Assembly: GCA_002441095.1 (NCBI GenBank)
Contig: DJVG01000043.1
Location: forward strand, 2,254-66,253
DNA from: Elusimicrobia bacterium UBA6262
GTDB lineage: Bacteria; CAYTYR01; UBA6262
Length of the DNA: 64,000 nucleotides
Direction: 5' to 3'
In this document: piece by piece, positions 1 through 64,000 of the stretch
Position numbering within the stretch: position 1 is the first letter of the stretch
Layout: each line of letters starts with the position of its first letter
Notes under the pieces: generated by a model
What the model was told of the DNA's origin: nothing
The model's database searches: none
What the model saw: only the letters and a program-made list of their open reading frames with translations
Translations under genes and position numbers: made by a program

Positions 1-103
1 TCCGGGGAGGAGTCTTACATTTCAGCAGCTGGGTAAAGAGTTTATTCATTTCATAGGACAGCACACTGAAATTAGTGAACAGGTCTTCCTTAGAACTGCT
101 CAT
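1..103 (-). CDS. 5'-partial hypothetical protein (N-terminus MSSSKEDLFTNFSVLSYEMNKLFTQLLKCKTPP...; continues beyond window start)
   Basis: ATG at 101-103 (revcomp of 'cat') overlaps the TGA stop of the upstream gene (ATGA overlap, positions 100-103); open frame runs to position 1; too short for ORF track. Confidence 0.3.
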   Translation of the reverse strand, partial: MSSSKEDLFTNFSVLSYEMNKLFTQLLKCKTPPR

Positions 104-1392
104 TTTTTCTTCTCCTGCTCCGTTCCCTTTATTTCTTTCTGCATTTTCTTACCGGTAAACATTTGCTGGATCACCTCATAAGCCAAGCGCGGTTTACGCA
201 TATTAAGCCCGTTAACCAAGGCTTGGTCCTGGGCTACCAGTCCCCACCATTCTTCGTTCATGTTCAGATTATTTTCCGCTTTTATATCCTTCCAATAGGC
301 CCCGTTCGACCAGCAAGCATCAGTATCCTGCTCGCTCAAACTGCCGCCTGCGCGCTTCCACCATTCATCGCACCATTCAAAGAGAAACCCGCCCAGGGAA
401 TTGCCGAAACCCAATCCACCCATGGCATTTTCCGCAATTTCTTTCCACTGGCTCTTGATGAAATCAGCCTGGATCTGCTGGTCCTCGCGTTTTTTGTACG
501 CATCATAGGCGTCACAGCCAAATTCCAGCAGCAGCACTGGTTTTTTCCATTCCCGGTCCACTTCCCGCCAGAAATTACCGAAACTTTTGCCGCGGTAACA
601 AACCGAACCAAGCACGTCGATATGGGAATTATAGCGTGCCGCCATGGAGATCGAAGCCAGGTCCCCATTACCCAGCACCACCGGATGATCCGGATCAAGT
701 TGTTTGATCTTGCCGGCCAGTTTATTAACAAACGAATAATATATTTTAGCCTGGGCCATTTTCTTTTTATAAGGGTCTTTGATCTTTTCCAGCCCGGGGC
801 TGGTCCAGTAATTAATTTTCTGCGGCGCAAAGGAATAATTATTCTCATTACCCAGGACCCACATCAGGATCCCTGGTGTATCTTTATAAGCCTTGACCAT
901 ATCCAGGACTTCTTTAGTCACTAATTCCTGGAACCTGGGATTGGCATAATCCGCCTGCCACCAATCCAGCCAGTGGCCCATGACACTGCTGATCTCAAAG
1001 TTCTTATACAGGTCAGTGATCACTCTTTTCGTCTGGTAAATATTTTCGCCAGGCTGGTAAAAACGGACCGTATTAATGCCTGCTTCTTTCATCATCTGCC
1101 CGTCCAGCAGCCAGGGCCGGTTCGGGTCACCGCAAAAATTATAATCAGCATCGCCGCCGATCGGAACCGGGTGGTAGCAGACCCCGCGGATAAAATACAG
1201 TTGCCCGTTAACCAGCAATTGATACTGGCCCATCACATTTTTTACTATCTCCACTTTGGCCCGCGCCCAGGCCGACGCAGCGTTGAAAATGATCAGCATC
1301 GATAAACAATAAAAACAAATTATTCGTTTCACCCCGTTAGACCCTCTTTGTGCCTCGCTTCTCCCTTTGTGCCTGGTACTATTTCGTCTCAT
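100..1392 (-). CDS. secreted TIM-barrel glycoside hydrolase (GH5/GH2/GH42-like fold; family not resolvable by eye)
   Basis: 430-aa ORF; internal hydrophobic signal-like segment MLIIFNAASAWARA (true start may be the Met at ~1299); motifs GINTVRFY and VLGNENN typical of clan GH-A catalytic acid region. Confidence 0.5.
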   Translation of the reverse strand: MRRNSTRHKGRSEAQRGSNGVKRIICFYCLSMLIIFNAASAWARAKVEIVKNVMGQYQLLVNGQLYFIRGVCYHPVPIGGDADYNFCGDPNRPWLLDGQMMKEAGINTVRFYQPGENIYQTKRVITDLYKNFEISSVMGHWLDWWQADYANPRFQELVTKEVLDMVKAYKDTPGILMWVLGNENNYSFAPQKINYWTSPGLEKIKDPYKKKMAQAKIYYSFVNKLAGKIKQLDPDHPVVLGNGDLASISMAARYNSHIDVLGSVCYRGKSFGNFWREVDREWKKPVLLLEFGCDAYDAYKKREDQQIQADFIKSQWKEIAENAMGGLGFGNSLGGFLFEWCDEWWKRAGGSLSEQDTDACWSNGAYWKDIKAENNLNMNEEWWGLVAQDQALVNGLNMRKPRLAYEVIQQMFTGKKMQKEIKGTEQEKKK

Positions 1393-1415
1393 TTTACCCC
1401 CGGGAAACAGTTGAA

Positions 1416-1781
1416 TTATGATAAATATTTCTTCACTTCTGCCAGCAGGACTTCAGGCCGGAACGGTTTAATTACATAACTATTGGCCTTGGCTTTTTTA
1501 GCTTCGATCATAGCTTCCTTCTGGCTTTTCGCGCTCAATATTATTATCGGGATCTGACCGAGAGACGGATCATTTTTTATGCGGATACAAACCTGCAGAC
1601 CGTCTATTTTTGGCATCATTATATCCAGGATCAGCAAATCCGGCTTTTCCATGGCGGCCTTGGCTAAAGCTTCTTCCCCGTCAGCCGCGGTCATTACTTC
1701 ATAGCCACTGGCTTCTAAGCGCGATTTCACCAGCATTAGTAATTTTGGCTCATCATCAACCAATAATATTTTATTCCCCAC
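1416..1781 (-). CDS. single-domain response regulator (CheY-like receiver)
   Basis: ILLVDDEP...LLILDIMMP...ILSAK receiver motifs; the track ORF extends to 1904 but overlaps the upstream RR; GTG at 1779-1781 preceded by GGGAG gives a non-overlapping start (VGNKILLVDDE). Confidence 0.7.
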   Translation of the reverse strand: MGNKILLVDDEPKLLMLVKSRLEASGYEVMTAADGEEALAKAAMEKPDLLILDIMMPKIDGLQVCIRIKNDPSLGQIPIIILSAKSQKEAMIEAKKAKANSYVIKPFRPEVLLAEVKKYLS

Positions 1782-1804
1782 ACTTAACTCCCGGCTAAAT
1801 GATC

Positions 1805-2188
1805 CTATAGTTCGTTCTTCTTGCTTAGTTCTTTGACCATGCCCAGCAGTACTTCCGGTGAAAAAGGCTTCATGATCACATAATCCACCCCTAAAGACCG
1901 GCATTGTTCTTCCAGTTCCCGGACATTAGACGCAGTGAAAATAATGATCGGGATCTTGGCAAATTCAGGATCTGCTTTTAATTGTTTGGCTACTTCATAC
2001 CCATTGAGATCAGGCATGACAATATCCAACAGGATCAGGTCAGGCTTTTCCTCTTTTACCTTTTCCAGGGCCTGTACACCGCCATAAGCAGTGGCTACGC
2101 TGAAACCATTGGCTTCCAGCCTGGATTTTAAGAGGATCCGCACATGAGGTTCGTCATCCACTACCAGTATTTTTTTATTAGTGCTCAT
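1805..2188 (-). CDS. single-domain response regulator (CheY-like receiver)
   Basis: MSTNKKILVVDDEPHVR...DLILLDIVMP...FTAS...KP receiver signature; 4-nt ATGA overlap with upstream kinase gene. Confidence 0.85.
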   Translation of the reverse strand: MSTNKKILVVDDEPHVRILLKSRLEANGFSVATAYGGVQALEKVKEEKPDLILLDIVMPDLNGYEVAKQLKADPEFAKIPIIIFTASNVRELEEQCRSLGVDYVIMKPFSPEVLLGMVKELSKKNEL

Positions 2189-5100
2189 TTTGCCTCCTCT
2201 AATTTGCTCTTGGCCAACCGCAGCAGTTCTTCAGACTCATGGCCATCTTCAGGATATATGGCTATCGCCTGCGACAGGCTATCAACGGGAACTTGTTTTT
2301 TCCGGCAGTTCTCGATAATGCGCTGGCACAGGGAATTAGCTCCTGGCCGGGCAGACCTGACCAGGACGACAAGCAAGGTGCGCTCTTCAAACCGCACTAC
2401 CATGTCGTCTGCTCTCCTGACACTATATCTGGCTGCTGCTTCGACCCCATCAAGTATAGACATGGCCTGCAGAGCACCCTGGACCGGCTTGATCAAGATC
2501 AAAGCCAGGGACTCATACTCTTTCTTAGCTTTATCCAGCTGGTCCCTTAAGAGCTCATGGAAAACCGCATCAGCTGATAATTTCGGCAGGGTAAAAATAA
2601 ATTTACTGCCTTTTTCCAGTTCGCTCTCCACGCGGATAGTGCCGCCATGCATTTCCACCAGGCTCTTGCTGATCGACAAGCCCAGGCCTGTCCCGCGATA
2701 GCCCGGCCCTGCTGTCCGGTTGATCTGTTCGAACCGGTCAAATATTTTATGGAAGTTTTCAGCAGCGATCCCCCGGCCATGGTCCTCCACTGTTATTTCG
2801 ATCTCCGGGCCTTTGTCTACCAGGTAAACTTCCACTTTCCCTTTATCCTGCGAGAACTTGATAGCATTATCTATTAAATTACTGAGCACCTGTTTTATCC
2901 GGTCCTCATCAAGAAACAAAGAAAAGCCAGGCAGGCCCAGATGCATTTCCAAGGTGATCTGACGCTCCCGGCCCCTTATTTCCAGGTTGTTAACCACCGA
3001 CCTGATCACCGGTACTATATCATGTTCTGTCTTATTCAAAGTAACCTTGCCTGCCTCGATCTTGGAGACATCCAGCAGATCATTAATGATCCGGGTCAGG
3101 CGGTCAATTTCTTCCGTGGCAATATGCAGGAATTCTTTTTGGTCCGGGTTGAGCTCGCCTTTGATGCCTTCCAGGACCTGGGAAATAGATTCACGGATAC
3201 AGGTGATCGGGGTCCTCAATTCATGCGAAACAGTGGAAATAAATTCGCTTTTCAACCGTGCCGCTTCTTTCTCCCTGGTCACATCCCGGAAAGCCAGGGC
3301 CAATCCGATCATCTCATTCTCTGCCTTAAAAACAGGGGCAATATCAAAATGCAGGATCCGGCTGGGATTCTCACCTAATTTCACTTCTTTTTTGACAACC
3401 TTGCTTTTTTCCCATGATTCCACCAGGCTCAAGTCCAGCCCTACGCTAGTCAACATTTCCAGCACTTTGGCGTAATCTTTCTCATCCTTCTGGTATCCCA
3501 GCAAGTGCAGAGCCATATCATTGCTTACTGCGACCTGGCCGTTTTTATCCAGCATGATCACGCCTTCGTTCAACGATTCAACAAGAACCGAGATCTTTTC
3601 ATTCCACTCCTGGAGTTTGCCCTGCATGACTTGCATTTCCTGCCTGTTTTCCTCAAAATCTTCCAGCAAAGAAAGCATTACTTCCCTTGATTCTTTGGCT
3701 TCCTGCAACGCCTGCTCCAGATTCCTGGTTCTTTCCCGGATCTTATCTTCCAGAGTTACGCTGTAATGCTCCAGTGCATTCTTGGAATTATTAAGTTCTT
3801 CGATCATCTGCAGGTTTTCCCGCAAATCAGTCCCCACCAGGATCATGCCGTCAATTTCATTTTTCTTGTCCCGGACCATAGTGCAGGAAAGGCTGACCGG
3901 GATAGGGACCAGGGTCTTGGTGCGGTATTTCACGACCACATTACGGGTCGGATGCTTCTTAGTTTTAGCTATCAGATCAGCCAGTATCTCAACGCTATCC
4001 CCTTCCTGGAATAAAATTTCTACACTCTTATTATGGAGCTCTTCCCAGGTATAGCCAAGCAAGTTTAGCGTCACCTTGTTTACTTCCCGGATGGTCCCGT
4101 CATTATGCAATACCACTAATGAATCGCTCATACTGTTAATAATGTTCTCAAAAAATAGTTTCCGGTCAGTGATCTCCTGGTACGCAGTTTTCAGATCCGT
4201 GATCATCCAGTTAAAAGACTGGGCCAACTGTTCTATCTCATCACCAGTTTTGATATTAGACCGGACATTCAAGTCTCCGGTAGATACTTTTTGCATCGCT
4301 TTCTGCAATGAGGAAACGGAATCCACGATCCGCCGGCTGAAAAATATATTAAAAGGTATCAGGATCAGTAATAAGGCCGCAGCCAGGGCAAACTGCCGGG
4401 CGAACATCTGCCTGATCGGGGCAAAAGCTACTGCCGTTTCCTGGGATAGACAAACTATCCATTGCAGATCATTGTCCTGCAATATCTCATTTTTAACTAC
4501 GGCAACGGTAATGATTGCGCTATGATTATTAATATCCGAACCAATGATCCAGGGATTTTTACCTGAGACGATCAGCTCTTTTATATCCTGGCTGAATTTC
4601 AGGCCGGGCAGCTGCCTATGCAAATCCCTGATCAGGATATTGCCATCCTGGTCAGTCAAGACGGCAGTGCTCCCGGGGATATTGTTGAGCATTTCCATTT
4701 CTTCTAATTCATTCTTTATATTATACACTCCCTTGAGCACCCCGATAACATTATCAGCGGGCCCCACAATAGGAATGCAAAGCGGGATGGACCAGGCCTG
4801 GCTTGATTCATCAAATTCAATTTGACCTATATAAGGTTTCTCTTTGGTATAACTAATAGCTTTTTGCCACCATGTTTCATCAGCCTGGTAAAAGTCTGTT
4901 GTTTTTCCAGAGGCAGCCACCAATCCACCAAAGCGGTCGCTGATAAAAACCTCACCGATTTTTCCCATAATAGTATCATATCTTCGCAATTGGGCGGCGG
5001 CAGGAATATCTGTGTATTTTTTAACTAGCGGGGATTCCTGAGTAGCTGCCCGCCATTGCTGGTCCATGGTATCGAAATAGGCCTGCCGATCCGGGATAGT

Positions 5101-5364
5101 GCCGTACGAGGTATTAGCCTGCTGCAGCAAGGCTATAAAATTGGAGTTCTGGGCAACTTCTGTTAATATTGCTACTTCTTCCTTGATCTTCTTGGCTAGA
5201 TTACTGGCAATGACCTGTGCCCGGCCCTGTAAATTTTCAGTAATAGTTTGCTTACGGATAGTAGAAATAGAGTAATAGCTATAAAGACTGACGCCGACCA
5301 GGACCAGGCAAGTCAGAATTAAATTATTTACCAGTATTTTTTCCCTGAGACTGATCATTCTCAT
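2185..5364 (-). CDS. sensor histidine kinase with N-terminal TM + periplasmic Cache-like region, HAMP, PAS, HisKA (SHELRTPI) and HATPase_c (GTGLGLSISK) plus ~150-aa uncharacterised C-terminal domain
   Basis: 1059 aa; H-box FISTVSHELRTPITCI, N/G boxes DNAIKFS, DHGRGI, GTGLGLSI; two TM segments flanking ~280-aa extracytoplasmic region. Confidence 0.85.
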   Translation of the reverse strand: MRMISLREKILVNNLILTCLVLVGVSLYSYYSISTIRKQTITENLQGRAQVIASNLAKKIKEEVAILTEVAQNSNFIALLQQANTSYGTIPDRQAYFDTMDQQWRAATQESPLVKKYTDIPAAAQLRRYDTIMGKIGEVFISDRFGGLVAASGKTTDFYQADETWWQKAISYTKEKPYIGQIEFDESSQAWSIPLCIPIVGPADNVIGVLKGVYNIKNELEEMEMLNNIPGSTAVLTDQDGNILIRDLHRQLPGLKFSQDIKELIVSGKNPWIIGSDINNHSAIITVAVVKNEILQDNDLQWIVCLSQETAVAFAPIRQMFARQFALAAALLLILIPFNIFFSRRIVDSVSSLQKAMQKVSTGDLNVRSNIKTGDEIEQLAQSFNWMITDLKTAYQEITDRKLFFENIINSMSDSLVVLHNDGTIREVNKVTLNLLGYTWEELHNKSVEILFQEGDSVEILADLIAKTKKHPTRNVVVKYRTKTLVPIPVSLSCTMVRDKKNEIDGMILVGTDLRENLQMIEELNNSKNALEHYSVTLEDKIRERTRNLEQALQEAKESREVMLSLLEDFEENRQEMQVMQGKLQEWNEKISVLVESLNEGVIMLDKNGQVAVSNDMALHLLGYQKDEKDYAKVLEMLTSVGLDLSLVESWEKSKVVKKEVKLGENPSRILHFDIAPVFKAENEMIGLALAFRDVTREKEAARLKSEFISTVSHELRTPITCIRESISQVLEGIKGELNPDQKEFLHIATEEIDRLTRIINDLLDVSKIEAGKVTLNKTEHDIVPVIRSVVNNLEIRGRERQITLEMHLGLPGFSLFLDEDRIKQVLSNLIDNAIKFSQDKGKVEVYLVDKGPEIEITVEDHGRGIAAENFHKIFDRFEQINRTAGPGYRGTGLGLSISKSLVEMHGGTIRVESELEKGSKFIFTLPKLSADAVFHELLRDQLDKAKKEYESLALILIKPVQGALQAMSILDGVEAAARYSVRRADDMVVRFEERTLLVVLVRSARPGANSLCQRIIENCRKKQVPVDSLSQAIAIYPEDGHESEELLRLAKSKLEEAK

Positions 5365-6209
5365 ACAGTTTGGGTACCTTTGTTTTTAGCTAATTCCTCT
5401 TTCAGCTTATCAACCTGCTCTTTCAGCTCAATGACCCGTTTTTCCCGGTCCATAGTAACCCTGTGCAATAACTGCATTTCCTCTATTTTCTGGCTCAATT
5501 CTTTCCTGGACTTATCCAACTCCTCAATAATTTTCCCGGTCTTGGCAAACTCCCTGACCGCGCTGATAGTCCCGACAACCCGGCCTTTCTTGTCTTTCAC
5601 TGCCACTATATCAGCCAGCACCTGTCTTCCGGCGGGGTTGTGAAAGGATACTTCATTGATCATCCCCTGTATAAATACCTTTTCAAACTCGTGGGCAAAG
5701 ACCGGCCAGTCATCCAACGAGACGACATTCTTGATATCCTTGTGTAATATATTTTCCTGGTTTAAGCCGGTTTGCTCTAAGATCCGCTGGTTGCAAAACA
5801 AGATCTTCCCTTTAGCATCGGTCCGGATAATTCCTTCGGGTATCGTTTGCAGTAGGACATCAAGATCCTGCCTCTGTTGTTCAAGTTCATCATTAGTTGA
5901 CCGCAACTCCTCGTCTGTCGCCTGTAATTCCTGGTTAGTCGCCTGCAATTCCTGCCTGGCCGCCTCTGCTTTCAGGTGGGTGTTACGCAATTCCCGGATC
6001 AGCTCCTGATAATGCCGGGTGATCAGGCGTTGGAGAATGAGCAGTGAAATAAAAGCAACTAAAGTCACAAAAATAATAGTCACTATATGCGAAAGCCATA
6101 AATTGTCAATAACAAATACTTCAGTTTTTAAAAATTCAAAAACCACGGTTAATATAAATACAATCAGCGTATATGGCAGCACCAGCTGCCTGATCTTATT
6201 ATTGTCCAT
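5361..6209 (-). CDS. membrane-anchored PAS-domain protein with coiled-coil segments (QELQATNQELQATDEELRSTNDELE)
   Basis: 282 aa; two N-terminal TM helices, heptad-like ELQ repeats, PAS-like block, C-terminal TMDREKRVIELKEQVDKLKEEL motif shared with upstream 1300-aa protein. Confidence 0.55.
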   Translation of the reverse strand: MDNNKIRQLVLPYTLIVFILTVVFEFLKTEVFVIDNLWLSHIVTIIFVTLVAFISLLILQRLITRHYQELIRELRNTHLKAEAARQELQATNQELQATDEELRSTNDELEQQRQDLDVLLQTIPEGIIRTDAKGKILFCNQRILEQTGLNQENILHKDIKNVVSLDDWPVFAHEFEKVFIQGMINEVSFHNPAGRQVLADIVAVKDKKGRVVGTISAVREFAKTGKIIEELDKSRKELSQKIEEMQLLHRVTMDREKRVIELKEQVDKLKEELAKNKGTQTV

Positions 6210-9200
6210 GTGCGTTTTGCTCCAGGTCTTTCAGCTTTTTCTTCAGCTCGATGATCCGTTTTTCGCGTTCCATAGTCACCTTGTTGAACCGGTCCAGTTC
6301 ATTTATCCGCTTTTTTAACTCTTCCTCCGCCCGCTTGCGTTCGGTGATATCCTGGTTCACTCCATAAGTATTGACTGTTCTTCCTTGCTGGTCTTTGATA
6401 ATAAAATAACGAACGGAAATATAGCCAACCTCTCCATGAGAGTCAATTATACGGTGCTCTAGCTGGTGGCTAAAATTAGAATCAGTGGCTTCAATGGCTC
6501 GTCGGGTTTCCAAGCTGACCACTTCAGCATCTTCGGGATGAACAAAACGCTTTACATAATCAGCAGATGACATAGTATAGCCGCCAGCCTGCTCGGCAGT
6601 CGTGTGGAAGATAGCGTAAAAAGAATCCGTGAAGGTAAATACATCGTTTACCACATCATATTCCCAGGGTCCCAGGCGCGCCATATACGCAGCATTTAAT
6701 AACTGGGCTTCGCTCACCCGTAACGCTGCCTCAGCCTGTCTGCGCTCAGTAATATCTACGGCAAAGCCGACAATCCCAATGATCTCTCCCTTTTCATTTC
6801 TATAGGGTATTTTATCGGTCTGGACCCATTTCAGCCCTTCTTGCGTCTGCATTGATTCTACGATGTTTAGTCTTGGTTGTCCTGAATCCATCACTGCCTT
6901 ATCATCCTGCCAGTATTTCTCCGCCTCTTCTTTAGGATAAATATCAAACACCGACTTCCCTTCCAGCTGCTCTTTGGTCAAGCCCATACTTTTAGCCATA
7001 GCCTTGTTGACACGGATGAAATTATTATTCTTATCCTTATAAAAGATCATTGCTGGCGTAGAATCCAGGATAGTACTTAGTTCCTGCTGTTGTTGTAGCA
7101 GAGTCTCTTCGTATTTTTTTCGCTCAGTGATATCCTGATTAACGCCATAAGTTTTGATCGTCTTTCCTTGCTGGTCTTTGACAATAAAAAAACGCACCGA
7201 AATATAACCAATTTCCCCATTAGCATCAATTTTACGGTGCTCCAGCTGACGGCTAAAATTAGAATCAGTTGTTTCAATGGCTTTGCGAGTTTCTTCACCG
7301 ACCACCGCTGCATCTTCTGGATGGACAAAACGCTTTACGTAATCTGCCGCCGACATAGTATAGCCGCCGACTTGCTCGGCTGTTGTGTGAAAAACAGTGT
7401 AAAAAGAATCAGTAAAAGTAAAAATATCTTTCACCACATCATATTCCCAGGGTCCCAAGTGCGCAATATTCAAAGCATTGGATAGCTGATCTTCATTCTG
7501 CTGGAGTGCTACTTCGGCTTTTTTACGTTCGGAAATATCGTGGGAAAATACGAACATTTGATCTGAATCCCTGAGAATCGTTACGCTAATCACAATATCG
7601 ATAATAGTTCCGTCTTTGCATTTATGTTTAGTTTCAAAGCGGTCACTGCCATTTTCCATAATTTTATGAATACGGGCTTGTATCTCTGCTGGTTTCTCGT
7701 TTACTTCCAAGTCAGCGATTTTCATTTTTTGCAATTCTACCCGGCTATAACCGATCATTTTACAATAAGAATCATTTACTTCAATGATATTGCCTTGCAT
7801 ATCCGTCAGCCAGAAACCGTCTATAGAGGTCTCAATTATAGCTTTATATTTCTGTTCCTGTTTCTGGCATTCGGTAATATCAGTAACCACCCCGATCAGT
7901 CCGGCGATTGTGCCGTCAGGATTATTATAAGTGGCTTTATTAAAGATGACTAAACGACGGGTACCGTCTGCCTGTTGAATACTGGATTCATAGGCTTGGG
8001 TTCCGGGATGGCTTAGTAATTCCTCGTCTTTCTGGTGGTAGACATCAGCTAGATCCTTAGGCGCGAGTTCATAGACAGATTTACCAATGATTTTTTCCTT
8101 TGCTCTTCCCAAGAAACGCTCAAAAGCCTGGTTACACCCTTGATAGATCCCTTGCGCGTCTTTGTAGAATACCGGATTAGGAATAGCTTCAAGCAATTGC
8201 TGGATAAATGCCAATTGGTTTGTCATTGCGGTTTTGGCTTTTTCTATATCAGTGACATCTTCTACGATACCGATAAAACCGGTAGGCTGGTTTTGGGCAG
8301 AGACTATCATTTTGATCTGCGTATGCACCCAACGAGTCTCATTCTGCTTATTGAGGATCCTAAACTTCAAGGATTCTTCTTTGCCTTGGGGCAGCGGTCC
8401 GGTAATGATATTCAAGGCCTCTTCCTGCTCTTCAGGATGGATCAGCTTTCTCCAGCCTTGTCCCAGACATTCATCAAAAGTCATTCCGGAAAATGAAATA
8501 AGTTTTTTATTTACATAAACAACTTCCCCTTGCATATTTAAAAAGAAAATGCCAACTGGAGCCAGATCACTTAAATTACGGAATTTTGCTTCACTCTCGT
8601 GCAAGACATTTTCTATTTTTTTGCGCTCGGTGATATCCCGGGCAAAACTTAAAATAAATTTTTCCCCGGCAAGCTCAACTATGCTGCTATTGATCTCTAC
8701 CGGGATAAGCTGCCCTTCCTTGGTCATATGTTCTGATTCAAAAAGGGCCTTGCCTTCTTTTAAGATTTTAGCCATTCTTTCCGGTACTAAAGCCGCATTT
8801 TGAGGAGAATCTATTTTTGTTGGTCCCAAGGTTAAAAGTTCGGTGCGGGTATAATGCAGCATTTGGCAAGCGCTCTGGTTAATATCTATAAACTGGGGAT
8901 TAACAGGATCCAAAGTAAGGAGATATATGGCTTCAGATGAACCTTCGATCAGGGAGCGGGATTTCTGCTCTGACTGCACCAGCCTCTGCCGCGCTTTTTC
9001 TTCCTCTGTCACATCACGGAAAATAGCCGCGACTTTATCGCCTACCGGATAAATAACATTATGCATATACTGGTCGTGTTGCGCGTCCTGGTAATGAACC
9101 AGCGGAATGATCTTTGACTCCCCTGACTGGGAACATTCCACGATAGCTTTATAGACCTCGGTTTTTTCCATTGCCGGGAAAAACTTTTTAATATCCTGGC

Positions 9201-10101
9201 CCAGCACCTCTTGCCGTAAAAGATTGTACATTTTCTCAGCCGCCCGGTTCCAATCGGCGACGATCATTTCTTGGCCTTCATCTTTTACTTCATAGAGGGC
9301 GAACCCGTCAGTCATGGCATCAAAAACAGACCGGTATTGCTCCTCATAATCAACCAACTCCTGATTAGCTGATTTCAGGGACAGCCAGACGCCCAGGGTA
9401 CTGGCCACAGCTTCCAATATATTTTGTTCATCCGGCTGCTTAAATGGTTTGTTTTCAGTATAATACATGGTCAGTTCGCCGGCTTCATGCCCGTTGATAT
9501 ATAATGGTGCAGTCAAGCCATATTCAAGATCATCGCTATATTTATCCGTGCTGAAAGTTTCATCCTCAATAGCAATGAGCGGGACAGCCAGCTGGGGATA
9601 GGTCATGGCTGCGACCAGCGCTTCCAGGACAAAATGGATAGTATACTCTATGGAGTCGTTATCCTGCAGTTTCCTGGTGATCAGGGATAAGCTGTTCAAT
9701 TGGCGCAAATGAGCTTGCTGGAGTTGTTCCTGTTCTTTTTGGCTGGTCAGATCACGGCAGAGGATTAATATTTTAGTCTGGGTTTTATTGGCATCAGCCA
9801 ATAACATCGGGGTCAGGGCTACCGGGAAAATACTGCCATTCTTACGTACATATTCCTGCTCGATATTGGGGGCGTTATGCTGTACCAGGGCAGCTTCCTG
9901 GATAGCCTGGCTTTCTTGCTGGTGCCATTTAGCCGGCGTCAGGTCACGATGGGTCTTCTGGATTATTTCGTCCAGGGTATATCCCAGCATGGACAGAGCC
10001 GCTGGATTAGCCTGTATGATCCGGCCACGCAGGTCAAGCTCCAGCAGTCCATCATGTATGGTTTCGGAGATAAGTTTATAGATCTCTTTTTCGTCAACCA
10101 T
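6199..10101 (-). CDS. large cytoplasmic multi-PAS/PAC sensor protein (>=8 PAS-like repeats) with no recognisable output domain
   Basis: 1300 aa; repeated PAS/PAC blocks each ending ...DITERKKAE/ DVTEEEKAR/ DITERRQAE; no H-box, GGDEF, EAL or HTH visible; C-terminus coiled-coil TMEREKRIIELKKKLKDLEQ. Confidence 0.7.
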   Translation of the reverse strand: MVDEKEIYKLISETIHDGLLELDLRGRIIQANPAALSMLGYTLDEIIQKTHRDLTPAKWHQQESQAIQEAALVQHNAPNIEQEYVRKNGSIFPVALTPMLLADANKTQTKILILCRDLTSQKEQEQLQQAHLRQLNSLSLITRKLQDNDSIEYTIHFVLEALVAAMTYPQLAVPLIAIEDETFSTDKYSDDLEYGLTAPLYINGHEAGELTMYYTENKPFKQPDEQNILEAVASTLGVWLSLKSANQELVDYEEQYRSVFDAMTDGFALYEVKDEGQEMIVADWNRAAEKMYNLLRQEVLGQDIKKFFPAMEKTEVYKAIVECSQSGESKIIPLVHYQDAQHDQYMHNVIYPVGDKVAAIFRDVTEEEKARQRLVQSEQKSRSLIEGSSEAIYLLTLDPVNPQFIDINQSACQMLHYTRTELLTLGPTKIDSPQNAALVPERMAKILKEGKALFESEHMTKEGQLIPVEINSSIVELAGEKFILSFARDITERKKIENVLHESEAKFRNLSDLAPVGIFFLNMQGEVVYVNKKLISFSGMTFDECLGQGWRKLIHPEEQEEALNIITGPLPQGKEESLKFRILNKQNETRWVHTQIKMIVSAQNQPTGFIGIVEDVTDIEKAKTAMTNQLAFIQQLLEAIPNPVFYKDAQGIYQGCNQAFERFLGRAKEKIIGKSVYELAPKDLADVYHQKDEELLSHPGTQAYESSIQQADGTRRLVIFNKATYNNPDGTIAGLIGVVTDITECQKQEQKYKAIIETSIDGFWLTDMQGNIIEVNDSYCKMIGYSRVELQKMKIADLEVNEKPAEIQARIHKIMENGSDRFETKHKCKDGTIIDIVISVTILRDSDQMFVFSHDISERKKAEVALQQNEDQLSNALNIAHLGPWEYDVVKDIFTFTDSFYTVFHTTAEQVGGYTMSAADYVKRFVHPEDAAVVGEETRKAIETTDSNFSRQLEHRKIDANGEIGYISVRFFIVKDQQGKTIKTYGVNQDITERKKYEETLLQQQQELSTILDSTPAMIFYKDKNNNFIRVNKAMAKSMGLTKEQLEGKSVFDIYPKEEAEKYWQDDKAVMDSGQPRLNIVESMQTQEGLKWVQTDKIPYRNEKGEIIGIVGFAVDITERRQAEAALRVSEAQLLNAAYMARLGPWEYDVVNDVFTFTDSFYAIFHTTAEQAGGYTMSSADYVKRFVHPEDAEVVSLETRRAIEATDSNFSHQLEHRIIDSHGEVGYISVRYFIIKDQQGRTVNTYGVNQDITERKRAEEELKKRINELDRFNKVTMEREKRIIELKKKLKDLEQNAHGQ
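6330..6710. repeat. intragenic PAS-domain repeat copy A' (~85% nt identity to 7120-7490)
   Basis: protein LGPWEYDVVNDVFTFTDSFYAIFHTTAEQAGGYTMSSADYVKRFVHPEDAEVV... vs ...LGPWEYDVVKDIFTFTDSFYTVFHTTAEQVGGYTMSAADYVKRFVHPEDAAVV...; DNA aligned by eye. Confidence 0.85.
7120..7490. repeat. intragenic PAS-domain repeat copy A (partner of 6330-6710)
   Basis: see 6330-6710; ~790-bp spacing, a different PAS domain between the copies. Confidence 0.85.
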
Positions 10102-10219
10102 TAAGCACCCTACGCTAAAAGTAATTCCAAATTACAAATTTCAAATGACAAATTAAGGAATTCTGTGTGATCTCTGTTCTAATCTGTGTAATCTCTTTTT
10201 CTAATCGGTGTAATCATGT
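10102..10219. repeat. intergenic array of CTGTGTAATC / GGTGTAATC motifs (GATTACACAG family) ending in TAATCGGTGTAATCAT
   Basis: tctgtgtgatctctgttctaatctgtgtaatctctttttctaatcggtgtaatcat; identical 16-mer taatcggtgtaatcat recurs at ~20008. Confidence 0.6.
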
Positions 10220-12412
10220 TCACATCACAAAAAGCATCTCGCGATATTTCGGCAGGTCCCAATGCTCATCCGCGATCACGCCTTCCAGGTCATCGCTGTG
10301 TTTACGGATATGTTCCATCAGCGGTTTCAATTCATTAAAATATACAGCAGCTTTCTCTTTGCCTTCCAGGCTCCTGGCTTTTTCCAGTAATTTCACCAAA
10401 ATCTGGGTATTTTTCCGTAAATAATAGATCTTATTGGTGACATCAGCCAGGTGCCCTTTCAGATCCTCAAAAGCTTTCTCATCAATATTCAAGCCAATGG
10501 TATTTTTAAGGCTACTGATCTTTTCCAGGTTATTAGCCAATTGTCCCTGGTATTCCAGTCCCGCCGGGACAACTATCGAGTCAACCATTTCCCGCAGGGT
10601 GCTGGCTTCAATAGTGAGCACAATGTTATACATTTCAACCCAGATATTATATCGCGCCATTAATTCATCATGGCTTAATACGCCTTGTTTCTCGAAAATG
10701 GCAATATTTCCTTTTTCCGTGAAAGCAGCCAGGGCCTCAGCGGTAGAAGCGACATTGGCCAAACCGCGTTCTTTGGCCTCATAGAGCCATTCTGAAGAAT
10801 AATTATTACCTTCAAACCTGATATTTTTCGTTTCTTTAGCCAGCTGGGCAATTACTGCCACCACGGCAGATTCAAGATCCTTATTTCTCAGTTCTTTAGT
10901 TATCTCCTCAGCCACATAATTCAGCGAATCGGCAATGATCGTATTGATCACTGTCAATGGCCAGCTGATATTCTGCGATGAACCTACCGCCCGGAACTCA
11001 AACTTACTGCCGGTAAAGGCAAAGGGCGAAGTCCGGTTACGGTCAGTAGCGTCCTTATTCACTTTAGGCAGGCGTCCCACACCAAGGTCGATAATATCTT
11101 TTTTAGTGACTTTATGCGCAGTCCCGGCAACAATCGTGTCCAGCACCTTGGTCAGTTGTTCTCCCAGGAACACCGAAACAATCGCCGGCGGGGCCTCATT
11201 AGCTCCCAAGCGGTGTTCATTGCCGGCTGAGGCAATACTGGCCCGCAAAAGATCCGCATGCTTATGAACCGCCCGTAAAACTGCTACCAGCACAGCCAGG
11301 AATTGCAGGTTATCTTCCGGCGTCTGTCCGGGATTAAGCAGGTTATTTCCCTGGTCATCAGCCATGGACCAGTTCACATGCTTGCCACTGCCATTAATTC
11401 CGGCAAAAGGTTTCTCATGCAGCAGGCAAACCAGGTTATGGCGCAAAGCTACTTTTTTCATGATTTCCATCAGTAGCTGGTTATGATCAGCAGCAATATT
11501 GGATTCTTCAAAAATAGGAGCAAATTCAAACTGGTGCGGCGCTACTTCATTATGGCGGGTAGTGACGGGAATACCCATCTTAAAGGCTTCTACGGAAACT
11601 TCTTCCATATAATTCAGGACCCGCTCTTTGATCGAGCCAAAATACTGGTCCTCCAGCTGCTGCCCTTTCGGCGAAGAGGCCCCGATCAGCGTGCGTCCGG
11701 TCAGCATCAGGTCCTGCCGCAATTTGTAATAGTTATTATCGATCAGGAAATATTCCTGCTCCGGGCCGCAGGTAGAAACTACCTTGCTAATGTCCCGGCG
11801 GCTGAATAATTTAAGCAGTTTTTTCGCCGCTTTACTGAGCGCTTCATCAGAACGAAGCAAGGGCAGCTTTTTATCTAAAGCATACCCATGGTAGGAGACG
11901 AAAATGCTGGGAATACACAGTGTTTTCCCTAACCGGGTCTCGCTGATAAAAGCCGGGCTGGAAGGATCCCAGGCAGTATAGCCGCGCGCCTCGAATGTGC
12001 TCCTGATACCGCCGCTGGGGAAAGAACTGGCATCTGGCTCACCCAGGATCAGTTTGGATCCGGAGAACTTTTCCACGACCTTGCCGGCACTATGCAGGGA
12101 TATAAAGCTGTCATGTTTTTCGGCGGTCAGTCCGGTCATAGGCTGGAACCAGTGGGCATAATATATTGCTCCTTTTTCCACGGCCCAGTCTTTCATAGCC
12201 CCGGCAATTTCATCAGCCTCTTTCATACTGATGGTACTGCCCCCGGCTAACCAGCGCTTGAAAGAAATAAAGGTTTTTTTACCGATCCGTTTCTGCATTT
12301 CGCTGATACTGAAAGTATTAGAACCAAAGTACCCGGAAACTTTTTTTGGTTTTTCAATTTTTGTTAAAGGAACACTCTCGATCTTGTCCACCACTTTTTG
12401 CCTAACGCACAT
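10220..12412 (-). CDS. glnN: glutamine synthetase type III (GlnN)
   Basis: 730 aa (GSIII size); N-terminal SGYFGSNTF...YAHWFQPMTGLTAEKHDSF and central NGSGKHVNWS, C-terminal regions characteristic of Bacteroides-type GSIII. Confidence 0.85.
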   Translation of the reverse strand: MCVRQKVVDKIESVPLTKIEKPKKVSGYFGSNTFSISEMQKRIGKKTFISFKRWLAGGSTISMKEADEIAGAMKDWAVEKGAIYYAHWFQPMTGLTAEKHDSFISLHSAGKVVEKFSGSKLILGEPDASSFPSGGIRSTFEARGYTAWDPSSPAFISETRLGKTLCIPSIFVSYHGYALDKKLPLLRSDEALSKAAKKLLKLFSRRDISKVVSTCGPEQEYFLIDNNYYKLRQDLMLTGRTLIGASSPKGQQLEDQYFGSIKERVLNYMEEVSVEAFKMGIPVTTRHNEVAPHQFEFAPIFEESNIAADHNQLLMEIMKKVALRHNLVCLLHEKPFAGINGSGKHVNWSMADDQGNNLLNPGQTPEDNLQFLAVLVAVLRAVHKHADLLRASIASAGNEHRLGANEAPPAIVSVFLGEQLTKVLDTIVAGTAHKVTKKDIIDLGVGRLPKVNKDATDRNRTSPFAFTGSKFEFRAVGSSQNISWPLTVINTIIADSLNYVAEEITKELRNKDLESAVVAVIAQLAKETKNIRFEGNNYSSEWLYEAKERGLANVASTAEALAAFTEKGNIAIFEKQGVLSHDELMARYNIWVEMYNIVLTIEASTLREMVDSIVVPAGLEYQGQLANNLEKISSLKNTIGLNIDEKAFEDLKGHLADVTNKIYYLRKNTQILVKLLEKARSLEGKEKAAVYFNELKPLMEHIRKHSDDLEGVIADEHWDLPKYREMLFVM

Positions 12413-12590
12413 GGTTTTACCCCCATTGGTCAGAGTATCAGGATATCAGGATATCAGGCTATCAGGTTTTCCTGATAATCTGATTACCTGATACCCTGTT
12501 GTCCTGATCCATAATCTCCTGATATTCTCACCCTGATTACCTGATATTCTGATATCCTTATTTATTTTTCTATTATACTTTATTGCCTGG
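12413..12590. repeat. ATCAGG x4 / CCTGAT x8 opposed-repeat element (long imperfect palindrome) in glnN upstream region
   Basis: gtatcaggatatcaggatatcaggctatcagg...cctgataatctgattacctgataccctgttgtcctgatccataatctcctgatattctcaccctgattacctgatattctgatatcc. Confidence 0.7.
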
Positions 12591-15149
12591 TTAAATGCAA
12601 GCGTTTCCCTTTTTCTTATAGTTAACCATCTTCAGGATTTCAAACCAGAGAATACTAAAGATCCCAGCCGCCGTACAGATCACAAAATCAATGAAGTGAA
12701 GCTGCGAAAAGTGAAACAACCTTTTCAAGAACGGTACATTCAGGCTCAAGCCCAGGAATAACAAGGCTCCTGTTAAAACCAGCCAGGAAGCCGTATTAGG
12801 AGCGCGCAACGTGGTTATGATCGACTTTGACCAGGAACGGTTCGTGAAGATCAGGGCTATATTGGCTACGATCAACGTGGTAAAGGTCATGGCCCTGGCT
12901 TCCATATCACCCAATCCCCGGAATAAAGCTATGGCATAAACCGCTAAGACCACGACTAAAACAGTTATACCTTGCAGCAGGCTGATACCAATAGTACGCC
13001 GGTTGAACAGTGACTGTTTAGGATCCCGCGGCGGGCGGTTCATGATCTGTGGTTCCTCTTTTTCCGCTTCAAAGACTATCGAACACGCCGGGTCTATAAT
13101 TAGCTCCAGGAAAACAATATGTACCGGTAGTAAGACCAGGGGCCATTTAAGTAAAACCGGTATCAGGGACAGGCCGGCGATCGGCACATGAATAGCAAAA
13201 ATATAAGCCATGGCTTTTTTAATATTATCAAAGATCCTTCTGCCCAGCCTGACCGCTGAGACAATAGAAGAAAAATCATCATCCAGTAATACCAGTCCCG
13301 CAGCCTCCCTGGCGACATCGGTCCCGCGTCCGCCCATGGCAATACCAATATGGGCCGCTTTCAGCGCCGTAGCGTCATTAACCCCGTCACCGGTCATGGC
13401 GACGATCTCGCCATTGGCTTTCAACGCATTGACCAGTAATAATTTTTGTTCTGGCATGACCCGGGCAAAGATACTGGTTTTCTTGATCCGTTCACATAGT
13501 TCCGCAACACTTAATTTTTCCAGTTCCGGTCCGGTGATATAATCATCAGCTTTATGCAAACCGATCTGGCGGGCAATATTCATAGCTGTACCAGGATAAT
13601 CACCAGTGATCATTACGACGCGGATACCGGCAGTATAACATTCCTTGATGGATTCAGCCACAGTCGGGCGCACCGGATCCGTCAGTCCAACCAGCCCGAC
13701 AAATTCAAAAAAGAAATCATGTTGTTGTCCTGGTAATGACTCTTCCTGGAAATGGGCTTTGGCCACGCCAATGATCCTCAATCCCTCGTCAGCCATGGTA
13801 TTTATCTGCCCACTTAATTCAGCCGCCGCTGTCTGATCCATATGGCACAGGTCAATGACCGCTTCTGGCGAACCTTTGGCCGCAATAATATAGTCTTTCC
13901 CGTCAGGAGATTTCCAGACATGGGACATCGCCAGCAATTCCTGTGACAAGGGATATTCCTGGACCAGGGTCCAATTATAATGCAAATGTTCTGTATTGGA
14001 AAGAGTTTTGGTCCCTAGATCCCTGATGGCTTTTTCCATCGGGTCAAAAGGATCATGCTGGCTGGCCAGGATGGCAAACTCTACGATCTCATGGAATTTT
14101 TCCGGTAGCCTTCCCTTATACTCCGGATCAACGGCAAAGTACTTGCTTTGGGCACACACTTTTCCGACCGTCATCCGGTTCATGGTCAGGGTCCCGGTTT
14201 TGTCCACACAGAGCACCGTGGCTGCTCCCAAAGTTTCAATGACCGGTACCCTCCGGGTTAAAACATTTTTTTGGGAAATACGCCAGGCTCCTAACGCCAG
14301 GAAAATGGTCAGGACCACCGGGAATTCTTCCGGCAGCATGGCCATCGCCAGGGTAATGCCGGCCAGAAACCCGTGCAGGAAACTGCCGGTAGTCAAACCA
14401 TAGGCGACAATAACGATCGAACATAGTACTATACCGCTAATAGCTAAATTTTTAACTACCCTGCCGGTTTCTTTCTGCAAGGCTGTTTCTTCTTCTTCTA
14501 TGGTTTGCAGGGATTTACCGATCTTGCCGATCTCTGTATTCAGGCCTGTACCCTTTACCCGGGCGATCCCTTGACCGCGCACGACCAGTGTTGCTGAATA
14601 AACAAACGGCGTATCTTCGCCACCGGGACGGGACATTTCCTCATCAGATTTTTCGGCAGTTTTCCTAACCGGCACTGACTCACCGGTTAACAAGGATTCA
14701 TCCACAGAAAGAGCGCTGGACCAAAGCACCATGGCATCAGCCGGTATACGGTCACCTTCAGCCAGGATCAGGATATCTTCACACACCACTTCCCGGCCGG
14801 CAATACGTAATTGTTTACCATCCCTGATCACCAGTGCCCTGGGGCTGGTGATATCACGCAAAGCCTCCAAAGCCCGCTCAGTTTTGCGTTCCTGGTACAG
14901 GGTAATACCCATCACCACAAAAACAAAACCCAGCAGCATTAATGCTTCCTGTTTATCACCCAATAACCAGTAAATTACCCCGCAGGCCACCAGCAGCAGG
15001 AACATCGGTTCGCTCAATATTTCAAAAGCGATCTTCCAGACACTGCGCCGACGACTGGACGGGAGTTCATTATATCCTTCTGCCCCCAATCTGGCCTGCG
15101 CTTCTTTTTGGGACAGTCCGGTAATATTTTTTATTTCACTGTAATCCAT
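12591..15149 (-). CDS. cation-transporting P-type ATPase (P2-type, Ca2+/Mg2+-like)
   Basis: 852 aa; DKTGTLT phosphorylation motif, TGES actuator-like motif, MTGDGVNDA hinge, 8-10 TM helices. Confidence 0.85.
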   Translation of the reverse strand: MDYSEIKNITGLSQKEAQARLGAEGYNELPSSRRRSVWKIAFEILSEPMFLLLVACGVIYWLLGDKQEALMLLGFVFVVMGITLYQERKTERALEALRDITSPRALVIRDGKQLRIAGREVVCEDILILAEGDRIPADAMVLWSSALSVDESLLTGESVPVRKTAEKSDEEMSRPGGEDTPFVYSATLVVRGQGIARVKGTGLNTEIGKIGKSLQTIEEEETALQKETGRVVKNLAISGIVLCSIVIVAYGLTTGSFLHGFLAGITLAMAMLPEEFPVVLTIFLALGAWRISQKNVLTRRVPVIETLGAATVLCVDKTGTLTMNRMTVGKVCAQSKYFAVDPEYKGRLPEKFHEIVEFAILASQHDPFDPMEKAIRDLGTKTLSNTEHLHYNWTLVQEYPLSQELLAMSHVWKSPDGKDYIIAAKGSPEAVIDLCHMDQTAAAELSGQINTMADEGLRIIGVAKAHFQEESLPGQQHDFFFEFVGLVGLTDPVRPTVAESIKECYTAGIRVVMITGDYPGTAMNIARQIGLHKADDYITGPELEKLSVAELCERIKKTSIFARVMPEQKLLLVNALKANGEIVAMTGDGVNDATALKAAHIGIAMGGRGTDVAREAAGLVLLDDDFSSIVSAVRLGRRIFDNIKKAMAYIFAIHVPIAGLSLIPVLLKWPLVLLPVHIVFLELIIDPACSIVFEAEKEEPQIMNRPPRDPKQSLFNRRTIGISLLQGITVLVVVLAVYAIALFRGLGDMEARAMTFTTLIVANIALIFTNRSWSKSIITTLRAPNTASWLVLTGALLFLGLSLNVPFLKRLFHFSQLHFIDFVICTAAGIFSILWFEILKMVNYKKKGNACI

Positions 15150-15172
15150 TCCGTCATGGTCCTTTTCCTATG

Positions 15173-16000
15173 CTACTTCCTGATCTGGCGGTAAAGGAAA
15201 GAACTTATAAACAATACCAGGCTCACCAGGACAATGGTAGCCCCGCTGGGCCAGTCCAGGAAAAAGGAAAGCATAATACCTGTCCAGACTGAAACCACCG
15301 CCACTACTACCGCCACCAGCATCGTCATCCTGAATCCTTTGGCAACCTGCAGTGCAGTGACAGTAGGCAGTATTAGCAAAGCCGATACCAGCATTATGCC
15401 CACTACTTTCATGGCTAGTACTACGGTAATAGCAGTCAAAACCACCAGCATTTTATTTACGGCCTTGGTATTTATGCCTTCAGCCTGGGCGCATTCTTCA
15501 TCAAAAGTGACTGCCACCAGGTCATAATAAAAAAAAGCCACCAGAATAATAACTATCGTCGCCAAGCCGATGGACATCCATACCTCAGTCTTAGTGATAG
15601 CCAGGATATTGCCAAACAGGTAACTGAACAAGTCAATATTAAAGCCCTTGGTTATGCTCACCAGCAGGATCCCGATAGCAATACCCAGCGCTGAAACAAT
15701 GCCGATAGCCGCATCTCCGTAAAGGTACTGCGCTTCAGTCAGTTTCATGATCCCTAGAGAACTAAGGACCACCAAAGGCAAAGCTACATACACTGGAGTG
15801 ACATTAAAGAACAAACCTAAGGCTAAAGCGCCAAAAGTCACATGTGACAGGCCATCCCCGATCAGGGACAAGCGGCGCAGCACCAGGAACACACCCAGAA
15901 TAGCGCACAAAGCCGCAATGAATGAACCGGCAATGACTGCCCGCTGCATAAAGCCGTAACTTAGAAATTTAAATAAATCCATTGGGGAACCTTTTTTCAA
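15173..16000 (-). CDS. metal (Zn/Mn) ABC transporter permease, ABC-3 / ZnuB family
   Basis: 275 aa polytopic membrane protein, N-terminal FLSYGFMQRAVIAGSFIAAL... typical of ZnuB/MntB. Confidence 0.75.
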   Translation of the reverse strand: MKKGSPMDLFKFLSYGFMQRAVIAGSFIAALCAILGVFLVLRRLSLIGDGLSHVTFGALALGLFFNVTPVYVALPLVVLSSLGIMKLTEAQYLYGDAAIGIVSALGIAIGILLVSITKGFNIDLFSYLFGNILAITKTEVWMSIGLATIVIILVAFFYYDLVAVTFDEECAQAEGINTKAVNKMLVVLTAITVVLAMKVVGIMLVSALLILPTVTALQVAKGFRMTMLVAVVVAVVSVWTGIMLSFFLDWPSGATIVLVSLVLFISSFLYRQIRK

Positions 16001-16133
16001 AATAAGTTATAAACTACGGGTATCAGGTAATCAGGGGACCAGGGAGTGGATATCAGGAAATCAGGACAGCAGGTCTTACCTGATACTCTGATAACCTGAT
16101 TCCCTCTACCTGATAACCTGTTATCCTGATGTC
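16001..16133. repeat. ATCAGG / CCTGAT opposed-repeat element (same family as 12413-12590)
   Basis: ggtatcaggtaatcaggggaccagggagtggatatcaggaaatcaggacagcagg...cctgatactctgataacctgattccctctacctgataacctgttatcctgatgtcc; lies between znuC-like stop and znuB-like start. Confidence 0.7.
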
Positions 16134-16901
16134 CTAACTTTTCGGCGCATCATGCCGATGGCAGATAAGATGCTGGGCATATTCACCGAAGTACTCGGTA
16201 ATGTCCGGGGAAGCGCAAAAATTATCAAAACCGCCAAAAAAGATGATCTTTTTATCCAGGTACAGCATTTTCGCCGCGTATTTCCCGATCGTGCCAATAT
16301 CATGCGTGATCAATAAAATAGTTACTTTTCTTTTTTCATTGAATTCTTTCAGCACCGCGTAAAATCTTTCCCGGGTTTCCGGGTCAAGCGCAGTAGTCGG
16401 CTCATCAAGGATCAATAATTCCGGTTCACCGGCTAAGGCCCTGGCGGCCATGGCGCGCTGCTGTTGCCCGCCGGAGAGCTCGCTGATAAGCTTATGCTTA
16501 ATGTCCCTGATCTCCAGCAGGGCCAGTGCCTTATCGATCGCGATTTCATCGGTGCGGGATATCTGCTTGGGGAATTTTTTGCCGGCTAAAAGGCCGAATG
16601 ATACTACTTCCCTGACAGTAGCCGGGAACTGCGGATTAAAGGAAGTTAATTTTTGCGGTAAATACCCTATCCTCTGCCACTCCTTGAACTGGCTTTGCCT
16701 CGTACCCAAAATACTTATTTTTCCCTGGGTCGGCAGGAGCAGGCCCAGGATAGTCCGGACTAGGGTGGTTTTGCCAGAGCCATTGGGGCCAACAATACCG
16801 ATATAATCCCCGGCTTGCGCGGTAAAAGAGATCCCGCTCAAAACTTCATTCGCCTGGTATTTTACCGTGACCTGGTCTACGGCTAAAGAAATTACTGACA
16901 T
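16134..16901 (-). CDS. metal ABC transporter ATP-binding protein (ZnuC-like)
   Basis: Walker A GPNGSGKTT, signature LSGGQQQR, Walker B LLILDEPT. Confidence 0.85.
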   Translation of the reverse strand: MSVISLAVDQVTVKYQANEVLSGISFTAQAGDYIGIVGPNGSGKTTLVRTILGLLLPTQGKISILGTRQSQFKEWQRIGYLPQKLTSFNPQFPATVREVVSFGLLAGKKFPKQISRTDEIAIDKALALLEIRDIKHKLISELSGGQQQRAMAARALAGEPELLILDEPTTALDPETRERFYAVLKEFNEKRKVTILLITHDIGTIGKYAAKMLYLDKKIIFFGGFDNFCASPDITEYFGEYAQHLICHRHDAPKS

Positions 16902-17758
16902 GACAATCCTAGTTTTAAATTATTTAAATTAGCTTTCATAATATCAATAAAACTTATCCCCTTATCCAGTTCTTCCCTGGATACATTATGGGCAGCGGAA
17001 AGTTCCAGCAGACGTACTCCGGTCTCTTGCGCGAGGGTTTCGGCTACCCGCGGAGAGACCAGTTCTTCATAAAAAATATATTTCACTTTATTTTGCCTGA
17101 TCGTGTCAACCAGCTCAGCCAGGTTCCTGGGCGTTGGCTCCGCGTCCGGAGAGAATCCTTTATAGGCAGCTATGTATTTTAAATGGTAACGCCTGGCCAG
17201 GTAACCAAAAGCAAAATGCCCGCTCTGGATCAGCACTTTATCCCGGCAGCCGGATAATGCTCCCTGGTATTCGGTATCCAGTTCGGCCAGCTTTTTATTA
17301 TATTGCCTGGCTGCGGCCTGGTATAGATTCCGGTTGGCCGGGTCCCTGGCAGCTAAGACATCGCGAATGCGGTTAACCATGATCATAGCTTTGGTAAAAT
17401 CCAGCCAGGTATGCGGATCATTGTCTGTGAAACCGCTGCTCGCTTCCAGCACTATTAACTTCTTATTATCGATCCCGCGGATAAATTTTTCCGCCCAGGG
17501 TTCCATCTGCCTGCTGGTATAGATAAATACATCCGCCTCTGTTACCCTGACCACATCACCGGCAGACGGTTCGTAACTATGCGCTTCCACTCCGGGAGGC
17601 AGCAGCAGGATCACGGAGATATTATCCTGGCCGACATTGCGCGCAAAATCATAGAGCGGGAATAATGTTGTTATGACGGTTTGTTTTTTTTCAGCGGCGA
17701 TCAGGTTGGAATTCAAGAAGAAAACCAAGAGACACAAAAAAGAAAGTTTTTTGTACAT
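16892..17758 (-). CDS. metal ABC transporter substrate-binding lipoprotein/periplasmic protein (ZnuA/TroA family)
   Basis: 288 aa, signal peptide, TTLFPLYDFARNVG and HxH / E/D metal-ligand-containing TroA-like layout; operon with ZnuC/ZnuB-like genes. Confidence 0.7.
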   Translation of the reverse strand: MYKKLSFLCLLVFFLNSNLIAAEKKQTVITTLFPLYDFARNVGQDNISVILLLPPGVEAHSYEPSAGDVVRVTEADVFIYTSRQMEPWAEKFIRGIDNKKLIVLEASSGFTDNDPHTWLDFTKAMIMVNRIRDVLAARDPANRNLYQAAARQYNKKLAELDTEYQGALSGCRDKVLIQSGHFAFGYLARRYHLKYIAAYKGFSPDAEPTPRNLAELVDTIRQNKVKYIFYEELVSPRVAETLAQETGVRLLELSAAHNVSREELDKGISFIDIMKANLNNLKLGLSCQ

Positions 17759-17759
17759 T

Positions 17760-18842
17760 TTAATACCCTAATTCATCATACAGGGTACTTGACGAATGTA
17801 AATACTCGGACTGGCTGGTTTCAGTGATCCAATTACCTTTAACCGTGATATTATTTTGTATCCGGCAATTACCCCACCCCTGGCCCTGAAACATGGGTAT
17901 CGTTTCCCAGTCCCAGTTAATGTAAGAGATGGCTTTTACCTTTTTAGCTGCGACAAAATCAAAGAATGACTTGAACCAGTTATCCCAGGAAGTTTGCCCG
18001 GATAAGGTGCCGATACCATACGGTGTTGCTTCCGCGATCATCAGCGGCTTATTATGCTCGACGGCAATGGCGGCAATATGATCCATGTAGGCGCTCATCT
18101 CAGTTAAAAAAAACGAAACCCCTACCCAATCTACATAACTATCTCCGGGATACCAGTTTATAGCCGCGGTCGAATTATTTTGAGCCCAGGAATGCCAGAC
18201 ATAAGCCACATTAATGATACCCTGAGCGCGGAGATGGTCAACTACATGCTTATAAGCACGGACATATTTTTCGGCGGTATAATGAAAATCAGGATTGTCA
18301 AATTCATAGCCAACGCGCAAATAGACCGGCCGGTTAAGATTCTTGATCCAGTTACCTAAAGTATCAAGATTGGCGTCATAGTCACCATTATCGATCCGGT
18401 CAAGGTCATCTTCACTGCCGGTCGTTCCTGACATCCATAAGCCGATCTGCACAGCCATATCCGGATAATCCGCGAAACTTAACGGGAAATCCCATGTACC
18501 ACCTTCATTATCACCAGGCACTTTTATTAATTCCAATCGCTGGATTGATGTATAAACCATCAATCCGCCAGGATTACCGATATCAGTAATATACTCTTCC
18601 AGAGCCGGCTGGTCCTGGCCAATGATCAACAGCACTTTACCGTCTGCTGGCTCATATTTCCCTAACAAAGGAGACCTCTCAGTAGTAAATGTTGCGTTCT
18701 TGGAGTGTGCTTTTTCATCCAGTTCACCTATTTTTTTACGTACTGCTCCGGTCATACCCAAACTTATTCCGCCGGCCCATACCAGGCCCAAACTCAATTG
18801 TAATCCGGCTAATAGTAAAGATATTAGATACTGTCTTTTCAT
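17760..18842 (-). CDS. secreted hypothetical TIM-barrel glycoside-hydrolase-like protein (GH26/GH5-like)
   Basis: signal peptide; YLRVGYEFDNP, WHSWAQ aromatic-rich blocks reminiscent of clan GH-A; weak. Confidence 0.35.
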   Translation of the reverse strand: MKRQYLISLLLAGLQLSLGLVWAGGISLGMTGAVRKKIGELDEKAHSKNATFTTERSPLLGKYEPADGKVLLIIGQDQPALEEYITDIGNPGGLMVYTSIQRLELIKVPGDNEGGTWDFPLSFADYPDMAVQIGLWMSGTTGSEDDLDRIDNGDYDANLDTLGNWIKNLNRPVYLRVGYEFDNPDFHYTAEKYVRAYKHVVDHLRAQGIINVAYVWHSWAQNNSTAAINWYPGDSYVDWVGVSFFLTEMSAYMDHIAAIAVEHNKPLMIAEATPYGIGTLSGQTSWDNWFKSFFDFVAAKKVKAISYINWDWETIPMFQGQGWGNCRIQNNITVKGNWITETSQSEYLHSSSTLYDELGY

Positions 18843-18853
18843 TAGCCTGGCCC

Positions 18854-19402
18854 TTATTCCTCTTCGTATTCTTCCTCTTCTATTTCTAGCTCTTGCTTTA
18901 CTTTTCCTGTTTTGCGCCGGCTGATTTCTTGTTGACTGCCGAAATACCAGTTAAGCCCAAAATTAACAACATATTCAATACCATTAACACTGAGGGAAGA
19001 TTCTTTATCTTTTAAGATGATAAAAGCCGGCCCAAAATCAACCTGCAGGGAAAAACGGCTCAGCAAAAAGAATTCTATACCCAGATAGAGCTCTTCAGCA
19101 AAGCCATGGCCCTTGCTTTCCTCACCTTTAAAACTGACATAATCCGACTCAATGCCCATAAACAGCACGGCATTACTATCAGGATTAAAATAATAATTAC
19201 CCCGCAACCCGCCAATAACTATATCGTCAGCAAATTGTCCGCGTAACTCCAGGCTTAACCGGTTATTAAATAAATACTTGATCCCGGCGCCAGGATAATT
19301 CAATCCCACTCCCCAACGCGGCAGTGCTTCTTCACCTGCTGCCGAGGAATATGGCAGTAATAAAAAAAATAACAGCAACGCTGTATTTAAAATACGTTTC
19401 AT
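18854..19402 (-). CDS. small outer-membrane beta-barrel protein (OmpW/OmpA-like) with acidic C-terminal tail
   Basis: signal peptide MKRILNTALLLFFLLLPYSSAAG, alternating hydrophobic beta-strand pattern, C-terminal aromatic WYF; tail EIEEEEYEEE. Confidence 0.5.
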   Translation of the reverse strand: MKRILNTALLLFFLLLPYSSAAGEEALPRWGVGLNYPGAGIKYLFNNRLSLELRGQFADDIVIGGLRGNYYFNPDSNAVLFMGIESDYVSFKGEESKGHGFAEELYLGIEFFLLSRFSLQVDFGPAFIILKDKESSLSVNGIEYVVNFGLNWYFGSQQEISRRKTGKVKQELEIEEEEYEEE

Positions 19403-19455
19403 GGCAAAATATTACCCCATTTCCGTACTTAAAAGCAAGGGAAAACCATTCCCTC

Positions 19456-19923
19456 TTAGTAGACCTGCTTATCAGGTAACCGGTCCCAATCCTTTAATAG
19501 ACCCAGGCACTCTTTCCGGGCATGATCCCTGATTATTTTCACCGCACTCCCGCCAAGTTTTTTCAGCACTCTATTGCTGATAGCCAGCTCATTGAATCCT
19601 CTCTTTTTTACATCACTAATTGTTGTGCCATAATAAATTTTTACTATCTTAGCCCAGTGAATAGCGGCAAAGCACATCGGGCAGGGCTCAGTAGTAGAAT
19701 AAATCTCACAGCCGCTCAAGTCAAAGGTCCCAAGTTTTTTAGCGGCCAGCCTGATAGTATTTATTTCCGCATGGCAAGTAGCATCATTTTTTAATACTGT
19801 ATTGCGTGCAACGGCTATGACCCGGCCCCTTTTAACAATACACGCGCCAAAAGGACCGCCCTGTATATCAGTCAGGTTTTTTCTTGCTTCTTTGATCGCC
19901 CTTTGCATAAATTTCTTTTGCAT
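19456..19923 (-). CDS. tadA: zinc-dependent nucleoside/tRNA adenosine deaminase (TadA / CDA family)
   Basis: HAEINTIR ... TEPCPMC zinc-binding deaminase motifs, 155 aa. Confidence 0.75.
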   Translation of the reverse strand: MQKKFMQRAIKEARKNLTDIQGGPFGACIVKRGRVIAVARNTVLKNDATCHAEINTIRLAAKKLGTFDLSGCEIYSTTEPCPMCFAAIHWAKIVKIYYGTTISDVKKRGFNELAISNRVLKKLGGSAVKIIRDHARKECLGLLKDWDRLPDKQVY

Positions 19924-20017
19924 AAAATCCTTTTGGATTACACAGATTACGAAAAGCGATTACACAGATAGAACGAAAGCTAGTAATCAGTGTAATCTCT
20001 CTTAATAATCGGTGTAA
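19924..20017. repeat. GATTACACAG x2 ... CAGTGTAATC / CGGTGTAATC inverted motif array (same family as 10102-10219)
   Basis: ggattacacagattacgaaaagcgattacacagatagaac...gtaatcagtgtaatctctcttaataatcggtgtaatcat. Confidence 0.65.
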
Positions 20018-20326
20018 TCATTTGCTAGATTTGATCATTATGAGCATCATTTTAAATTTCTTGGTGGCTATTAAGGCATGCGGGCGACCCGCCGGCAGTT
20101 TTACCAGGTCCCCCTTGACCGCGCGTTGCGGTTTGCCAGCGATAGTTATTTCGGCTTCCCCGTCAACAAGATAAACCAGGGCATCGAAGGGAGCTGTATG
20201 CTCGCTTAATCCTTGCCCTTGATCGAATGAAAAAAGGGTCACGGTCCCGGTGTCTTTTTTAATCACGGTACGGCTGACCACCGCCCCTTTCTGGTAGGCT
20301 ATCATCTTATTTAACTGCATTTTCAT
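20018..20326 (-). CDS. cupin-domain protein
   Basis: 102 aa; GEAEITIAGKPQRAVKGDLVKLPAGRPHAL cupin beta-barrel motif. Confidence 0.55.
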   Translation of the reverse strand: MKMQLNKMIAYQKGAVVSRTVIKKDTGTVTLFSFDQGQGLSEHTAPFDALVYLVDGEAEITIAGKPQRAVKGDLVKLPAGRPHALIATKKFKMMLIMIKSSK

Positions 20327-20560
20327 CTTCCCTTTACCTGAAGTATCCTGGCTTCCCGCAGTGCCAATTGATCCTCCCTTTTTTAAGTGTGCCAGTGCTC
20401 GAGTTGCCAGTCAGAACAAGAACAGTGACCAGGTGTAAGTTTTGGAAGTAAGTTTGGTCTGAGGTCTATGGGTATTAGGCTCTAACCCACAACTTCAGAC
20501 CTACTTCCATACCTACTTCTACAACCTTCACCCTATCACTACTGATTCTCGTATTTACTG

Positions 20561-22039
20561 TTAAGCCCAGCGCAGACTGCGTTGTACTGCTTGCCGCCAC
20601 TTGTCATAGTAATCGGCACTGATTTTTTCATCTAACTGCGGTTGAAATATACGGTCTTTAGTAATAATCTTCTTAAATTCCTCTTTGCTCCAGAATTTCG
20701 CTCTGAAGCCGCTAACTCCCGCGGCGCCGAGCGCGGTAGTTTCATTCATGGTGGTACGCTCAATAGCGATCCTGGCAATATCAGCCTGGAATTGCATTAG
20801 AAAGTTATTCGCTGCCGCACCGCCATCCACCCGCGCTACGGCCAGCTTCTGCTTCATCGTCACCTGCATTTCATCTACTACTTCTCTTACCTGATAAGCC
20901 ATGGCTTCCAATGCCGCCCGGGCAATATTAGCCGTGGTTGTTTTCCTGGTCAAGCCGATGATCAGGCCGCGCGCTTGCGGATCCCAATAAGGAGCTCCTA
21001 ATCCCTGCAGCGCCGGCACAAAATATACCCCCTCATTACTTTCGAGCGCATTAGCCATGGATTCACTATCACTGGCCTGATCAATGATCTGCAATCCATC
21101 CCGCAGCCATTGCAGGGCCGCCCCGCCAATAAAAATACTGCCTTCCAAGGCATAGTTTACCTCTCCGCCTATTTTCCAGGCCACGGTTGTCACCAGCCGT
21201 TCTGAACGGCAGAGTTCTTTTAAGGTATTGGCCATGGCAAAAATCCCTGTGCCATAAGTGACTTTAGCCAGGTCTTTATCCCAACCGCACTGGGCCAGCA
21301 GGGCTGCCTGCTGGTCTCCTAAAATGCCGGTAATAGGGATTTCCCGTCCCACAAACTTCTTATCCAATAACCCGAAAATAGCATCAGAATCCCTTACCTC
21401 CGGCAATATTGCTGCTGGTATATCAAATATTTTCAATAATTCCTGGTCAAAATGCATCTGGTTAATATCAAAGAGCAGGGTGCGGGAAGCATTACTGGGA
21501 TCAGTAGCATGCGCTTTGCCACCGGTCAAGTTCCATAAGAGCCAAGTATCAGGAGTGCCAAAAATAATTTCTCCGCGATCGATCTTCTCTTTAACTCCGG
21601 GGACCTGGTTTATCAGCCAGGAAATTTTGGTAGCGGAAAAATAAGGGTCCAGGAATAAGCCGGTTTTTTGTTTAATTAGCTCCTGATGAACAGCCAGCTG
21701 CCGGCACATTTTTCCCGTGCGGCGGTCTTGCCAGACAATGGCATTATGAACCGGTTGGCCAGAGTTCTTGTCCCAGAGGATCGAAGTTTCCCGCTGATTA
21801 GTAATACCGATACACTCAATATTTTCCGGCCCAACTATGGCTGCCACATCCTGAAAAGCTTGTAAAGAGGTCTTTAGGATTGCCTGGGGCTCGTGCTCTA
21901 CCCAGCCAGCCTGCGGGAATATTTGCGGAAATTCATAGTAGGATCTAGCCGCGACAGTACCATCCCGGTTAAAAGCCATTACCCGGTTACCGGTCGTACC
22001 CAGATCAAATGCTACAATTACTTTAGGCTTCATCATCAC
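20561..22039 (-). CDS. glpK: glycerol kinase
   Basis: 492 aa FGGY kinase; AFDLGTTGNR, WVEHEP, GTGIFAM motifs typical of GlpK. Confidence 0.9.
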   Translation of the reverse strand: MMMKPKVIVAFDLGTTGNRVMAFNRDGTVAARSYYEFPQIFPQAGWVEHEPQAILKTSLQAFQDVAAIVGPENIECIGITNQRETSILWDKNSGQPVHNAIVWQDRRTGKMCRQLAVHQELIKQKTGLFLDPYFSATKISWLINQVPGVKEKIDRGEIIFGTPDTWLLWNLTGGKAHATDPSNASRTLLFDINQMHFDQELLKIFDIPAAILPEVRDSDAIFGLLDKKFVGREIPITGILGDQQAALLAQCGWDKDLAKVTYGTGIFAMANTLKELCRSERLVTTVAWKIGGEVNYALEGSIFIGGAALQWLRDGLQIIDQASDSESMANALESNEGVYFVPALQGLGAPYWDPQARGLIIGLTRKTTTANIARAALEAMAYQVREVVDEMQVTMKQKLAVARVDGGAAANNFLMQFQADIARIAIERTTMNETTALGAAGVSGFRAKFWSKEEFKKIITKDRIFQPQLDEKISADYYDKWRQAVQRSLRWA

Positions 22040-22044
22040 GCCTT

Positions 22045-22310
22045 TGGCTCAGTAAGAACGAAGAGCAGTCAGAACGAAAAGCAGTAGAAACGAGGAGCAG
22101 TCAGAACGAAAAGCAGTAAAACATAATTACAGTCATTACGAGGAACAGTTGCCAGTAAGTAAAAAAACAGTAAGCGCTAATCTTTATTAGTTACTATCAA
22201 ATGACTCTCGCTGCTTTTGTTTTTCGTTTTGACTGCCTTTCATTCTTACTGCTCTTTGCTTTGACTGCTCTTCGTCTTTACTGCTTCTTGCTTTGACTTA
22301 TTAACTCCGC
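22045..22310. repeat. tandem CAGTCAGAACGAAAAGCAGTA units (22045-22140) and inverted copies TACTGCTTTTCGTTTTGACTG (22200-22310): long imperfect inverted repeat
   Basis: gagcagtcagaacgaaaagcagtagaaacgaggagcagtcagaacgaaaagcagtaaaac ... ctgcttttgtttttcgttttgactgcc...tactgctctttgctttgactgctcttcgtctttactgcttcttgctttgac; related copy at ~20395-20430. Confidence 0.7.
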
Positions 22311-22713
22311 CAGGGAAATTCTTGGCATATTTAGCGATCCATTCCTGCGCTGCTTCCCGGCCATCAAGGATACGGCCCTCTCGTTCAGCTATTTCTTTCT
22401 TGTAGTGCTGGATATAACAAACCTGTTCCACCATCCTGGTCCGGAAGGATTCCCTGGCTTCGTCAAATTTGACTCCGATATCAAACAGGTCACCCTTTTT
22501 TTTACACCACACTACCCGGGCCTTGGTTTCAAAAGGAGGCTGGCTGACCGGGATCTTGATATCGAGCAATGTCCCTTTTTCCACATAGTGGTCAGCTTGC
22601 AAGGAAAGGCCGCCCGCGCTGATATTATTCAGCCTCTGCTCACGCGGAGAAACCAGGGCCAAGTGATGTATCTCAATGGGAATATCTGCTGGATGTCTGA
22701 TAAAATTTCTCAT
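22246..22713 (-). CDS. PilZ-domain (c-di-GMP-binding) protein
   Basis: RNFIRHP (RxxxR) and NISAGGLSL (D/NxSxGG) motifs; 3' end (KTKSSQSKEQ) is encoded by the inverted-repeat DNA. Confidence 0.6.
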   Translation of the reverse strand: MRNFIRHPADIPIEIHHLALVSPREQRLNNISAGGLSLQADHYVEKGTLLDIKIPVSQPPFETKARVVWCKKKGDLFDIGVKFDEARESFRTRMVEQVCYIQHYKKEIAEREGRILDGREAAQEWIAKYAKNFPGGVNKSKQEAVKTKSSQSKEQ

Positions 22714-22797
22714 ATATATAATAGTAATCCCTGTTACTTATCTGGTCAAGCGCAAAATATTTTTTTTACCATTTTTATTGCTATATTAATTTCCTAG

Positions 22798-23838
22798 CTA
22801 TTGCACTTTCTTCCAACCGCTCCGCCGGCGTTTACCAACGACGATCAAGACGGCGATCACGCCGAAAATGATACCTGCCTGCGAAAGAGTCAGTCCTGCT
22901 TCCCAAGCCGAGTCATTACTGACCATGATCGCACTGATCCCCAGGGAAAAAGTAATGAAATAGATGAACCTTACTGCTCCTGAAGGACTTAATCCCAGGT
23001 CCACGAGATAATGATGAAAATGATCTTTGCCGCCGTATTTCAGCCATTCTATGATGTTGGCTATTTTTTCCTCTTTGATCCTCATAATAGTGGTAAAGAT
23101 CATATCAAAGATCGGCACCCCGAGGATCAGGATGGGAATGGACAATTTAACTGCGTTATTAGCCGCCCAATCTCCGGCTAAGGCAAAACAAGCCAGCATA
23201 AATCCCAGGAAAGTACTACCGGCATCACCCAGGAATATTTTAGCTCGCTTATAATTATTATACGGCAGGAAACCGATGCAGGCAGCCATCAAGGTAATAA
23301 CCATGAGTTCCAGGGCATATTGTTTGGTACTGTTAAGGACACTCCAAAGGCAAAAAAGGTTGATTACCGCTGAACCTGTCGCCAAACCATTAAGCCCATC
23401 CAGGTAATTATAAGCATTGGTCACCCCGATTATCCAGAACAGGGTAAGTAATACTTCTATGGGATCTTTCCATAAACCTAAAGGCACAAAAGTGACCCGG
23501 ACCCCGTAATAAATGACCAGGAGTGCGGCCAGTAATTGACAGAACATGCGGACCTGAGCACTTAAACCTTTAACATCATCAATAATGCCAACTATTAAAA
23601 TAAAGCTGGCACTGACAAAGATCGGCAGATACTGGGTCAGGGATTGAAACCGGATCAAGATCCCGGCCAAAACCCCGAGGTAGATAGCTAATCCGCCTAA
23701 GAGCGGGGTAGCATGGTCATGTATTTTCCTGCCGCCAGGCAGATCCACTATGCCCAGGAGCAAAGCCAGCTTGCGCACTAGCGGAGTAATAACCGCTACC
23801 AGCAGGACAATGATACCAAATAATAAGGGGATCCGCAT
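22798..23838 (-). CDS. polyprenyl-phosphate HexNAc-1-phosphate transferase (WecA/TagO/MraY family, initiating transferase)
   Basis: 346 aa, 10-11 TM; DDVKGLS, NAYNYLDGLNGLA motifs. Confidence 0.85.
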   Translation of the reverse strand: MRIPLLFGIIVLLVAVITPLVRKLALLLGIVDLPGGRKIHDHATPLLGGLAIYLGVLAGILIRFQSLTQYLPIFVSASFILIVGIIDDVKGLSAQVRMFCQLLAALLVIYYGVRVTFVPLGLWKDPIEVLLTLFWIIGVTNAYNYLDGLNGLATGSAVINLFCLWSVLNSTKQYALELMVITLMAACIGFLPYNNYKRAKIFLGDAGSTFLGFMLACFALAGDWAANNAVKLSIPILILGVPIFDMIFTTIMRIKEEKIANIIEWLKYGGKDHFHHYLVDLGLSPSGAVRFIYFITFSLGISAIMVSNDSAWEAGLTLSQAGIIFGVIAVLIVVGKRRRSGWKKVQ

Positions 23839-23917
23839 AGTTACCCACCTATTCTCAATTTTAAGGTCCGCTGAAAAACACCGCGTCCCTTGTAATCAAG
23901 ACTCACTGCAGTGAGTC

Positions 23918-24538
23918 TTATTTTATCTCCCGCAATACCCGCAGCGCCTTAAATCCTTCGGCATATCTGACCCGTCCCTGGAAACCGCGGAAATTAGCGC
24001 ACGATTGGGCGATTTCAACTATATTAAGATTCTCTACCCGGGTTCTGTTGACCTGGGAAGTATGGGTTTTTAGTAGTTCCGCTTTTTGCTCCAGGACATC
24101 ACCGATATCAATAAAAACATCCGGCTCAAAATCCTGCGTAGTCGGTACTTCAAAAAACAGCACTTCCTTGATATACCTGGTAGCAGATATGCCGGCCTGG
24201 GCTACAGCACGGTGATCCTGGTGCACATCATTGATATTGTTCAAAAACACAATATCAGGAGACACTTTCCTGACTACTCCTTCAATCTTCAGGATCAAGT
24301 GAAGATTATCTTCCAGTTGCGTGTCTTCGAACCCGCCCCAAAAAAGTTCTTTAACCCCGATAACTTTAGCAGCAGCTTCCTGCTCTTTTTGCCGCACTTC
24401 CGGACTGCCGCCGACTTCGCCCGTGGTCAATACCAATAAATACACATTATGCCCGGCCCGGGCATATTTGATCAGGCTGCCGCCGCAGCCGATCTCAATG
24501 TCATCCGGGTGCGCACCGATCGCTAAAATATTCATCAC
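23918..24538 (-). CDS. PIG-L/LmbE family N-acetylglucosaminyl deacetylase
   Basis: AIGAHPDDIEIGCGGSL N-terminal motif, 206 aa. Confidence 0.8.
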   Translation of the reverse strand: MMNILAIGAHPDDIEIGCGGSLIKYARAGHNVYLLVLTTGEVGGSPEVRQKEQEAAAKVIGVKELFWGGFEDTQLEDNLHLILKIEGVVRKVSPDIVFLNNINDVHQDHRAVAQAGISATRYIKEVLFFEVPTTQDFEPDVFIDIGDVLEQKAELLKTHTSQVNRTRVENLNIVEIAQSCANFRGFQGRVRYAEGFKALRVLREIK

Positions 24539-24564
24539 TAGCCCCTCTTTCCAGAGTAGTTAAT

Positions 24565-25392
24565 TTAGCCTTCTAAGTCTTTGGCCACATCACGAATGAT
24601 ATCTTCCCCGATTATTGGCGTTTCTTTGCCAAATCCGGAAAATAAGGCCAGGTCGCAGATATTATTTATCCGCCGGGGGATACCGCCTGATCTTTCAAAT
24701 ATTAATTTATATGACTCGTCTGTAAAGACCGGCTCATGCCGGTTGGCAATAGCTAAACGGTGCAAAATATATTTTTTTGTATCTTCTTCATTCAAGTTCT
24801 CCAAATGGCATTTAACCGCTATCCGTTGGGAAAACTGCTTATTGCTGTCAATCAGTTCCTTTAGTTCCGGCTGACCCAGTATCAGCAGTGTCAACAGGAA
24901 CTTATTTTCTGCCTGGAAATTCAGGATCAATCTTAATTCCTCCCATACCTGGCGGTCCTGGATCACATGGGCTTCATCGATCAGCACCACGGTTTTTTTG
25001 CCGTCCCGCATATTATTCTCCAGGATCTCTCCCAGCCTCTCCAGGATGACATTGACCAAGACATCTGATTTTTTCTGGGGCAGGTCCTTGCCGCCCAGGT
25101 TATAGACAATATACATTAAAAGTTCTTCGTAATTCAAATAGGGGTTGGAAATAAACGCGGTGCGGTAAACATCATTACTCAATTCCTGGAACAAGGTCCG
25201 GCCGATCAGCGTCTTGCCGCAGCCAAAAACACCGGAGAGCAAACCGGCGCCCTTGCCTTCCCTGACCACATAAAGCAGGCGGGACAGGCTTTCTTCGTGC
25301 TGCGGCGAAAAATAAATGAACCGCGGATCAGGCGTATTTTCAAAAGGTTTTTCGGTTAATTTCCAGTATTCTTTATACATTGCAGTTCTCAC
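24565..25392 (-). CDS. ExeA/GspA-like AAA+ ATPase (secretion-ATPase-like, polysaccharide-locus subfamily)
   Basis: P-loop GVFGCGKTL, Walker B VLIDEAH; FENTPDPRFIYFSPQHEE N-terminus typical of ExeA-like proteins. Confidence 0.65.
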   Translation of the reverse strand: MRTAMYKEYWKLTEKPFENTPDPRFIYFSPQHEESLSRLLYVVREGKGAGLLSGVFGCGKTLIGRTLFQELSNDVYRTAFISNPYLNYEELLMYIVYNLGGKDLPQKKSDVLVNVILERLGEILENNMRDGKKTVVLIDEAHVIQDRQVWEELRLILNFQAENKFLLTLLILGQPELKELIDSNKQFSQRIAVKCHLENLNEEDTKKYILHRLAIANRHEPVFTDESYKLIFERSGGIPRRINNICDLALFSGFGKETPIIGEDIIRDVAKDLEG

Positions 25393-25476
25393 CTTTCAAG
25401 AAAATCGCCTGCGGCGATGACTTTTATCTCCGAACATAAGCGATTTTCGCAGTCCCAGCCGTTTTGCTTTGTATTT

Positions 25477-26178
25477 TTATACTTTCCTATGCAGTAGTAT
25501 AGACTGGCTGCGTTCTCCTTCATTAAATAGCAAGTCAACAGCCGCCATATTAGGCATAAACTCGTCTTGCGTCGCAGCATAAACCTGCTGGTACCGGGGA
25601 TGGGCAAATTGCTGATATTCCAGTCTGATACCAGCTTGGCTGAACTTTTCCTCTTCCAGGTAGTCTTTGCCGCCTGTACCTGACAGGTATGTATCAGCTT
25701 TCAGGGCCAGGCATAGTTCGATGATCCGTCCGGTGCTCAAGGATGTTGTGCCGACGCTTGATTCCATTTTGACCGGAGTAGTAATTTTAAACTGCTCCAG
25801 CAGGTACCCGGTTATCTTTATGTTCAGGTCTACCAGTTTTTCCCAGCGAGTTGTATAAACTTCTTCTAAAAACTGGTAGTGTTCTTTAAAAAAAGGAGCC
25901 CGGTTATAACATTTCTCTAAACTGGCCAGGTGTTTCTTGGCCCAATCACTGCTGTTATCTACTTCCACACTCCTGATACACTGCCGGCCCAAACCGGTAC
26001 TCTTGACCGGGACAGTCAGCCACATCCAGCCCTCTTTGGTGCGGACCCGGTTGCGGTTCTGGTACTCCCGTTCTTTATACTGCACCTGGTCCAGGTATAC
26101 AAAACAGTCACTCTGCCGGATCTTATCGAAAAAACCGAGCCAGGGCAGATATTGGGGCTGATGCACAGAAAGGATCAT
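25477..26178 (-). CDS. WbqC-family protein (LPS/polysaccharide locus protein of unknown function)
   Basis: MILSVHQPQYLPWLGFFDKI...YKNRNRV N-terminal signature of WbqC-like family. Confidence 0.65.
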   Translation of the reverse strand: MILSVHQPQYLPWLGFFDKIRQSDCFVYLDQVQYKEREYQNRNRVRTKEGWMWLTVPVKSTGLGRQCIRSVEVDNSSDWAKKHLASLEKCYNRAPFFKEHYQFLEEVYTTRWEKLVDLNIKITGYLLEQFKITTPVKMESSVGTTSLSTGRIIELCLALKADTYLSGTGGKDYLEEEKFSQAGIRLEYQQFAHPRYQQVYAATQDEFMPNMAAVDLLFNEGERSQSILLHRKV

Positions 26179-26204
26179 GGGAGTTTATTCATAATGATCA
26201 ATTT

Positions 26205-27671
26205 TTACTCGCTAAAATCAACAAATACCGGATTTGTGACCAAGACTGTTTTTTCATTACTGATCTCGAGGCGGTAATATATTTTTTTACCAGCCTCATG
26301 GATCTTATCGGTATAGTTTATCATAAAAGGGGTCTTTACTTCAAATGTTTTAATTTTCAAGCCATTCCTGACCAATTGTATTTTAACCGGGCCCGGAACT
26401 CCTCCACCGCTGATCTCCAGTTGGGGATAGCCCTGTACCCGCAGCTGCTCGCCGGCCACGCTTGCAACTTGAGTCTTGGTGTCTGTGATCTTGAACTGCT
26501 GGAGCCTTAACTTCCTGTCTCCCTCGATCACATACAGGCGCCCTTTTTTCAAGGCCTCCAGGATAGCGGCCTGACTGAGTTCAGACACCAGAGCTACTGT
26601 CTCCAGGCTCTGCAAACGGCTGTCCAAATTTCCTCCCTGGTCATAGGCTACTGCAGCGATAGACCAGATCGGGGTGCTCCTTTGCCCGGCACAATATTCC
26701 TTTAAGATCGTATCCCATAGTCCGCCGATCTTTCCTATTTTATTGAATCCATCATAAAAAATAGCAAACCCGGTATAGCGCTGCGTCCGTAATAAATTAT
26801 CAGCATCATAACCAGTCTCAATACTGATATCACTCCGCTGGCTGATATTCGTCGCTTCCGGATGAGCCCAATATGTCAAAGCTCCGTGGCGCTCAGCGTA
26901 ATCAATAAGAAATTGATATGGCTGCGTACCCTTATCCCCGTGATACTGGTCGAAAGCCAGGCGGCGATAGGGATAATTATTAACTATTCCCAGTAAACTG
27001 AAAAATATTATTGTCAATCCCAGGGTGCGCCAGAATCCTGAATAAGGCCCTAAAGCATGTCCCTGTTCATCAGAATAGTTATATTTTCTTTTTCGGATAC
27101 AGATCACCCCCAGGATCAGCAGTAAAAACGGCCATAACAATTTCAGATCTGCTGTTTCCCAAGGCTGGCGCAAGCTTTTTTTGTTAACCACTGACGGCAA
27201 GTTCTCATAATCAGCGGCTTTATCCAAACCGATGACTAAGATGTGCTTATGCCAGTTCTTAAGCTTAAAGTTTTGGGTATAGGGACTTCCTTCCCAATAG
27301 TAGAAAGGAGCTGACTCAGTCCCGGGGATAATTATTATATCATTATATTGTTGCTGTAAGGCGGCTATTCTTTCCAGGTATTTTCCCGCGCCATAGGTGG
27401 CCAGGGAAGGCATACTTTGCCGGGTCTTGATCAAATTGCGTAAGGGCCATAAACCATATTCCCATTGTAAGTAATCGCGGTCAGTGATGACCACTGCCTG
27501 GAAACCATTATTACGGGCCAGACGGACGATCTCTTCCAATGGCAGATCACCGTCGCTGATAGTCGAACTGATATGTATCGCTACCGGAGCCTGCAGGTAT
27601 TCAGCGGCGACACTGAAGACCCCCTGAAATAGAGCCAATAAAACAAGTATAATTATGTTAATTATTTTCAT
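26205..27671 (-). CDS. hypothetical bitopic membrane protein with N-terminal degenerate PHP-like domain
   Basis: signal/TM, AIHISSTISDG...LEEIVRLARNNGFQAVVITDRD resembles PHP motifs I-III but with His substitutions; central TM LLWPFLLLILGVICI. Confidence 0.3.
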   Translation of the reverse strand: MKIINIIILVLLALFQGVFSVAAEYLQAPVAIHISSTISDGDLPLEEIVRLARNNGFQAVVITDRDYLQWEYGLWPLRNLIKTRQSMPSLATYGAGKYLERIAALQQQYNDIIIIPGTESAPFYYWEGSPYTQNFKLKNWHKHILVIGLDKAADYENLPSVVNKKSLRQPWETADLKLLWPFLLLILGVICIRKRKYNYSDEQGHALGPYSGFWRTLGLTIIFFSLLGIVNNYPYRRLAFDQYHGDKGTQPYQFLIDYAERHGALTYWAHPEATNISQRSDISIETGYDADNLLRTQRYTGFAIFYDGFNKIGKIGGLWDTILKEYCAGQRSTPIWSIAAVAYDQGGNLDSRLQSLETVALVSELSQAAILEALKKGRLYVIEGDRKLRLQQFKITDTKTQVASVAGEQLRVQGYPQLEISGGGVPGPVKIQLVRNGLKIKTFEVKTPFMINYTDKIHEAGKKIYYRLEISNEKTVLVTNPVFVDFSE

Positions 27672-28857
27672 CAGGCACCAAATCCAGATATAAATTATTA
27701 ATGCTGCGTACCATTTCTCTGGCGGTAAAGCGGGTAGTTACTTTTTCCTTAGCTGCCTGGCCCAGGTGTTCCCGTTTTTCACGATCTGTTAATAATTCGA
27801 CCAGGGCCCTGGCCATACTGCCGGCATCCTGCGCCGGGACCAGCAGTCCTGTTTCCTGGTCCCTGACTATTTCCGGCACTCCCCCGACCCTGGTTGCCAC
27901 TACCGGCACGCCATAGGCCGCGGCTTCAAGAATAATTCTGCCCACTGCTTCATTCAATGAGGGCAATACCAGGATATCCAGCACCCCCAGCAATTGTTCG
28001 ACATGTTCCCGCCAACCGGCAAAAACAAAATTACCGGTTAAGTTCGCCGTGCGGCACTGCTCTTCCATTTTTTTCCTAAGCGAACCTTCACCGATGACGA
28101 GAAATATTACATCCGGACAGGCAGCCGCCACTATTTTAGCCGCTTCTACCATTAGCAAAGGCCCTTTTACCGGTTCTAACCTGCCCACCATTCCTACTAC
28201 CCGGGCTGTAGCTGGCAGGCGCCACTCTTCTTTCAGCTTTTTGATCCCTTCCTGCGAGCTCTGGTACTTTTCTATTTCCAAGCCACTCTGGACCACAACT
28301 ACCTTTTTAGCGGAGGTGACACGATAATTGATCAGGTCGCTTTTTTCCAATTCGGTTAAAGCGATAAATTTATCGGAAAACCGGTCAAAAAACCTTTCTA
28401 TGGTGATCACTAATTTACTACCCCAAAATCCGAAATAACCATAAAAGTTATGCCCGTGAGACCAATGAACGATCTTTTTAACTCCGGCCAGCCGTGCCGC
28501 TAACCGCCCCAGGATGCCGGCTTTGGCAGTATGAGTTTGTACCAGGTCGAATTTTCCCGTGTGTAAAATATTATATATCTTAATCAAGGCTGCCAGGTCT
28601 TTTAAAGGATTGATCTCCCGCTGTAGTTGCGGGATATATCTTGTCCTGTTCTTGAATTGTTCCAGAAATTGCTGGTTCGTTTGCGAAATATGAGCTGACC
28701 GCCCGATGACCAGGGTGATATCAAATTTTTCCGGGTCCAGGCCCTGGCAGAGCAACCGCACTATATCCGGCGAGCCGCCCCAATCCATTCTTGTAATTAT
28801 TTGGGCAATTCTTATTTTTTTCACATTAATACCTGTACAATTCTGTGCAACGGGCAC
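27658..28857 (-). CDS. glycosyltransferase family 4 (GT-B)
   Basis: C-terminal EAVGRIILEAAAYGVPVVATRVGGVPEIV (E-x7-E-like GT4 motif). Confidence 0.8.
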   Translation of the reverse strand: MPVAQNCTGINVKKIRIAQIITRMDWGGSPDIVRLLCQGLDPEKFDITLVIGRSAHISQTNQQFLEQFKNRTRYIPQLQREINPLKDLAALIKIYNILHTGKFDLVQTHTAKAGILGRLAARLAGVKKIVHWSHGHNFYGYFGFWGSKLVITIERFFDRFSDKFIALTELEKSDLINYRVTSAKKVVVVQSGLEIEKYQSSQEGIKKLKEEWRLPATARVVGMVGRLEPVKGPLLMVEAAKIVAAACPDVIFLVIGEGSLRKKMEEQCRTANLTGNFVFAGWREHVEQLLGVLDILVLPSLNEAVGRIILEAAAYGVPVVATRVGGVPEIVRDQETGLLVPAQDAGSMARALVELLTDREKREHLGQAAKEKVTTRFTAREMVRSINNLYLDLVPDENN

Positions 28858-29980
28858 AGACCGGGAAGAGCCGGTGCTGTTTCAGCTGCCGCCGGAATTT
28901 TATCGCCTGTGGATCATTCCATAGTTCGGTAAACTTATTGTTTTTTATATTACCGTAAGTATAGCTAAAATTCAAGCAGGGTTTTACTTGCCCGTCGGGG
29001 AAAATATACGCAACCATCCAGGGACTCAGACAGCGGGCCGCCCCGCCGGAGGGCCGGTAGTTCTTGTTAGAGTAATAATCCAGTAATTCTTCCCGGGAGA
29101 AATTGGGATAAAAATCAACGCTGAACGGATAGGTACCGGCCTTGACCTGGGCGATCTTCCGGGAAAGCAGGCCTATATCCATACCCGGCTCAAAAATAAA
29201 ACCTTCCCAGGCTAATGAATCGCAACCCAGTTCCTGATTAATTTTTTCCTGTTCCTGGATAATTGACCGGTCCAGGAAGATCAAATTATGGAAAGTCAGG
29301 GAATTAGCCTTTACCTGCCGGGCTACTTCCGTCAACTGTTCCAAGTGCTGGTAGTTATCCCGGTTGATCGTGCATTGCAAATTGATCAAAGGAATTTTAC
29401 GGTTTTTCTGTTCTTTGTAATAATTTATTTTCTGCAAACCAGCCATGATCTGGTTGAACAACCCAGGCAAACCGCGGATCCGGTCATGCTCTTCGCCTTT
29501 CCCGTCCAGGGAAAGATTTAATTCATCCAGGCCGCTGGCGACTATTTCTTCGGCTGCCTTTTCCAATAGTGACCCGTTCGTGATCATCAGGCAATGCATA
29601 CCTTTTTGTTTGATCCGGCTGATCAGGTCTGTTACCGACGGATACAGCAGGGGTTCGCCGCCAAAAAGGGTAATATTGGGTCGGAAAACTGCCAGGTCGT
29701 CGATAACTGAGTTTAACTCAACGACGGATAATTCCTCCCGGATATGCTGGGAGGTATCCTTTTTAGTTACTCCCCCCTCGCCCCATTGGCCGCACATTTT
29801 ACAGCGCAGGTTGCAACGGTGCGTCAGGAATAAAGTAACTGCCTCGGGGTAGCTGCTTTTCCCCGCGCCAAAAACATACGAGCTAAAGCTGGCCAGTCTT
29901 TTTGAAAATACTTTTAAGGCATACCCCGGCTGCTTGAGGCTTTTATTTAAAAATCTCTGCCAATTTCTTAGTGCGTTCAC
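28826..29980 (-). CDS. radical SAM/SPASM-domain protein
   Basis: CNLRCKMC (CxxxCxxC) near N-terminus; C-terminal Cys cluster CLSPWMVAYIFPDGQVKPCLNF...PVCARC. Confidence 0.7.
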   Translation of the reverse strand: MNALRNWQRFLNKSLKQPGYALKVFSKRLASFSSYVFGAGKSSYPEAVTLFLTHRCNLRCKMCGQWGEGGVTKKDTSQHIREELSVVELNSVIDDLAVFRPNITLFGGEPLLYPSVTDLISRIKQKGMHCLMITNGSLLEKAAEEIVASGLDELNLSLDGKGEEHDRIRGLPGLFNQIMAGLQKINYYKEQKNRKIPLINLQCTINRDNYQHLEQLTEVARQVKANSLTFHNLIFLDRSIIQEQEKINQELGCDSLAWEGFIFEPGMDIGLLSRKIAQVKAGTYPFSVDFYPNFSREELLDYYSNKNYRPSGGAARCLSPWMVAYIFPDGQVKPCLNFSYTYGNIKNNKFTELWNDPQAIKFRRQLKQHRLFPVCARCTELYRY

Positions 29981-31158
29981 GCTATTGACTCCCGTATTAC
30001 TTTTATTATTTTTTCCAGGTCCGCCTCTGCTACTAGCGGGTGAACCGGCAAGGTCAGCATTTTTTCGGCGAAACCAGTAGCTACAGGAAATTCTTCCTGC
30101 CCATAACCTAAAGAAAAGAGCTGCTGGATCGGTTTTAAATATAAACGCGAAGTATCGATCTTATTCTGCTCCAGCGCTTTTTCAACTTTATCTCTCCCTG
30201 CTGTATCTTTAAACACTATTGGCAGGCGCAACACAGCCGGCTCTGTGCCTGGATATATCTCCGGGGTCATGATCCCTTGGGTATTCTTAAGCCCCTCGAT
30301 CAGGGCGAGGGCATTACTCAATCTTTGTTGGCTTACTTCTACTGTTTTTCTTAACAGCGCTATACCAATCCCGGCCTGCGACGAGGAATACTGCCCAACC
30401 TGGAAATCTTGGGGTAATTTATTATCCTTGAATTTCGCTATTAATGAATATCCCAGTCCATAAATAAGCGGCTGATTAGCCAGGGAAAATGCCATGATCT
30501 TGATCGGAGTGGCAATTTTCGGTATTAGGCCCAGCGGCGACAATTGCGCTATTTTAACCGCGATTTTCGCTGCCAGTTCATCGCTCCTGGTAGCGATACA
30601 GCCGCCACCGTATGTGGGCAGGTTCTTCCCGCGGTTAAAACTAAAAAAAGAAACATCAGAAAAATTGCCCACCGGCTGGTTATTGATCTTTGTCCCCCAG
30701 GCTTGGGCGCAATCCTCAATGACATATATATCTGACCGGCTTTTTTTAAATTTTTCTATTTCCGCCACCGCCAAGCCGAACATGTGCGGCATAACAATAG
30801 CCAGAGTATCATGAGTTACTGCTGCTGGCACTAAAGACAGGTCGATATTGAAATCTTTAGCTGAAATATCGCTGAGTACCGGTTTCAGCCCGGCTTTGAT
30901 AATGGGAAGGATCAAGGAAGGCGCAGTATATGCCGGTAATATTACTTCTTTTTTAGGTGAAACTTCCCGCAGCGCCTGCAGGATCAGATAAAAAGCGGTC
31001 AGCCCGGAATTCGTCAAATAAATATTTTTAATCGTCAAGTATTCAGCCAGGGCTTTGGCAAAAGCCACTTTTTGGTCATATATCATTCCCCGGAATCCCC
31101 AACCCAAATCAATCCAATTTAATGGAGCTCCTACTTGTGATAAACGTTTGATCTTCAT
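29977..31158 (-). CDS. DegT/DnrJ/EryC1/StrS-family PLP-dependent sugar aminotransferase
   Basis: 393 aa; FSFNRGKNL (PLP lysine region) and overall AAT-fold layout. Confidence 0.8.
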   Translation of the reverse strand: MKIKRLSQVGAPLNWIDLGWGFRGMIYDQKVAFAKALAEYLTIKNIYLTNSGLTAFYLILQALREVSPKKEVILPAYTAPSLILPIIKAGLKPVLSDISAKDFNIDLSLVPAAVTHDTLAIVMPHMFGLAVAEIEKFKKSRSDIYVIEDCAQAWGTKINNQPVGNFSDVSFFSFNRGKNLPTYGGGCIATRSDELAAKIAVKIAQLSPLGLIPKIATPIKIMAFSLANQPLIYGLGYSLIAKFKDNKLPQDFQVGQYSSSQAGIGIALLRKTVEVSQQRLSNALALIEGLKNTQGIMTPEIYPGTEPAVLRLPIVFKDTAGRDKVEKALEQNKIDTSRLYLKPIQQLFSLGYGQEEFPVATGFAEKMLTLPVHPLVAEADLEKIIKVIRESIA

Positions 31159-31823
31159 ATTTTCTCTATCTCCAAGACCATGATCGGAGCTATTCCCGCT
31201 GGCGGGAAGCCGATAGGCATCTGCCTGGTTATCTTCAAGCCGGCTGCGTCCAGGAGCGGTTTCAGTTCTGCCAGCCGGTATGTCCTTAACGGTAAATCCT
31301 TTACTGTACGGTCATAATACGGAGCCAGCTTATATTTAAAATACAACAACGGGTTATTGGCATTCCGGTAATCAAGGATCACCTTGCCGCCTTTTTTACA
31401 AACCCTGGATATTTCCTGGAAAACCTTACTAACTGTAACCAATGAATCCAGGTTAAAAACAGTATTGATACATACTACTGTCTCAAAATAAGAATCCGCG
31501 AAGGGCAATTTTGCGCCATCGGCCAGGGAAAGCTTTACCGTGCCTATTTCTTTACTGGCCAGCCTTTCTTTGGCTCGCTGTAATATCTCTTCCCAATTAT
31601 CCACGCCATGAAGTTCCAGGGATTTATTAACCAGTGCCAATTCAGCCAGGAACAAGGCCTCACCGCAACCTACTTCCAGCAAGCGACCGGAAGTTGCGGC
31701 GCTGATATTCAGGGCCGCGGCTCTTACTGCCGCCTGCCAATGTCCGCCTGAATATTCTCCTTTTTCCCCGGTCTTGGAAGTTGCCTTCAGGAGATAAGCA
31801 TAAATTTTTTCCAGCAGCAGCAT
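31155..31823 (-). CDS. class I SAM-dependent methyltransferase
   Basis: LLEVGCGEALF motif I. Confidence 0.7.
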   Translation of the reverse strand: MLLLEKIYAYLLKATSKTGEKGEYSGGHWQAAVRAAALNISAATSGRLLEVGCGEALFLAELALVNKSLELHGVDNWEEILQRAKERLASKEIGTVKLSLADGAKLPFADSYFETVVCINTVFNLDSLVTVSKVFQEISRVCKKGGKVILDYRNANNPLLYFKYKLAPYYDRTVKDLPLRTYRLAELKPLLDAAGLKITRQMPIGFPPAGIAPIMVLEIEKI

Positions 31824-31967
31824 AATACCATCTCATCCCTTCAGTAATTTATTTACTTTAATCTGTGCCGTGCCCGCCGGCGCTCTTTGGCGGGTAATCC
31901 CTGTCCGCCTCTGGCGGATATCTTTGAAATCTGTGTAATCAAGTATAGGAATTCTTACATTCTTATA

Positions 31968-32702
31968 CTAGTATTTAAACCAGGTATGATCCAGTTTTGC
32001 CTTGCAATATTCCCTTAATTTGTTTATTTTGTTGGTCTGGTCGAATAAAGCCTTGTTCTCGGTCCTTTTTTTAGAGACAAAGAGAACAGAATCGACCCGC
32101 CCCTCGACAATGAATTCCGGCGAGTTCAGAACCAACTCAGATATTGCCTTGTTAACTCCAGCTAAAAAAGCCGGATTCGTCTCCGGGAAATAATCATGAA
32201 AGGCGATAATACCCCCGTCTATAACCTTGCCCTGCCACAGCAGGATGTCCTGCTTCACTGCTTCGTATTCATGATTACCGTCGATAAACAGCAGCCTGAC
32301 CGGAGAGCTAAAATCCCTTACCGCTTCCTCAGACTTTTGAAACAGCGGCACTACTTGTTTAATAATTTTCGCCCGGGTCAGGTTCCGGATAAATTGTTCG
32401 CGTATTGACAGGTCAGGTTGCGGATCAATGGCATAGACCATCTCCCGGCCTGTCATCTTGCTGCCTAAAGCCAGGCAGATGGTAGTCCGTCCCTTAAAAC
32501 TGCCTATTTCCACTATCGCGCCGCCACCCCAGCCGTTTTTAGCGCACCGATACAAAAAATTACTTTCAATAAAAGAAGTCATCTGGCCCAGCTCACCGGC
32601 TTTTAGTAAAACAAACAGCAGCTTGAAATCACGGTAAGCAGCTAAGGCAAAAAAGACCTGCAAAATCCTCCTGGCTTTTTCCTTGAAAGAGACCAGCGGC
32701 AA
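31968..32702 (-). CDS. class I SAM-dependent methyltransferase (O-methyltransferase-like)
   Basis: VEIGSFKGRTT motif I, IDGNHEYE acidic motif. Confidence 0.6.
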   Translation of the reverse strand: MPLVSFKEKARRILQVFFALAAYRDFKLLFVLLKAGELGQMTSFIESNFLYRCAKNGWGGGAIVEIGSFKGRTTICLALGSKMTGREMVYAIDPQPDLSIREQFIRNLTRAKIIKQVVPLFQKSEEAVRDFSSPVRLLFIDGNHEYEAVKQDILLWQGKVIDGGIIAFHDYFPETNPAFLAGVNKAISELVLNSPEFIVEGRVDSVLFVSKKRTENKALFDQTNKINKLREYCKAKLDHTWFKY

Positions 32703-32706
32703 TTTA

Positions 32707-34488
32707 TTACCTTCTTTCTGTTTTCTGCCACAAACCCATTACCGCGGCAACCACGTCTGTCACGGTGATAGCTTTTAAACATTTTAAAGAAGCGCATTCT
32801 TTATTATTACAAGGAGCACAATCTGTCTGCTGGTAAAGGACCACTGCCTGTCCTGAGATATTCCGCGGATCGAACCTGATGATCTCTCCCGGCCCCAGCA
32901 CAGCTACCAGTGGCGTCTCTAAAACAGCAGCCAGGTGCATGGGCCCGGTATCATTCGTGATAAATATCCGGCAACGTTCGATCAGGGCTTCCAGCTCCAG
33001 GATAGTAAGTTTCCCGGACAAGTTTATTATTTGTGACTTATCCGCCCCGGCCAGGTCTTCCGCCAGCTGGTATTCATCTCTTGAGCCAGTGAGCACAAAT
33101 TTACATTTTACCTGTTGCTTAAGTTCGGCTATGACCTGGGCGAATCTCTCCTGCGGCCAGCGCCGGGAAGGCAGCCCGCCGGGATGGATCCCGATCACTA
33201 TGTCGCTGGCGGTAATATTTTCGCGGGCCAGTATCTGGGTCGTGGTTTGCCTGGCTTGTTCATCTATCTTGAGCGTAATTTTATTATTGGTCACCACTGC
33301 TCCCAAAGCAGCAGCAGTAGCGATATCATAATCCCTTTCATATGCCTGTCCGGGATCTGTTTCCGGGATCTTAATATCCAGAAAATGTCCCCGGCCGGCA
33401 GTATCCCGGCCGGCCTTCACTTTAGGTTTGATCAAGGCCATTAAAAGCTTCATCTTTTGGGCGCTTTTGTGAGAGGCCAATGTGCGCATATTGACCGCCA
33501 GGTCAAATTCTTGCTGCCGTAAAGAATTTACCGTGCCTATATCCCTGGCTATTTTCCCTCCTGGTATCGTACCGCCAAATTCCAGGTAAAATTTATAGAC
33601 CCGGTCAGCGACAGCCAAACTCCGGGCAAAATCATAATTCCGGGCTGAGACGAGCAAAGAGAGCTCACTGCCGGCATAGTGCCGGCGCAAAGCCTGCAAG
33701 GCCGGCAGTGATAATAAAATATCTCCCAGGCCGCCCAGGTTTATGATCAATATTTTACTTTTAGCTTTGGTCAGTTTTTTCGCCGCCATAATATAATTTG
33801 CTTTTAAATGCCGGCCAAAAGGCAACACTCCCAGCAACAGGTCAAATCTTTTCCATAACGCCAGCAAGAGCGGCACCCGGTCGAACAACTGCCAGGCTGG
33901 AACACGCATAACCCCAGGAATAAATCTTTCAACTATGAATCCCTGGGATTGCAGCATGGTTTTCATTTCCCGGGGAGTATATTCACGAAAATGAGGATCT
34001 ATATCTTTCCCCGGAGCGACTGCATAAACCGCCCGGCGCAGGATTTTCTTCAGCACAGCCGGGATACCTTTACCGACCAAAGTAATATAGTTATATTTAG
34101 AGGGCGTCGTTACGATCAGCATCCCGTTATTCTTGAGCACACGCCGCGCCTCGGAAAAGTAAACCAGCGGCTGGGGAGTATGTTCAATGACCTCAGATGA
34201 AATAGCGACATCAAAAGAACTATCCTTAAAAGGGATGGCTTCTCCCTTGGCTTGCACCAGGCAGCAACCCGTCCGGCCAGCTAACCTGGCTTTAGCTTCA
34301 GCCAGGGATAAAGCGGAATTATCCAAGCCATAAATCATGTCTCCCCGTCCGCTAAGCGCGATACGTTCCAGGTCAGCACCGCTGCCGCAACCAATATCCA
34401 GGATCTTGCCCGGACTATTTTCCAGAACCAGGTCAAACAGTTTATCTTTGAATCCCATGTTAAACTTAAGCACCCGAGAGATCGCCAT
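32707..34488 (-). CDS. bifunctional SAM methyltransferase (N-term) / glycosyltransferase family 9 heptosyltransferase-like (C-term) fusion
   Basis: ILDIGCGSGADL + SSEVIEHT in first 200 aa; KILIINLGGLGDILLSLPALQALRRHY GT9 signature from ~aa 240. Confidence 0.7.
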   Translation of the reverse strand: MAISRVLKFNMGFKDKLFDLVLENSPGKILDIGCGSGADLERIALSGRGDMIYGLDNSALSLAEAKARLAGRTGCCLVQAKGEAIPFKDSSFDVAISSEVIEHTPQPLVYFSEARRVLKNNGMLIVTTPSKYNYITLVGKGIPAVLKKILRRAVYAVAPGKDIDPHFREYTPREMKTMLQSQGFIVERFIPGVMRVPAWQLFDRVPLLLALWKRFDLLLGVLPFGRHLKANYIMAAKKLTKAKSKILIINLGGLGDILLSLPALQALRRHYAGSELSLLVSARNYDFARSLAVADRVYKFYLEFGGTIPGGKIARDIGTVNSLRQQEFDLAVNMRTLASHKSAQKMKLLMALIKPKVKAGRDTAGRGHFLDIKIPETDPGQAYERDYDIATAAALGAVVTNNKITLKIDEQARQTTTQILARENITASDIVIGIHPGGLPSRRWPQERFAQVIAELKQQVKCKFVLTGSRDEYQLAEDLAGADKSQIINLSGKLTILELEALIERCRIFITNDTGPMHLAAVLETPLVAVLGPGEIIRFDPRNISGQAVVLYQQTDCAPCNNKECASLKCLKAITVTDVVAAVMGLWQKTERR

Positions 34489-34492
34489 AACG

Positions 34493-35329
34493 CTATGCTC
34501 TGCCCTTCTGTTTTAATACTTTGTACTTGGCCAGTCCATAACCATATCCCAGGGAATAATAAATTTTTGCTGAAACCAGTAAAATTTTCCCTTGGCTAAT
34601 GGCTTTAAAGCCGGTCTGGAAAAACCTCATTGCTCTTTCCGGCCTGGTCTTAGGCGCTGAATAATGGATTATGCCGGCGGGATGGATATCTGAATTCAAA
34701 TGTGGATACCAGGCATCCACAAAAGCTACGCCTGCCCCATTGCGCAGATTAGTCCTGGCCAGTTGCCAATAATTATCCGGGCTCGGATGAAAACACCACG
34801 TTTTTGGCGCCAGCACAGTACGGTATCCGGCTTTTCTGATCCTCTCGGTCAGTTCAGAATCCTCCCCCCTGATCATCAACTCATTAAAACCGCCGAGTTT
34901 AGTAAACAGTTCTGCCCGCATGGCAAAGCAAGCTGACGGGACAACATAAACATCTGTCATAACATCAACGACTGGTGTTTCACTATGAGCAATTTCCCGG
35001 GCATAGCGCTTTTGAAAGGCTGAAGTTTGCGGCGGTAATCGTAAAGAAGCGCAGACCGCGCCCGGGGCCGGGGCAGCAACCAGGGCTGTGACCAAATTCT
35101 CCAGGTAAAGATCATTCCCCAGCCGGATATCACCGTCCAGGAAAGCCAGTATTTCTCCATTGGCTTTTTTAGCGCCTTCATTCCTGGCTTTGCCGGGAGG
35201 AGATACATCTGTGATCGTGATCACTTCTGTTTTAAGTGATGTATTTTGGCTATTAATATCCTGCAATAACCCGGTCAGGGCATCTTTTCTGCGACTGATA
35301 ATGATCACTGATACGACTTTATTACTCAT
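34493..35329 (-). CDS. glycosyltransferase family 2
   Basis: VSVIIISRRKD...FLDGD GT-A DxD layout. Confidence 0.7.
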   Translation of the reverse strand: MSNKVVSVIIISRRKDALTGLLQDINSQNTSLKTEVITITDVSPPGKARNEGAKKANGEILAFLDGDIRLGNDLYLENLVTALVAAPAPGAVCASLRLPPQTSAFQKRYAREIAHSETPVVDVMTDVYVVPSACFAMRAELFTKLGGFNELMIRGEDSELTERIRKAGYRTVLAPKTWCFHPSPDNYWQLARTNLRNGAGVAFVDAWYPHLNSDIHPAGIIHYSAPKTRPERAMRFFQTGFKAISQGKILLVSAKIYYSLGYGYGLAKYKVLKQKGRA

Positions 35330-36771
35330 GAAGCGGCAACCGCCTTTTTTGCTATCCGGTATAACAGGTTATTGAAGAATTTATGCCGTAAAACAATATT
35401 TTGTACAAAATTGCGCGTATAAAGATAGGCCAGTATTTTACCCAGCCAGCCCAGCTTTGCCAGCCTCCTGGACCAGGAACGTTGTGTAGTCAGGCTCATG
35501 ATGCGAAAGGCCCGCCGTAACGCTTTCTTTCTTTGCTGGTACGGCATTTCTTTAGTTTCAAAAAGCGGCTGGGCCTCATAGACCGGGTAAGTATTCAGGT
35601 ACTCTGCGGGATCTGCCAGTAGTTTGCCGTTCTGTCCGATCCAGTCAAACAGTTCAGTATGCGGAAAAGGAATAATATTATAAAAATATACGCAATTTAC
35701 CGGTGACTCCATAGCTATCTTGAAAGAATCTTCCAGGTCAGCCATGGTTTCTCCCGGCGAACCGACCAGGAAAAACAGGTCCACTTCATAACCCAGTTCA
35801 GCAGCTTCCTGTATCCGTGCTTTGATCGTAACTATGCTTTCCCTTTTTTTCAACATTTTCAGGACTTTATCGTTACCTGCTTCCACGCCCAGAGCGATCC
35901 GGTAGAAACCAGCTTCTTTCATCAGGCACAGTAAATCACGGTCAACCCGGTCCGCCCTGATCCCATTATCACAGCTCAGCTTCAAGCCGGTAAGGTTACT
36001 GGCTTTGACCAGCTCACAGAAACGCTGCACCCGCTCCCTGATCAAGGTAAAATTATCATCCCCAAAACTGAACCTGCGCCAGCCGCGCTCGTACCAGTAA
36101 GACAATTCAGTCATAATGCTTTCCGGACTGCGGGTGCGGAAATTCTCGCCAATGGAGCATTTCACCGGGCAGTAGATACAATCAAAAGGGCAGCCGCGCG
36201 AAGAGATGAGCGGCAAAGCATTCACTTCCCGGTTCAGTGAACGTTCCAATTCAAATGCCGCATACCGGGGGAAGGGAACCTGGTCCAGGTCCTTGATAAA
36301 AGGCCGGTCCCCGTTATAAATCACTCGCCCCTGGGCCCTGAAGATCAATCCTTTGATCCCAGCCGGGGGTTTCCCCTGGCAAAGTTCTGCCATGGTCTCT
36401 TCCCCTTCCAGTACGATGCCATAATCAAGCCCGTCGCAAGCCTGCAAAACTTCTTCCCGGAAGAGGGAAATATGAGGACCGCCGGCCGCGATCGGTATAT
36501 TAGGAAAATCTTTTTTTATTTTTCTGACCAGCCGGTAGGTTTCCTGGTAATGATAGGTCATAATGGAAAAGGCGATCAGGTCCGGGGCATCAGACAGGAC
36601 CTTCTTTCTCAGGTCCCTATAACTATACCCCAGGCTCATATCCAAAACAGTGATCGCCACGCCTGCCTGCGTAAGATATTCAGCTATATATCCTAACCCG
36701 GCGGAAAATACCACCCGCACCCGGTTACCGGAATAAGGAGGGTTGACTAATAATACTCTTTTAAAGTTCAC
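35326..36771 (-). CDS. B12-binding-domain radical SAM protein (class B radical SAM, likely C-methyltransferase/modifying enzyme)
   Basis: N-terminal Rossmann-like B12-binding region; SRGCPFDCIYC (CxxxCxxC). Confidence 0.8.
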   Translation of the reverse strand: MNFKRVLLVNPPYSGNRVRVVFSAGLGYIAEYLTQAGVAITVLDMSLGYSYRDLRKKVLSDAPDLIAFSIMTYHYQETYRLVRKIKKDFPNIPIAAGGPHISLFREEVLQACDGLDYGIVLEGEETMAELCQGKPPAGIKGLIFRAQGRVIYNGDRPFIKDLDQVPFPRYAAFELERSLNREVNALPLISSRGCPFDCIYCPVKCSIGENFRTRSPESIMTELSYWYERGWRRFSFGDDNFTLIRERVQRFCELVKASNLTGLKLSCDNGIRADRVDRDLLCLMKEAGFYRIALGVEAGNDKVLKMLKKRESIVTIKARIQEAAELGYEVDLFFLVGSPGETMADLEDSFKIAMESPVNCVYFYNIIPFPHTELFDWIGQNGKLLADPAEYLNTYPVYEAQPLFETKEMPYQQRKKALRRAFRIMSLTTQRSWSRRLAKLGWLGKILAYLYTRNFVQNIVLRHKFFNNLLYRIAKKAVAAS

Positions 36772-38009
36772 AACAGGCCTTCCAATAATTTTATCTCTTC
36801 ATTCATCCGTTGTTCCCAGGTCCATAATTTTTCCCGGGCGGTCTTTTTAACATTGGTTTGATATTTTCGCAGGGCCTGCTCATCAGCCAAGAGACGGTTC
36901 AATACTTCCGGCAGATGGTTTAAATCTTCTGCTTTGAGCAGGAACCCGTTTTCCCCGGAGATGATCAGTTCTTTGATCGCCTCATTCTCCATAGCCACTA
37001 TAGCTTTCCCGGCTGCCATAGCTTCAAACAATGAGTTATTGCAGTTGCTATACCGTCCAATATTGATATATACATCACTGGCCTGGACCAATTCCCGCAC
37101 ATATGATTTTTCCACAGTGCCGGTGAAGATGACCCGGTCAGCTATTTTTTGGCGGCACACATAATCCTGCAGTTTCTCCTGGTCTGGCCCGCTATGGGCG
37201 ATGATACAGGCGCACCGGGAATTCAGCCGTAATAATTCCGACAACTGGTAAATTAAAGTATCAGTGTTGTAAAAATAGTAGAGCCGCGAGGTGGAGATAA
37301 TAATTTTCCAATCCTGTTGCAATCCAAGCTTGGCCCGGATTTTGTTTTTTATTTCCGGGTCCGGCTGGTCAAAACCGAAATCCACGCCGTTACGCCAATG
37401 ATGGATCTTTTCTTCCTTTACTCCCAATTGCCTGGCCAGGATATCTGCTTTGGTCCCGTCCTTGGTGATGATCAGTTGATCAGCGGGAAGTTTAAACGCT
37501 ATAAAATCCCGGACTTCTTTTAGCCTGCTCCAAAAATGCTGATAACGCCAATACAGGTCCCTTGTACCATAAACCCGCAGGATAAACTTAGCCGCATAGA
37601 TGCGGCTGAGCAGCCAGGCGGCTGGCGCCGGGGACAGGTCATGGCAATAAATAAGCTGGGGTTTGGACTTACGCGCTATTTTTATGGCCCAGCCCAAACC
37701 ATAGGCCAGGAAAAACAGCCAGGTTAAATTATAAAGCAGTGTAGCCTGTATCCGGTTAAAAAACCGGTCAGTGCGGATATATCCGGCGAATAATTTAGCG
37801 CTGACATTGAACGGCAGGCGAATCCGATACAGGTGAATACCCTGGTAGGTACTGATCTCGGTTTGCTCTTTCCTGGACGGGCAGATAAAATGGACTTCAT
37901 GCCCGCGGTCCGCCAGGGCTTTTTGCGAGGCATAGATCGAAGGGATACCCTTGCCTTCGCCCGCCGGCCAAAGATCCAAATAGGAAAGACTGATGATCCG
38001 CATTAACAT
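36768..38009 (-). CDS. glycosyltransferase family 4 (GT-B)
   Basis: C-terminal NNSLFEAMAAGKAIVAMENEAIKELI motif. Confidence 0.75.
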   Translation of the reverse strand: MLMRIISLSYLDLWPAGEGKGIPSIYASQKALADRGHEVHFICPSRKEQTEISTYQGIHLYRIRLPFNVSAKLFAGYIRTDRFFNRIQATLLYNLTWLFFLAYGLGWAIKIARKSKPQLIYCHDLSPAPAAWLLSRIYAAKFILRVYGTRDLYWRYQHFWSRLKEVRDFIAFKLPADQLIITKDGTKADILARQLGVKEEKIHHWRNGVDFGFDQPDPEIKNKIRAKLGLQQDWKIIISTSRLYYFYNTDTLIYQLSELLRLNSRCACIIAHSGPDQEKLQDYVCRQKIADRVIFTGTVEKSYVRELVQASDVYINIGRYSNCNNSLFEAMAAGKAIVAMENEAIKELIISGENGFLLKAEDLNHLPEVLNRLLADEQALRKYQTNVKKTAREKLWTWEQRMNEEIKLLEGLL

Positions 38010-38018
38010 TAATTCCTT

Positions 38019-38831
38019 TTAAACAGGTTTAGTAAATTCGGCTATAAACGAATATCCCTGCCGGTTTCCTGAAAGATACCAGTCCAGCCTGACTGCTATC
38101 CAAAAAAGAATGAACCGCAAAGTCCACAAACCTTTTACTCCGTAGGTAATATCCGTAGCCAGGGCCCCGTATTTTTGTAAAAAATACCTATACCCGGCTA
38201 ATTGCAGAAATGGCTTGGCTTTTTCTTCCAATCCCTGCACATCATATTGATGATAGATATTATAACATTTACTGATCGTTTCATTATCAGCCTCATACCA
38301 TTTGATATTCCCTTTAAAATAAACCCGGTACATGAACCTGGGGATGAGCTTTTTTATCCTGGTTTGTGCCTTGAACAGGATTGACGAACAGGTATAGCGC
38401 CAGGGAGTAGTGATCACTAACCGGCCCCCGGGCTTAAGCACCCGGGCAATTTCAGCTAAAGCCTCCCGGTCACGCTCGATCTGCGGTAAAGCATCCATAC
38501 ATACTACCAGGTCGAAAGTCCCTTCGGCAAAGGGCATTTTCAGGATATCTCCCAAGGTGAAATCGATCCTGTCCTTGAATTTACTGCGGCTCTTTTTATC
38601 CTCTGCCAGCAGGAGATCATTACTGGAAATATCCAAGCCGACGACCTTACGGCATCTTGCGGCTAATTTGACCGAGACATACCCTTCTCCGCAAGCCAGG
38701 TCCAATACTACCGCGGCTTTGGGAATAACCGCCCATTTAAAAAAAATATAATACCGCGGCAGCCAGCTGGTGAATGGAAAAATATTTTCCCGGATGTATC
38801 TTTTAAAATTGTTCAGCAAATTAGCCCTCAA
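38019..38831 (-). CDS. class I SAM-dependent methyltransferase
   Basis: VLDLACGEGYVS motif I; LKPGGRLVITT motif. Confidence 0.7.
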   Translation of the reverse strand: MRANLLNNFKRYIRENIFPFTSWLPRYYIFFKWAVIPKAAVVLDLACGEGYVSVKLAARCRKVVGLDISSNDLLLAEDKKSRSKFKDRIDFTLGDILKMPFAEGTFDLVVCMDALPQIERDREALAEIARVLKPGGRLVITTPWRYTCSSILFKAQTRIKKLIPRFMYRVYFKGNIKWYEADNETISKCYNIYHQYDVQGLEEKAKPFLQLAGYRYFLQKYGALATDITYGVKGLWTLRFILFWIAVRLDWYLSGNRQGYSFIAEFTKPV

Positions 38832-39496
38832 GGAACTATTTTATACAAAATGTATTTTGTCCCGACCACTTCTATGCGCTCGGTGACCTTTAATACTGTG
38901 CAATTATATTTAGCAAATGTCTGTTCATTGAATAAATACCGGTGCTCGCCTTTCCAATACAATCTTGGGTCAGTGAATTTTTCACCGTAAGGGGTGCTGA
39001 TATATACCGCCCGGGTAACTGCTTTGAGGCACTTGTCAATGATCGGGAACGGGTCATCAAAATGCTCCAGGATATGGATCAGGGAAATGTAGTCATATTT
39101 TTGGGGAATATCCTGTTTATTCAGGTCAAAAGTAAAATATTCTATATCCTGGCTCTTTGACCGCGCTTTTTCAATACCCACCTGGCTCAGGTCAGCGCCA
39201 GAGATATCTGCCAGTGGAAAATGTTTTTTCAGCAGCCGGCAACCATCGCCTAAGGCGCAGCCAATATCCAAAAGAGTGAATTTTTCTTTTTTCGGCAATT
39301 CTTCCAGCAAGAACTGGTACGGGAAATCCCGCCAAAAATCACCGCGGGCATGCAGGTATTTATCCCAATAGTGTTTGGTATTGACATTGGTGATCTTCCT
39401 GGCCAGGTTGCCTACTTTGTAGTTGGTCAGCCGGTCAAGATATTTAACTGCATCTACTACCGCCCTGTATATTCGGCCCAAATATCCCTGCCCCAT
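38828..39496 (-). CDS. class I SAM-dependent methyltransferase
   Basis: LLDIGCALGDG motif I. Confidence 0.65.
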   Translation of the reverse strand: MGQGYLGRIYRAVVDAVKYLDRLTNYKVGNLARKITNVNTKHYWDKYLHARGDFWRDFPYQFLLEELPKKEKFTLLDIGCALGDGCRLLKKHFPLADISGADLSQVGIEKARSKSQDIEYFTFDLNKQDIPQKYDYISLIHILEHFDDPFPIIDKCLKAVTRAVYISTPYGEKFTDPRLYWKGEHRYLFNEQTFAKYNCTVLKVTERIEVVGTKYILYKIVP

Positions 39497-39497
39497 T

Positions 39498-40967
39498 TTA
39501 TTCCCCTCTCCGGGTAAGCTTATGTATTAATTCGGTTATTTCCCTGTAAGTTTGCCGGTTAAAAATGAATAAGCTATAAGCGTAAAAACCCGCCCCGGCT
39601 ACTATTGACTGGAGAACGAACCAGAGATTGGGCAGGGTAATAATATTTGCCTGGACCCAGATCAAGACCGCTATCCCACCCGCCATCGCCAGGGAAGCAA
39701 TCACCGCAGGCACTAAAGCTTTAAGATACTTGCGCAAGCCCAGATGGATCACTTTTTTCACCATGATCTGCCCGATAATATTCATCACGACCGCGTATAC
39801 AGCCAGAGCAGAAGTAACTCCAACCAGGCCATATTTTTTACCGGAAAAGATCGCTATAATTACGCCACCCAGGCTGATCAGGCAATATTTCAGCGAATAA
39901 TCAGGCCGGCCTACCGCTTCAAATACCGTGCCAATGAATGTAGTTAAGGAAAAACAAATACCAGACACGCATAATATACGTAAAGGAGTAACTATGGGCA
40001 GCCATTTATCAGAATATACCAGCGTAATGAACTGCGGGGCCAAAAGCATCAAGCCGATCAGGATCGGGAAATTGATCACTGCGGCACAACGGATAATTTT
40101 CAGGTATCCCTGGCGTACTTCTTCCAGGTCGTCCTGCATCCGGGAAAAAGCCGGGAAAGCAATATTAGAAATTATCAAAGATAGCTTTTGCCTGGGAAAA
40201 TTAGCCAATAAACTAGACAGTGAATAAAAACCCAGGGTAGCGGTGCCTAAATATTTTCCTATCAGGACCACATCCAGGTTACCGGTAAAATAATTAATGA
40301 CCTTGAAGCCAAGGATATTCCGGCCATACTGGAACAAGTCCAAAAAACCTTCTTTATCGATAGTGAACCGCGGGCGGAAAGAGCTCCTGCCCCACAACTG
40401 CGTGACCCGGACTACGCTGGAGGCGAGGTATCCCCACCCTACCGCCACTATGCCAAACCCGGAAATTACCAGGGTCAGGGTTACCGTACTATATACCAGG
40501 TTGGACCAGATATCAATAATGGCCAGTTTACGGAAAGCCAATGCTCTCTTGAGCGTCGCTTCATGGACGATACCAAAAGAGTCCACAAAGTATTTACCGG
40601 CAATGATTATCACCAGGGCAGTGATCGTCTGGTTTTTAAAATACAGGGCAATAAGAGGCGAAGCAGAAACAGCCGCGAGCACGAACAAAACACCGATGCA
40701 AATACAGATCCAAAAAGGAGCGTTAAGATGCCGCGGCTCCAGTTCCTTTCTTTGGACAATAGCCGAACTCATGCCTAATTCATTAAAAACTATCGCCAGG
40801 TTGGCAAAAACCATGGCTACGCTCAAGGCCCCAAAACTGGTCGGCGGCAATAACCTGGCCAAGATGGCCCAAACCACGAACTGGAACAGGTAATTCAGTC
40901 CCTGGCCGGCAGTGACCCACTTTAACCCTTGGGTTACATTTTTTTTAATTTCCTGCTGGTCGCTCAT
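39498..40967 (-). CDS. wzx: polysaccharide flippase Wzx (MOP superfamily)
   Basis: 489 aa, ~12-14 TM helices, typical Wzx topology. Confidence 0.75.
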   Translation of the reverse strand: MSDQQEIKKNVTQGLKWVTAGQGLNYLFQFVVWAILARLLPPTSFGALSVAMVFANLAIVFNELGMSSAIVQRKELEPRHLNAPFWICICIGVLFVLAAVSASPLIALYFKNQTITALVIIIAGKYFVDSFGIVHEATLKRALAFRKLAIIDIWSNLVYSTVTLTLVISGFGIVAVGWGYLASSVVRVTQLWGRSSFRPRFTIDKEGFLDLFQYGRNILGFKVINYFTGNLDVVLIGKYLGTATLGFYSLSSLLANFPRQKLSLIISNIAFPAFSRMQDDLEEVRQGYLKIIRCAAVINFPILIGLMLLAPQFITLVYSDKWLPIVTPLRILCVSGICFSLTTFIGTVFEAVGRPDYSLKYCLISLGGVIIAIFSGKKYGLVGVTSALAVYAVVMNIIGQIMVKKVIHLGLRKYLKALVPAVIASLAMAGGIAVLIWVQANIITLPNLWFVLQSIVAGAGFYAYSLFIFNRQTYREITELIHKLTRRGE

Positions 40968-41968
40968 TTCATCCCTGCTCCTGAAACATTATAGGCAAAC
41001 TCAGCGATACTAAAATCCAGAGCCGCTATCCTCTTTAATTGGAAAATATCATCTACTGCTGTATTCAAACCGGCCGCGCGTCCAAAACTGCACAGGCCGC
41101 CGCTTTTTTTAATTTTTTCCAGCACTTTGCCGTCACCCGAGCTGAAAGGCAAAGCAAAAGCGATCTCCTGCTGGCTGGTTAAATTCCTGATGAAAGCTAT
41201 TGACTCGGTTATTTCCTGATCCACCTGCTGTTCACTTAGTTCTGTCATATCGCTGTGGGAAACGGTATGCGCCCCCAGCTCAATACCAGCGCCGGCTAAT
41301 AATTTCAGATCTTCAGCTGTAAGGTAAAACTCTCCGGATACCAGTTGTTTGCTGACCCCTAAAGTTTTACTGATCGCCCCAACTGCTCCCAGGCGTTCAG
41401 CGGCAGGCAACTTACGGATCGCCTCAAGTAAGCCAATGATCGACTGGTATTTCTCTTCATCCCCACTTAAATCCAGGGGCACAGTTTTATTGCCGACACT
41501 AATCAATGCTTTTTTCCCGCCTGCTTCATCCAAGATATAATACAACTGGTGCTGCCAATGGACCGCTTCTAAAAAACTTTTTGGGAAAAATATCGTGACC
41601 GGTACTTCATATTTTTTTATGACCGGCCAGGCCAGGATCAAAAAATCCTTGTATCCATCATCAAACGTTACTACGGCACAGTTAGCCAGGCTCTCTCCTG
41701 ACTTTTTCCGCCGAACGCATTCTGCCAGGCTGACCAGGCGATATTTTCTTTTTAAATACTTTATTTGTTTTTCAAAGTTGCTGACGCTTACCGTCAATCC
41801 TCTCAACCGGAAAGAAGAACTGACCCGGGGCAGGACAGAGTCGTCTACCACCCGGTGATATACCAGTATCGGGAATCTTCCCTGCCAGCTCTGCCACCGG
41901 CGGACTAATTCAAAAATACCGGCATAATATCCGGCGGCCAGGATCATACTCTTAACTACTCTCCCCAC
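40964..41968 (-). CDS. polysaccharide deacetylase (NodB homology, CE4)
   Basis: AVVTFDDGYKDF motif 1, HTVSHSD motif. Confidence 0.75.
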   Translation of the reverse strand: MGRVVKSMILAAGYYAGIFELVRRWQSWQGRFPILVYHRVVDDSVLPRVSSSFRLRGLTVSVSNFEKQIKYLKRKYRLVSLAECVRRKKSGESLANCAVVTFDDGYKDFLILAWPVIKKYEVPVTIFFPKSFLEAVHWQHQLYYILDEAGGKKALISVGNKTVPLDLSGDEEKYQSIIGLLEAIRKLPAAERLGAVGAISKTLGVSKQLVSGEFYLTAEDLKLLAGAGIELGAHTVSHSDMTELSEQQVDQEITESIAFIRNLTSQQEIAFALPFSSGDGKVLEKIKKSGGLCSFGRAAGLNTAVDDIFQLKRIAALDFSIAEFAYNVSGAGMK

Positions 41969-41980
41969 TTTTTGCCTCTC

Positions 41981-43144
41981 TTACTGCCGTAATTTATTCC
42001 AGATAATTCCGGCTATGATCCCGGAAACATTTTTATCCCGGTTGATAAAAATATTATTAAACATGTTTTTCCGTTGTTCGCGGAAATTATCCCGCCCTTT
42101 TACCGCCTTATCTATTTCTTCGAGCATCTCTGGGACAGTCTCTACTACTTCTCCCAAAACCCAGCTTAAATAATACCGGTTATTACGCCAAACAACTTTT
42201 TTGGTATTGAAGAACAGGACCGGCTTATCAAAATACAGCCATTCAAAAACACTGCTGCTGACATCAGTAATATAAATATCCGCCGCGGCCATATAATCCA
42301 GGTTGGTCTTTGACCGTTCAGCAATGACGATATCTGGCAGGTTGCCCAACTTCGCCAACAGCGGCTGTATTCTCCTGGCCAGATCAGGATGAGGCATAAA
42401 GATTATATTATATTTCCTGCCGGCACTTAAAGCTTCAAGTAATTCCCTGCCCTGGTCAAAAAAGGAAGTTACCTGCGGGTCGAAATGAGGATTATACATT
42501 ACCACCGGCTTAGTCTCCCGGAACAGGGCTGACGCGCCGGCCTGGTGATAGCGCAAATAATCCAGTTTGGCATACCCGGCGATAACTGCGTTACTAAGAG
42601 GGCCTACTCTTTCTGCCAATTCCTGCTTTTCCTTTTCTCCCGGTAATAGCAGCAGGTCATAATCATGCAAATGCGGGTCATCGCCGAATTTGCGGTTGAC
42701 AAAGCCATGCGGCAAATATATCCAAAAAGTCTTAACTCCTAACTGCCGGAAAACATTATCAAAAAAATCAGTGACCACTACTGCTTTGGGCAGGTGCATG
42801 CGCAAACGGCACAAAAAAACAAACCAGTTAACATTAAAATCTATGCGGTTATAACCTGGATGGCGTATTTTAATAAATTTAACGCGGTTGGGAATGGCCG
42901 CCAGTTCCGCTGCGATGATCTTACTGGCCTCCGCGCTGGTGCTCAGCACCACTACTTCATTTTCAGATTGCAGATTGGAGAGCTCAATAGCGACAAAGAG
43001 CGAATGATAGATATGATGGATAGACTGGTTATAGCAAAAATAGATCCGCGGCGGTAGCGGCCGGATTTTCCGGTAAAGGTTGAGGCTGCCGGTTAAAAGA
43101 ATAGCTATAATTCTTATTACTATTTTTTTTACGCTTTTATGCAT
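41981..43144 (-). CDS. CDP-glycerol glycerophosphotransferase (TagB/TagF family)
   Basis: LPHGF, YNPHFDP, DIYITDVSSSVFEWLYFDKPVLFF blocks characteristic of Glyphos_transf. Confidence 0.7.
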   Translation of the reverse strand: MHKSVKKIVIRIIAILLTGSLNLYRKIRPLPPRIYFCYNQSIHHIYHSLFVAIELSNLQSENEVVVLSTSAEASKIIAAELAAIPNRVKFIKIRHPGYNRIDFNVNWFVFLCRLRMHLPKAVVVTDFFDNVFRQLGVKTFWIYLPHGFVNRKFGDDPHLHDYDLLLLPGEKEKQELAERVGPLSNAVIAGYAKLDYLRYHQAGASALFRETKPVVMYNPHFDPQVTSFFDQGRELLEALSAGRKYNIIFMPHPDLARRIQPLLAKLGNLPDIVIAERSKTNLDYMAAADIYITDVSSSVFEWLYFDKPVLFFNTKKVVWRNNRYYLSWVLGEVVETVPEMLEEIDKAVKGRDNFREQRKNMFNNIFINRDKNVSGIIAGIIWNKLRQ

Positions 43145-44534
43145 GGGCTCCTTCAGGACTCTCTGCCATAAGTTTAGGCAAAGCTATTACCATGGCAGCC
43201 ATGAACCAAAAAGGTTCCATGATGCGGATCAGGATGAATGATTCCGCGGAAAAAGCATGGAATAATAAACCGACGAACCCGGCGATAAAGCCCAGACTTA
43301 AGCCCTGGGCAAAGTTATCCCCTTTGGTTAAGATAAAAGTTTGCTTGCCAGCCCGGTAGATACGGAACATCAGCCAAAGATAAATAGCAAAGCCGATCGT
43401 GCCTACTTCCCTGATGACCCGGGCATACTGGTTATCAACGACAGAACCAGCCGGGACACCGTATCCCAAAAACGGCCGTTTGACCCATTTATTAAAAGCG
43501 TAGGTCCAGCTCTCCACCCGGCTCACTGCTGACTGGTCCAGCGTGAATTTTTTCCCCAGGACAGCATATTGCTGCGACCCGGGCACATCCTTAATAAAAG
43601 TCTGGGCAATGCGCTCTTGGACTTGCCGGGGGAACAGGACCGGCATCAGCAAGAACAGCGAAAGCAAAGCCAGCAGGAGCATCCCTTTTTTTCTCCTGGT
43701 CAATAAAACCAGGGTCAAGCACATCGGGAAAAAAGCGATCCAGGCACCGCGGGAAAGAGTAAATAAAAAAGGAGGAATGATACAGCTGATCACACCCAGC
43801 AGCAGGAGTTGTCGTTTCCAGGCAGTTTCATACAAGAATAATCCCAAAGCCAGGCTCATCATCAGCAGCAGGTATCCGCCTAGCGTATTAGCCTCCCCGG
43901 TCTTTCCTTCAAACGGAGCAGAGACCCGCGCCAAATGCTGGACATTGAGCCAGGCATAGAGGCAAACCGCTACGCAGGTAAGTAACAGGAAAAACACAAA
44001 TATTTTGGATTGCTTGACGGAGCGCAGGTTGTTGGTCACCATAAAGAACAGAATATAATATTCTACATACTTTAAGAGATAAAAAAAGCTTTGCTGGAGT
44101 TTAACATTCCCTTCCAGCGCCCCCAGCAGGGAAGCTACGACACTAACAGTAAAATATAAAATGATCGGGGTATTTAAAGACGTAGGTTGTAATAGTCCTG
44201 TTTCCTTATTAATGGCTATCCTGGCCAGCCAGCCGAAAAAAATAACAAATATCAACGCGTCATCAAACCTGAAGGTCACACTGCGGCCGGTGATCGCCCC
44301 GAGATAAAACTCAGGCGATAACAGCATGGCCAGGATCAGGATGATCAACGCCAGGTCAGGCTTGAGTAAAGCGACCAGGAATAAGCTGAGAGATATTATT
44401 ATGAGTACGGGAAGATAAGGAGGAAGTTTGTAGACCATTACGCCGATAATCAGGAAAATGACCAATAATAATATATATATTATGCCGCTGAGGCGCGTTT
44501 GTCCGCTATTGGAGGCCATGTCATTGTCACGCAT
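43137..44534 (-). CDS. O-antigen polymerase/ligase-like membrane protein (Wzy_C family)
   Basis: 465 aa, ~11 TM with large loop; position between TagF-like and Wzc-like. Confidence 0.6.
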   Translation of the reverse strand: MRDNDMASNSGQTRLSGIIYILLLVIFLIIGVMVYKLPPYLPVLIIISLSLFLVALLKPDLALIILILAMLLSPEFYLGAITGRSVTFRFDDALIFVIFFGWLARIAINKETGLLQPTSLNTPIILYFTVSVVASLLGALEGNVKLQQSFFYLLKYVEYYILFFMVTNNLRSVKQSKIFVFFLLLTCVAVCLYAWLNVQHLARVSAPFEGKTGEANTLGGYLLLMMSLALGLFLYETAWKRQLLLLGVISCIIPPFLFTLSRGAWIAFFPMCLTLVLLTRRKKGMLLLALLSLFLLMPVLFPRQVQERIAQTFIKDVPGSQQYAVLGKKFTLDQSAVSRVESWTYAFNKWVKRPFLGYGVPAGSVVDNQYARVIREVGTIGFAIYLWLMFRIYRAGKQTFILTKGDNFAQGLSLGFIAGFVGLLFHAFSAESFILIRIMEPFWFMAAMVIALPKLMAESPEGAHA

Positions 44535-46477
44535 TAGTTTGTTTTCAACTGCTTATCCGGATTTTTATCAGCTTTGGATTCATTATATTTATATTTATAA
44601 TAATAGGGATAATTGGCCACGATCTCGGTGCCTGGTTTAATATGATTTAAAACTATACCGATGATCTTCCCGCCAGCAGATTCGATCTGCGATTTTGTCC
44701 GGAGCAGGGCGCTGCGGGCGGTTTTGCCCGCTTCGTATACCAGGAGTACCCCGTCTACTTTGTCGGCCAGCAGCATCGCGTCAGCGATCGGCAGGACCGG
44801 AGGAGAATCAAAGAGCACAAAATCAAACTTTCTTCTCAATTCAGCCATTAATTTTATCATATCCTGGGAATTGAGCAGTTCTGCCGGCCGCGCCGGTATG
44901 TGCCCCGCTCCTAATATAAATATGTTTTCAATACCTGGCGTTTTCAGGATATCCTCCATGCTCATGCTGCCCAGCATAATATCAGAAATCGTGCTTACCA
45001 CTTTACCCAAATCCATAACTTTGGTTAGGACTTCATTTAATCCCGGCTCCTCATTCAAGCCAAAGCTCTTAGCCACGGTCGGCCGCCTCAAGTCAGAAGA
45101 GACCAGCAGGACCTTGGCCCCGGTTTGGGCGATAGTCAATCCCAAATTAGTGATCAAGGTGCTTTTACCTTCGCGCGGACCGGCGCTTGTCACCATCAGG
45201 GTCTTCAGAGCGGGACTTAATTTGAGGTTAGTGCGGACCGACCGGTAGGCCTCTGCTAAAATAGAATTAGGCTCATAATGGACAATGAGGCGCATATAGT
45301 ATTCGCTGAGATGCCTTTTCCGGGAGGGGAAAAATGATAATAAAGGCCGTTTATAAAAAGGTCCGTCGTCATCCCCCCATTTGCTTTTCATTGAAGGGAC
45401 GACCCCAACCACCGGCAGTTTGGCAAAATTTTCGACATCTTCAATGGTCCCGATCGAGGTATCCAGGTTCTCTACAATAAAAGCGAAGATCAATCCCAGG
45501 ATCAATCCGATCAATCCCCCTAACAGCAGCCCGGTCCTCCGGTCAGTCCCCATGATCGTGATCGGATGGACAGCCGGGTCAACGATAGTGACATCACCGA
45601 CTTTTTGGGCCTCGGTGATCCTGGCTTCTTCCAGTTTTTCTTTCAGCATGGAATAGAGTTTCTGGTTTACTTCCACTTCCCGGCTCAGCCGGGCATATTC
45701 CAGCTCTTTTTGCGAAAAACCTTTCAGCTGGTACTCTAACTCCCTGATCTGTTCCTTTAGCTGCTGTACCTGCGGATGTTTTTCCGTGTACCTTTGCAGC
45801 AGGGAAATAAGCTCTACCTGCAGATCCACCAGTTTTTGCTGGATCGGGGAATTCATTTTAATATTCCCGGTTTGATTCTGGAATTTACTTAACTTTTCTT
45901 CTGCCTCCAGTAAACGGCTTTCCAAAGCCCCCAATTGTTCTTCAATGAACTGGCGGGTAGCCTGAGCCTGTTTTTTCTTTTGGAACAGGTTTTCCTCGAC
46001 ATATGCCTGCGCCACCATATTGGCCAGCTCCATCGCCCCTGCAGGGTCAGCGGCTTTCGTCGTGATCTGGATAATATTAGTAGCCCGGATGGTTTCAGCA
46101 AATACATTATTCTGTAGTTCCGTGATCACGGAATTTATTTTCTCCAGCGGGCTGTCAGCGGTGATCATTCCCAGGCGCAGGGCCGCCTTTTTGATCACCG
46201 GGAATCCTTTTATATCCTTGGCGGCTGATTCCATGACATCGGCTGGGTTTACTTCCACCCATTCAGTCAGCAATCCAGCCAGGGTCTTTCGTTCTTCTAT
46301 TTTAATAGTAGCTTTAGCTTGATAAGAGGGCACTTGACGGGAAACATAAAGCCAGGCGAATACTATAGCAGCTAAAGTGGTGAGAAAAATGATCAATCTT
46401 CTTTTGCGGAGAATACGTATGTAATCGCTGAGGCTCAATGGGTACTGTGGCAAAGATATCTCCTGGTATAATTTCAT
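44534..46477 (-). CDS. polysaccharide co-polymerase / BY-kinase (Wzc-like: Wzz domain + P-loop tyrosine kinase domain)
   Basis: N-terminal TM + Wzz region + coiled coil + second TM; C-terminal Walker A SAGPREGKST, Walker A' LLVSSD, Walker B FVLFDSPPV. Confidence 0.8.
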   Translation of the reverse strand: MKLYQEISLPQYPLSLSDYIRILRKRRLIIFLTTLAAIVFAWLYVSRQVPSYQAKATIKIEERKTLAGLLTEWVEVNPADVMESAAKDIKGFPVIKKAALRLGMITADSPLEKINSVITELQNNVFAETIRATNIIQITTKAADPAGAMELANMVAQAYVEENLFQKKKQAQATRQFIEEQLGALESRLLEAEEKLSKFQNQTGNIKMNSPIQQKLVDLQVELISLLQRYTEKHPQVQQLKEQIRELEYQLKGFSQKELEYARLSREVEVNQKLYSMLKEKLEEARITEAQKVGDVTIVDPAVHPITIMGTDRRTGLLLGGLIGLILGLIFAFIVENLDTSIGTIEDVENFAKLPVVGVVPSMKSKWGDDDGPFYKRPLLSFFPSRKRHLSEYYMRLIVHYEPNSILAEAYRSVRTNLKLSPALKTLMVTSAGPREGKSTLITNLGLTIAQTGAKVLLVSSDLRRPTVAKSFGLNEEPGLNEVLTKVMDLGKVVSTISDIMLGSMSMEDILKTPGIENIFILGAGHIPARPAELLNSQDMIKLMAELRRKFDFVLFDSPPVLPIADAMLLADKVDGVLLVYEAGKTARSALLRTKSQIESAGGKIIGIVLNHIKPGTEIVANYPYYYKYKYNESKADKNPDKQLKTN

Positions 46478-46493
46478 TATACGTACAGGATGT

Positions 46494-47447
46494 CTACCAA
46501 TTATGAATGGTCTGCGTCGTATACAATCCCTGGGCTATCGGACTCAATATCTGCGTCATGACATAGCTGACATTGGAAATGAAGGTTCTGGGTATATAGA
46601 CAATATCTTCCGGCTCCAGGAGCATGTTCTGGCTCAGGTCGCCCTTCTTCATGGCCTTTACCAGGTCGAGACGGTAACCGACCGGCTTTTGCAAACCACC
46701 CCTGATCAAAACTACGCTGGACATGACCGCGTCCTTCGTATAACCATTGGCCAGGGCGACCAGTTCCAGGACGCTGCTTTTACCGGTTACCGCATAAACT
46801 CCCGGTTTATTCACTTCGCCCAGCAAAATAACTTTCTTGCCGCCGATCTTCCTGATAGTGACCGATACTTCGGGATACTTAATATAATCTTTTAATTTTT
46901 CCGTGATCAACTGGTCCAGCTGGCTCACGCTTAAACCCTCTGCCTGCACATCACCGATCAGCAGGACCGCTATTTTACCGTCTTGGCGCACGGCTGCTTC
47001 CTGGTCCAGGTCCTTATTCTGCCACACCGAAATAAAGAGTATATCATCTACCCCGATTATATACTCAGCACGGGCACTGGCAGCAGCCGGTGCTGACGAT
47101 ATGGCGACGGTATTATTTTGCGGTAGCGGGCCATCGGCCTGGGCTAAGGCCAGATCTTCCTTATCTTTGATCTTCATTTCTGCTTTTTTTATAAAATCCT
47201 GGGCATAAGCAGTATAGATCAGCTTAAAATTCCGCTCTAGTTCGATCACCTGGCTAAAGTTTACTATCGCTGAAGAATAACTGCCTTTTTGCATATTCTC
47301 TTTGCCAGCCTGGTAATAGGCTTCAATTTGCGATAATTTTTCCTGCTCCCCCACATTCATTCCCTGGGCTGGGCTTGAAAAGGAACAATTTACCCAAATT
47401 GCCAGCAGTAATAAACACTGCCACGGGTGAACTTTACGGTTCATCAA
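46494..47447 (-). CDS. polysaccharide export protein (Wza/EpsE-like, SLBB domains)
   Basis: signal peptide; YIIGVDDILFISVW...KIAVLLIGDVQAEGLSVSQL polysaccharide-export-protein motifs. Confidence 0.7.
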   Translation of the reverse strand: MMNRKVHPWQCLLLLAIWVNCSFSSPAQGMNVGEQEKLSQIEAYYQAGKENMQKGSYSSAIVNFSQVIELERNFKLIYTAYAQDFIKKAEMKIKDKEDLALAQADGPLPQNNTVAISSAPAAASARAEYIIGVDDILFISVWQNKDLDQEAAVRQDGKIAVLLIGDVQAEGLSVSQLDQLITEKLKDYIKYPEVSVTIRKIGGKKVILLGEVNKPGVYAVTGKSSVLELVALANGYTKDAVMSSVVLIRGGLQKPVGYRLDLVKAMKKGDLSQNMLLEPEDIVYIPRTFISNVSYVMTQILSPIAQGLYTTQTIHNW

Positions 47448-47542
47448 TACATTCCTTTTAGCGAGATACTTTCATGTTAATATACCACTATTACAAAAGC
47501 TTTGTCAAATAATCTTTATTGTGCTATATTTACTAACAAACC

Positions 47543-48373
47543 ATGACTAAAAATATACTGGAAACTTCCCATCTTATTAAAGATTTTCGCCCTGCAGCTT
47601 CCTTTTCCGAGTGGGCCAAATTTAATTTTACCCCACCGGCTCCGACCAGGGCAATGAACGATCTATCTTTTTCCCTGGAAAGAGGGAAGATCCTGGGGAT
47701 CCTCGGCCCTAATGGCGCGGGGAAAACCACCCTGTTAAAGACCATCGCTACCCTTATTCTCCCCACTTCCGGCACCTTGTCATTTTTTAATGCTGGCCCC
47801 ACGGCTATAACCTGGACCAGCCAGGGCCTCACCAACGAACAGACCGAATGGCAATTAAAGTCCAGTATCGGCTTGACGATAGATGAAGAAAGAAGCTTTT
47901 ACTGGAGATTATCAGGACATCAAAACCTGGAGTTTTTTTCCGCTCTCTATGGGCTCGATGCAGCGGCAACTAGCAAACGCATTAACGAATTATTTTCCCT
48001 TTTTGGGATCGACTATGGGGCTAAAAGATTTGATTCTTACTCCTCCGGCATGAAAAAATGTTTTTCCCTGATCCGGGCCTTGCTCCACAACCCGTCATTG
48101 CTGCTCTTGGACGAACCTACTAAAAGCCTGGATTATGCCACTGCTGCCAGGCTCAAAGAATTTATCAAAACAAAACTCGTGCAGGCTGACGGGAAAACAG
48201 TCATTTTTACTACCCATAACCTGAATGAAAATCTCGATTTTTGCGATCTATTCATGATCCTGCGCCAGGGACAGGTCGCTGCTTTTGGCTCGTTGGCTCA
48301 TTTAAGGCAACAAATAAGCAATCCAGCCGCGACTATAGCGGATATATTCCTGCATTTTACCAGGGAGGCCTGA
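47543..48373 (+). CDS. ABC transporter ATP-binding protein
   Basis: GILGPNGAGKTT, YSSGMKK, LLLDEPT. Confidence 0.85.
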   Translation: MTKNILETSHLIKDFRPAASFSEWAKFNFTPPAPTRAMNDLSFSLERGKILGILGPNGAGKTTLLKTIATLILPTSGTLSFFNAGPTAITWTSQGLTNEQTEWQLKSSIGLTIDEERSFYWRLSGHQNLEFFSALYGLDAAATSKRINELFSLFGIDYGAKRFDSYSSGMKKCFSLIRALLHNPSLLLLDEPTKSLDYATAARLKEFIKTKLVQADGKTVIFTTHNLNENLDFCDLFMILRQGQVAAFGSLAHLRQQISNPAATIADIFLHFTREA

Positions 48374-48374
48374 G

Positions 48375-49181
48375 ATGTGGCATAAACCCTGGGCTTTTAT
48401 CAAAAAAGACTTCCAAAATGTGGCCAGTTACAAACTGGCGCTCTGCCTGAACTTTTTTAGCATTTTTATTGGGATCCTCAGTTACTTTTTTATTGATAAA
48501 TTATTCGGCCAGAAAATTGTGCCGCACTTAGCAGAATTTGGCGTTAACTATTTTGCTTATATTCTGCTCAGCATGGCTTTTTACGGCTATATAGGCGTAG
48601 GCATGGGTTCATTTACCAACCAGATCAGGAATGAGCAATTATTAGGCACCTTGGAAGCTACCCTGCTTACTCCCACCAAGGTCAGCACTATTCTCTTTTC
48701 TATGGCCCTCTGGAACCTGATCTTAGCCAGCCTTGATGTAATGGTGTATATCCTTTTAGGAGTTTTCCTTTTTAAACTGAACTTTTCGAATGTAAATATT
48801 TTGTCCTCATTAGTGATCTTATTCCTGACTATTATTTCTTTCAGCGGCTTGGGCATACTGGCGGCTTGTTTTATCATGATCTTTAAAAGGGGAAATCCGA
48901 TCGGCGGGGTCATTACCGGCATTGAGGGATTAATCAGTGGAGTTTATTTCCCGGTGAGCATCCTGCCTGGCTGGTTGCAGACAGTAGCGATGTTTTTCCC
49001 GATCACTTATGCGATCCGGGCCATTGAATTGGCAGTCTGGCAAGGATATGCGGTAAGCCAGCTATACCGGGAGATCCTGGCTTTAGTTCTTTTTTCCCTG
49101 CTCTTGCTGCCATTGAGTTTGGTACTATTCAGGTACAGCCTCAGAAAAGCCCGGCAAGACGGCAGTCTCGCTCAATTTTAA
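48375..49181 (+). CDS. ABC-2 family transporter permease
   Basis: 268 aa, 6 TM; TGA/ATG coupled to upstream ATPase. Confidence 0.75.
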   Translation: MWHKPWAFIKKDFQNVASYKLALCLNFFSIFIGILSYFFIDKLFGQKIVPHLAEFGVNYFAYILLSMAFYGYIGVGMGSFTNQIRNEQLLGTLEATLLTPTKVSTILFSMALWNLILASLDVMVYILLGVFLFKLNFSNVNILSSLVILFLTIISFSGLGILAACFIMIFKRGNPIGGVITGIEGLISGVYFPVSILPGWLQTVAMFFPITYAIRAIELAVWQGYAVSQLYREILALVLFSLLLLPLSLVLFRYSLRKARQDGSLAQF

Positions 49182-49212
49182 AGGACTGCTGAAAAAGAGA
49201 GATTACACAGAT

Positions 49213-51354
49213 TCAATCAAAAATACGGCAGGAATAGTGCAGGTATATCTCGTCAGCAGACCGCTGATATGGCGCAGGAGATACGCGGAACCCGGCTTGT
49301 TGATACAAATTCAAGGCCGGGATAGCTTTTTTGTTAACAAACAAACCAACTTCCCTGGCTCCGGCTGCAGTCGCCCTCACAATCGCTTCCTGTACCAGTT
49401 TCCTGGCTATGCCCAAACCACGGAACATTGGTTTTGTTTCCAGACCGAATATCAGCCAAAGTTTTTCGTCTTTTTCGTATTTGAAAATAGTCAAAGCACC
49501 AGTTATCGTCTTGTTCTTAAGCGCTATTAGACAATATCCTTCTTTTTTGAGGTCAATGATCAATTGCTCTATCTCCTGGACAATCATAGTAGCATATACG
49601 CTGCGCAGGGATTTCTTATCGGCTAATTCAGCTGCCCGGATAATTATATCTTTCCCCGCTATTTTTCCCATTAAACGCCGATAACTCCTCATTTTTTGAA
49701 AAGCGGAAAGGAGATTTATCCGGCGCGCCGCAATTTTATTAATAAATAAAATAAACCTATAGCTTTTTTCTCCCAATGCCCGCCGCGCATAATCAGCAAA
49801 ACCAACTTTAGAAACTTCTTGTTGGCTGATCAAAGCCATTTCTTGTTTATTAGGGAAAATAGCCTGCCAAATAAATTCCAGCCGTTTTCCCCACTTTTCG
49901 TTCATCCCCATGGTTACTAATCCCAGATTAACCTGCCGGCCATAAAAACCATGCTTAATAAATCCTTTCAGGAACCGTCGTTCAAAGATACTTAGTTTTT
50001 TTGGCTTTAACTTCACCAAGCATTCCTGGGGCACCGGCACACCGAAAACCTCATACACCAGTTCCAAGCCAAAATATACATACCTGTCCAGCCCAAGGCT
50101 AAAGGATTCTCTTGCCAGAAAATCCCAATCCAGGCTGCTGCCCTTCAATTGCAGGAACTTAAAGAGATCATATAAAAGCATTCCCGGAGTATACGCATGC
50201 TGAAAAGCATGCAGGCATAAATAAATGACCTGATGCGTATCAGCTAAAGTCAGGGCTGGGACTTCATCCACATAAACGGTCGTGGCCGACTGCCAGATAT
50301 TCTTCATTGTAAATTTTCCCAGGACTTCCTGCTCAAAAGGGAAGAGATTTAATAGATGCCAATAAAGATGAACAAACCGGGGTGTTCCTTGCGGATCAGT
50401 GTACATTAAGCTATTGCGATAGGGATTTGCTTGCAGCGAGGAAAAGTCTTTAATAGCAAAAGGCGCGGTGTAATTTAATTCCTGCAGTATCCTGTCAGCC
50501 GCAGGCAGGTCTTCCCGGGCAACTAAAATATCTACATCTGTTATGGGGCGCAAACCAATGTCCGGATACAGCAATTCTGCCAGGACCGGCCCCTTAAAAA
50601 CAAGGATCTTGATCCCCTGCCGGCGGAAAGCTGCCAATATCTCCCCGGTCTTTTTAAAAATTAAAACATTATTGGTAAGAGTTTGGTAATAACTGCTCCT
50701 GAATCGCTCTAATACCACTGCCGGGATATTCAGTCGTGCTGTCCCCCAAGCTTCTAAGGACTTGTATATCAGCGGCGCTACTTTTTCCTCTATGGCTCGC
50801 TGTAAAAAATATTCCCATTTAAATCCCGGAGCAGACAATTTTTCTATCAGCGGACCATTTTCTTCCCGCTCACTGGGAATATTAACCAGCAGTTTTTCGT
50901 ATATATCATCAGCGTCACCCAGCTTCTTAAATATTGCTGCCAGGGGATAAAAATAAGGCCCTAACTGGGCCAGCCTAAACCAGAAATAGTTAGCGCTACC
51001 GTCTATATTCCTGTGCTTACCGTTCCGTTCAATAGCAATGACTTTACCCAATACATCTTTTGCCTCTACTAGCGGATCCGGATGAATATAGGCATCGCCC
51101 TTGGTCACCAGGACAGTCTGCTCGCCTTGATCTAGCTTTTTTATTACCCGGTGAACATATAATTTACCGGCACTGGTTTTACAAAAAACAATATCCCCTG
51201 AATTGATCATAGCTATTTCAACCGGCTCTACTACTATGGTATCACCAGTGCGCATAAATGGGCGCATACTGCCGCCGGCGACCTGGAATTTTAACCTGTT
51301 TTGGTCCGTCAGTATCTCCTGGCATATCCTGGAGAACTCTATCTGCGGATTCAT
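49213..51354 (-). CDS. tri-domain protein: N-terminal S24/S26 (LexA/signal-peptidase-like) Ser-Lys peptidase domain, central PF14907-type nucleotidyltransferase, C-terminal GNAT acetyltransferase
   Basis: GGSMRPFMRTGDTIVVEP (S24/S26 nucleophile motif); KGPVLAELLYPDIGLRPITDVDILV (NTP_transf_5-like); GLGIARKLVQEAIVRATAAGAREVGLFVNKKAIPALNLYQQAGF (GNAT motif A). Confidence 0.6.
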   Translation of the reverse strand: MNPQIEFSRICQEILTDQNRLKFQVAGGSMRPFMRTGDTIVVEPVEIAMINSGDIVFCKTSAGKLYVHRVIKKLDQGEQTVLVTKGDAYIHPDPLVEAKDVLGKVIAIERNGKHRNIDGSANYFWFRLAQLGPYFYPLAAIFKKLGDADDIYEKLLVNIPSEREENGPLIEKLSAPGFKWEYFLQRAIEEKVAPLIYKSLEAWGTARLNIPAVVLERFRSSYYQTLTNNVLIFKKTGEILAAFRRQGIKILVFKGPVLAELLYPDIGLRPITDVDILVAREDLPAADRILQELNYTAPFAIKDFSSLQANPYRNSLMYTDPQGTPRFVHLYWHLLNLFPFEQEVLGKFTMKNIWQSATTVYVDEVPALTLADTHQVIYLCLHAFQHAYTPGMLLYDLFKFLQLKGSSLDWDFLARESFSLGLDRYVYFGLELVYEVFGVPVPQECLVKLKPKKLSIFERRFLKGFIKHGFYGRQVNLGLVTMGMNEKWGKRLEFIWQAIFPNKQEMALISQQEVSKVGFADYARRALGEKSYRFILFINKIAARRINLLSAFQKMRSYRRLMGKIAGKDIIIRAAELADKKSLRSVYATMIVQEIEQLIIDLKKEGYCLIALKNKTITGALTIFKYEKDEKLWLIFGLETKPMFRGLGIARKLVQEAIVRATAAGAREVGLFVNKKAIPALNLYQQAGFRVSPAPYQRSADEIYLHYSCRIFD

Positions 51355-52211
51355 TAAAACTGGCTCCTGACGAAATCTACTATATTTTTATCCGGTACAA
51401 ATCCTATTTCCCAAGCCGGGATTTTTCTGGCAATTTCTACGCAAAAAGATAAGGCGAATTCGATCCCCTTTTTATCCCAAAATGGCAGGAAAGCAGTAGC
51501 CGCGATCCGGGCTGCGGTCTCTGCCGGAGAAAGAGCTTTCAAGCAGTTTTTGTTCGCTTTTTTAAGAAAATAAATTCCCTTTAATGGCGCTCTATCCGCG
51601 CAACACACCTGGCTTTTGCCATACCAGGGGGTACCGAAAATATATGGGGTCCCCTGCCACTGCCTGACCAACACCCGGTCATCATTAAGGATGGTGACTC
51701 CCTTTTCTTTTTCCCATAATTTTGCCATGGTACTCTTCCCGGCGCCGGAAGCTCCGAGAAAAAGCAACCCCCGTCCCTGGTCATTAATGCCACAGCTATG
51801 GGTTAATATACCTACCCCTAGAGAAAAAAGATGAATGAAATAAATTTCATCAAAAGGATATTGGAAAGGATAAATATTTAATTTCTTGGCTTGAGGATTT
51901 AAATAAATATCACCGGAGGAAAAGTTTTTCTTTAATACAACGGTTTGATAGGGATGGGAGCCGAAATCCAGGTTATAAAAATGCAGGATATTCTTGCCCC
52001 AGGCAGTCCCGAAACACCAGGTAGCGCCAGAGTCAAAATTTATTTTTCCCATCTTGATCAACGGGAAGCTGCCTTGATGAATACGCAGTACTGCCTGACA
52101 ATTACCAGCTGTTTGGAAAGGCCTATATCTTGCCTTAATATTAATCTCTTGATCATCAGCTGAGACCAGAGCAATAGTAACGCCGCCAATTGTCACCTTG
52201 AAATTTGGCAA
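51354..52211 (-). CDS. HPr-kinase-related P-loop kinase (HprK C-terminal-domain-like; candidate peptide kinase)
   Basis: LFLGASGAGKST P-loop followed by NDDRVLV as in HprK/P C-domain. Confidence 0.6.
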   Translation of the reverse strand: MPNFKVTIGGVTIALVSADDQEINIKARYRPFQTAGNCQAVLRIHQGSFPLIKMGKINFDSGATWCFGTAWGKNILHFYNLDFGSHPYQTVVLKKNFSSGDIYLNPQAKKLNIYPFQYPFDEIYFIHLFSLGVGILTHSCGINDQGRGLLFLGASGAGKSTMAKLWEKEKGVTILNDDRVLVRQWQGTPYIFGTPWYGKSQVCCADRAPLKGIYFLKKANKNCLKALSPAETAARIAATAFLPFWDKKGIEFALSFCVEIARKIPAWEIGFVPDKNIVDFVRSQF

Positions 52212-52232
52212 TTTTATCCACCATACTTAAAT

Positions 52233-52391
52233 TTAAGAGCCGCTTGCTTTATTAACACATGAGTCAGGCCCTTTACAGCCAAATTGCGCTTTTAGGTCCC
52301 CGGTGGCGGCCTTGCAAGCCGTTAAAACTGCTTCTTCAGGAGACAACTTGACTTCTTTTATTTGCGGTGTTTGATACTCTTTTTTGTCCAT
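52233..52391 (-). CDS. candidate RiPP precursor peptide (52 aa: MDKKEYQTPQIKEVKLSPEEAVLTACKAATGDLKAQFGCKGPDSCVNKASGS)
   Basis: ATG at 52389-52391 preceded 5 nt upstream by GGAGGAGG; 3 Cys in C-terminal half, C-terminal Ser; directly downstream of PqqD+rSAM/SPASM; overlaps rSAM 3' end by 56 nt. Confidence 0.5.
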   Translation of the reverse strand: MDKKEYQTPQIKEVKLSPEEAVLTACKAATGDLKAQFGCKGPDSCVNKASGS

Positions 52392-53463
52392 TTTTTCCTC
52401 CTCCGAATTCTTTAGCCCTGAGCTGGGCAATTTGGCACACAAAATCAACGATAAACTCATCCTCGCCGCCTTCCAGGCTGGACCAGGCTGGGCAGAGATT
52501 GCAAAAAGCACTTTGCTGACACTGTCCGCAGGGTGAGTCCTTTTTCTGGCGCGTCAGCGAAGATATCTTAGCAAAACATTCATCCCATCCTTCACGGAAA
52601 GAACCAGCCAGTAAATCAAAGCTGGGTGAGCGCAACATATCGCACAGCCGTAATTGGCCATAAGAGTCTACGGCAAAAGAGCTTTTTCCCGCATTACAGG
52701 TAAAAAGTTTCTCCGAATACGCGGCCTGGCCATATTGGCCATTGAATTCCTGCCAGCCCCGGGAGCGCTTCTGGTCCTCAATATCAAGTTGAACGACCTC
52801 GGCCGGAGAAAGCCGGCAGAAAATATTATCTTTCTGTCCGTTTATCCTGGGCCAGATCATAGCGTCGAACCGGAAATCTATTTTTAATTCTTGTTCCACA
52901 TAATTTTTGATCGGCCAGAGTTCCGGCCGGTTCTGGGTAGTAACCATGGTTTTTAATTTCAATGGAATTTCTCTGTCCAGCAACAACCTGATCCCGCGCT
53001 GGCAGAGATCCAGTGCTTCCCCGTTGCCAGTCATGGCTTTATAAGTTTCCCTGGATATGCCATATAAACTGATCTCTACTAAAAAAGGCGGATAATCCCG
53101 CAGGACATCGGCTATCTCCGGAGTCAATAATGTGCCATTAGTAAAAAGAGTGACAATAAGCCCTTTCTTTTTAGCATATAAATAAAGCTCAATAAAATCT
53201 TCCCTGAGCAAGGGTTCGCCGCCAGTGATCAACAGGTATAAGCACCCGGCTGCTGACAGTTTATCCAAGATCGTTTTAACCTGGCTGGTGTTTAATTCGG
53301 TTTTCCCTGGATCAGTTGTCTCATAACAGTGGACACAATGCAAATTGCAGCGCTGGGTTAAAGTGAATGTACCGCACAAGGGGGTTCTGGCAAGGATCGC
53401 TTTATCGTGCAGAGCAGCGGAAAATTCCGCATAACTGAGTTCCTGGACTTGCGAACACGGCAT
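52336..53463 (-). CDS. radical SAM/SPASM-domain peptide-modifying enzyme
   Basis: CNLHCVHC (CxxxCxxC); C-terminal SPASM Cys cluster CGQCQQSAFCNLCPAW. Confidence 0.8.
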   Translation of the reverse strand: MPCSQVQELSYAEFSAALHDKAILARTPLCGTFTLTQRCNLHCVHCYETTDPGKTELNTSQVKTILDKLSAAGCLYLLITGGEPLLREDFIELYLYAKKKGLIVTLFTNGTLLTPEIADVLRDYPPFLVEISLYGISRETYKAMTGNGEALDLCQRGIRLLLDREIPLKLKTMVTTQNRPELWPIKNYVEQELKIDFRFDAMIWPRINGQKDNIFCRLSPAEVVQLDIEDQKRSRGWQEFNGQYGQAAYSEKLFTCNAGKSSFAVDSYGQLRLCDMLRSPSFDLLAGSFREGWDECFAKISSLTRQKKDSPCGQCQQSAFCNLCPAWSSLEGGEDEFIVDFVCQIAQLRAKEFGGGKNGQKRVSNTANKRSQVVS

Positions 53464-53762
53464 TATAATGCCCTGATTTCTTCAATTAATTTTTTAGTCT
53501 CCAACTGCCCGATGAAAGTGCTTACCTCTTTCCTGGCAGTCTCAGGATTAACAGAAAAAGAACTAACCAAGGCGTCAATAATATGAGCCAGGCTTCTCTT
53601 GCCGTTAATATTGCTCCAGACAAAAGCACCCACTTCATTTAAGGTATAAATACACTTAAGGTCAGCCACTTTGTCCCGGACCGGCACGAGAATTACTTCA
53701 CCGGCGACCTGGCGAAAAACTATATTCTCATTTTTAGCAAATATTTTAGCTAAATCGTTCAT
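53463..53762 (-). CDS. PqqD-family protein (RiPP precursor recognition element)
   Basis: 99 aa; IVFRQVAGEVILV...IYTLNEVGAFVWSNINGKRSLAHIIDAL...FIGQLETKKLIEEI matches PqqD family consensus layout. Confidence 0.75.
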   Translation of the reverse strand: MNDLAKIFAKNENIVFRQVAGEVILVPVRDKVADLKCIYTLNEVGAFVWSNINGKRSLAHIIDALVSSFSVNPETARKEVSTFIGQLETKKLIEEIRAL

Positions 53763-53782
53763 GGCCCCTCCGGCAGGATTTC

Positions 53783-54910
53783 TTATTCCTTATCTAAATG
53801 CCTTATCCAAATAGCCGGCTCCGTAGCCAGGTTTACGCGTTTTTCCTCGGTGCACTCTTCGCCATTGCAAGTAGTGATTATTTTTACTACTGGACGAAGA
53901 ATATTATTACTATTCAGGGCGACCACCCTGGCTAATTCCTTGGTGTTCAACTCCACCAGGCTGCCGATCGGGAAAATACCGATCTTGTTTATCAGCACCT
54001 TGATCAATTTAGGATCATAAGCGCTTTTATTTTTCAGTATCTCCTGGATCGTTTCCCGGGCCTGGAATTCGGTGCGGTAGGTTCTCCGGTGCATCATGGC
54101 TTCATATATATCCAGGATACCGACTATAGAACTATATTCATGTATCTGGCTGCCCTTCAAGCCATCGGGATAACCGGAGCCGTCCAGATGTTCATGGTGT
54201 TGCCGCGCCACTTCAAAAACTACATCATCCAGGCCTTTGATACTGGATAACATCTTGGCCGCAAACAAGGTATGGTTTTTTGTCCTCTCAAAATCTTCTT
54301 TGCTTAATTTATTGGCCTGGCTTATTATTTCCAGGTAATGAGCCATCCCCACATCATGCAATAAAGAGGCGGTCCCGAGTTCTTTTAACCGGTATGGTTC
54401 GTATCCTAATTCCAGGCCGATCATTATGGATAAAATACAGACATTGGTTACATGACAAAATATATATGTGGTTTGCGAAGAAACATCCGGATTTAACGCC
54501 AGTTCGGTCATTTTCTCCGGATGCGCCCTGGCTAGATCGATTATCTTGTCTACGATCGCGGAGATCCGGTGAATATCAATAAGCTCATAGATCGCATCTT
54601 CTTTCATTATTTCTTGCATTAAGGCCAGCGCATCATTATAGGCTTTTTCACATTCAGTGAAAGCAGCGACATCTATATTTTGTCTTATAGGCTGCGGGCT
54701 GGGCGTAATTATTTCTGCTTCTGCCGGTGCGGGAGCAGGTTGAAAAACAGTTTCATGATGAGCAACTATGGGAGTGTCTAGTGGAGGAGCGGCGGAGACA
54801 GGTAATGGCTGGATACCCTTATCTGTTTTTTTTCTTTCCTCGATCTTTTTGAATATATCCGACATTTTAACCATGATAGTATTATATATACCATAAAATG
54901 TTCTTGTCAA
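53783..54910 (-). CDS. HD-GYP domain c-di-GMP phosphodiesterase
   Basis: HDVGMAHYLE ... HHEHLDGSGYPDGL. Confidence 0.85.
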   Translation of the reverse strand: MTRTFYGIYNTIMVKMSDIFKKIEERKKTDKGIQPLPVSAAPPLDTPIVAHHETVFQPAPAPAEAEIITPSPQPIRQNIDVAAFTECEKAYNDALALMQEIMKEDAIYELIDIHRISAIVDKIIDLARAHPEKMTELALNPDVSSQTTYIFCHVTNVCILSIMIGLELGYEPYRLKELGTASLLHDVGMAHYLEIISQANKLSKEDFERTKNHTLFAAKMLSSIKGLDDVVFEVARQHHEHLDGSGYPDGLKGSQIHEYSSIVGILDIYEAMMHRRTYRTEFQARETIQEILKNKSAYDPKLIKVLINKIGIFPIGSLVELNTKELARVVALNSNNILRPVVKIITTCNGEECTEEKRVNLATEPAIWIRHLDKE

Positions 54911-55001
54911 GCAAGCAAGTAAAAAGGGAATTAGTTTTTACCCGATATTCTGGTATCCTGATAACCTCTTCCTGATCTCCTGATTCCCTGATATCCTCAA
55001 T
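54911..55001. repeat. CCTGAT x5 repeat element (same family as 12413-12590, one arm only)
   Basis: atattctggtatcctgataacctcttcctgatctcctgattccctgatatcctc. Confidence 0.6.
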
Positions 55002-56447
55002 TTACATCTTTGGCAGGTTCGTCTTTCCCATCAGGTATTTATCTATATTATAAGCCGCGGTACGGCCTTCGGATATGGCCCAGACTATCAGGGACTGGCC
55101 CCGGTGCATGTCCCCGGCAGTAAAAATCTTCTGAACTGAGGTTTGGTGGTTCTCCCCGGCCTTGACATTGCCCCTCTGGTCCAGTTCTACTTTCAGCTTT
55201 TCCAACAATCCTTTTGGTTCCGGGTGCAGGAACCCAAGCGCTAACAGTACCAGGTCTGCCTGGATATTGAACTCACTGCCGGCTATGTCCTTAGGTGATA
55301 CGCAACCCTTGGCATCTTTACCTGACCAATCGATACGGACGCATTCCAAATGCTTGACCTGTCCTTTTTCCCCGCTGAATTTCCTGGTCTGGATGGCCCA
55401 CTCCCTTTCCCCGCCTTCCTCATGGCTGGAAGAAGTCTTCAACAGCGGCGGATATTTGGGCCAGGGGAATTGCCCGGTCCGGCATTCCGGCGCTGGCGGC
55501 AGCAATTCGATCTGCACTACACAGCTGGCTCCCTGGCGATGGGCAGTGCCCACACAGTCTGCACCAGTATCACCGCCGCCGATCACTACCACTTTTTTGC
55601 CTTTAGTATCGATCAATTGGCTGGCTGGTATTTTTTCCCCGCTCACTTTTTTATTGGATTGGATCAGGTAATCCATGGCAAAATAAATTCCTGCCAATTC
55701 CCGGCCCGCGATTTTAAAGTCACGCGGCTGACGTGAGCCACCCGCGAGGCAGACAGCGTCAAATTCCTTCAACAGTTTAGCCACAGGATAATCAATTCCC
55801 GCATTTACATTGGTGCGGAATTCGATCCCTTCTTTTTCATAGATCTCCAGCCGGCGGTCCAGGATACTCTTTTCCAGCTTGAAGTCAGGAATACCGTAAC
55901 GCAAAATACCGCCTGGTTTGGCGTCTTTTTCAAAAACCGTCACCTTATGCCCGGCTTTGTTCAACTGGTCAGCCGCAGCCAGCCCGGCTGGTCCGGACCC
56001 GATCACTGCTACTTTCTTGCCGGTACGTTTCAGCGGCGGTTCAGGTTTGATCAGTCCCATTTTGAAAGCATATTCAATAATAGCCAGCTCATTCTCGCGG
56101 ATCGTGACCGGGTCATCATTAATACCCAGCACGCAGGCAAACTCACACAGAGCCGGGCACAAACGACCGGTAATTTCCGGCAGGTTGTTGCAGGCGTGCA
56201 GGAGTTCAATGGCCCGTTCCCAATGGGAGCGGTAAACCAGGTCGTTCCAGTCAGGAATATAATTACCGATCGGACAACCCCAATGGCAGAACGGCGTCCC
56301 GCAATCCATGCACCGCGAAGCCTGCTCCTGCGTTACTTCTTCTTTCCGCGGTACAACCACGTCACGGTAGTCTTTGGTCCGTACGCACACCGGCCGGTAT
56401 TTTGTTTTTAGCCGTTTTACTTTTAAGAAACCCTTTGGATCACCCAT
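55002..56447 (-). CDS. gltD: glutamate synthase (NADPH) small subunit
   Basis: VAVIGSGPAGLAAADQL dinucleotide-binding motif, N-terminal Cys cluster, 481 aa. Confidence 0.85.
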   Translation of the reverse strand: MGDPKGFLKVKRLKTKYRPVCVRTKDYRDVVVPRKEEVTQEQASRCMDCGTPFCHWGCPIGNYIPDWNDLVYRSHWERAIELLHACNNLPEITGRLCPALCEFACVLGINDDPVTIRENELAIIEYAFKMGLIKPEPPLKRTGKKVAVIGSGPAGLAAADQLNKAGHKVTVFEKDAKPGGILRYGIPDFKLEKSILDRRLEIYEKEGIEFRTNVNAGIDYPVAKLLKEFDAVCLAGGSRQPRDFKIAGRELAGIYFAMDYLIQSNKKVSGEKIPASQLIDTKGKKVVVIGGGDTGADCVGTAHRQGASCVVQIELLPPAPECRTGQFPWPKYPPLLKTSSSHEEGGEREWAIQTRKFSGEKGQVKHLECVRIDWSGKDAKGCVSPKDIAGSEFNIQADLVLLALGFLHPEPKGLLEKLKVELDQRGNVKAGENHQTSVQKIFTAGDMHRGQSLIVWAISEGRTAAYNIDKYLMGKTNLPKM

Positions 56448-56501
56448 TCTTATACCTCGTTTTTCGGTTTACGGTTACGATGCCCGTTTACAAACTTCGG
56501 T
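56448..56501. repeat. tandem ~27-bp CGGTTTACGG-TTACGATGCCCGTTTA units flanking the four-helix-bundle gene
   Basis: cggtttacggttacgatgcccgtttacaaacttcggtttacgggtgcggtttcgatgcccgtttaa. Confidence 0.6.
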
Positions 56502-56912
56502 TTACGGGTGCGGTTTCGATGCCCGTTTAAAACTGTTCCAAACATTTCCGAGTTTATATAACTGTCGCGCTGATTTATCATATGAATCTATCAATTTATT
56601 ACATAATAAAACATCTGTTTGTTCTGGATAAATATCCTTAGTCTGATTCAAGCTGACAATTATTTCATTACACTCAGCCATTGCGTCATCAATATACTTT
56701 TGGAAGCCAGCTTTTTGATGTCGTTTCGCGTACCCCTCAGCTATTAATCTTGGCACTGACTTACATGCTCTACTTAGCTGATCTTTCAAATCATATCTTT
56801 CAACATCTGGTAATTTTGGTAAGACCTCTTTCATTACTACAAGCATCGCTTTATAAGTATTGTTATATACTTCCAAATCCGTAAAACTAACAATCTTCTT
56901 TTTATTTTCCAA
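56502..56912 (-). CDS. four-helix-bundle protein (family frequently encoded in 23S rRNA intervening sequences)
   Basis: 136 aa; LEVYNNTYKAML...RACKSVPRLIAEGYAKR...ECNEIIVSL pattern of the four-helix-bundle (TIGR02436-like) family. Confidence 0.65.
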   Translation of the reverse strand: MENKKKIVSFTDLEVYNNTYKAMLVVMKEVLPKLPDVERYDLKDQLSRACKSVPRLIAEGYAKRHQKAGFQKYIDDAMAECNEIIVSLNQTKDIYPEQTDVLLCNKLIDSYDKSARQLYKLGNVWNSFKRASKPHP

Positions 56913-57038
56913 TTCTTTTCCTTTCGCTCTCCGAAACCGTATATCGATTCCTAGCTTCTATTCGGGCCTCGTATCCGTTTACCGTATACCAAGCTTCTAT
57001 TCGGGCTTCGTTACCGTACACCGTATACCGAGCTTTTA
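56913..57038. repeat. tandem ~44-bp AGCTTCTATTCGGGCYTCGT-TCCGTTTACCGTATACC units flanking the four-helix-bundle gene
   Basis: agcttctattcgggcctcgtatccgtttaccgtataccaagcttctattcgggcttcgttaccgtacaccgtataccgagctt. Confidence 0.6.
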
Positions 57039-60000
57039 TTATCCGTCATAAGACTGTTCTAAGTCCAGCTTATCTGCTTTTTTCTTGGATTCCAGTATCT
57101 TCTTGTATTCCAGCGGCATGACCTTGATGAATTTCCCGCGCTGGCCCTCAAAATCAGCCAGTACTTTTTGCGCGTATTCACTGCCAGTGTATTTTTTGTG
57201 GTTTTCCAGCAGGTTTTTTATTATGCCCGCATCATCTTCATTAACAATATCCAATTCCACCATATCCTGGTTGCACCTGGCTGGGAAATTACCGTCTTCA
57301 TCAAGTATATAGGCTACGCCGCCGCTCATGCCAGCCGCGAAATTGCGCCCGGTACTGCCCAGGACCACGATCCTGCCACCGGTCATGTATTCACAACCAT
57401 GGTCGCCTACACCTTCCACTACCGCGTTTAATCCGGAATTCCTGATACAGAATCTTTCCCCAGCCCGGCCGCAAATATAAGCTTCCCCGGTGATGGCTCC
57501 GTAAAAAGTAGTATTTCCGATTATAATATTCTCTTCCGGCCGGTAATCTGATTTCCGGTCAGGATAAATTATTATCTTCCCGCCGGAGATGCCTTTACCG
57601 ACATAGTCATTAGCCAGTCCTTCCAGCTCGAAAGTCACGCCTCTGGCCAGCCACGCACCGAAACTCTGCCCAGCCATGCCCTTGAATTTAAAATTAATAG
57701 AATCTTCCGGCAAGCCAGCTTCGCCATATTTTTTACAAACTTCGCCGCTCAACATGGCGCCGGTCGTGCGATTGGTATTTTTGATTGTGAGCTCTACTTT
57801 GATCGGTTCCTTTTTTTCCAGCGCTGGTTTGGCCAGGACGATCAATTGCCGGTCCAGCACCTTATCTATATTATGGTTTTGTTTAATGATCTGGTGTGTT
57901 TCAATATTTATATTGGCCTTCGGCTGGTATAACATCCGGGAATAATCCAGACCTTTGGTTTTCCAGTCTAGCATATCCTTGTTCAGCTCCAGCAGGTCTG
58001 TCCGGCCGACCATATCTTCCAAGGTAGGAGTGCCTAATCCTGCCATGATCTCCCGCAGTTCTTCGGCTACTAAACGGAAATAATTCACCAGGTATTCTGG
58101 TTTACCGCGGAACCGTTTGCGCAACTCTTCATCCTGGGTGCAAACCCCGACCGAGCAATTATTCAAATGGCAATGCCTCAGCATCACGCAGCCTAATACA
58201 ACCAGGGCAGCAGTGCCGAACCCGAATTCTTCGGCTCCGAGCATTGCGGCTATGGCCAGGTCCCGTCCGGTGCGCATTTGTCCGTCAGCCTGCAGGCGGA
58301 CCCGGCTCCTCAGGTCATTGAGCACCAGGGTCTGGTGCGTTTCTGATAATCCCAGCTCCCAGGGCAGGCCGGCATGCTTGACCGAGCTCAACGGTGACGC
58401 TCCGGTGCCGCCATCCCCGCCGGAGATCAGGATCATGTCAGCATGGCCCTTGGCCACGCCCGCGGCTACGGTCCCTACGCCGATCTCTGATACCAGCTTG
58501 ACGCTGACGCGCGCTGTAGGATTAGTATTTTTCAGGTCGAAGATCAACTGGGCCAGGTCTTCGATAGAATAAATGTCATGATGCGGCGGCGGTGAGATCA
58601 GCGTTACGCCCGGAGTAGTGTAACGGGTTTTGGCGATCGTCACGCTTACCTTATGACCGGGTAACTGTCCGCCTTCACCTGGTTTCGCGCCTTGGGATAT
58701 CTTTATCTGCAATTCATCGGCATTGACCAGGTAATTGGTAGTTACACCGAAACGGCCGGATGCGACTTGTTTAATAGCGCTGCGCACCGAATCCCCGTTC
58801 GGTAATGGCGCGAACCTGGCTGGATCCTCTCCACCCTCTCCGGTATTGGACTTACCGCCTAAACGGTTCATGGCCATAGCCATGGTTTCATGAGTTTCCT
58901 TACTGATCGAGCCGAAGCTCATAGCTCCGGTCACAAAATGTTTGACCAGGTTTTCTATTGGTTCTACTTTATCCAAAGAAATCGGCTTGGCCTTTTTTAA
59001 TTTCAGCAAACTGCGCAAAGTGGTCGGATGTCCCGATTGGTCATTGATCAGACCGGCGAATTCTTTATACTTCCCGTAATCCCCGTTGCGCGTAGCATCC
59101 TGCAGAGCGGCAATGCTTTCAGGATTCCACAAATGGTATTCCCCGTCCCTTTTCCACTGGTATAACCCGCCGGTGATCAAATACGGGGTCTTGAATTCAT
59201 CGCGCAAAGGATAGGCCTGCTGATGGCGCAAAATGGTTTCCCGGGCCAGGATTTTCATATCCGCTCCGCCGATGCGGGAAACAGTGCCGGCAAAACATCT
59301 CTCGATCACGTCGTCAGCCAAACCAAGAGCTTCATAGATCTGGGCGCCGCGGTAGCTTTGCAAAGTGGAAATACCCATTTTCGAAAGCACTTTTTTAATG
59401 CCCTTGTTAATAGCTTTAATATAATTATCGACTGCCTTGTCCAGTCGGAGATGCACTTCCCCTTCCAGGATCAGGTGCTCGATAGCTTCATACGCCAGGT
59501 AAGGATTAACAACTCCCGCGCCAAAAGCCAGCAAGAGAGTGAAGTGATTCACTTCCCTGGGTTCCGCGCTTTCTACAATTATGGCGATCTGCGCGCGCAA
59601 TCCTTTTTTTACCAGGTATTGGTGGACTGCCCCGGTAGCCAGCAGGGCTGGCAACGCGGCTTGTTTCCGGCTGGTGCCCCGGTCGCTCAAAATAATAAAA
59701 GTAAACCCTTCGCTGATCGCTTCCCGCGCATCGGCGCAGATACGGTCGAGAGCTTTCAGGAATTCTTTTTCATCTTCTGCTTCGTTCCCATTGACCGGGA
59801 ACAGGATCGAGATCCGCTTGGCGCGGAATCCGGGCTCTTTAATAGAATGTATCCGGGTCAGCTCATCGTTAGTAATGACTGGCAGCGGTACCCTGAGCTT
59901 GCGGCAATTTTGCGGTACTTCTTCCATTAAATTCTTTCGCGGGCCCATAAAGCTTTCCAGGCTCATGACCAGTTCTTCCCGGATCGGGTCGATCGGCGGA

Positions 60001-61592
60001 TTGGTCACCTGGGCGAACAGCATACGGAAATAAGTATAAGGTAATTGCGGTTTTTTGCTTAATACCGCGTGCGGCGTGTCATTGCCCATGGAACCGACTG
60101 GTTCCTGGCCATTCTCCACCATCGGCTTGATAATAGTTTTCAGGTCTTCCCGGCTATAGCCGAACGCCTTCATATCAGTCAGTATATCTGTTGATCTTAA
60201 ATAAGCACTCTTGTCCAAAGGCATCATCACTGCTTCCGGCAAGCTGTCCAGTTCCAGCATATTATCTTTGATCCATTCGCCGTACGGGTTGCGGCTGGAC
60301 ATCTGCTCTTTCAATTCCCGGTCGTCGATGATCCTCCCCGCTTCGGTATCGATAAAGAACATCTTCCCTGGTTCAAGTCTTCCTGAATACAAAATATCCT
60401 GCGGCGGGATATCCAATACTCCCACTTCAGAGGCCATGACCACCAGGTCTTTCTTGGTCACCAGATACCGCGCCGGCCGCAAGCCATTGCGGTCCAGCAC
60501 CGCGCCGATCTGCCTGCCGTCGGTGAAAGCAATAGCTGCCGGTCCGTCCCAGGGCTCCATCAGGCAGGTATGGTACATGTAGAAATCTTTTAACTGCTGG
60601 TCCATCAGGTCATTGTGTTCCCAGACCGACGGGATCAGCATGGTCATAGAATGGGCTAAAGACCGGCCCGCCAAAACCATTAATTCGAAAACATTATCAA
60701 TAGACGCGGAATCACTGCCATCAGGTACGATAGTAGGCATGATCTTTTTCAGGTCCTCACCGAATAATTTGCTTTTCAGCAACCCTTCCTTGGCCCGCAT
60801 CCAGTTGATATTGCCCCGCAGGGTATTGATCTCGCCATTATGCGCCAGGAAACGGAACGGCTGCGCCAGGTCCCAGGCCGGGAAAGTATTTGTACTGTAG
60901 CGTGAATGCACCAGGCTGATCGCGCTGTGCAAAGCCGGATCTTTCAGGTCAACAAAATATTCTGCGACCTGTTCCGGCATCAGGAGACCTTTATAGGAAA
61001 AAGTCCGGTTGGACAAATTAGTAATATAGAAAAAAGATTTCTGTTGCAGGGGAGACTCACGGATAGCATTTTCAACCAGTTTGCGGATAATATAGAGTTT
61101 TCTTTCGAGATAAAGACTGTCTTGTCCGGCTTTAGCGCTGGCAGTGCCGACAAATACTTGTTCGATCATTGGCTCAGTTTCTCGGGCAGTCTTGCCAATG
61201 ACCGAGTTATCTACCGGTACCGGACGCCAGCCCAGTATTTCGCATTTTTCATTTTTGACGATCGCGGCGAATTTCTTTTTGCAGTATTCCCTCTCTTTAG
61301 CATCTGTTGGCAAAAACACCAGGCCAGTGCCATACTTCCCGGCAGCAGGCAAATTGAAGCCGGCTGTGCGGCAAACCTGGCTGAAAAACTCATGCGGTAT
61401 CTGGATCAATATGCCGGCTCCGTCACCGGTCTTGGGGTCAGATCCCGTAGCACCGCGGTGAGCCAGCCGGTTAAGAACTTCTAATCCTTGCCTGACTATT
61501 TCATTGGAGCGCTGGCCCTTGATATTACAGACAAAGCCAACTCCGCAGGAATCATGTTCATATCGCGGATCGTACAACCCTTGAGGTTTCAT
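57039..61592 (-). CDS. gltB: glutamate synthase large subunit
   Basis: 1517 aa; N-terminal ...EHDSCGVGFV amidotransferase Cys, FMN and 3Fe-4S regions. Confidence 0.9.
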   Translation of the reverse strand: MKPQGLYDPRYEHDSCGVGFVCNIKGQRSNEIVRQGLEVLNRLAHRGATGSDPKTGDGAGILIQIPHEFFSQVCRTAGFNLPAAGKYGTGLVFLPTDAKEREYCKKKFAAIVKNEKCEILGWRPVPVDNSVIGKTARETEPMIEQVFVGTASAKAGQDSLYLERKLYIIRKLVENAIRESPLQQKSFFYITNLSNRTFSYKGLLMPEQVAEYFVDLKDPALHSAISLVHSRYSTNTFPAWDLAQPFRFLAHNGEINTLRGNINWMRAKEGLLKSKLFGEDLKKIMPTIVPDGSDSASIDNVFELMVLAGRSLAHSMTMLIPSVWEHNDLMDQQLKDFYMYHTCLMEPWDGPAAIAFTDGRQIGAVLDRNGLRPARYLVTKKDLVVMASEVGVLDIPPQDILYSGRLEPGKMFFIDTEAGRIIDDRELKEQMSSRNPYGEWIKDNMLELDSLPEAVMMPLDKSAYLRSTDILTDMKAFGYSREDLKTIIKPMVENGQEPVGSMGNDTPHAVLSKKPQLPYTYFRMLFAQVTNPPIDPIREELVMSLESFMGPRKNLMEEVPQNCRKLRVPLPVITNDELTRIHSIKEPGFRAKRISILFPVNGNEAEDEKEFLKALDRICADAREAISEGFTFIILSDRGTSRKQAALPALLATGAVHQYLVKKGLRAQIAIIVESAEPREVNHFTLLLAFGAGVVNPYLAYEAIEHLILEGEVHLRLDKAVDNYIKAINKGIKKVLSKMGISTLQSYRGAQIYEALGLADDVIERCFAGTVSRIGGADMKILARETILRHQQAYPLRDEFKTPYLITGGLYQWKRDGEYHLWNPESIAALQDATRNGDYGKYKEFAGLINDQSGHPTTLRSLLKLKKAKPISLDKVEPIENLVKHFVTGAMSFGSISKETHETMAMAMNRLGGKSNTGEGGEDPARFAPLPNGDSVRSAIKQVASGRFGVTTNYLVNADELQIKISQGAKPGEGGQLPGHKVSVTIAKTRYTTPGVTLISPPPHHDIYSIEDLAQLIFDLKNTNPTARVSVKLVSEIGVGTVAAGVAKGHADMILISGGDGGTGASPLSSVKHAGLPWELGLSETHQTLVLNDLRSRVRLQADGQMRTGRDLAIAAMLGAEEFGFGTAALVVLGCVMLRHCHLNNCSVGVCTQDEELRKRFRGKPEYLVNYFRLVAEELREIMAGLGTPTLEDMVGRTDLLELNKDMLDWKTKGLDYSRMLYQPKANINIETHQIIKQNHNIDKVLDRQLIVLAKPALEKKEPIKVELTIKNTNRTTGAMLSGEVCKKYGEAGLPEDSINFKFKGMAGQSFGAWLARGVTFELEGLANDYVGKGISGGKIIIYPDRKSDYRPEENIIIGNTTFYGAITGEAYICGRAGERFCIRNSGLNAVVEGVGDHGCEYMTGGRIVVLGSTGRNFAAGMSGGVAYILDEDGNFPARCNQDMVELDIVNEDDAGIIKNLLENHKKYTGSEYAQKVLADFEGQRGKFIKVMPLEYKKILESKKKADKLDLEQSYDG

Positions 61593-61752
61593 TTACGTTA
61601 CCTCTTTTATCCAAGAACCGAGATTTGATTATGGAATTCGATAAAAATTCTCTTCATATTTTTTTCTAAAAAGATGCTTACATACCCGTGCGAGTATGCG
61701 CGCTTCTTTTTAGAAAAAAATATTTTGAGCTTTTTCATCTCGGTTCTCATAA
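61593..61752. promoter_or_regulatory. gltB upstream region with nested inverted repeats (GAACCGAGAT...ATCTCGGTTC outer; TTTCTAAAAAG...CTTTTTAGAAA inner)
   Basis: ccaagaaccgagatttg...tttttctaaaaagatgcttacatacccgtgcgagtatgcgcgcttctttttagaaaaaaata...ttcatctcggttctcat. Confidence 0.4.
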
Positions 61753-62073
61753 CTAATCTCGGCTCTCGGATTTCCATCTCGTGATGTCAATGCCCAGTTT
61801 CTTGATCTTGGTACGGAGAGTATTCCTATTTATACCTAATATCCTGGCAGTTTTCAACTGGTTTCCTGCGGTTTGTTCCAAAACAAAATCAATCAGCTGT
61901 TTTTCAACCTTGGCCATGACCGTCTTGTAGAGGATCCCGCTTTTTTCTTCTACCACACCATATCCTTCGGCCTTGAGCATCTGGCTGACTATTTTCTGGA
62001 TCTTTTTTTCGTTTTCCGCGATCAAGACAGTGATCATAGAACAATCCTTTTCCAGGCACAGCCTTTTGTGCAT
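61753..62073 (-). CDS. small Fis-type HTH (HTH_8) DNA-binding protein
   Basis: 106 aa; QLIDFVLEQTAGNQLKTARILGINRNTLRTKIKKLGI = NtrC/Fis C-terminal HTH. Confidence 0.6.
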   Translation of the reverse strand: MHKRLCLEKDCSMITVLIAENEKKIQKIVSQMLKAEGYGVVEEKSGILYKTVMAKVEKQLIDFVLEQTAGNQLKTARILGINRNTLRTKIKKLGIDITRWKSESRD

Positions 62074-62111
62074 TTTTTGCCTATACTTTAATCACTTCCG
62101 GCTAAAAAAAA

Positions 62112-62804
62112 TTAGGCCTTCAGTAAAATTGAAAAATTATCACATAGCTTTTTTATTTGCGTTGCCAAGAGGTCCTTCCGTTGATACGCGCCCATCAGCA
62201 GTTCTACTGAGTTAGGAAGGCTTTCATCTGCCTTAACCCAGGACCAGATCATATCTGTAGTAATTTCTATATGAAATTGCAGGCCATAGGCATTCTGCCC
62301 ATAGCGGAAAGCCTGGTTCTTACATGTCTCTGCCGTCGCCAGCAATACACCGCCTTCGGGAATTACAAAAGTGTCTTCATGCCACTGGAAAACTTCCAAA
62401 GGCCCGTCTATCTCCTGCAGTAATGGATCATGCGCAGCTTCCAGGGTCAGGGCTACATTAAACCAGCCAATCTCCTTTTGCGGCGCTTTGATCACTGCCG
62501 CGCCGCAGGCTTTGGCCAACAACTGTGAACCCAGGCAAATACCGAGATAAGGGATCTCTTTTCCTACGACTGTTTTTATGAACGCATTTTCCTCTTTTAG
62601 AAAAGGATATTTATCCTCTTCATAGACATTCATCGGGCCGCCCATTACCACTACTGCCGCCACTTCATCCAGGTCTGCCGGCAACGAATCGCCACGGAAT
62701 AATTCCACAGTACGAAGTTCCCAGGCAGTATTGCGGAAAAAATCCCCAATACTGCCCGGTCCTTCATTTTCAACATGTTTTATGATCAATATCTTCTTTT
62801 TCAT
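62112..62804 (-). CDS. class I glutamine amidotransferase-like protein (GATase1)
   Basis: LGICLGSQLL (Cys nucleophile elbow), FQWHEDTF (His region), 230 aa. Confidence 0.75.
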   Translation of the reverse strand: MKKKILIIKHVENEGPGSIGDFFRNTAWELRTVELFRGDSLPADLDEVAAVVVMGGPMNVYEEDKYPFLKEENAFIKTVVGKEIPYLGICLGSQLLAKACGAAVIKAPQKEIGWFNVALTLEAAHDPLLQEIDGPLEVFQWHEDTFVIPEGGVLLATAETCKNQAFRYGQNAYGLQFHIEITTDMIWSWVKADESLPNSVELLMGAYQRKDLLATQIKKLCDNFSILLKA

Positions 62805-62814
62805 AGATCCTTAT

Positions 62815-64000
62815 TTACATCACGAAGAGCATTTCGCGGTATTTCGGCAAGTCCCAATGCTCGTCTGAGATCACGGTCTCCAGGTCATCGCAATGCCGGC
62901 GGATATGTTCCATCAGGGGTTTCAGCTCGTTGAAATACGTTTCCGCTTTTTCCGGCCCTTCTTCTCCAGCCGCTTTTTCCAGCAGTTTGGCCATGGCCAA
63001 GGTATGCTTCCGGACATAGTAGATCTTGTAGGTGACTTCTGATAAATGCTCTTTCAAATCAGCATAGGCTGCTTCATCCACATTTAAGCCGGCGCTGGCC
63101 TTGAGCTGAGTCAATTCAGAAACGATTTTTGCCAGCTGGCTCTGGTAATCCAGTCCAGAGGGCACAACATTGGCATTGACCATTTCTTTCAGAGTATTGG
63201 CTTCGATGGTGAGCATTGTATTGTACATTTCGATCCAGATATGGTAACGGGATACCAGTTCATCTTTAGTCAGGACGCCCTGCTTTTCGAAAATAGCAAT
63301 ATTTTCTTTTTTACTAATGGCTTTCAAGGCCTTATAAGTAGCGGCGATATTGGGCAGGCCTCTCTTCTCTGCTTCTATGACCCATTCGGCTGCATAGTTA
63401 TTGCCCTCAAAACATATCTTTTTGGTTTCTTTTACCAAAGAAGTAACCACAGCCATGACCGCGCTCTCGAGATCTTTGGTTTTAGCCTGCTTCTCGATCT
63501 GCTCCGCCACATAGGTCAGTGAGTCGGCGATGATCGTGTTCAGGATCATGATCGGAGTGGAAATATTCTGTGAAGACCCCAAAGCCCGGAACTCGAACTT
63601 AGCCCCGGTAAAGGCAAAGGGCGATGTGCGGTTGCGGTCAGTGGCATCTTTGTTAATCGTCGGCAGTTTGCCTACTCCCAGATTGATGATATCCTGTTTG
63701 CTGACTTTTTGTTTGGCGCCTTTTTCGATAGTGTCTAGGATCGCGGTCAATTGTTCTCCTAAAAACACGGAGACAATGGCCGGCGGGGCTTCATTGGCTC
63801 CCAAGCGATGCTCATTGCCGGCGAAAGCAATACTGGCTCTCAGCAGATCAGAGTGATTGTACACAGCGCGCAGGATCGCGGTCAGCACTGCCAGGAACTG
63901 CAGGTTCTCCTGCGGCGACTTACCCGGATTCAGCAGGTTATTGCCCTGGTCATCAGCCATGGACCAGTTTAAATGTTTCCCACTGCCATTAATGCCGGCA
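62815..64000 (-). CDS. second glutamine synthetase type III paralog, 5'-truncated by window end
   Basis: aligns residue-for-residue with aa ~340-730 of the 10220-12412 GlnN (MADDQGNNLLNPG...NEHRLGANEAPPAIVSVFLGEQL...HWDLPKYREMLFVM); frame stays open upstream to 64000 (…GINGSGKHLNWSMADD). Confidence 0.8.
   Translation of the reverse strand, partial: AGINGSGKHLNWSMADDQGNNLLNPGKSPQENLQFLAVLTAILRAVYNHSDLLRASIAFAGNEHRLGANEAPPAIVSVFLGEQLTAILDTIEKGAKQKVSKQDIINLGVGKLPTINKDATDRNRTSPFAFTGAKFEFRALGSSQNISTPIMILNTIIADSLTYVAEQIEKQAKTKDLESAVMAVVTSLVKETKKICFEGNNYAAEWVIEAEKRGLPNIAATYKALKAISKKENIAIFEKQGVLTKDELVSRYHIWIEMYNTMLTIEANTLKEMVNANVVPSGLDYQSQLAKIVSELTQLKASAGLNVDEAAYADLKEHLSEVTYKIYYVRKHTLAMAKLLEKAAGEEGPEKAETYFNELKPLMEHIRRHCDDLETVISDEHWDLPKYREMLFVM

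What the first reader, a model, noticed from the sequence alone, without database searches (positions are those of the whole stretch)
5361..10101. Two PAS proteins lacking any output domain share a C-terminal TM(D/E)REKR(V/I)IELK coiled-coil motif, upstream of a kinase and two receivers
The 1300-aa protein is PAS-only. It ends …FNKVTMEREKRIIELKKKLKDLEQNAHGQ. The adjacent 282-aa membrane PAS protein ends …HRVTMDREKRVIELKEQVDKLKEELAKNK. Neither has a kinase, GGDEF, EAL or HTH module. Both overlap the next gene. The operon then continues into a 1059-aa histidine kinase and two stand-alone CheY-like receivers. The shared C-terminal helix may be a docking or heterodimerisation module that couples these accessory PAS sensors to the kinase or to each other. 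That would make this a multi-input signalling complex.
Basis: partly seen in the sequence, partly recalled or inferred. Interest (0 to 1): 0.55.

Follow-up and report, generated by a model that had tools for sequence, protein, structure and literature searches.

The report
Docking helix linking sensor proteins to kinases
The shared C-terminal helix of the two PAS proteins belongs to a large, unannotated family of terminal helices on sensor-only proteins, whose neighbouring downstream genes usually encode kinases that often carry a matching conserved helix, which suggests a plug-and-socket way of attaching detachable sensors to kinases.

Summary
Two adjacent, translationally coupled minus-strand genes encode proteins with no output domain: a 1300-aa multi-PAS protein and a 282-aa membrane PAS protein. 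Both end in TM(E/D)REKR(I/V)IELK.

The motif is neither the generic PAS boundary nor an S-helix, and no frameshift is involved. It is a divergent member of a roughly 45-residue C-terminal helix family, consensus ELERFNxLxVGRELRMIELKKEINxL:
- 17,976 cluster representatives match it, from more than 15 bacterial and archaeal phyla.
- The helix is almost always within 36 residues of the stop codon.
- Its host proteins carry mainly input domains.
- No Pfam, NCBIfam or PDB entry covers it.

Genes encoding this helix sit directly upstream of histidine kinases. Those kinases often carry a second unannotated helix, RxAALN(M/L)MEDA. In an independent metagenome set chosen only by that second motif, 71 of 98 informative genes had a tail-bearing gene upstream, usually adjacent, with a median gap of −4 nt.

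The window's kinase has a divergent copy of the second motif, VMLSLLEDF, directly after its S-helix.

Best explanation: the tail docks detachable sensors onto the kinase's helical spine. Physical contact was not tested. A recurring link to CheR/CheB remains unexplained.

The parts
6199..10101 (-). Gene for the 1300-aa cytoplasmic multi-PAS sensor-only protein
   Evidence: ORF and translation. Only PAS-type Pfam/NCBIfam hits.
6202..6342 (-). C-terminal tail helix of the large protein (residues about 1254-1300; core VTMEREKRIIELK)
   Evidence: 48 bits against a tail profile built without window sequences. AlphaFold2 gives one continuous helix, model residues 134-180, with block-mean pLDDT 95-98 over most of the helix and lower at its last residues.
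5361..6209 (-). Gene for the 282-aa membrane-anchored PAS sensor-only protein. It overlaps the upstream gene by 11 nt and the kinase gene by 4 nt.
   Evidence: Helices 3-33, 37-121 and 215-278 in a low-confidence single-sequence model.
5376..5510 (-). C-terminal tail helix of the small protein (residues about 234-278; core VTMDREKRVIELK)
   Evidence: 44 bits against the independent tail profile. Conserved in orthologues L085 and L086.
5874..5954 (-). Heptad-spaced QELQAT / QELQAT / EELRST array in the helix between the membrane anchor and the PAS domain of the small protein
   Evidence: Regex [EQ][EQ]xx[AS][ST] hits at residues 86, 93 and 100. The same NEELQS[TS] array occurs in CheB-CheR-PAS-tail fusion proteins.
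2185..5364 (-). Histidine kinase gene (dCache-HAMP-PAS-S-helix/LSLLED-PAS-HisKA-HATPase_c, with a weak GGDEF-like end)
3598..3765 (-). Candidate socket in the kinase: an S-helix (ERT) followed by a divergent partner motif, residues about 534-589. The VMLSLLEDF core is at 3655-3681.
   Evidence: Only hit in the window to the S-helix+NMMED profile (22 bits). Only match in the window to the partner-motif regex; shuffling predicts about 1e-6 matches per residue. Nearly identical in the orthologue. The core-only profile gives just 4 bits.
1805..2188 (-). Stand-alone receiver, 127 aa
   Evidence: Pfam Response_reg, E = 3.7e-30.
1416..1781 (-). Stand-alone receiver, 121 aa as called on the source contig
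   Evidence: Pfam Response_reg. Gene call on L001.

Best explanation
The shared C-terminal segment is a dedicated connector helix (the 'tail'). It extends the last PAS strand as a single long helix and ends the protein, in the position where an output domain would normally follow.

I propose that each of the two output-less sensors plugs this helix into the kinase encoded directly downstream. One sensor is a cytoplasmic multi-PAS protein and the other a membrane-anchored single-PAS protein. The proposed docking site is the kinase's own helical spine, at the segment that follows its S-helix (ESREVMLSLLEDFEE, between its two PAS domains). The resulting hetero-oligomeric helical bundle would let conformational changes in the detachable sensors reach the DHp/catalytic core. 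The kinase would then integrate its own periplasmic dCache input with two further inputs and signal to the two receivers.

**Shown:**
- the module family and its terminal position;
- the mainly input-type domain content of its hosts;
- the gene order and translational coupling;
- the reciprocal association with the partner motif.

**Inferred:** direct binding, the geometry of the complex, and which tail binds where.
For: **Family and position**
- 17,976 representatives match at E <= 1e-3 and 825 at E <= 1e-10.
- The helix is terminal in 150/150 top hits and in 93/95 ORFs from 80 genomes.
- Of 100 host proteins, the 25 most frequent of 35 Pfam families are all input-type: PAS, GAF, PocR, REC, Cache, CHASE, HAMP and others.

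**Shape and conservation**
- AlphaFold2 gives a continuous helix with block-mean pLDDT 95-98 over most of its length.
- Arg-Glu is invariant and Lys nearly so. Conserved hydrophobic residues at non-core heptad positions point to a surface used for more than simple dimerisation.

**Gene order in the genome loci**
- A kinase sits at +1 in 27/93 cases and at +2 in 22/78, against 5/79 at -1 and 6/69 at -2 (p = 1.3e-4 and 3e-3).
- A kinase lies within three same-strand genes downstream in 49/72 cases, against 13/65 upstream.
- The partner motif RxAALN(M/L)MEDA occurs 31 times in these loci against 0.45 expected from shuffling.
- Its position is strictly downstream of tail genes: +1 18/93, +2 9/78, -1 0/79.

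**Reciprocal test**
- 118 metagenome ORFs were chosen only by the partner motif. Of 98 informative ones, 71 have a tail gene upstream.
- 60 of these are adjacent, with a median gap of -4 nt. The tails fall into 69 clusters at 50% identity.
- Some downstream kinases have no sensor at all (N-terminus, partner motif, DHp, CA). Spacing from the motif to the H-box is discrete: 45, 52, 59 or 70 residues.

**Natural fusion**
- One protein has the order sensor, tail, PocR, PAS, kinase (L081).

**The window**
- Both junctions are overlapping.
- The kinase carries the only partner-like segment in the window, and it is conserved in the orthologue.
Against: - No physical or structural evidence of contact exists.
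- In tail-anchored loci only about 29/80 show a recognisable partner motif downstream.
- Individual counter-examples exist: P0006 is followed by a kinase without the motif, and P0015 by no kinase at all.
- The window's partner segment scores only 4 bits against the core-only profile. Most of its 22 bits come from the generic S-helix part.
- Two tails face a single detected socket in the window kinase.
- Proteins in which the partner motif is followed after about 30 residues by a tail show that the two motifs can also sit in one continuous helix. That does not by itself indicate binding.
Confidence: 0.6

Rival explanations
1. The tail is only a terminal homodimerisation coiled coil, an extended J-alpha helix like that of short LOV proteins. 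It would stabilise PAS dimers. Any communication with the kinase would go through other surfaces, or the proteins would act independently of the kinase.
For: - AlphaFold2 shows a plain long helix.
- The nearest solved folds are PAS/LOV proteins with N- and C-terminal helices and no effector, such as PpSB1-LOV, SBW25-LOV and MrLOVe.
- The C-terminal half of the tail has a regular heptad pattern.
Against: - A generic dimerisation helix would not keep Arg-Glu invariant, Lys nearly invariant, and conserved hydrophobic residues at non-core positions across more than 15 phyla.
- It would not be tied to a specific second motif in the next gene.
- It would not be restricted to proteins that lack output domains.
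Confidence: 0.2
2. The tail and the partner motif are scars of repeated gene fission of long multi-domain kinases at a favoured linker. Alternatively they reflect shared descent of one operon family. Their co-occurrence would then reflect history rather than specific binding.
For: - Fused forms exist: L081, and two-copy proteins in which an internal tail is followed by a linker, PocR and PAS.
- In L100 and L199 the two ORFs are in the same frame, separated by one stop.
Against: - Both partners have very diverse architectures and come from many phyla. The tails form 69 clusters at 50% identity.
- In the fused proteins seen, the tail is not directly contiguous with the partner motif. It is followed by a disordered acidic linker or a whole domain.
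- Four of six junctions inspected are out of frame.
- Strong sequence conservation after fission would itself imply a retained function.
Confidence: 0.1
3. The tail belongs to a CheR/CheB methylation-adaptation circuit, as a tether or substrate for the methyltransferase. The window's small protein would be a methyl-accepting element.
For: - A CheR gene lies immediately downstream of 11/93 tail genes, often with a 4-nt overlap.
- 25 CheR-domain ORFs are spread across the 80 loci.
- Six tail proteins matched the CheR profile. The five of them that were scanned are CheB-CheR-heptad array-PAS_10-PAS-tail fusions.
- The small protein carries three heptad-spaced [EQ][EQ]xxA[ST] sites like those of the fusion proteins.
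- 'Long' tails end in a conserved aromatic peptide, xPxYxh.
Against: - There is no CheR or CheB in the 64-kb window.
- Most tail loci have no CheR.
- The tail itself contains no methylation consensus.
- The window tails lack the aromatic C-terminal extension.
- No MCPsignal domain is present.
Confidence: 0.07

Closest known systems
Signalling helix (S-helix) and J-alpha linkers between PAS/GAF/HAMP and output domains (Anantharaman, Balaji & Aravind 2006; cited from my own knowledge)
   Same: A helix of about 40-50 residues that continues from the last PAS strand, is probably coiled-coil, and sits on the signalling path.
   Different: - The tail has no ERT signature and ends the protein instead of joining two domains.
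- S-helices occur separately, directly before the tail in L023, L031 and L051.
- They also occur directly before the partner motif in kinases.
- The tail profile does not hit the S-helix of the window kinase.
Short LOV / PAS proteins without an effector domain (PpSB1-LOV, SBW25-LOV, W619_1, MrLOVe)
   Same: A PAS core with an N-cap and a long C-terminal helix and no output domain. They are among the closest solved folds.
   Different: - There is no sequence relation to the tail (PDB profile search found nothing).
- No LOV signature (NCRFL) was seen when reading the translation.
- As far as I know, no conserved partner motif in a neighbouring gene has been described for short LOV proteins.
Docking domains of modular polyketide / non-ribosomal peptide synthases (from my own knowledge)
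   Same: A short helical C-terminal element on one protein is matched with an element near the N-terminus of the protein encoded next. This joins separate polypeptides in a defined order.
   Different: They act in an unrelated sequence and pathway context. Here the partner motif is often internal (median about 210 residues from the start). Binding is not yet shown.
Split histidine kinases (CheA3/CheA4 of Rhodobacter sphaeroides; PMC3591291)
   Same: The functions of one kinase are spread over separate polypeptides that must assemble.
   Different: The known split separates the phospho-acceptor from the catalytic domain. Here the split is between sensor modules and a complete kinase. In some relatives the kinase has no sensor at all (L148, L199). 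The window kinase is complete.
Accessory sensor proteins of 'three-component' systems, such as LuxP-LuxQ, YycHI-WalK and Sda/KipI-KinA (from my own knowledge)
   Same: A separate protein modulates a histidine kinase and is often co-encoded with it.
   Different: Those are individual, unrelated pairs. Here one conserved helix pair recurs with many different sensor and kinase architectures across bacteria and archaea.

Membership tests
Unnamed C-terminal tail-helix family (ELERFNxLxVGRELRMIELKKEINxL) | Sequence match to the family profile | tested here: met
   48.2 and 44.1 bits against a profile of 162 tails that excludes the window sequences and their near-orthologues. The window copies are a divergent 'short' subtype: E/D instead of G before Arg-Glu, and no LGxxPxY extension.
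Unnamed C-terminal tail-helix family | Located at the extreme C-terminus (family: <= 36 residues from the stop) | tested here: met
   In the independent-profile search the matches end 3 residues (large protein) and 4 residues (small protein) before the stop.
Unnamed C-terminal tail-helix family | Host protein has input domains only | tested here: met
   Pfam and NCBIfam find PAS only.
Unnamed C-terminal tail-helix family | Same-strand, closely coupled downstream gene, typically a histidine kinase | tested here: met
   11-nt and 4-nt overlaps, then a HisKA/HATPase_c kinase.
Unnamed C-terminal tail-helix family | Partner motif RxAALN(M/L)MEDA in the downstream protein | tested here: inconclusive
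   The kinase has SREVMLSLLEDFEE directly after its S-helix. It is the only regex match in the window (about 0.06 expected) and scores 22 bits with the S-helix+motif profile. The core-only profile gives 4 bits. The segment is conserved in the orthologue.
S-helix (signalling helix) | Central ERT signature, placed between an input and an output domain | tested here: not met
   The tails contain no ERT and are terminal. A genuine S-helix (IRERTRNLEQ) is present elsewhere, in the kinase.
HisKA / DHp remnant (pseudo-kinase) | Homology to the DHp helix and H-box | tested here: not met
   hhalign of the tail profile against a HisKA-HATPase core profile gives probability 0.1%. There is no His at the corresponding position.
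Methyl-accepting chemotaxis proteins | MCPsignal domain plus heptad-spaced [EQ][EQ]xxA[ST] methylation sites | tested here: not met
   Three consensus sites are present in the small protein. There is no MCPsignal domain and no CheR or CheB in the window.
Split histidine kinase (CheA3/CheA4 type) | Phospho-acceptor and catalytic domains on separate proteins | tested here: not met
   The window kinase has both HisKA and HATPase_c.
Short LOV proteins | Flavin-binding LOV core with conserved Cys motif; N-cap and J-alpha helices; no effector | tested here: inconclusive
   The fold and helix arrangement resemble them. The LOV signature was not seen when reading the translation, but cofactor binding cannot be tested here.

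The most novel reading that the evidence does not exclude
The tail and the RxAALNxMEDA helix form a general, previously undescribed plug-and-socket connector pair in bacteria and archaea. It would let sensor-only proteins, relay proteins (socket at the front, plug at the end) and effector proteins (kinases, HD-GYP proteins) assemble non-covalently into modular, multi-input signalling chains. A CheR/CheB methylation layer would act on some of them.
Probability: 0.45. Interest if true: 0.88.

Novelty: new variant of a known kind. Interest (0 to 1): 0.78.

Why it matters
Proteins made only of PAS, GAF or REC domains, with no output, are very common in anaerobic bacteria and archaea. How they signal is largely unknown.

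A conserved terminal helix that predicts the partner gene, and a candidate contact site on that partner, would have several consequences:
- It would give these 'orphan' sensors a testable route to a kinase.
- It would allow many of them to be assigned to pathways from sequence alone.
- It would define two new domain families for annotation.
- It would offer short natural connector peptides for building synthetic multi-input two-component systems.

The recurring association with CheR/CheB outside chemoreceptor arrays also hints at methylation-based adaptation in ordinary two-component signalling.

Tried and rejected
**Searches that found nothing**
- A homology search with the 54-aa tail alone found almost nothing, because the word index needs longer queries. 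The third alignment search returned only short fragments.
- No match for either motif was found in Pfam, NCBIfam or PDB.
- Full-text searches for the motif strings and for related concepts found no description. Only the split-kinase concept turned up.

**Hypotheses rejected**
- Pseudo-DHp or H-box mimic: rejected by hhalign.
- Generic S-helix or PAS boundary: rejected.
- Frameshifted kinase: rejected.
- Stand-alone 'tail-only' mini-proteins: the two checked are a frameshift fragment and a contig-end fragment.
- One tail per socket: this holds only in the related loci L045 and L065.
- CheR in the window: none.

**Structure prediction limits**
- The single-sequence model is of low confidence (pLDDT 61) and gives only the helix layout.
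Full report
**Observation.** The minus strand carries an uninterrupted gene row:
- a 1300-aa protein (6199-10101);
- a 282-aa protein (5361-6209, 11-nt overlap with the gene before it);
- a 1059-aa histidine kinase (2185-5364, 4-nt ATGA overlap);
- two receivers (1805-2188 and 1416-1781);
- a GH2-like gene.

The junction sequences confirm both overlaps. Pfam and NCBIfam find only PAS-type domains in the two upstream proteins. In the kinase they find dCache, HAMP, PAS, HisKA and HATPase_c. The two proteins end ...FNKVTMEREKRIIELKKKLKDLEQNAHGQ and ...HRVTMDREKRVIELKEQVDKLKEELAKNKGTQTV. A six-frame scan of the whole window finds this motif nowhere else. The window is part of a metagenome contig (ENA ERZ27315056). 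The same operon, with the same stops, is present in other assemblies, including GCA_028712895.1. There the small protein is 74% identical overall, and its tail is visibly better conserved than the rest.

**Not a generic boundary, not a frameshift.**
- A profile of the tail gives no signal at the eight internal PAS-PAS junctions of the large protein, nor in the kinase.
- The classic S-helix signature (ERT) is absent from the tails. A genuine S-helix is present in the kinase. In other proteins an S-helix lies directly in front of a tail, so the two are distinct elements.
- hhalign finds no relation to the HisKA/HATPase core (probability 0.1%).
- The gene after the large protein starts with hydrophobic helices, so a truncated kinase is excluded.

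**A large unannotated family.**
- Searching with the last PAS plus tail returned PAS proteins that end in the same segment.
- A 14-sequence tail profile was searched against 1.84 billion cluster representatives. It found 17,976 proteins at E <= 1e-3 and 825 at E <= 1e-10.
- In all 150 best hits the last copy ends within 34 residues of the C-terminus, median 9.
- The consensus is (DITERKxAEE)-EL-x2-K-x2-ELERFN-x-L-x-VGRELRMIELKKEIN-x-L-x3-LG-x3-(K/P)Y. Arg-Glu is invariant and Lys nearly so.
- The window copies are a divergent short subtype, yet they score 48 and 44 bits against a profile built without them.
The 80 loci kept come from Planctomycetota, Chloroflexota, Bacteroidota, Verrucomicrobiota, Nitrospirota, Acidobacteriota, Desulfobacterota, Gammaproteobacteria, Caldisericia, Omnitrophota and others. 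Archaeal sources include Methanoregula, Methanosarcinales, Heimdallarchaeota and Aenigmatarchaeota.
- No Pfam, NCBIfam or PDB entry covers the segment. Full-text searches for the motif found nothing.

**Hosts are sensor-only proteins.**
- Of 100 tail proteins scanned, the 25 most frequent of 35 matching Pfam families are all input-type. They are PAS (85 proteins), GAF, PocR (14), REC (10), Cache, CHASE, HAMP, MASE1, solute-binding and KaiB. The ten families not listed can each match at most one protein.
- In the genome loci 93 of 95 tail ORFs end within 36 residues of the tail.
- The two exceptions are fusions to kinases. L081 is Tll0287-HAMP-PAS3-tail-PocR-PAS-HisKA-HATPase-REC. L054 has a tail in front of PAS-PAS-kinase.
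- About a fifth of the best hits carry two copies. The internal copy is followed by an acidic linker and a PocR-PAS unit that again ends in a tail.

**Structure.** AlphaFold2 was run on the last PAS plus tail with 56 aligned sequences. It gave mean pLDDT 96.7. The tail is one continuous 47-residue helix leaving the last PAS strand. The nearest solved folds are PAS/LOV proteins with long terminal helices. Column statistics show two things:
- a regular heptad core in the C-terminal half;
- the invariant Arg at a predicted core position, plus conserved hydrophobic residues at non-core positions in the centre (L-A-V-G-R-E-L-R-M-I).

That pattern is more than a simple two-stranded zipper needs.

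**Gene order.**
- Tail genes have a same-strand neighbour within 150 nt downstream in 70 of 93 cases, many with 4-nt overlaps. Upstream this holds in only 36 of 79.
- Of the 64 such downstream neighbours that are not themselves tail genes, 25 have HATPase_c, 21 HisKA, 17 REC and 9 CheR.
- With local profiles, a kinase is at +1 in 27/93 and at +2 in 22/78. At -1 it is 5/79 and at -2 it is 6/69 (p = 1.3e-4 and 3e-3).
- A kinase lies within three same-strand genes downstream in 49/72 evaluable cases, against 13/65 upstream.
- Twelve of 80 loci have two or three tail genes. In six of them (L023, L025, L031, L045, L065, L069) the tail genes are directly consecutive, as in the window.

**A partner motif.**
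- The downstream kinases share a second unannotated segment directly after an S-helix...ERT-x-EL-x2-AN-x2-L-x3-R-x-AALN(M/L)MEDA-x2-A(R/K)....
- A nine-residue regex for it matches 31 times in the loci, against 0.45 expected from shuffling.
- A core profile places it strictly downstream of tail genes: +1 18/93, +2 9/78, +3 4, +4 3, against one hit in all upstream positions.

**Reciprocal test.**
- I scanned metagenome contigs with a DNA pattern for AALN(M/L)MEDA only.
- Of 118 motif-bearing ORFs, 75 had a tail-profile hit upstream on the same strand within 6 kb. That is 71 of the 98 ORFs with enough upstream sequence.
- In 60 the tail gene is directly adjacent, with a median gap of -4 nt.
- The upstream tails form 69 clusters at 50% identity, so redundancy does not explain the result.
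- Tail proteins are about 1 in 100,000 database representatives, so the association is far beyond chance.
- Some downstream kinases consist only of a short N-terminus, the motif, DHp and the catalytic domain (L148, L199).
- Where the H-box follows directly, the spacing is 45, 52, 59 or 70 residues. That fits one continuous helical spine.
- Some proteins carry the motif near the front and a tail at the end, so they look like relays.
- Neither PDB nor Pfam contains the partner motif. It was not found in the literature search either.

**The window's kinase.** A profile of S-helix plus partner motif hits only one ORF in the window, the kinase, at residues about 534-589: LEDKIRERTRNLEQALQEAKESREVMLSLLEDFEENRQEMQ (22 bits, ungapped). 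The regex also matches only there. The segment is almost identical in the 78%-identical orthologue. It is a divergent copy. The core-only profile, which is biased towards the canonical AALNxMEDA, gives 4 bits. Both halves of the presumed pair are therefore divergent in this operon. That could reflect private specificity, but it weakens the window-specific claim.

**Link to CheR/CheB.**
- CheR is the immediate downstream gene of 11/93 tail genes.
- A conserved operon recurs in Chloroflexi, Bacteroidales, Caldisericia and Methanoregula. Its order is sensor-tail, CheR, 4HB_MCP-HAMP-GAF-kinase-REC-REC, then REC-PAS-GAF-HD-GYP.
- Six tail proteins matched the CheR profile. The five of them that were scanned have the layout CheB-CheR-heptad array-PAS_10-PAS-tail.
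- Their NEELQS(T/S) heptad array matches the chemoreceptor methylation consensus. It recurs in the window's small protein as QELQAT/QELQAT/EELRST, spaced by seven.
- The window has no CheR. I cannot say what is methylated.

**Mechanism and rivals.** The best-supported reading is that the tail is a docking helix. Through it, output-less sensors attach to the helical spine of the kinase encoded next. That makes the window operon a three-input kinase system. Shown: the family, the terminal position, the mainly input-type hosts, the polarity, the coupling and the reciprocal motif association. Inferred: physical contact and its geometry.

The rivals, with their probabilities and evidence, are:
- a purely homodimeric capping helix (0.2);
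- fission scars or shared descent (0.1);
- a CheR/CheB adaptation element (0.07 for this window).

Limits:
- Only about a third of tail loci show a recognisable partner motif, and counter-examples exist.
- Gene calls in the loci are my own greedy ORF calls.
- The local kinase, REC and CheR profiles are crude.
- The literature check covers open-access text only.

**Comparison and novelty.** The element works like a J-alpha or S-helix that has been cut free and given a matching receptor helix. The closest analogy is the docking domains that order PKS/NRPS subunits. It is not a member of the S-helix, DHp, MCP or split-CheA classes (see the membership table). Accessory sensors and split kinases are known kinds, but I found no description of a standard connector pair shared across phyla. 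I rate it a new variant of a known kind, with a substantial chance that it is a general, undescribed assembly principle.

Noticed in passing
window 5874-5954 (-), residues 86-105 of the 282-aa protein: Three heptad-spaced matches to the chemoreceptor methylation consensus (QELQAT, QELQAT, EELRST). The same NEELQS[TS] array lies between CheR and PAS_10 in CheB-CheR-PAS-tail fusion proteins (L071, L041, L049, L083). There is no CheR or CheB in the window.
   Followed up: partly
L006, L011, L014, L019, L034, L044, L064, L087: A conserved operon spans several bacterial phyla and Methanoregula. Its order is sensor-tail, CheR (often a 4-nt overlap), 4HB_MCP-HAMP-GAF-HisKA-HATPase-REC-REC, then REC-PAS-GAF-HD-GYP. 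It contains no MCPsignal domain, so the CheR substrate is unknown.
   Followed up: partly
L045 8446-13404 and L065 6366-11320: Two adjacent tail genes are followed by one hybrid kinase that carries two copies of the partner motif (residues about 108 and 287). Other multi-tail loci do not show this one-to-one correspondence.
   Followed up: partly
metagenome loci L107-L206 (15 ORFs): Where the partner motif directly precedes the kinase H-box, the spacing takes only the values 45, 52, 59 or 70 residues.
   Followed up: no
L099, L101, L117, L129, L194, L201; L094, L116, L135, L147, L153, L161: Some proteins have the partner motif near the front and a tail at the end, which looks like a relay. Others have the motif followed by a tail after only about 30 helical residues, with no domain between.
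   Followed up: no
L100 about 3000-3300 and L199 about 100-320: The tail ORF and the following partner-motif ORF are in the same reading frame, separated by one stop codon and a few codons. Four other junctions inspected are out of frame.
   Followed up: no
P0111, P0112, P0118, L053, L081: Internal tail copies are followed by an acidic, probably disordered linker and then a PocR domain. After the PocR domain comes an ...AMSLAEDA... helix resembling the partner motif, then PAS.
   Followed up: partly
window 2185-2455 (-), kinase residues 970-1059: A weak, partial GGDEF-like match below the Pfam cut-off (E = 1.2e-4, profile positions 58-155) lies at the C-terminus of the kinase.
   Followed up: no
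window 9352-9711 (-), residues about 130-250 of the 1300-aa protein: A stretch of about 120 residues between the first two PAS domains is not covered by any Pfam model. The protein may therefore not be strictly PAS-only.
   Followed up: no
P0266 (L087 6001-6210), P0289 (L088 25-288): Database ORFs of 50-90 aa that consist of a tail only are a frameshift fragment and a contig-end fragment of longer PAS-tail genes, not real mini-proteins.
   Followed up: yes

What the first reader, a model, noticed from the sequence alone, without database searches (positions are those of the whole stretch)
6330..7490. Recent tandem-like duplication of a PAS domain inside a 1300-aa sensor gene
Two ~370-bp segments, 6330-6710 and 7120-7490, are about 85% identical at the DNA level. 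They encode PAS domains that are about 80% identical at the protein level (LGPWEYDV…DSNFS(R/H)QLEHR…GVNQDITERK). A different PAS domain lies between them. This identity is far higher than among the other PAS repeats in the same protein. It implies a recent intragenic duplication or gene conversion, and the segments are a possible substrate for recombination or assembly artefacts.
Basis: seen in the sequence. Interest (0 to 1): 0.55.

Follow-up and report, generated by a model that had tools for sequence, protein, structure and literature searches.

The report
Old PAS-module duplicate in multi-PAS sensor
Two copies of one PAS sensor module really do sit in this 1300-residue signalling protein, but they are an old duplicate kept by selection, in a gene whose PAS modules are routinely gained, lost and swapped between related bacteria, so the finding is ordinary.

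Summary
The repeat is real. Inside the minus-strand gene 6199-10101, two complete PAS modules lie exactly 783 nt (261 codons) apart and in frame: J1 at 7111-7530 and J2 at 6328-6747. A different PAS module, E, lies between them. Identity is 77-80% at DNA level, not 85%, and 76-80% at protein level. All other PAS pairs in the protein share at most 32% of residues.

The duplication is not recent. Synonymous sites are close to saturation (pS 0.56, dS about 1.0) and dN/dS is about 0.1. The longest identical run is 25 nt and there is no gene-conversion tract. J1 and J2 are as far from each other as each is from the single J module of an orthologue in another species, giving an unresolved three-way split. 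They are more diverged than the genome is from its nearest sampled relative.

Ten syntenic orthologues (Omnitrophota-like MAGs) share a constant N-terminus and a constant C-terminal tail, but each carries a different set of PAS modules between them, and divergence along the gene is mosaic. The J-type PAS subfamily is widespread, highly conserved and often present in several copies per protein.

An assembly artefact is unlikely, but reads could not be checked.

Verdict: an ordinary, old, selectively maintained module duplication in a modular PAS array. It is a new member of a known kind and of low to moderate interest.

The parts
6199..10101 (-). Gene for a 1300-aa cytoplasmic multi-PAS protein with no output domain. 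It has nine PAS modules plus a GAF-like segment (aa 120-365).
   Evidence: ORF. Only PAS families are matched, with no HisKA, HATPase, GGDEF or other output domain. The exact protein is on MEGAHIT contig k141_852239.
7111..7530 (-). J1: the upstream copy of the duplicated J-type PAS module (aa 858-997: N-cap helix, PAS core, DITERK).
   Evidence: PAS_3 30.8 bits, above the 25.6 cut-off.
6748..7110 (-). E: an unrelated PAS_4-type module between the two J copies (aa 998-1118).
   Evidence: It shares 20-24% aa identity with J1 and J2. It is present in 6 of the 9 orthologues.
6328..6747 (-). J2: the downstream copy of the J-type PAS module (aa 1119-1258).
   Evidence: PAS_3 34 bits. The AF2 model of its core has pLDDT 95.5 and a canonical PAS fold.
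6199..6327 (-). D: the constant C-terminal coiled-coil tail (…RFNKVTMEREKRIIELKKKLKDLEQ…) plus the stop codon.
   Evidence: It is conserved in all 8 complete orthologues. It matches no Pfam family. It resembles the C-terminus of the next protein.
7531..8628 (-). F, G and H: the three other PAS modules of the variable middle (aa 492-857).
   Evidence: Module clustering. Their presence and order differ between orthologues.
8629..10101 (-). Constant N-terminal region A-B-C (aa 1-491), shared by all ten orthologues.
5361..6209 (-). The next gene: a 282-aa protein with two TM helices, a coiled coil, one PAS domain and the same kind of tail. Its start overlaps the multi-PAS stop by 11 nt.
   Evidence: It is syntenic in all loci that are long enough.
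2185..5364 (-). dCache-HAMP-PAS-HisKA-HATPase sensor kinase (1059 aa), overlapping the previous gene by 4 nt. It is the likely output partner.
1416..2188 (-). Two single-domain response regulators (127 and 121 aa) that end the signalling operon.
   Evidence: Gene calls of L001, converted to window coordinates.

Best explanation
What it is. The two segments are paralogous copies (J1, J2) of one complete PAS sensor module, consisting of an N-terminal cap helix plus the PAS core up to the DITERK motif. They sit inside an output-less multi-PAS protein of an Omnitrophota-like bacterium.

Origin and age. One copy arose from the other, or both from a common J module of this gene lineage, by an in-frame whole-module event with both ends in the short inter-PAS linkers. 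This happened about as long ago as the sampled species of the clade split. Both copies have since been kept under strong purifying selection, so both are probably functional sensors or dimerisation units.

Context. The event is one instance of a general behaviour of this gene. Its N-terminal 491 residues and its 47-residue tail are constant. The PAS modules between them are gained, lost, reordered and exchanged between lineages, always as whole modules.

Shown:
- the repeat, its register and its module boundaries;
- the synonymous saturation and low dN/dS;
- the three-way split with the orthologous J;
- the variable architectures at a syntenic locus;
- the mosaic divergence along the gene.

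Inferred:
- Module turnover is tolerated because PAS arrays are strung on helical linkers, so a whole module can be inserted or removed without breaking the rest.
- The conserved DITERK-coding linkers give microhomology for such events.
- The protein signals by contact with the neighbouring TM-PAS protein and histidine kinase.
For: The repeat and its frame:
- establish the repeat, the 783-nt offset and the reading frame.

Age:
- J1-J2: pS 0.56-0.57, dS 1.02-1.08, dN 0.10-0.13, with differences by codon position of 15/10/44.
- WIN-P0002 orthologues: GlnN dS 0.86, ATPase 0.86, HK 1.09, constant region 0.76.
- WIN-P0003, the nearest relative: GlnN dS 0.45, ATPase 0.55.

Three-way split:
- nt identities are J1-J2 0.78, J1-J(P0002) 0.80 and J2-J(P0002) 0.77.
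- The three form a clade in 100% of bootstraps against outside J-type domains. The inner order is unresolved at 59/33/8%.
- Lineage-unique sites number 35/49/36.

No conversion tract.

Module turnover:
- Architectures are WIN F-G-H-J-E-J; P0002 J-E-K-H-I; P0004 F-G-E-I; P0005/6 M-E-L-K-H-I; P0007 F-G-N-O; P0008 F-G-P; P0009 M-E-Q; P0010 H'-R-S. All have the same A-B-C head, and every complete one the same D tail.
- All sit at the same syntenic locus: GlnN | multi-PAS | TM-PAS | HK | RR.
- J occurs only in WIN (2 copies) and P0002 (1 copy).

Mosaicism:
- WIN-P0003 pS is 0.34-0.41 for ATPase, GlnN, A and B, but 0.58-0.64 from module C onward.
- WIN's module C is closest to P0004 and P0009, not to P0003.
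- P0005/P0006 and P0007/P0008 show discordance of the same kind.

The subfamily and its linkers:
- J-type domains are conserved and often multi-copy elsewhere. They share 62-68% identity with unrelated MAG proteins.
- 1891 cluster representatives match at E<1e-30.
- Several J-type copies sit in one protein in every one of the seven high-scoring proteins examined, at 64-94% identity between the closest copies. In P0151 the closest pair is separated by a different PAS domain.
- Another multi-PAS protein ends in J plus the same tail.
- The linker DNA encoding DITERK is 73-91% alike at five module ends.
- Repeated and shuffled PAS domains in sensor kinases are described in PMC1630713.
Against: - The order of the three J copies is unresolved. 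It cannot be told whether J2 was copied from J1 inside this gene, or came in by recombination from a diverged allele or an unsampled paralogue.
- dS near 1 on about 135 codons has wide error bars.
- Only ten orthologues exist in the collections searched, only one other carries J, and the closest relative (P0003) is cut by a contig end.
- No reads were available, so the J1-E-J2 order rests on one short-read assembly.
- The functional statements (both copies active, signalling by protein contact) are inferred, not tested.
Confidence: 0.8

Rival explanations
1. Recent intragenic duplication or ongoing gene conversion. The copies are young or are being homogenised, which would explain about 80% identity.
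For: J1 and J2 are by far the most similar PAS pair in the protein: 76-80% aa, against at most 32% for the others. They share an exact in-frame register.
Against: Synonymous sites are nearly saturated (pS 0.56, dS about 1.0) and 44 of 69 core differences are at third codon positions. Divergence equals or exceeds that between different species at flanking genes. The longest identical run, 25 nt, is not unusual (P=0.085). J1 is no closer to J2 than to the J of P0002.
Confidence: 0.05
2. Cassette import. J2, or J1 together with H, was not copied inside this gene. It entered by recombination with a diverged allele or a paralogous multi-PAS gene carrying a J module, with joins at linker microhomology.
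For: Mosaic divergence and discordant nearest neighbours along the gene. The nearest relative, P0003, has F-G-E with no J before E. J followed directly by the tail exists in another organism's multi-PAS protein. J2 carries slightly more unique changes than J1 (49 against 35).
Against: J1, J2 and J(P0002) form an exclusive clade (100% bootstrap), so any donor must belong to the same narrow gene lineage. No donor was found in the window or in any fetched locus. The excess of J2-unique sites is not significant.
Confidence: 0.3
3. Assembly artefact. The second J copy, or the J-E-J order, was produced by misassembly of a metagenome holding related strains.
For: The contig comes from a short-read metagenome assembly (MEGAHIT k141). 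The 100% identical protein is on record only from that assembly and its deposited copy.
Against: The copies share no exact stretch longer than 25 nt, so they share no k-mer near the final k of 141 that could link them in the assembly graph. The reading frame is intact over 1300 codons. Differences follow a coding pattern with dN/dS about 0.1. The J|E junction is confirmed in two independent assemblies of the orthologue, and a J|tail junction exists elsewhere.
Confidence: 0.04

Closest known systems
Domain shuffling and repeated PAS domains in sensor histidine kinases (Alm et al. 2006, PMC1630713)
   Same: Arrays of PAS modules are reshuffled while another part of the protein stays constant. 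Repeated PAS domains of one sequence subfamily occur within a protein.
   Different: That work describes paralogues from lineage-specific expansions. Here the variation is between positional orthologues at one syntenic locus, the constant parts are the N-terminus and a short tail, and the protein has no kinase domain.
Uncharacterised proteins with several J-type PAS copies (P0145, P0146, P0151, P0155, P0164, P0169)
   Same: They carry the same PAS subfamily (WEYD…FTFND…TTAE..GGY…HPDD…EHR…NQDITERK) in 2-6 copies per protein. Intra-protein identity reaches 64-94%. In P0151 the closest pair of copies is separated by a different PAS domain, as in J-E-J.
   Different: Those proteins also carry GAF domains, and at least P0146, P0155 and P0169 carry a kinase domain, and they come from other lineages. 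Identity to J2 is only about 40-60%.
Pfam PAS_3 (PF08447) / PAS fold
   Same: J1 and J2 pass the PAS_3 gathering score (30.8 and 34 bits against 25.6). The model is a canonical PAS fold (TM about 0.8 to 3mr0, 3h9w and the Brucella LOV-HK PAS domain).
   Different: Only profile positions 25-89 are matched, so the N-terminal third is subfamily-specific. No solved structure is closer than 22% identity. No cofactor or ligand can be inferred.
Multi-PAS regulators held together by helical PAS extensions, e.g. PpsR (PMC3949515)
   Same: Several PAS domains in series are joined by alpha-helical linkers or N-caps. This is a plausible basis for tolerating whole-module insertions (abstract seen; the rest is inference).
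   Different: PpsR has three PAS domains and a DNA-binding output. This protein has nine and only a coiled-coil tail.

Membership tests
PAS domain (PAS_3 subfamily) | Sequence match above the curated Pfam threshold | tested here: met
   J1 scores 30.8 bits and J2 34.0 bits against a cut-off of 25.6. Only the C-terminal two-thirds of the profile is matched.
PAS domain (PAS_3 subfamily) | Five-stranded antiparallel sheet flanked by helices | tested here: met
   The AF2 model has pLDDT 95.5 and element order E-E-H-H-H-H-E-E-E. Foldseek gives TM 0.76-0.80 to solved PAS domains.
Recent tandem duplication | Copies lie head to tail with nothing between them | tested here: not met
   A 121-126-aa unrelated PAS module (E) lies between the copies. 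Similarity at offset 783 ends at the J module borders.
Recent tandem duplication | Low synonymous divergence, well below that between related species | tested here: not met
   dS is about 1.0 between the copies, against 0.45-0.55 to the nearest relative and 0.86 to the next one.
Gene conversion / concerted evolution | Copies in one genome are closer to each other than to the orthologous copy in another genome | tested here: not met
   nt identity is J1-J2 0.78 against J1-J(P0002) 0.80. Bootstrap support for J1+J2 is 33%.
Gene conversion / concerted evolution | Identical tract longer than expected from the overall divergence | tested here: not met
   The longest run is 25 nt against a permutation mean of 18.4 (sd 4.2), P=0.085.
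Sensor histidine kinase | HisKA/DHp and HATPase_c domains | tested here: not met
   Pfam and NCBIfam find only PAS models in the 1300-aa protein. The kinase is a separate gene two positions downstream.
Assembly repeat artefact | Copies share exact sequence at least as long as the assembler's k-mer | tested here: not met
   The longest shared exact run is 25 nt, and the contig is named k141.
Assembly repeat artefact | Read coverage or pairing anomalies at the junctions | not testable with these tools
   No reads are available.
Modular PAS-array turnover between orthologues | Same syntenic locus and constant termini, with different whole-module content | tested here: met
   Ten orthologues show eight distinct middle architectures. 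The A-B-C head is shared by all ten and the D tail by all nine complete proteins. Flanking genes are conserved wherever the contig reaches them.

The most novel reading that the evidence does not exclude
This reading treats the locus as a recombination-driven sensor cassette array. Whole PAS modules would be duplicated, deleted and exchanged between Omnitrophota lineages at the conserved DITERK-coding linkers, between a fixed N-terminal head and a fixed coiled-coil tail. The input repertoire of one conserved two-component operon would then be re-tuned between species far faster than the rest of the genome changes. The J-type PAS subfamily would be especially prone to such amplification. The data show the variable architectures and the mosaic divergence. 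They do not show the mechanism, the rate, or any adaptive value.
Probability: 0.35. Interest if true: 0.5.

Novelty: new member of a known kind. Interest (0 to 1): 0.27.

Why it matters
On its own the duplicate matters little. PAS domains are often repeated in bacterial sensors, and this pair is old and stable.

Its use is as a worked example of a caution: high protein identity between repeats can reflect constraint rather than youth. Here 80% protein identity goes with synonymous sites that are almost saturated.

The wider pattern may interest people who study how sensory inputs evolve. One conserved operon carries a multi-PAS protein whose module content differs in nearly every sampled species and whose sequence is mosaic. 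The J-type PAS subfamily is large and strongly conserved, often occurs in several copies per protein, and has no solved structure closer than 22% identity or any ligand that could be inferred here. That makes it a reasonable target for structural or ligand work.

Tried and rejected
- Scans of genome contigs and metagenome contigs with the constant N-terminal 491 aa added no new orthologues. The three real genome hits were contigs already known (P0003, P0008, P0009), and the rest were distant 30% matches.
- The word-indexed protein search with J2 alone scored only 47 candidates and returned 24 short proteins, most or all of them fragments. It did not return the window protein itself, so it could not be used for copy counts. 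The exhaustive representative search was used instead. Its list is ranked by summed score and therefore favours proteins with several copies, so no frequency of multi-copy proteins can be taken from it.
- The tail motif matched no Pfam family even at E up to 10.
- The sequence search of the PDB gave only generic PAS hits (E about 0.002). The fold search gave only generic PAS, LOV and FixL folds at 22% identity or less, so no cofactor could be inferred.
- Two literature searches found general work on PAS arrays and domain shuffling, but nothing on this subfamily or on module turnover between positional orthologues.
- The idea that a J-E or E-J unit was duplicated as a whole was considered. Similarity at offset 783 drops to background (20-33% nt) outside the J module on both sides, so no trace of a longer unit remains.
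- Programmed variation (a reverse transcriptase or invertase nearby) was considered. None appears among the called genes around the locus. No dedicated search was made.
- One search was an empty helper script.
Full report
**1. The observation**

The region lies inside a 1300-codon ORF on the minus strand, 6199-10101. A self-comparison of the gene at every offset finds one diagonal that stands out. At offset 783 nt the best 150-nt window is 84% identical, and no other offset exceeds 51%. The repeat finder independently reports 6335-6634 against 7118-7417 at 80% over 300 nt.

The offset is 261 codons, so the copies are in frame. In register, the PAS core (aa 881-996 and 1142-1257) is 80.2% identical in both nucleotides and residues. 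The whole module, including the helix that precedes the core (aa 858-997 and 1119-1258; window 7111-7530 and 6328-6747), is 77% and 76% identical.

Similarity falls to background (20-33% nt) immediately upstream of the linker before each copy and immediately after the DITERK motif that ends each copy. A different PAS module lies between the copies. All other PAS pairs in the protein share 12-32% of residues.

DNA identity is about 80% rather than 85%, and each copy extends some 35-40 nt further on its N-terminal side.

**2. The duplication is not recent**

- Of the 69 differences in the core, 44 are at third codon positions.
- By Nei-Gojobori counting, pS is 0.56-0.57 (dS about 1.0-1.1), dN is 0.10-0.13 and dN/dS is 0.09-0.13.
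- The longest identical run is 25 nt. Permuting the mismatches within codon positions gives a mean longest run of 18.4 (sd 4.2) and P=0.085, so there is no sign of a conversion tract.

For calibration I fetched the orthologous loci.

| Comparison | Gene or region | Synonymous divergence |
|---|---|---|
| WIN vs P0002 | GlnN | dS 0.86 |
| WIN vs P0002 | P-type ATPase | dS 0.86 |
| WIN vs P0002 | kinase | dS 1.09 |
| WIN vs P0002 | constant part of the PAS gene | dS 0.76 |
| WIN vs P0003 (nearest relative) | GlnN | dS 0.45, pS 0.34 [0.29-0.38] |
| WIN vs P0003 (nearest relative) | ATPase | dS 0.55 |
| J1 vs J2 | J module | pS 0.56 [0.44-0.67] |

The J1-J2 value lies above the divergence from the nearest relative and level with the divergence from a different species.

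**3. Relation to the orthologous J**

Among ten orthologues, only the window (two copies) and P0002 (one copy, also followed by E) carry a J module.

- Nucleotide identities are J1-J2 0.78, J1-J(P0002) 0.80 and J2-J(P0002) 0.77.
- Sites unique to J1, J2 and J(P0002) number 35, 49 and 36.
- With J-type domains from unrelated organisms as outgroups, the three form a clade in 100% of bootstraps. Their internal order is unresolved at 59/33/8%.

The split of J1 from J2 is therefore about as old as the split of these species. Whether J2 was copied from J1 inside the gene, or was brought in from a diverged allele, cannot be decided with the present sample.

**4. Why the protein identity is so high**

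J belongs to a distinct, strongly constrained PAS subfamily.

- Proteins from unrelated MAGs share 62-68% identity with J2 over the whole module, including the N-cap helix.
- An exhaustive search of 1.84 billion cluster representatives gives 1891 proteins at E<1e-30.
- J1 and J2 pass the Pfam PAS_3 threshold only narrowly, and only over the C-terminal two-thirds of the profile.
- The AlphaFold model of the J2 core is confident (pLDDT 95.5) and is a canonical PAS fold.
- The nearest solved structures are structural-genomics PAS domains and the PAS domain of Brucella LOV-HK, at 22% identity or less.
- No cofactor or ligand can be inferred.

**5. Several copies per protein are common in this subfamily**

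About forty representatives score above 300 bits, more than a single J-type domain is expected to give. For scale, P0002, with one J at 77% identity, scores 259 bits. All seven of the high-scoring proteins that I examined hold 2-6 J-type copies:

| Protein | J-type copies | Highest intra-protein identity | Note |
|---|---|---|---|
| P0145 | 6 | 94% | |
| P0146 | 5 | 91% | |
| P0151 | 3 | 82% | the closest pair is separated by a different PAS domain, as here |
| P0164 | 2 | 72% | |
| P0169 | 2 | 64% | |

The window's J-E-J is therefore one more case of a common pattern.

**6. What the gene is**

The protein matches PAS models along almost its whole length and has no kinase, cyclase or DNA-binding domain. 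It is the first gene of a conserved cluster:

- the multi-PAS protein;
- a 282-aa protein with two TM helices and one PAS domain, whose start overlaps the multi-PAS stop by 11 nt;
- a dCache-HAMP-PAS-HisKA-HATPase kinase, overlapping the previous gene by 4 nt;
- two single-domain response regulators.

Glutamine synthetase III lies upstream. The same order is found in every orthologous contig long enough to show it.

The nearest named relatives of the GlnN protein are Candidatus Omnitrophota (72-73% identity). Closer MAGs are labelled only 'bacterium' or 'Elusimicrobia bacterium'.

**7. The wider pattern: a variable PAS array**

I cut the ten orthologues at the DIT motifs and clustered the pieces. 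This gives a constant head A-B-C (aa 1-491), a constant 47-aa tail D, and a middle that differs in nearly every species:

| Orthologue | Middle modules |
|---|---|
| WIN | F-G-H-J-E-J |
| P0002 | J-E-K-H-I |
| P0003 | F-G-E-L… (cut by contig end) |
| P0004 | F-G-E-I |
| P0005, P0006 | M-E-L-K-H-I |
| P0007 | F-G-N-O |
| P0008 | F-G-P |
| P0009 | M-E-Q |
| P0010 | H'-R-S |

Junctions always fall within a few residues after DIT(E)RK. The DNA encoding that motif is 73-91% alike at five module ends in the window gene.

Divergence along the gene is mosaic:

- Between WIN and P0003, pS is 0.34-0.41 for ATPase, GlnN, A and B, but 0.58-0.64 for C, F, G and E. Sliding-window identity drops from about 0.89 to about 0.75 near residue 300-330.
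- WIN's module C is closest to P0004 and P0009 rather than to P0003.
- P0005 and P0006 are 77% identical in the head but 82-91% in the middle modules and tail.
- P0007 and P0008 show the reverse pattern.

This indicates exchange of parts of the gene between lineages in addition to module gain and loss. A second multi-PAS protein from another metagenome also ends in J followed by the same kind of tail.

**8. How it probably works**

Shown: both J copies are under purifying selection, and whole modules are the unit of change.

Inferred from general knowledge of PAS arrays (helical extensions mediate multi-PAS assembly, as in PpsR, PMC3949515):
- A module made of N-cap helix plus PAS core can be inserted or removed at the linker without disturbing its neighbours.
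- The protein, having no output domain, most likely modulates the adjacent kinase by protein contact.
- The tail may take part in that contact. It is 43% identical (74% similar, E=1e-8) to the C-terminus of the neighbouring 282-aa protein and matches no Pfam family.

Why two near-identical sensors are kept is unknown. Possibilities are two binding sites for one signal, a pairing surface, or slight divergence in specificity. The 21 substitutions in the core are spread over strands, helices and loops with no obvious cluster.

**9. Artefact and recombination risk**

The contig is a MEGAHIT k141 contig from a metagenome. With no shared exact stretch above 25 nt, the two copies share no k-mer near the final k of 141 that could link them in the assembly graph. 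The intact frame and the coding pattern of the differences also argue against a chimera. The J|E junction is seen in two independent assemblies of the orthologue. Reads could not be examined.

For the cell, 20% divergence and runs of at most 25 nt make RecA-type recombination between the copies inefficient; this rests on my own knowledge and was not tested. If it did occur, it would delete 261 codons in frame.

**10. Comparison with what is known, and verdict**

Repeated PAS domains and shuffling of sensory domains in bacterial signalling proteins are established (Alm et al. 2006, PMC1630713). This case differs in two ways: the shuffling is between positional orthologues, and the protein has no kinase domain. 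It is still the same kind of process.

The finding is a real, old, selectively maintained module duplicate. The 'recent duplication or gene conversion' reading is not supported. Interest is low to moderate. The variable, mosaic PAS array and the uncharacterised J-type subfamily are the parts worth a note.

Noticed in passing
window 10123-10215 (intergenic, upstream of the multi-PAS gene on the minus strand): Direct repeats are present: a 22-nt unit x2.5 (GATTAGAA.AGAGATYACACA) and a 7/14-nt unit x4.7 (AATTTGTMATTTGRAATT). Similar GATTACMCAGATT and AATTTGTCATTTGAAATTTG motifs lie upstream of several orthologues. They may be regulator binding sites.
   Followed up: partly
window 6199-6327 and 5403-5528 (minus strand): The C-terminal coiled-coil tail of the 1300-aa protein (RFNKVTMEREKRIIELKKKLKDL) resembles the C-terminus of the adjacent 282-aa TM-PAS protein (43% identity, 74% similarity, E=1e-8). 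It matches no Pfam family. The same tail follows a J-type PAS at the end of a protein in L017.
   Followed up: partly
window about 9100-9200 (aa about 300-330 of the multi-PAS gene), compared with L009: There is a divergence breakpoint against the nearest relative, P0003. Sliding-window identity is about 0.89 upstream and about 0.75 downstream, and pS rises from 0.34-0.41 to 0.58-0.64. WIN's module C is closest to P0004 and P0009 instead. This indicates a recombinant, mosaic gene.
   Followed up: partly
L004 vs L015, and L016 vs L006 (orthologous multi-PAS genes): P0005 and P0006 are 77% nt identical in the constant head but 82-91% in the middle modules and tail. P0007 and P0008 are 86% in the head but 67-76% in modules F and G. 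This is further mosaicism in the same gene family.
   Followed up: partly
P0145, P0146, P0147, P0151, P0155, P0164, P0169 (proteins): The J-type PAS subfamily occurs in 2-6 copies per protein in unrelated lineages, with up to 94% identity between copies in one protein. Amplification looks like a general property of the subfamily.
   Followed up: partly
window 5919-5965 (inside the 282-aa gene, minus strand): A 21-nt tandem repeat x2.2 encodes the heptad-like coiled coil ELQATNQELQATDEELRSTNDEL.
   Followed up: no
window 2185-2454 (C-terminal about 90 aa of the 1059-aa kinase): There is a weak, partial GGDEF match just under the threshold (22.3 bits against 23.8, profile positions 58-155 of 161) after the HATPase domain. 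It may be a degenerate cyclase remnant.
   Followed up: no
window 1-64000: All 27 ORFs of at least 300 aa are on the minus strand, and GC skew is negative throughout. No tRNA genes were found. A 1517-aa ORF at 57039-61592 was not examined.
   Followed up: no

What the first reader, a model, noticed from the sequence alone, without database searches (positions are those of the whole stretch)
10102..10219. GATTACACAG-family repeat array sharing an identical 16-mer with a second locus
Four C/GTGTAATC-like units sit in 60 bp, ending in TAATCGGTGTAATCAT. The identical 16-mer occurs again at ~20008. The region lies between the glnN stop and the start of the multi-PAS gene. CTGTGTAATC is the reverse complement of GATTACACAG. 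The family therefore appears in both orientations, consistent with an operator for a dimeric HTH regulator or a REP-like element.
Basis: seen in the sequence. Interest (0 to 1): 0.5.

Follow-up and report, generated by a model that had tools for sequence, protein, structure and literature searches.

The report
Orphan arms of a nuclease-linked repeat
The GATTACAC repeats are gene-less copies of a short DNA repeat found in at least 18 bacterial phylum-level groups, which elsewhere brackets a small nuclease gene of unknown function (GxxExxY), so they look like parts of a mobile element, not a gene switch.

Summary
The 16-mer occurs exactly twice (0 of 100 shuffles reached that), and GTGTAATC occurs 8 times against 1.1 expected, always between genes.

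The unit is (T)GATTACAC-N-GATT plus an A-rich spacer of about 9 nt, in 21-22 bp phase. The window holds four copies:
- three direct units at 10160-10215
- a 2+2 inverted array at 19936-20019
- a two-unit array split by two GC hairpins at 31860-31940
- one unit at 49201-49213

It is not a local operator. The same unit, phase and polarity (GATTACAC> ... <GTGTAATC, almost never the reverse) recur in at least 118 loci carrying 18 phylum-level labels, beside unrelated housekeeping genes.

In other genomes the two arms enclose a ~122-aa GxxExxY protein (TIGR04256/PF13366). It has a Cas4-like PD-(D/E)XK fold and an intact D...ExK motif. GxxExxY genes in general carry clade-specific short repeats in this arrangement. 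Gene-containing and gene-less forms occupy the same rpsK-rpsD spacer. The glnN spacer shows gain, loss and replacement among relatives. A related composite is a clean insertion with a TTAA duplication.

Best reading: the window arrays are orphan arms of a REPIN/RAYT-like mobile repeat system built around a GxxExxY nuclease. That the nuclease binds or cuts the units is inferred, not shown.

The parts
10160..10217 (-). The finding itself: a one-sided array of three direct units, read on the minus strand as GATTACACCGATT (10203-10215), GATTACACAGATT (10181-10193) and the degenerate GATCACACAGAAT (10160-10172). Period is 22 and 21 bp. It contains the 16-mer at 10202-10217 and starts 4 nt after the glnN TGA stop.
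   Evidence: It has no secondary structure of its own (z = +0.5 and +1.5).
19936..20021 (.). A 2+2 inverted array: forward units at 19936-19948 and 19958-19970, reverse units at 19985-19997 and 20007-20019. Arms are 34 nt and 82% complementary, with 16 nt between them. The second copy of the 16-mer is at 20006-20021. The TGA stop of the cupin ORF (20018-20326, minus strand) lies inside the outermost unit.
   Evidence: It folds at -32.9 kcal/mol, z = -7.25. Flanking genes are a Cupin_2 protein and a cytidine-deaminase-family protein.
31860..31940 (-). A two-unit array broken by two GC-rich insertions. It reads AATCTGTG (31860-31867), then a 27-nt insertion with a CCCGCC...GGCGGG hairpin (31868-31894), then TAATC (31895-31899), then the hairpin CCTGTCCGCCTCTGGCGGA (31900-31918), then a 9-nt spacer, then AATCTGTGTAATC (31928-31940). 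Removing the 27 + 19 nt restores the 22-bp period exactly.
   Evidence: Read directly. The intact unit was found. The same 19-nt hairpin sits at the same place in an array of L050.
49201..49213 (+). A solitary unit, GATTACACAGATT, in the 31-nt spacer between convergent genes (ABC-2 permease 48375-49181, plus strand; NTP_transf_5/GNAT protein 49213-51354, minus strand).
10220..12412 (-). Flanking gene, not part of the element: type III glutamine synthetase (glnN). Its stop codon is 4 nt from the array.
   Evidence: PF12437, PF00120, PF18318
6199..10101 (-). Flanking gene, not part of the element: 1300-aa multi-PAS sensor protein. Its ATG is 58 nt downstream of the last unit.

Best explanation
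The window arrays are gene-less ('orphan') members of a dispersed, mobile repeat family.

The family's unit is (T)GATTACAC-N-GATT followed by an A-rich spacer of about 9 nt, stacked in 21-22 bp phase. Its full form is two arms in fixed polarity (GATTACAC> > ... < <GTGTAATC). In other genomes those arms enclose a ~122-aa GxxExxY protein (TIGR04256 / PF13366), a minimal Cas4/RecB-like PD-(D/E)XK nuclease.

The system resembles REPIN/RAYT: a nuclease gene bracketed by its own repeats, plus many gene-less copies scattered through intergenic DNA, often just past stop codons inside operons.

Shown here:
- the unit, its phase and its polarity
- the cross-phylum spread
- the gene-in-the-middle form
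- repeat types that differ between protein clades
- gene-containing and gene-less forms at the same site
- gain, loss and replacement at the window's own glnN spacer
- one clean insertion with a TTAA duplication

Inferred, not shown: that the units are the DNA sites the GxxExxY nuclease binds, with cutting or recombination nearby; and that this is what spreads and maintains the arrays. On this reading the copies at glnN/PAS and cupin/deaminase are passengers of that process, not regulators of those genes.
For: I estimate about 3 expected by chance (20 fixed bases, 596 Gb). They carry 18 phylum-level labels, including cultured Mucilaginibacter isolates. Five viral contigs also matched.

2. Over 422 units, positions 9-12 (GAT, T) are 76-96% conserved although the search did not require them in the second unit. 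Same-strand spacing peaks at 21-22 bp (193 of 272). The '>><<' form occurs 62 times; a '<' followed directly by '>' occurs only twice.

3. 149 of 160 multi-unit arrays are intergenic.

4. All four GxxExxY ORFs in the pattern-seeded loci sit between or against arrays in one orientation (L110, L089, L123, L072).

5. Starting instead from the protein, 66% of 64 GxxExxY genes share at least three inverted 8-mers between their 140-nt flanks, against 10% of 223 control ORFs.

6. Repeat type follows protein clade. Clade 1 carries GATTACAC or GATTACAR; clades 4 and 5 carry ACAGGAT or CACNGATK.

7. In clade 1, upstream units run forward 16 to 0 and downstream units run reverse 20 to 5. The stop codon lies inside the first 3' unit in 11 of 17 genes.

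8. Gene-less arrays of the same type occur elsewhere on the contigs that carry a GxxExxY gene: 0.88 against 0.41 hits per kb. L214 has a gene-less GATTACAC array 5 kb from its clade-1 gene.

9. The rpsK-rpsD spacer holds the gene-containing form in L089, L134-136, L214 and L215, and a gene-less '>><<' form in L092.

10. In orthologs of the window's glnN-to-PAS spacer: two units in L210, a different-family array in L209, one unit in L211, and none in L212/L213.

11. L214 against L215 shows a 145-bp composite with the GATTACAC core inserted with a TTAA/TTTAA duplication at the L18 stop codon. Near-identical composites recur within one MAG.

Against: - No GxxExxY gene lies in the window or in the roughly 19 kb of the same contig read beyond it, so a cognate enzyme in this genome is unproven.
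- Only 4 of about 160 arrays in the unbiased set contain the gene.
- Naked arrays like the window's show no consistent target-site duplication. Their spacers differ between copies, so they are not recent identical copies.
- Agreement between clade and repeat type would also arise from simple linkage, without any protein-DNA recognition.
- The rpsK-rpsD gene is 70-90% identical across hundreds of contigs, and all three of those homologs checked (P0001 = L089, P0011, P0022) sit in that spacer. That looks like vertical inheritance and purifying selection, more like a domesticated gene than an active parasite.
- An unrelated small-protein family (PF05635, four-helix bundle) has the same repeat-flanked layout, including one copy inside this window. 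The layout may therefore belong to a carrier that does not need GxxExxY.
- The composites have their own outer inverted repeats, which another transposase could use.
- There is no biochemical evidence.
Confidence: 0.55

Rival explanations
1. Carrier-and-cargo model. The arrays are the terminal or subterminal repeats of a MITE-like carrier that is moved by some other enzyme not yet identified. GxxExxY and the four-helix-bundle protein are cargo that rides in the loop, and the window copies are empty carriers.
For: Two unrelated small-gene families share the layout: GxxExxY and PF05635, seen at window 56502-56912 and in L110, L073 and L120. The composites with a GATTACAC core have their own outer inverted repeats and a TTAA duplication typical of cut-and-paste transposons. 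Gene-less forms vastly outnumber gene-containing ones.
Against: No transposase family recurs near arrays in about 1 Mb of loci. Most arrays, including the window's, lack the outer hairpins and lack duplications. The GxxExxY ORF is fused into the arrays, with stop and sometimes start codon inside a unit, which suggests long co-evolution and not random cargo capture. The nuclease keeps its catalytic residues.
Confidence: 0.2
2. RNA-level element. The inverted arms pair in the transcript to form a long stem, as in 23S rRNA intervening sequences or REP/BIME elements. The stem would be cut by RNase III or would stabilise the upstream message. Gene-less arrays would be the ORF-less version.
For: Locus 2 folds strongly (-32.9 kcal/mol, z = -7.25). 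Arrays are enriched between co-directional genes and inside ribosomal-protein operons. From my own knowledge, the PF05635 family with the same layout is the ORF found in 23S rRNA intervening sequences. Spacers are purine-rich on one arm and pyrimidine-rich on the other.
Against: A stem needs complementarity, not a 13-nt sequence conserved across 18 phylum-level labels. Spacer complementarity between arms is no better than with shuffled partners (0.37 against 0.44). The variable N position does not co-vary between arms: the A,A pair is seen 25 times against about 26 expected. About a third of arrays, including the finding itself, are one-sided and unstructured. One-sided arrays occur on either strand relative to transcription, 23 against 13. 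There is no Rfam match.
Confidence: 0.12
3. Operator reading. The units are binding sites of a dimeric HTH regulator that controls the multi-PAS gene and the other downstream genes.
For: The 21-22 bp phasing puts units on one face of the helix, as for cooperative binding. Some arrays end 7-12 nt before a start codon.
Against: The neighbouring genes are unrelated, and no regulator recurs beside the arrays. Arrays abut stop codons as often as starts, and only 7% lie in divergent (promoter-type) spacers. No sigma-70-like promoter lies inside the arrays. Orthologous spacers lack the array or carry a different family. The same sequence occurs in 18 phylum-level labels and in phage contigs.
Confidence: 0.03

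Closest known systems
REP / REPIN elements with their RAYT (Y1/HUH) transposase (recalled from the literature, not tested by sequence)
   Same: Short intergenic repeats in many copies, commonly as inverted doublets. A cognate enzyme gene is itself bracketed by the repeats in inverted orientation. That gene is inherited vertically while the gene-less copies turn over.
   Different: The unit here is a non-palindromic 13-mer stacked in 21-22 bp phase, not a 20-40 nt palindrome. The bracketed gene is a PD-(D/E)XK nuclease, not an HUH/Y1 enzyme. One unit sequence spans many phyla, whereas REPs are species-specific.
MITEs, and transposons with multiple subterminal binding motifs (Tn7/Mu ends; En/Spm and Ac/Ds subterminal repeats) (recalled)
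   Same: Inverted arms are made of repeated short motifs. There are non-coding derivatives. In the L214/JACRML composites there are terminal inverted repeats, a TTAA target duplication and near-identical copies.
   Different: The window copies and most others have no detectable duplication. One-sided arrays are common. No DDE-type or other transposase is associated.
23S rRNA intervening sequences, with or without the PF05635 four-helix-bundle ORF (recalled; a PF05635 cassette is present in this window)
   Same: An insertion into transcribed, essential DNA, consisting of flanking inverted repeats around an optional small ORF. ORF-less versions are common. Distribution across lineages is patchy.
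   Different: These arrays sit in mRNA spacers, not in rRNA helices. The repeat sequence itself is conserved, not just the pairing, and no co-variation was found. The ORF is a nuclease.
Free-standing PD-(D/E)XK homing endonucleases such as I-Ssp6803I (recalled), and Cas4-family nucleases (best structural match)
   Different: There is no intron or intein context. There is no Fe-S cluster, no cas genes and no CRISPR array. Flanking tandem repeats are not a feature of known homing endonuclease genes.

Membership tests
GxxExxY-cassette repeat arms, GATTACAC type (family defined here) | Unit (T)GATTACAC-N-GATT in 21-22 bp phase | tested here: met
   Window units at 10181, 10203, 19936, 19958, 19985, 20007, 31928 and 49201 match with 0-1 mismatches. 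Spacings are 21-22 bp.
GxxExxY-cassette repeat arms, GATTACAC type (family defined here) | Fixed polarity: GATTACAC arm on the 5' side and GTGTAATC arm on the 3' side | tested here: met
   Locus 2 is '>><<', the commonest architecture (62 cases). The reverse arrangement was seen only twice. Locus 1 has one arm only.
GxxExxY-cassette repeat arms, GATTACAC type (family defined here) | A GxxExxY (TIGR04256/PF13366) ORF between the arms | tested here: not met
   jackhmmer found no GxxExxY ORF in the window. None is listed in the roughly 19 kb of contig read beyond it. The window copies are therefore orphan arrays.
REP/REPIN-RAYT | The repeat is an imperfect palindrome of about 20-40 nt | tested here: not met
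   The unit is 13 nt and not self-complementary. Locus 1 has no structure, z = +0.5.
REP/REPIN-RAYT | The cognate gene flanked by the repeats is a Y1/HUH transposase | tested here: not met
   The flanked gene is PF13366 / TIGR04256 with a Cas4-like fold.
REP/REPIN-RAYT | Many intergenic copies, typically as inverted doublets | tested here: met
   149 of 160 arrays are intergenic, and '>><<' is the dominant form. The window plus L207 hold 5 arrays in about 74 kb of one contig.
MITE | Terminal inverted repeats and no coding capacity | tested here: met
   Locus 2 has 34-nt arms that are 82% complementary, with a 16-nt loop. This is not met for the one-sided locus 1.
MITE | Target-site duplication, with empty and filled sites in relatives | tested here: inconclusive
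   A clean TTAA/TTTAA duplication and an empty site were found for a related composite, L214 against L215. Empty and filled glnN spacers were found. No duplication is recognisable around the window copies or around naked arrays in general.
Operator of an HTH transcription factor | Sites lie in promoter regions of a coherent regulon, with a cognate regulator | tested here: not met
   No recurrent neighbouring gene family. Only 7% of arrays are in divergent spacers. Arrays abut stop codons. No promoter consensus lies inside the arrays.
23S rRNA-type intervening sequence | A stem of flanking inverted repeats around an optional ORF, excised by RNase III | not testable with these tools
   A stem is possible for locus 2 but lacks co-variation support. 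Processing cannot be tested here. The location is an mRNA spacer, not rRNA.
Any Rfam RNA family | Score at or above the family's gathering threshold | tested here: not met
   No hits in the whole window. The only sub-threshold hit was spurious: SNORA81, 25.7 bits against a threshold of 45.
CRISPR array | Repeats of at least about 23 nt separated by unique spacers of similar length, with cas genes nearby | tested here: not met
   The unit is 13 nt, the spacer about 9 nt, and arrays have 2-3 units. No cas genes are among the called genes.

The most novel reading that the evidence does not exclude
GxxExxY proteins, a family of about 18,000 50%-identity clusters with no assigned function, are sequence-specific nucleases. 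Together with their clade-specific short repeat arrays, they would form a previously undescribed class of mobile or domesticated element. It would be analogous to REPIN/RAYT but built on a Cas4-like PD-(D/E)XK fold. It would operate across at least 18 phylum-level groups and remodel intergenic DNA, including spacers inside ribosomal-protein operons. The window's arrays would then be its non-autonomous copies.
Probability: 0.35. Interest if true: 0.9.

Novelty: new variant of a known kind. Interest (0 to 1): 0.72.

Why it matters
- It gives the first concrete, testable functional context for the GxxExxY / PDDEXK_3 family. That family is large (18,158 representative clusters) and is listed as 'Unknown' in the superfamily survey (PMC3424549). 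The hypothesis comes with a predicted DNA ligand for each clade.
- It shows that one 13-nt repeat with fixed phase and polarity is shared by very distant phyla. That is unusual for REP-like repeats and implies either horizontal spread or a conserved recognising protein.
- It explains unusually long, repeat-filled spacers in otherwise compact genomes (Omnitrophota- and Elusimicrobia-like groundwater lineages, Deltaproteobacteria, Mucilaginibacter), even inside the S10-spc-alpha ribosomal-protein cluster.
- If the nucleases are sequence-specific, the protein clade and repeat pairs form a natural catalogue of new specificities.
- For annotation, such arrays should not be read as operators of the neighbouring genes.

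Tried and rejected
- **Neighbour-gene enrichment.** All-against-all BLASTP of 1,010 ORFs from the pattern-seeded loci found no recurrent family beside arrays, apart from generic response regulators and ABC ATPases. Only the small GxxExxY cluster stood out.
- **Target-site duplication around naked arrays.** The position-specific TTAA/TAA scan shows only a weak bump at +25 to +31, due to the composites. The single strong flank signal is A at +1 (73%), which extends the unit to TGATTACAC.
- **Co-variation between the two arms** (spacers and the N position): none beyond base composition.
- **Rfam.** Gathering thresholds on the whole window and E-value mode on both loci gave nothing credible.
- **Literature.** Exact-sequence searches for the GATTACAC and ACAGGAT units found only unrelated primer hits. 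'GxxExxY', 'PF13366' and 'TIGR04256' return only passing mentions.
- **PDB by sequence**, **PADLOC and PHROGs**: no hits for the GxxExxY protein.
- **Promoter and terminator consensus scans** over both window loci: nothing inside the arrays.
- **From memory, considered and dropped for lack of sequence match:** DnaA box, IHF, CRP, Fur/Zur, ArgR and NrdR boxes, integron attC, and Tn7, Mu and CAST ends.
- **L001.** Its '>>' and '<<' arrays 4.7 kb apart were considered as a possible large autonomous element. This was rejected because the interval is ordinary Mu-like phage genes.
- **Right end of the contig.** One look-up of a window-edge protein failed because no exact product was on record.

Full report

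Yes. TAATCGGTGTAATCAT occurs exactly at 10202-10217 and 20006-20021 and nowhere else, even with two mismatches allowed. The expected count is 0.01, and 0 of 100 shuffles reached two. The 8-mer GTGTAATC/GATTACAC occurs 8 times against 1.09 expected. TAATCNGTGTAATC with up to 2 mismatches occurs 8 times against 1.36 expected. All copies lie between ORFs.

The flagged region sits between the TGA stop of a type III glutamine synthetase gene (10220-12412, minus strand) and the ATG of a 1300-aa multi-PAS gene (6199-10101, minus strand). One correction: there are three units in register, not four.

**2. Anatomy in the window**

Read on the strand that gives GATTACAC, the unit is GATTACAC-N-GATT followed by an A-rich spacer, with a period of 21-22 bp.

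- Locus 1 (10160-10217) is a one-sided array of three direct units, the last one degenerate. It has no fold of its own.
- Locus 2 (19936-20021) has two forward and two reverse units. The arms are 34 nt and the loop is 16 nt. It folds at -32.9 kcal/mol with z = -7.25. The TGA stop of the upstream cupin ORF lies inside the outermost unit.
- A third copy at 31860-31940 is a two-unit array broken by two GC-rich insertions. Removing the 27-nt and 19-nt insertions restores the 22-bp period exactly.
- A single unit sits between convergent genes at 49201-49213.

The neighbouring genes are ordinary: cupin, cytidine-deaminase family, methyltransferases, an ABC-2 permease.

The window comes from ENA metagenome contig k141_852239. 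Its GlnN is closest to MAGs labelled 'bacterium' (92%), 'Elusimicrobia bacterium NC_groundwater_1672' (87%) and Omnitrophota (about 72%).

**3. The same repeat elsewhere**

My estimate of the chance expectation for 20 fixed bases in 596 Gb is about 3.

By record title the loci split as follows:

| Label | Loci |
|---|---|
| Deltaproteobacteria / Thermodesulfobacteriota | 27 |
| Bacteroidota, including cultured Mucilaginibacter isolates | 25 |
| Elusimicrobiota | 16 |
| Omnitrophota | 14 |
| Planctomycetota | 6 |
| Nitrospirota | 5 |
| Desantisbacteria, Patescibacteria, Alphaproteobacteria, Nitrospinae, Clostridia, Cloacimonadota, Atribacterota, Aerophobetes, WOR-3, Stahlbacteria, Anaerolineae, and one (doubtful) Nanoarchaeia bin | 17 in total (1-3 each) |
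| Unclassified | 8 |

Five viral contigs also matched, one of them Mu-like.

Over 422 units, the GAT(T) after the variable base is 76-96% conserved. The spacer is A-rich. The base just outside the unit is A in 73% of cases, which makes the unit TGATTACAC. Same-strand spacing peaks at 21-22 bp.

The commonest architecture is '>><<' (62 cases), followed by '<<' (41) and '><<' (26). A '<' followed directly by '>' occurs twice. The polarity is therefore fixed.

**4. What it is not**

- 149 of 160 multi-unit arrays are intergenic.
- 90% lie between co-directional genes, against 73% of other spacers of at least 40 nt (Fisher p = 7e-5).
- The outer GTGTAATC end abuts a start or a stop codon within about 4-12 nt. 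One-sided arrays occur on either strand relative to the flanking genes' strand, 23 against 13.
- No gene family recurs beside them. Contexts include rpsL-rpsG-fusA, rpsK-rpsD and glnN.
- No promoter or terminator consensus lies inside the window arrays.
- No Rfam family matches.

This is not how an operator behaves.

An RNA stem is possible for two-armed copies. However, spacer complementarity is no better than with shuffled partners (0.37 against 0.44), and the variable base does not co-vary between arms. A stem also would not need a fixed sequence across phyla.

**5. The link to a gene**

In four pattern-seeded loci the two arms enclose a ~122-126-aa ORF. These are L110, L089, L123 and L072. 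They are the only members of that protein family in about 1 Mb of loci, and all have the same orientation: GATTACAC units, then the gene, then a stop codon overlapping the TAATC or TGATC of the first GTGTAATC unit.

The protein is TIGR04256 'GxxExxY protein' (E = 1e-36 to 1e-44) and PF13366 PDDEXK_3.

I then started from the protein instead. A metagenome scan gave 579 relatives, of which the best 80 were kept. Their flanks show short tandem repeats upstream and the inverted copies downstream as a general rule. Of 64 genes, 66% share at least three inverted 8-mers between their 140-nt flanks, against 10% of 223 control ORFs.

Repeat type follows protein clade:
- The clade containing L110 and L089 has GATTACAC or GATTACA(A/G).
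- Other clades have ACAGGAT-type or CACNGAT(T/G)-type units.

In clade 1, upstream units are forward 16 to 0 and downstream units are reverse 20 to 5. The stop codon is inside a unit in 11 of 17 genes.

Same-type gene-less arrays occur elsewhere on the contigs that carry the gene: 0.88 against 0.41 hits per kb in a cross-locus control. Examples are L173, L187 and L199.

**6. Same site, different states**

The rpsK(S11)-rpsD(S4) spacer holds the gene-containing element in L089, L134, L135, L136, L214 and L215. It holds a gene-less '>><<' array in L092. Both forms start at or within ~10-20 nt of the S11 stop codon (which overlaps the first unit in L092) and end ~10-40 nt upstream of the S4 ribosome-binding site.

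Orthologs of the window's own glnN-to-PAS spacer differ:

| Locus | GlnN identity | Content of the spacer |
|---|---|---|
| L210 | 87% | Two GATTACAC units |
| L209 | 92% | A two-armed array of a different family (ATCAGGA...TCCTGAT) |
| L211 | 87% | One unit after a hairpin |
| L212 / L213 | 82% | No array, only a terminator-like hairpin |

In L214, a 145-bp composite (hairpin, '>><<' core, hairpin) lies between rplR and rpsE. The close relative L215 has the empty site. L215 reads GATCTTTTAACGGAGGG, and L214 reads GATCTTTTAA[insert]TTTAATGGAGGG. This is a clean insertion with a TTAA/TTTAA duplication over the L18 stop codon.

Near-identical composites with TTAACAG...CTGTTAA ends recur on several contigs of one groundwater MAG. 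In L214 the 5' units of the gene cassette were lost by a deletion between two GATT repeats.

The family is therefore gained, lost, replaced and, at least in composite form, transposed.

**7. The protein**

Alignment A1 has invariant G-F-x-E-x-x-Y and D71...E81-x-K83, the PD-(D/E)XK catalytic signature. The AlphaFold model has pLDDT 93.

There is no PDB relative by sequence, and no PADLOC or PHROG hit. The family has 18,158 representative clusters at E <= 1e-3, many of them tandem two-domain fusions. The only survey that lists it gives 'Unknown' function and 'multiple transfers' (PMC3424549).

The rpsK-rpsD copy has hundreds of homologs at 70-90% identity. It sits in the same spacer in every case checked, so it is vertically inherited and under purifying selection.

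**8. Related features inside the window**

Other spacers carry arrays of the same architecture with different units:
- ATCAGG(A/C)T / CCTGATA units at 12436-12560, 16020-16136 and 54944-54988
- CAGT(C/A)AGAACGAAAAG units at 22049-22237

Between gltB and gltD lies a 136-aa PF05635 '23S rRNA intervening sequence' four-helix-bundle gene (56502-56912). It is flanked by ACGGTA-type repeats upstream and their inverted copies downstream, and its stop codon is inside a unit. Three more PF05635 genes in other loci have the same layout with other repeats.

The layout is therefore shared by two unrelated small-gene families. This keeps a carrier-and-cargo model alive.

**9. How it most likely works**

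Shown:
- The window arrays belong to a repeat family with conserved unit, phase and polarity.
- The full form brackets a GxxExxY nuclease gene.
- Gene-less and gene-containing forms alternate at one site.
- Arrays turn over quickly.
- A composite form inserts with a target duplication.

Inferred:
- The units are the binding sites of the cognate GxxExxY nuclease. The 21-22 bp phasing would put them on one face of the duplex.
- Nuclease-driven breakage and repair, or transposition, spreads and maintains them.
- The window copies are non-autonomous passengers and not regulators of glnN, the PAS gene or the other neighbours.

I put 0.55 on this package. The core claim alone (orphan members of the GxxExxY-associated mobile repeat family) I would put at about 0.75. 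Rivals are cargo on an unknown carrier (0.2), an RNA stem or processing element (0.12), an operator (0.03), and chance (below 0.01).

**10. Comparison, novelty and limits**

In function it resembles REPIN/RAYT most closely. It also resembles MITEs and transposons with subterminal binding motifs, and 23S rRNA intervening sequences. It fails the defining features of each:
- The unit is not palindromic.
- The enzyme is PD-(D/E)XK, not HUH.
- Naked copies have no duplication.
- The location is not rRNA.

I found no description of the link between GxxExxY and these repeats in the searchable literature. I cannot exclude a note in database family descriptions.

Limits:
- No cognate gene was seen in the ~83 kb of this contig that could be read (the 64-kb window plus ~19 kb of flanks).
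- My gene calls in the loci are crude longest-ORF calls.
- There is no biochemical evidence.

Noticed in passing
window 12436-12560, 16020-16136, 54944-54988: A second family of short-unit arrays with the same '>>> <<<' architecture but 8-nt units, (T)ATCAGG(A/C)T and inverted CCTGATA. The first lies between the P-type ATPase stop and the glnN start, so glnN is bracketed by two different array families. The closest glnN ortholog (L209) has this family in the spacer where the window has GATTACAC units.
   Followed up: partly
window 22049-22237: A third array family: CAGT(C/A)AGAACGAAAAG tandem units, followed about 90 nt later by the inverted copy GCTGCTTTTGTTTTTCGTTTTGACTG. It lies in the spacer upstream of the FGGY kinase gene.
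   Followed up: no
window 56448-57038 (gene 56502-56912, minus strand): A 136-aa PF05635 '23S rRNA intervening sequence' four-helix-bundle gene is inserted between gltB and gltD. It is flanked by ACGGTA/TACGG-type tandem repeats upstream and CCGTAAACCG-type inverted copies downstream, and its TAA stop lies inside a unit. The layout matches the GxxExxY cassettes. Three more PF05635 genes (L110 2995-3330, L073 4561-4932, L120 6525-6785) are likewise flanked by inverted short repeats of other sequences.
   Followed up: partly
window 31868-31894 and 31900-31918; also L001 4423, L002 1699, L009 201, L050 6172, L093 1247 and about 15 other loci: GC-rich palindromes (CCTGCCTGCCGGCAGGCAGG, CCTGTCCGCCTCTGGCGGA) form a cross-phylum dispersed hairpin family of their own. 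Several copies sit inside GATTACAC arrays, typically right after the AATC of a unit. Most copies are unrelated to arrays.
   Followed up: partly
window 10123-10150, and ortholog L210: Tandem AATT(C/T)CAAAT(T/G)ACA / ATTTGAAATTTGA-like repeats lie between the GATTACAC array and the PAS-gene start. They are conserved in the 87% ortholog. Their function is unknown.
   Followed up: no
L214 5152-5297 against L215 5184-5199: A 145-bp composite element (terminal hairpins GAGATTTCTGA...TCAGAAATCTC around a '>><<' GATTACAC core) is inserted with a TTAA/TTTAA duplication at the stop codon of rplR (L18). The close relative has the empty site. Sibling composites with TTAACAG...CTGTTAA ends recur in MAG JACRML01 (L007, L055, L101, L114, L122) and in others.
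   Followed up: yes
L214 and L215, 1-13000: The S10-spc-alpha ribosomal-protein cluster of these Deltaproteobacteria-like genomes has many unusually long spacers (100-300 nt). They are filled with assorted repeats, including GGGATTTG runs, CCTGCCTACC hairpins and TTGCAAATTG-type repeats. rpmJ and rpsN-like small ORFs appear uncalled within two of them.
   Followed up: no
L214 9979-10000 against L215 9907-10000: In L214 the 5' GATTACAC units of the rpsK-rpsD GxxExxY cassette are missing, through a deletion whose ends fall in two GATT repeats. The 3' units remain. This shows how one-sided arrays can arise.
   Followed up: partly
one search hit list (for example P0242, P0248, P0251): Many GxxExxY-family representatives are about 260-280 aa with two matched stretches. 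They are tandem two-domain fusions of the nuclease.
   Followed up: no
L001 (IMG/VR contig), 5684-5718 and 942-976: GATTACAC arrays also sit in spacers of a Mu-like phage contig, just downstream of the MuA-like (6419-8830) and MuB-like (5726-6403) genes. The repeat family therefore reaches phage genomes.
   Followed up: partly
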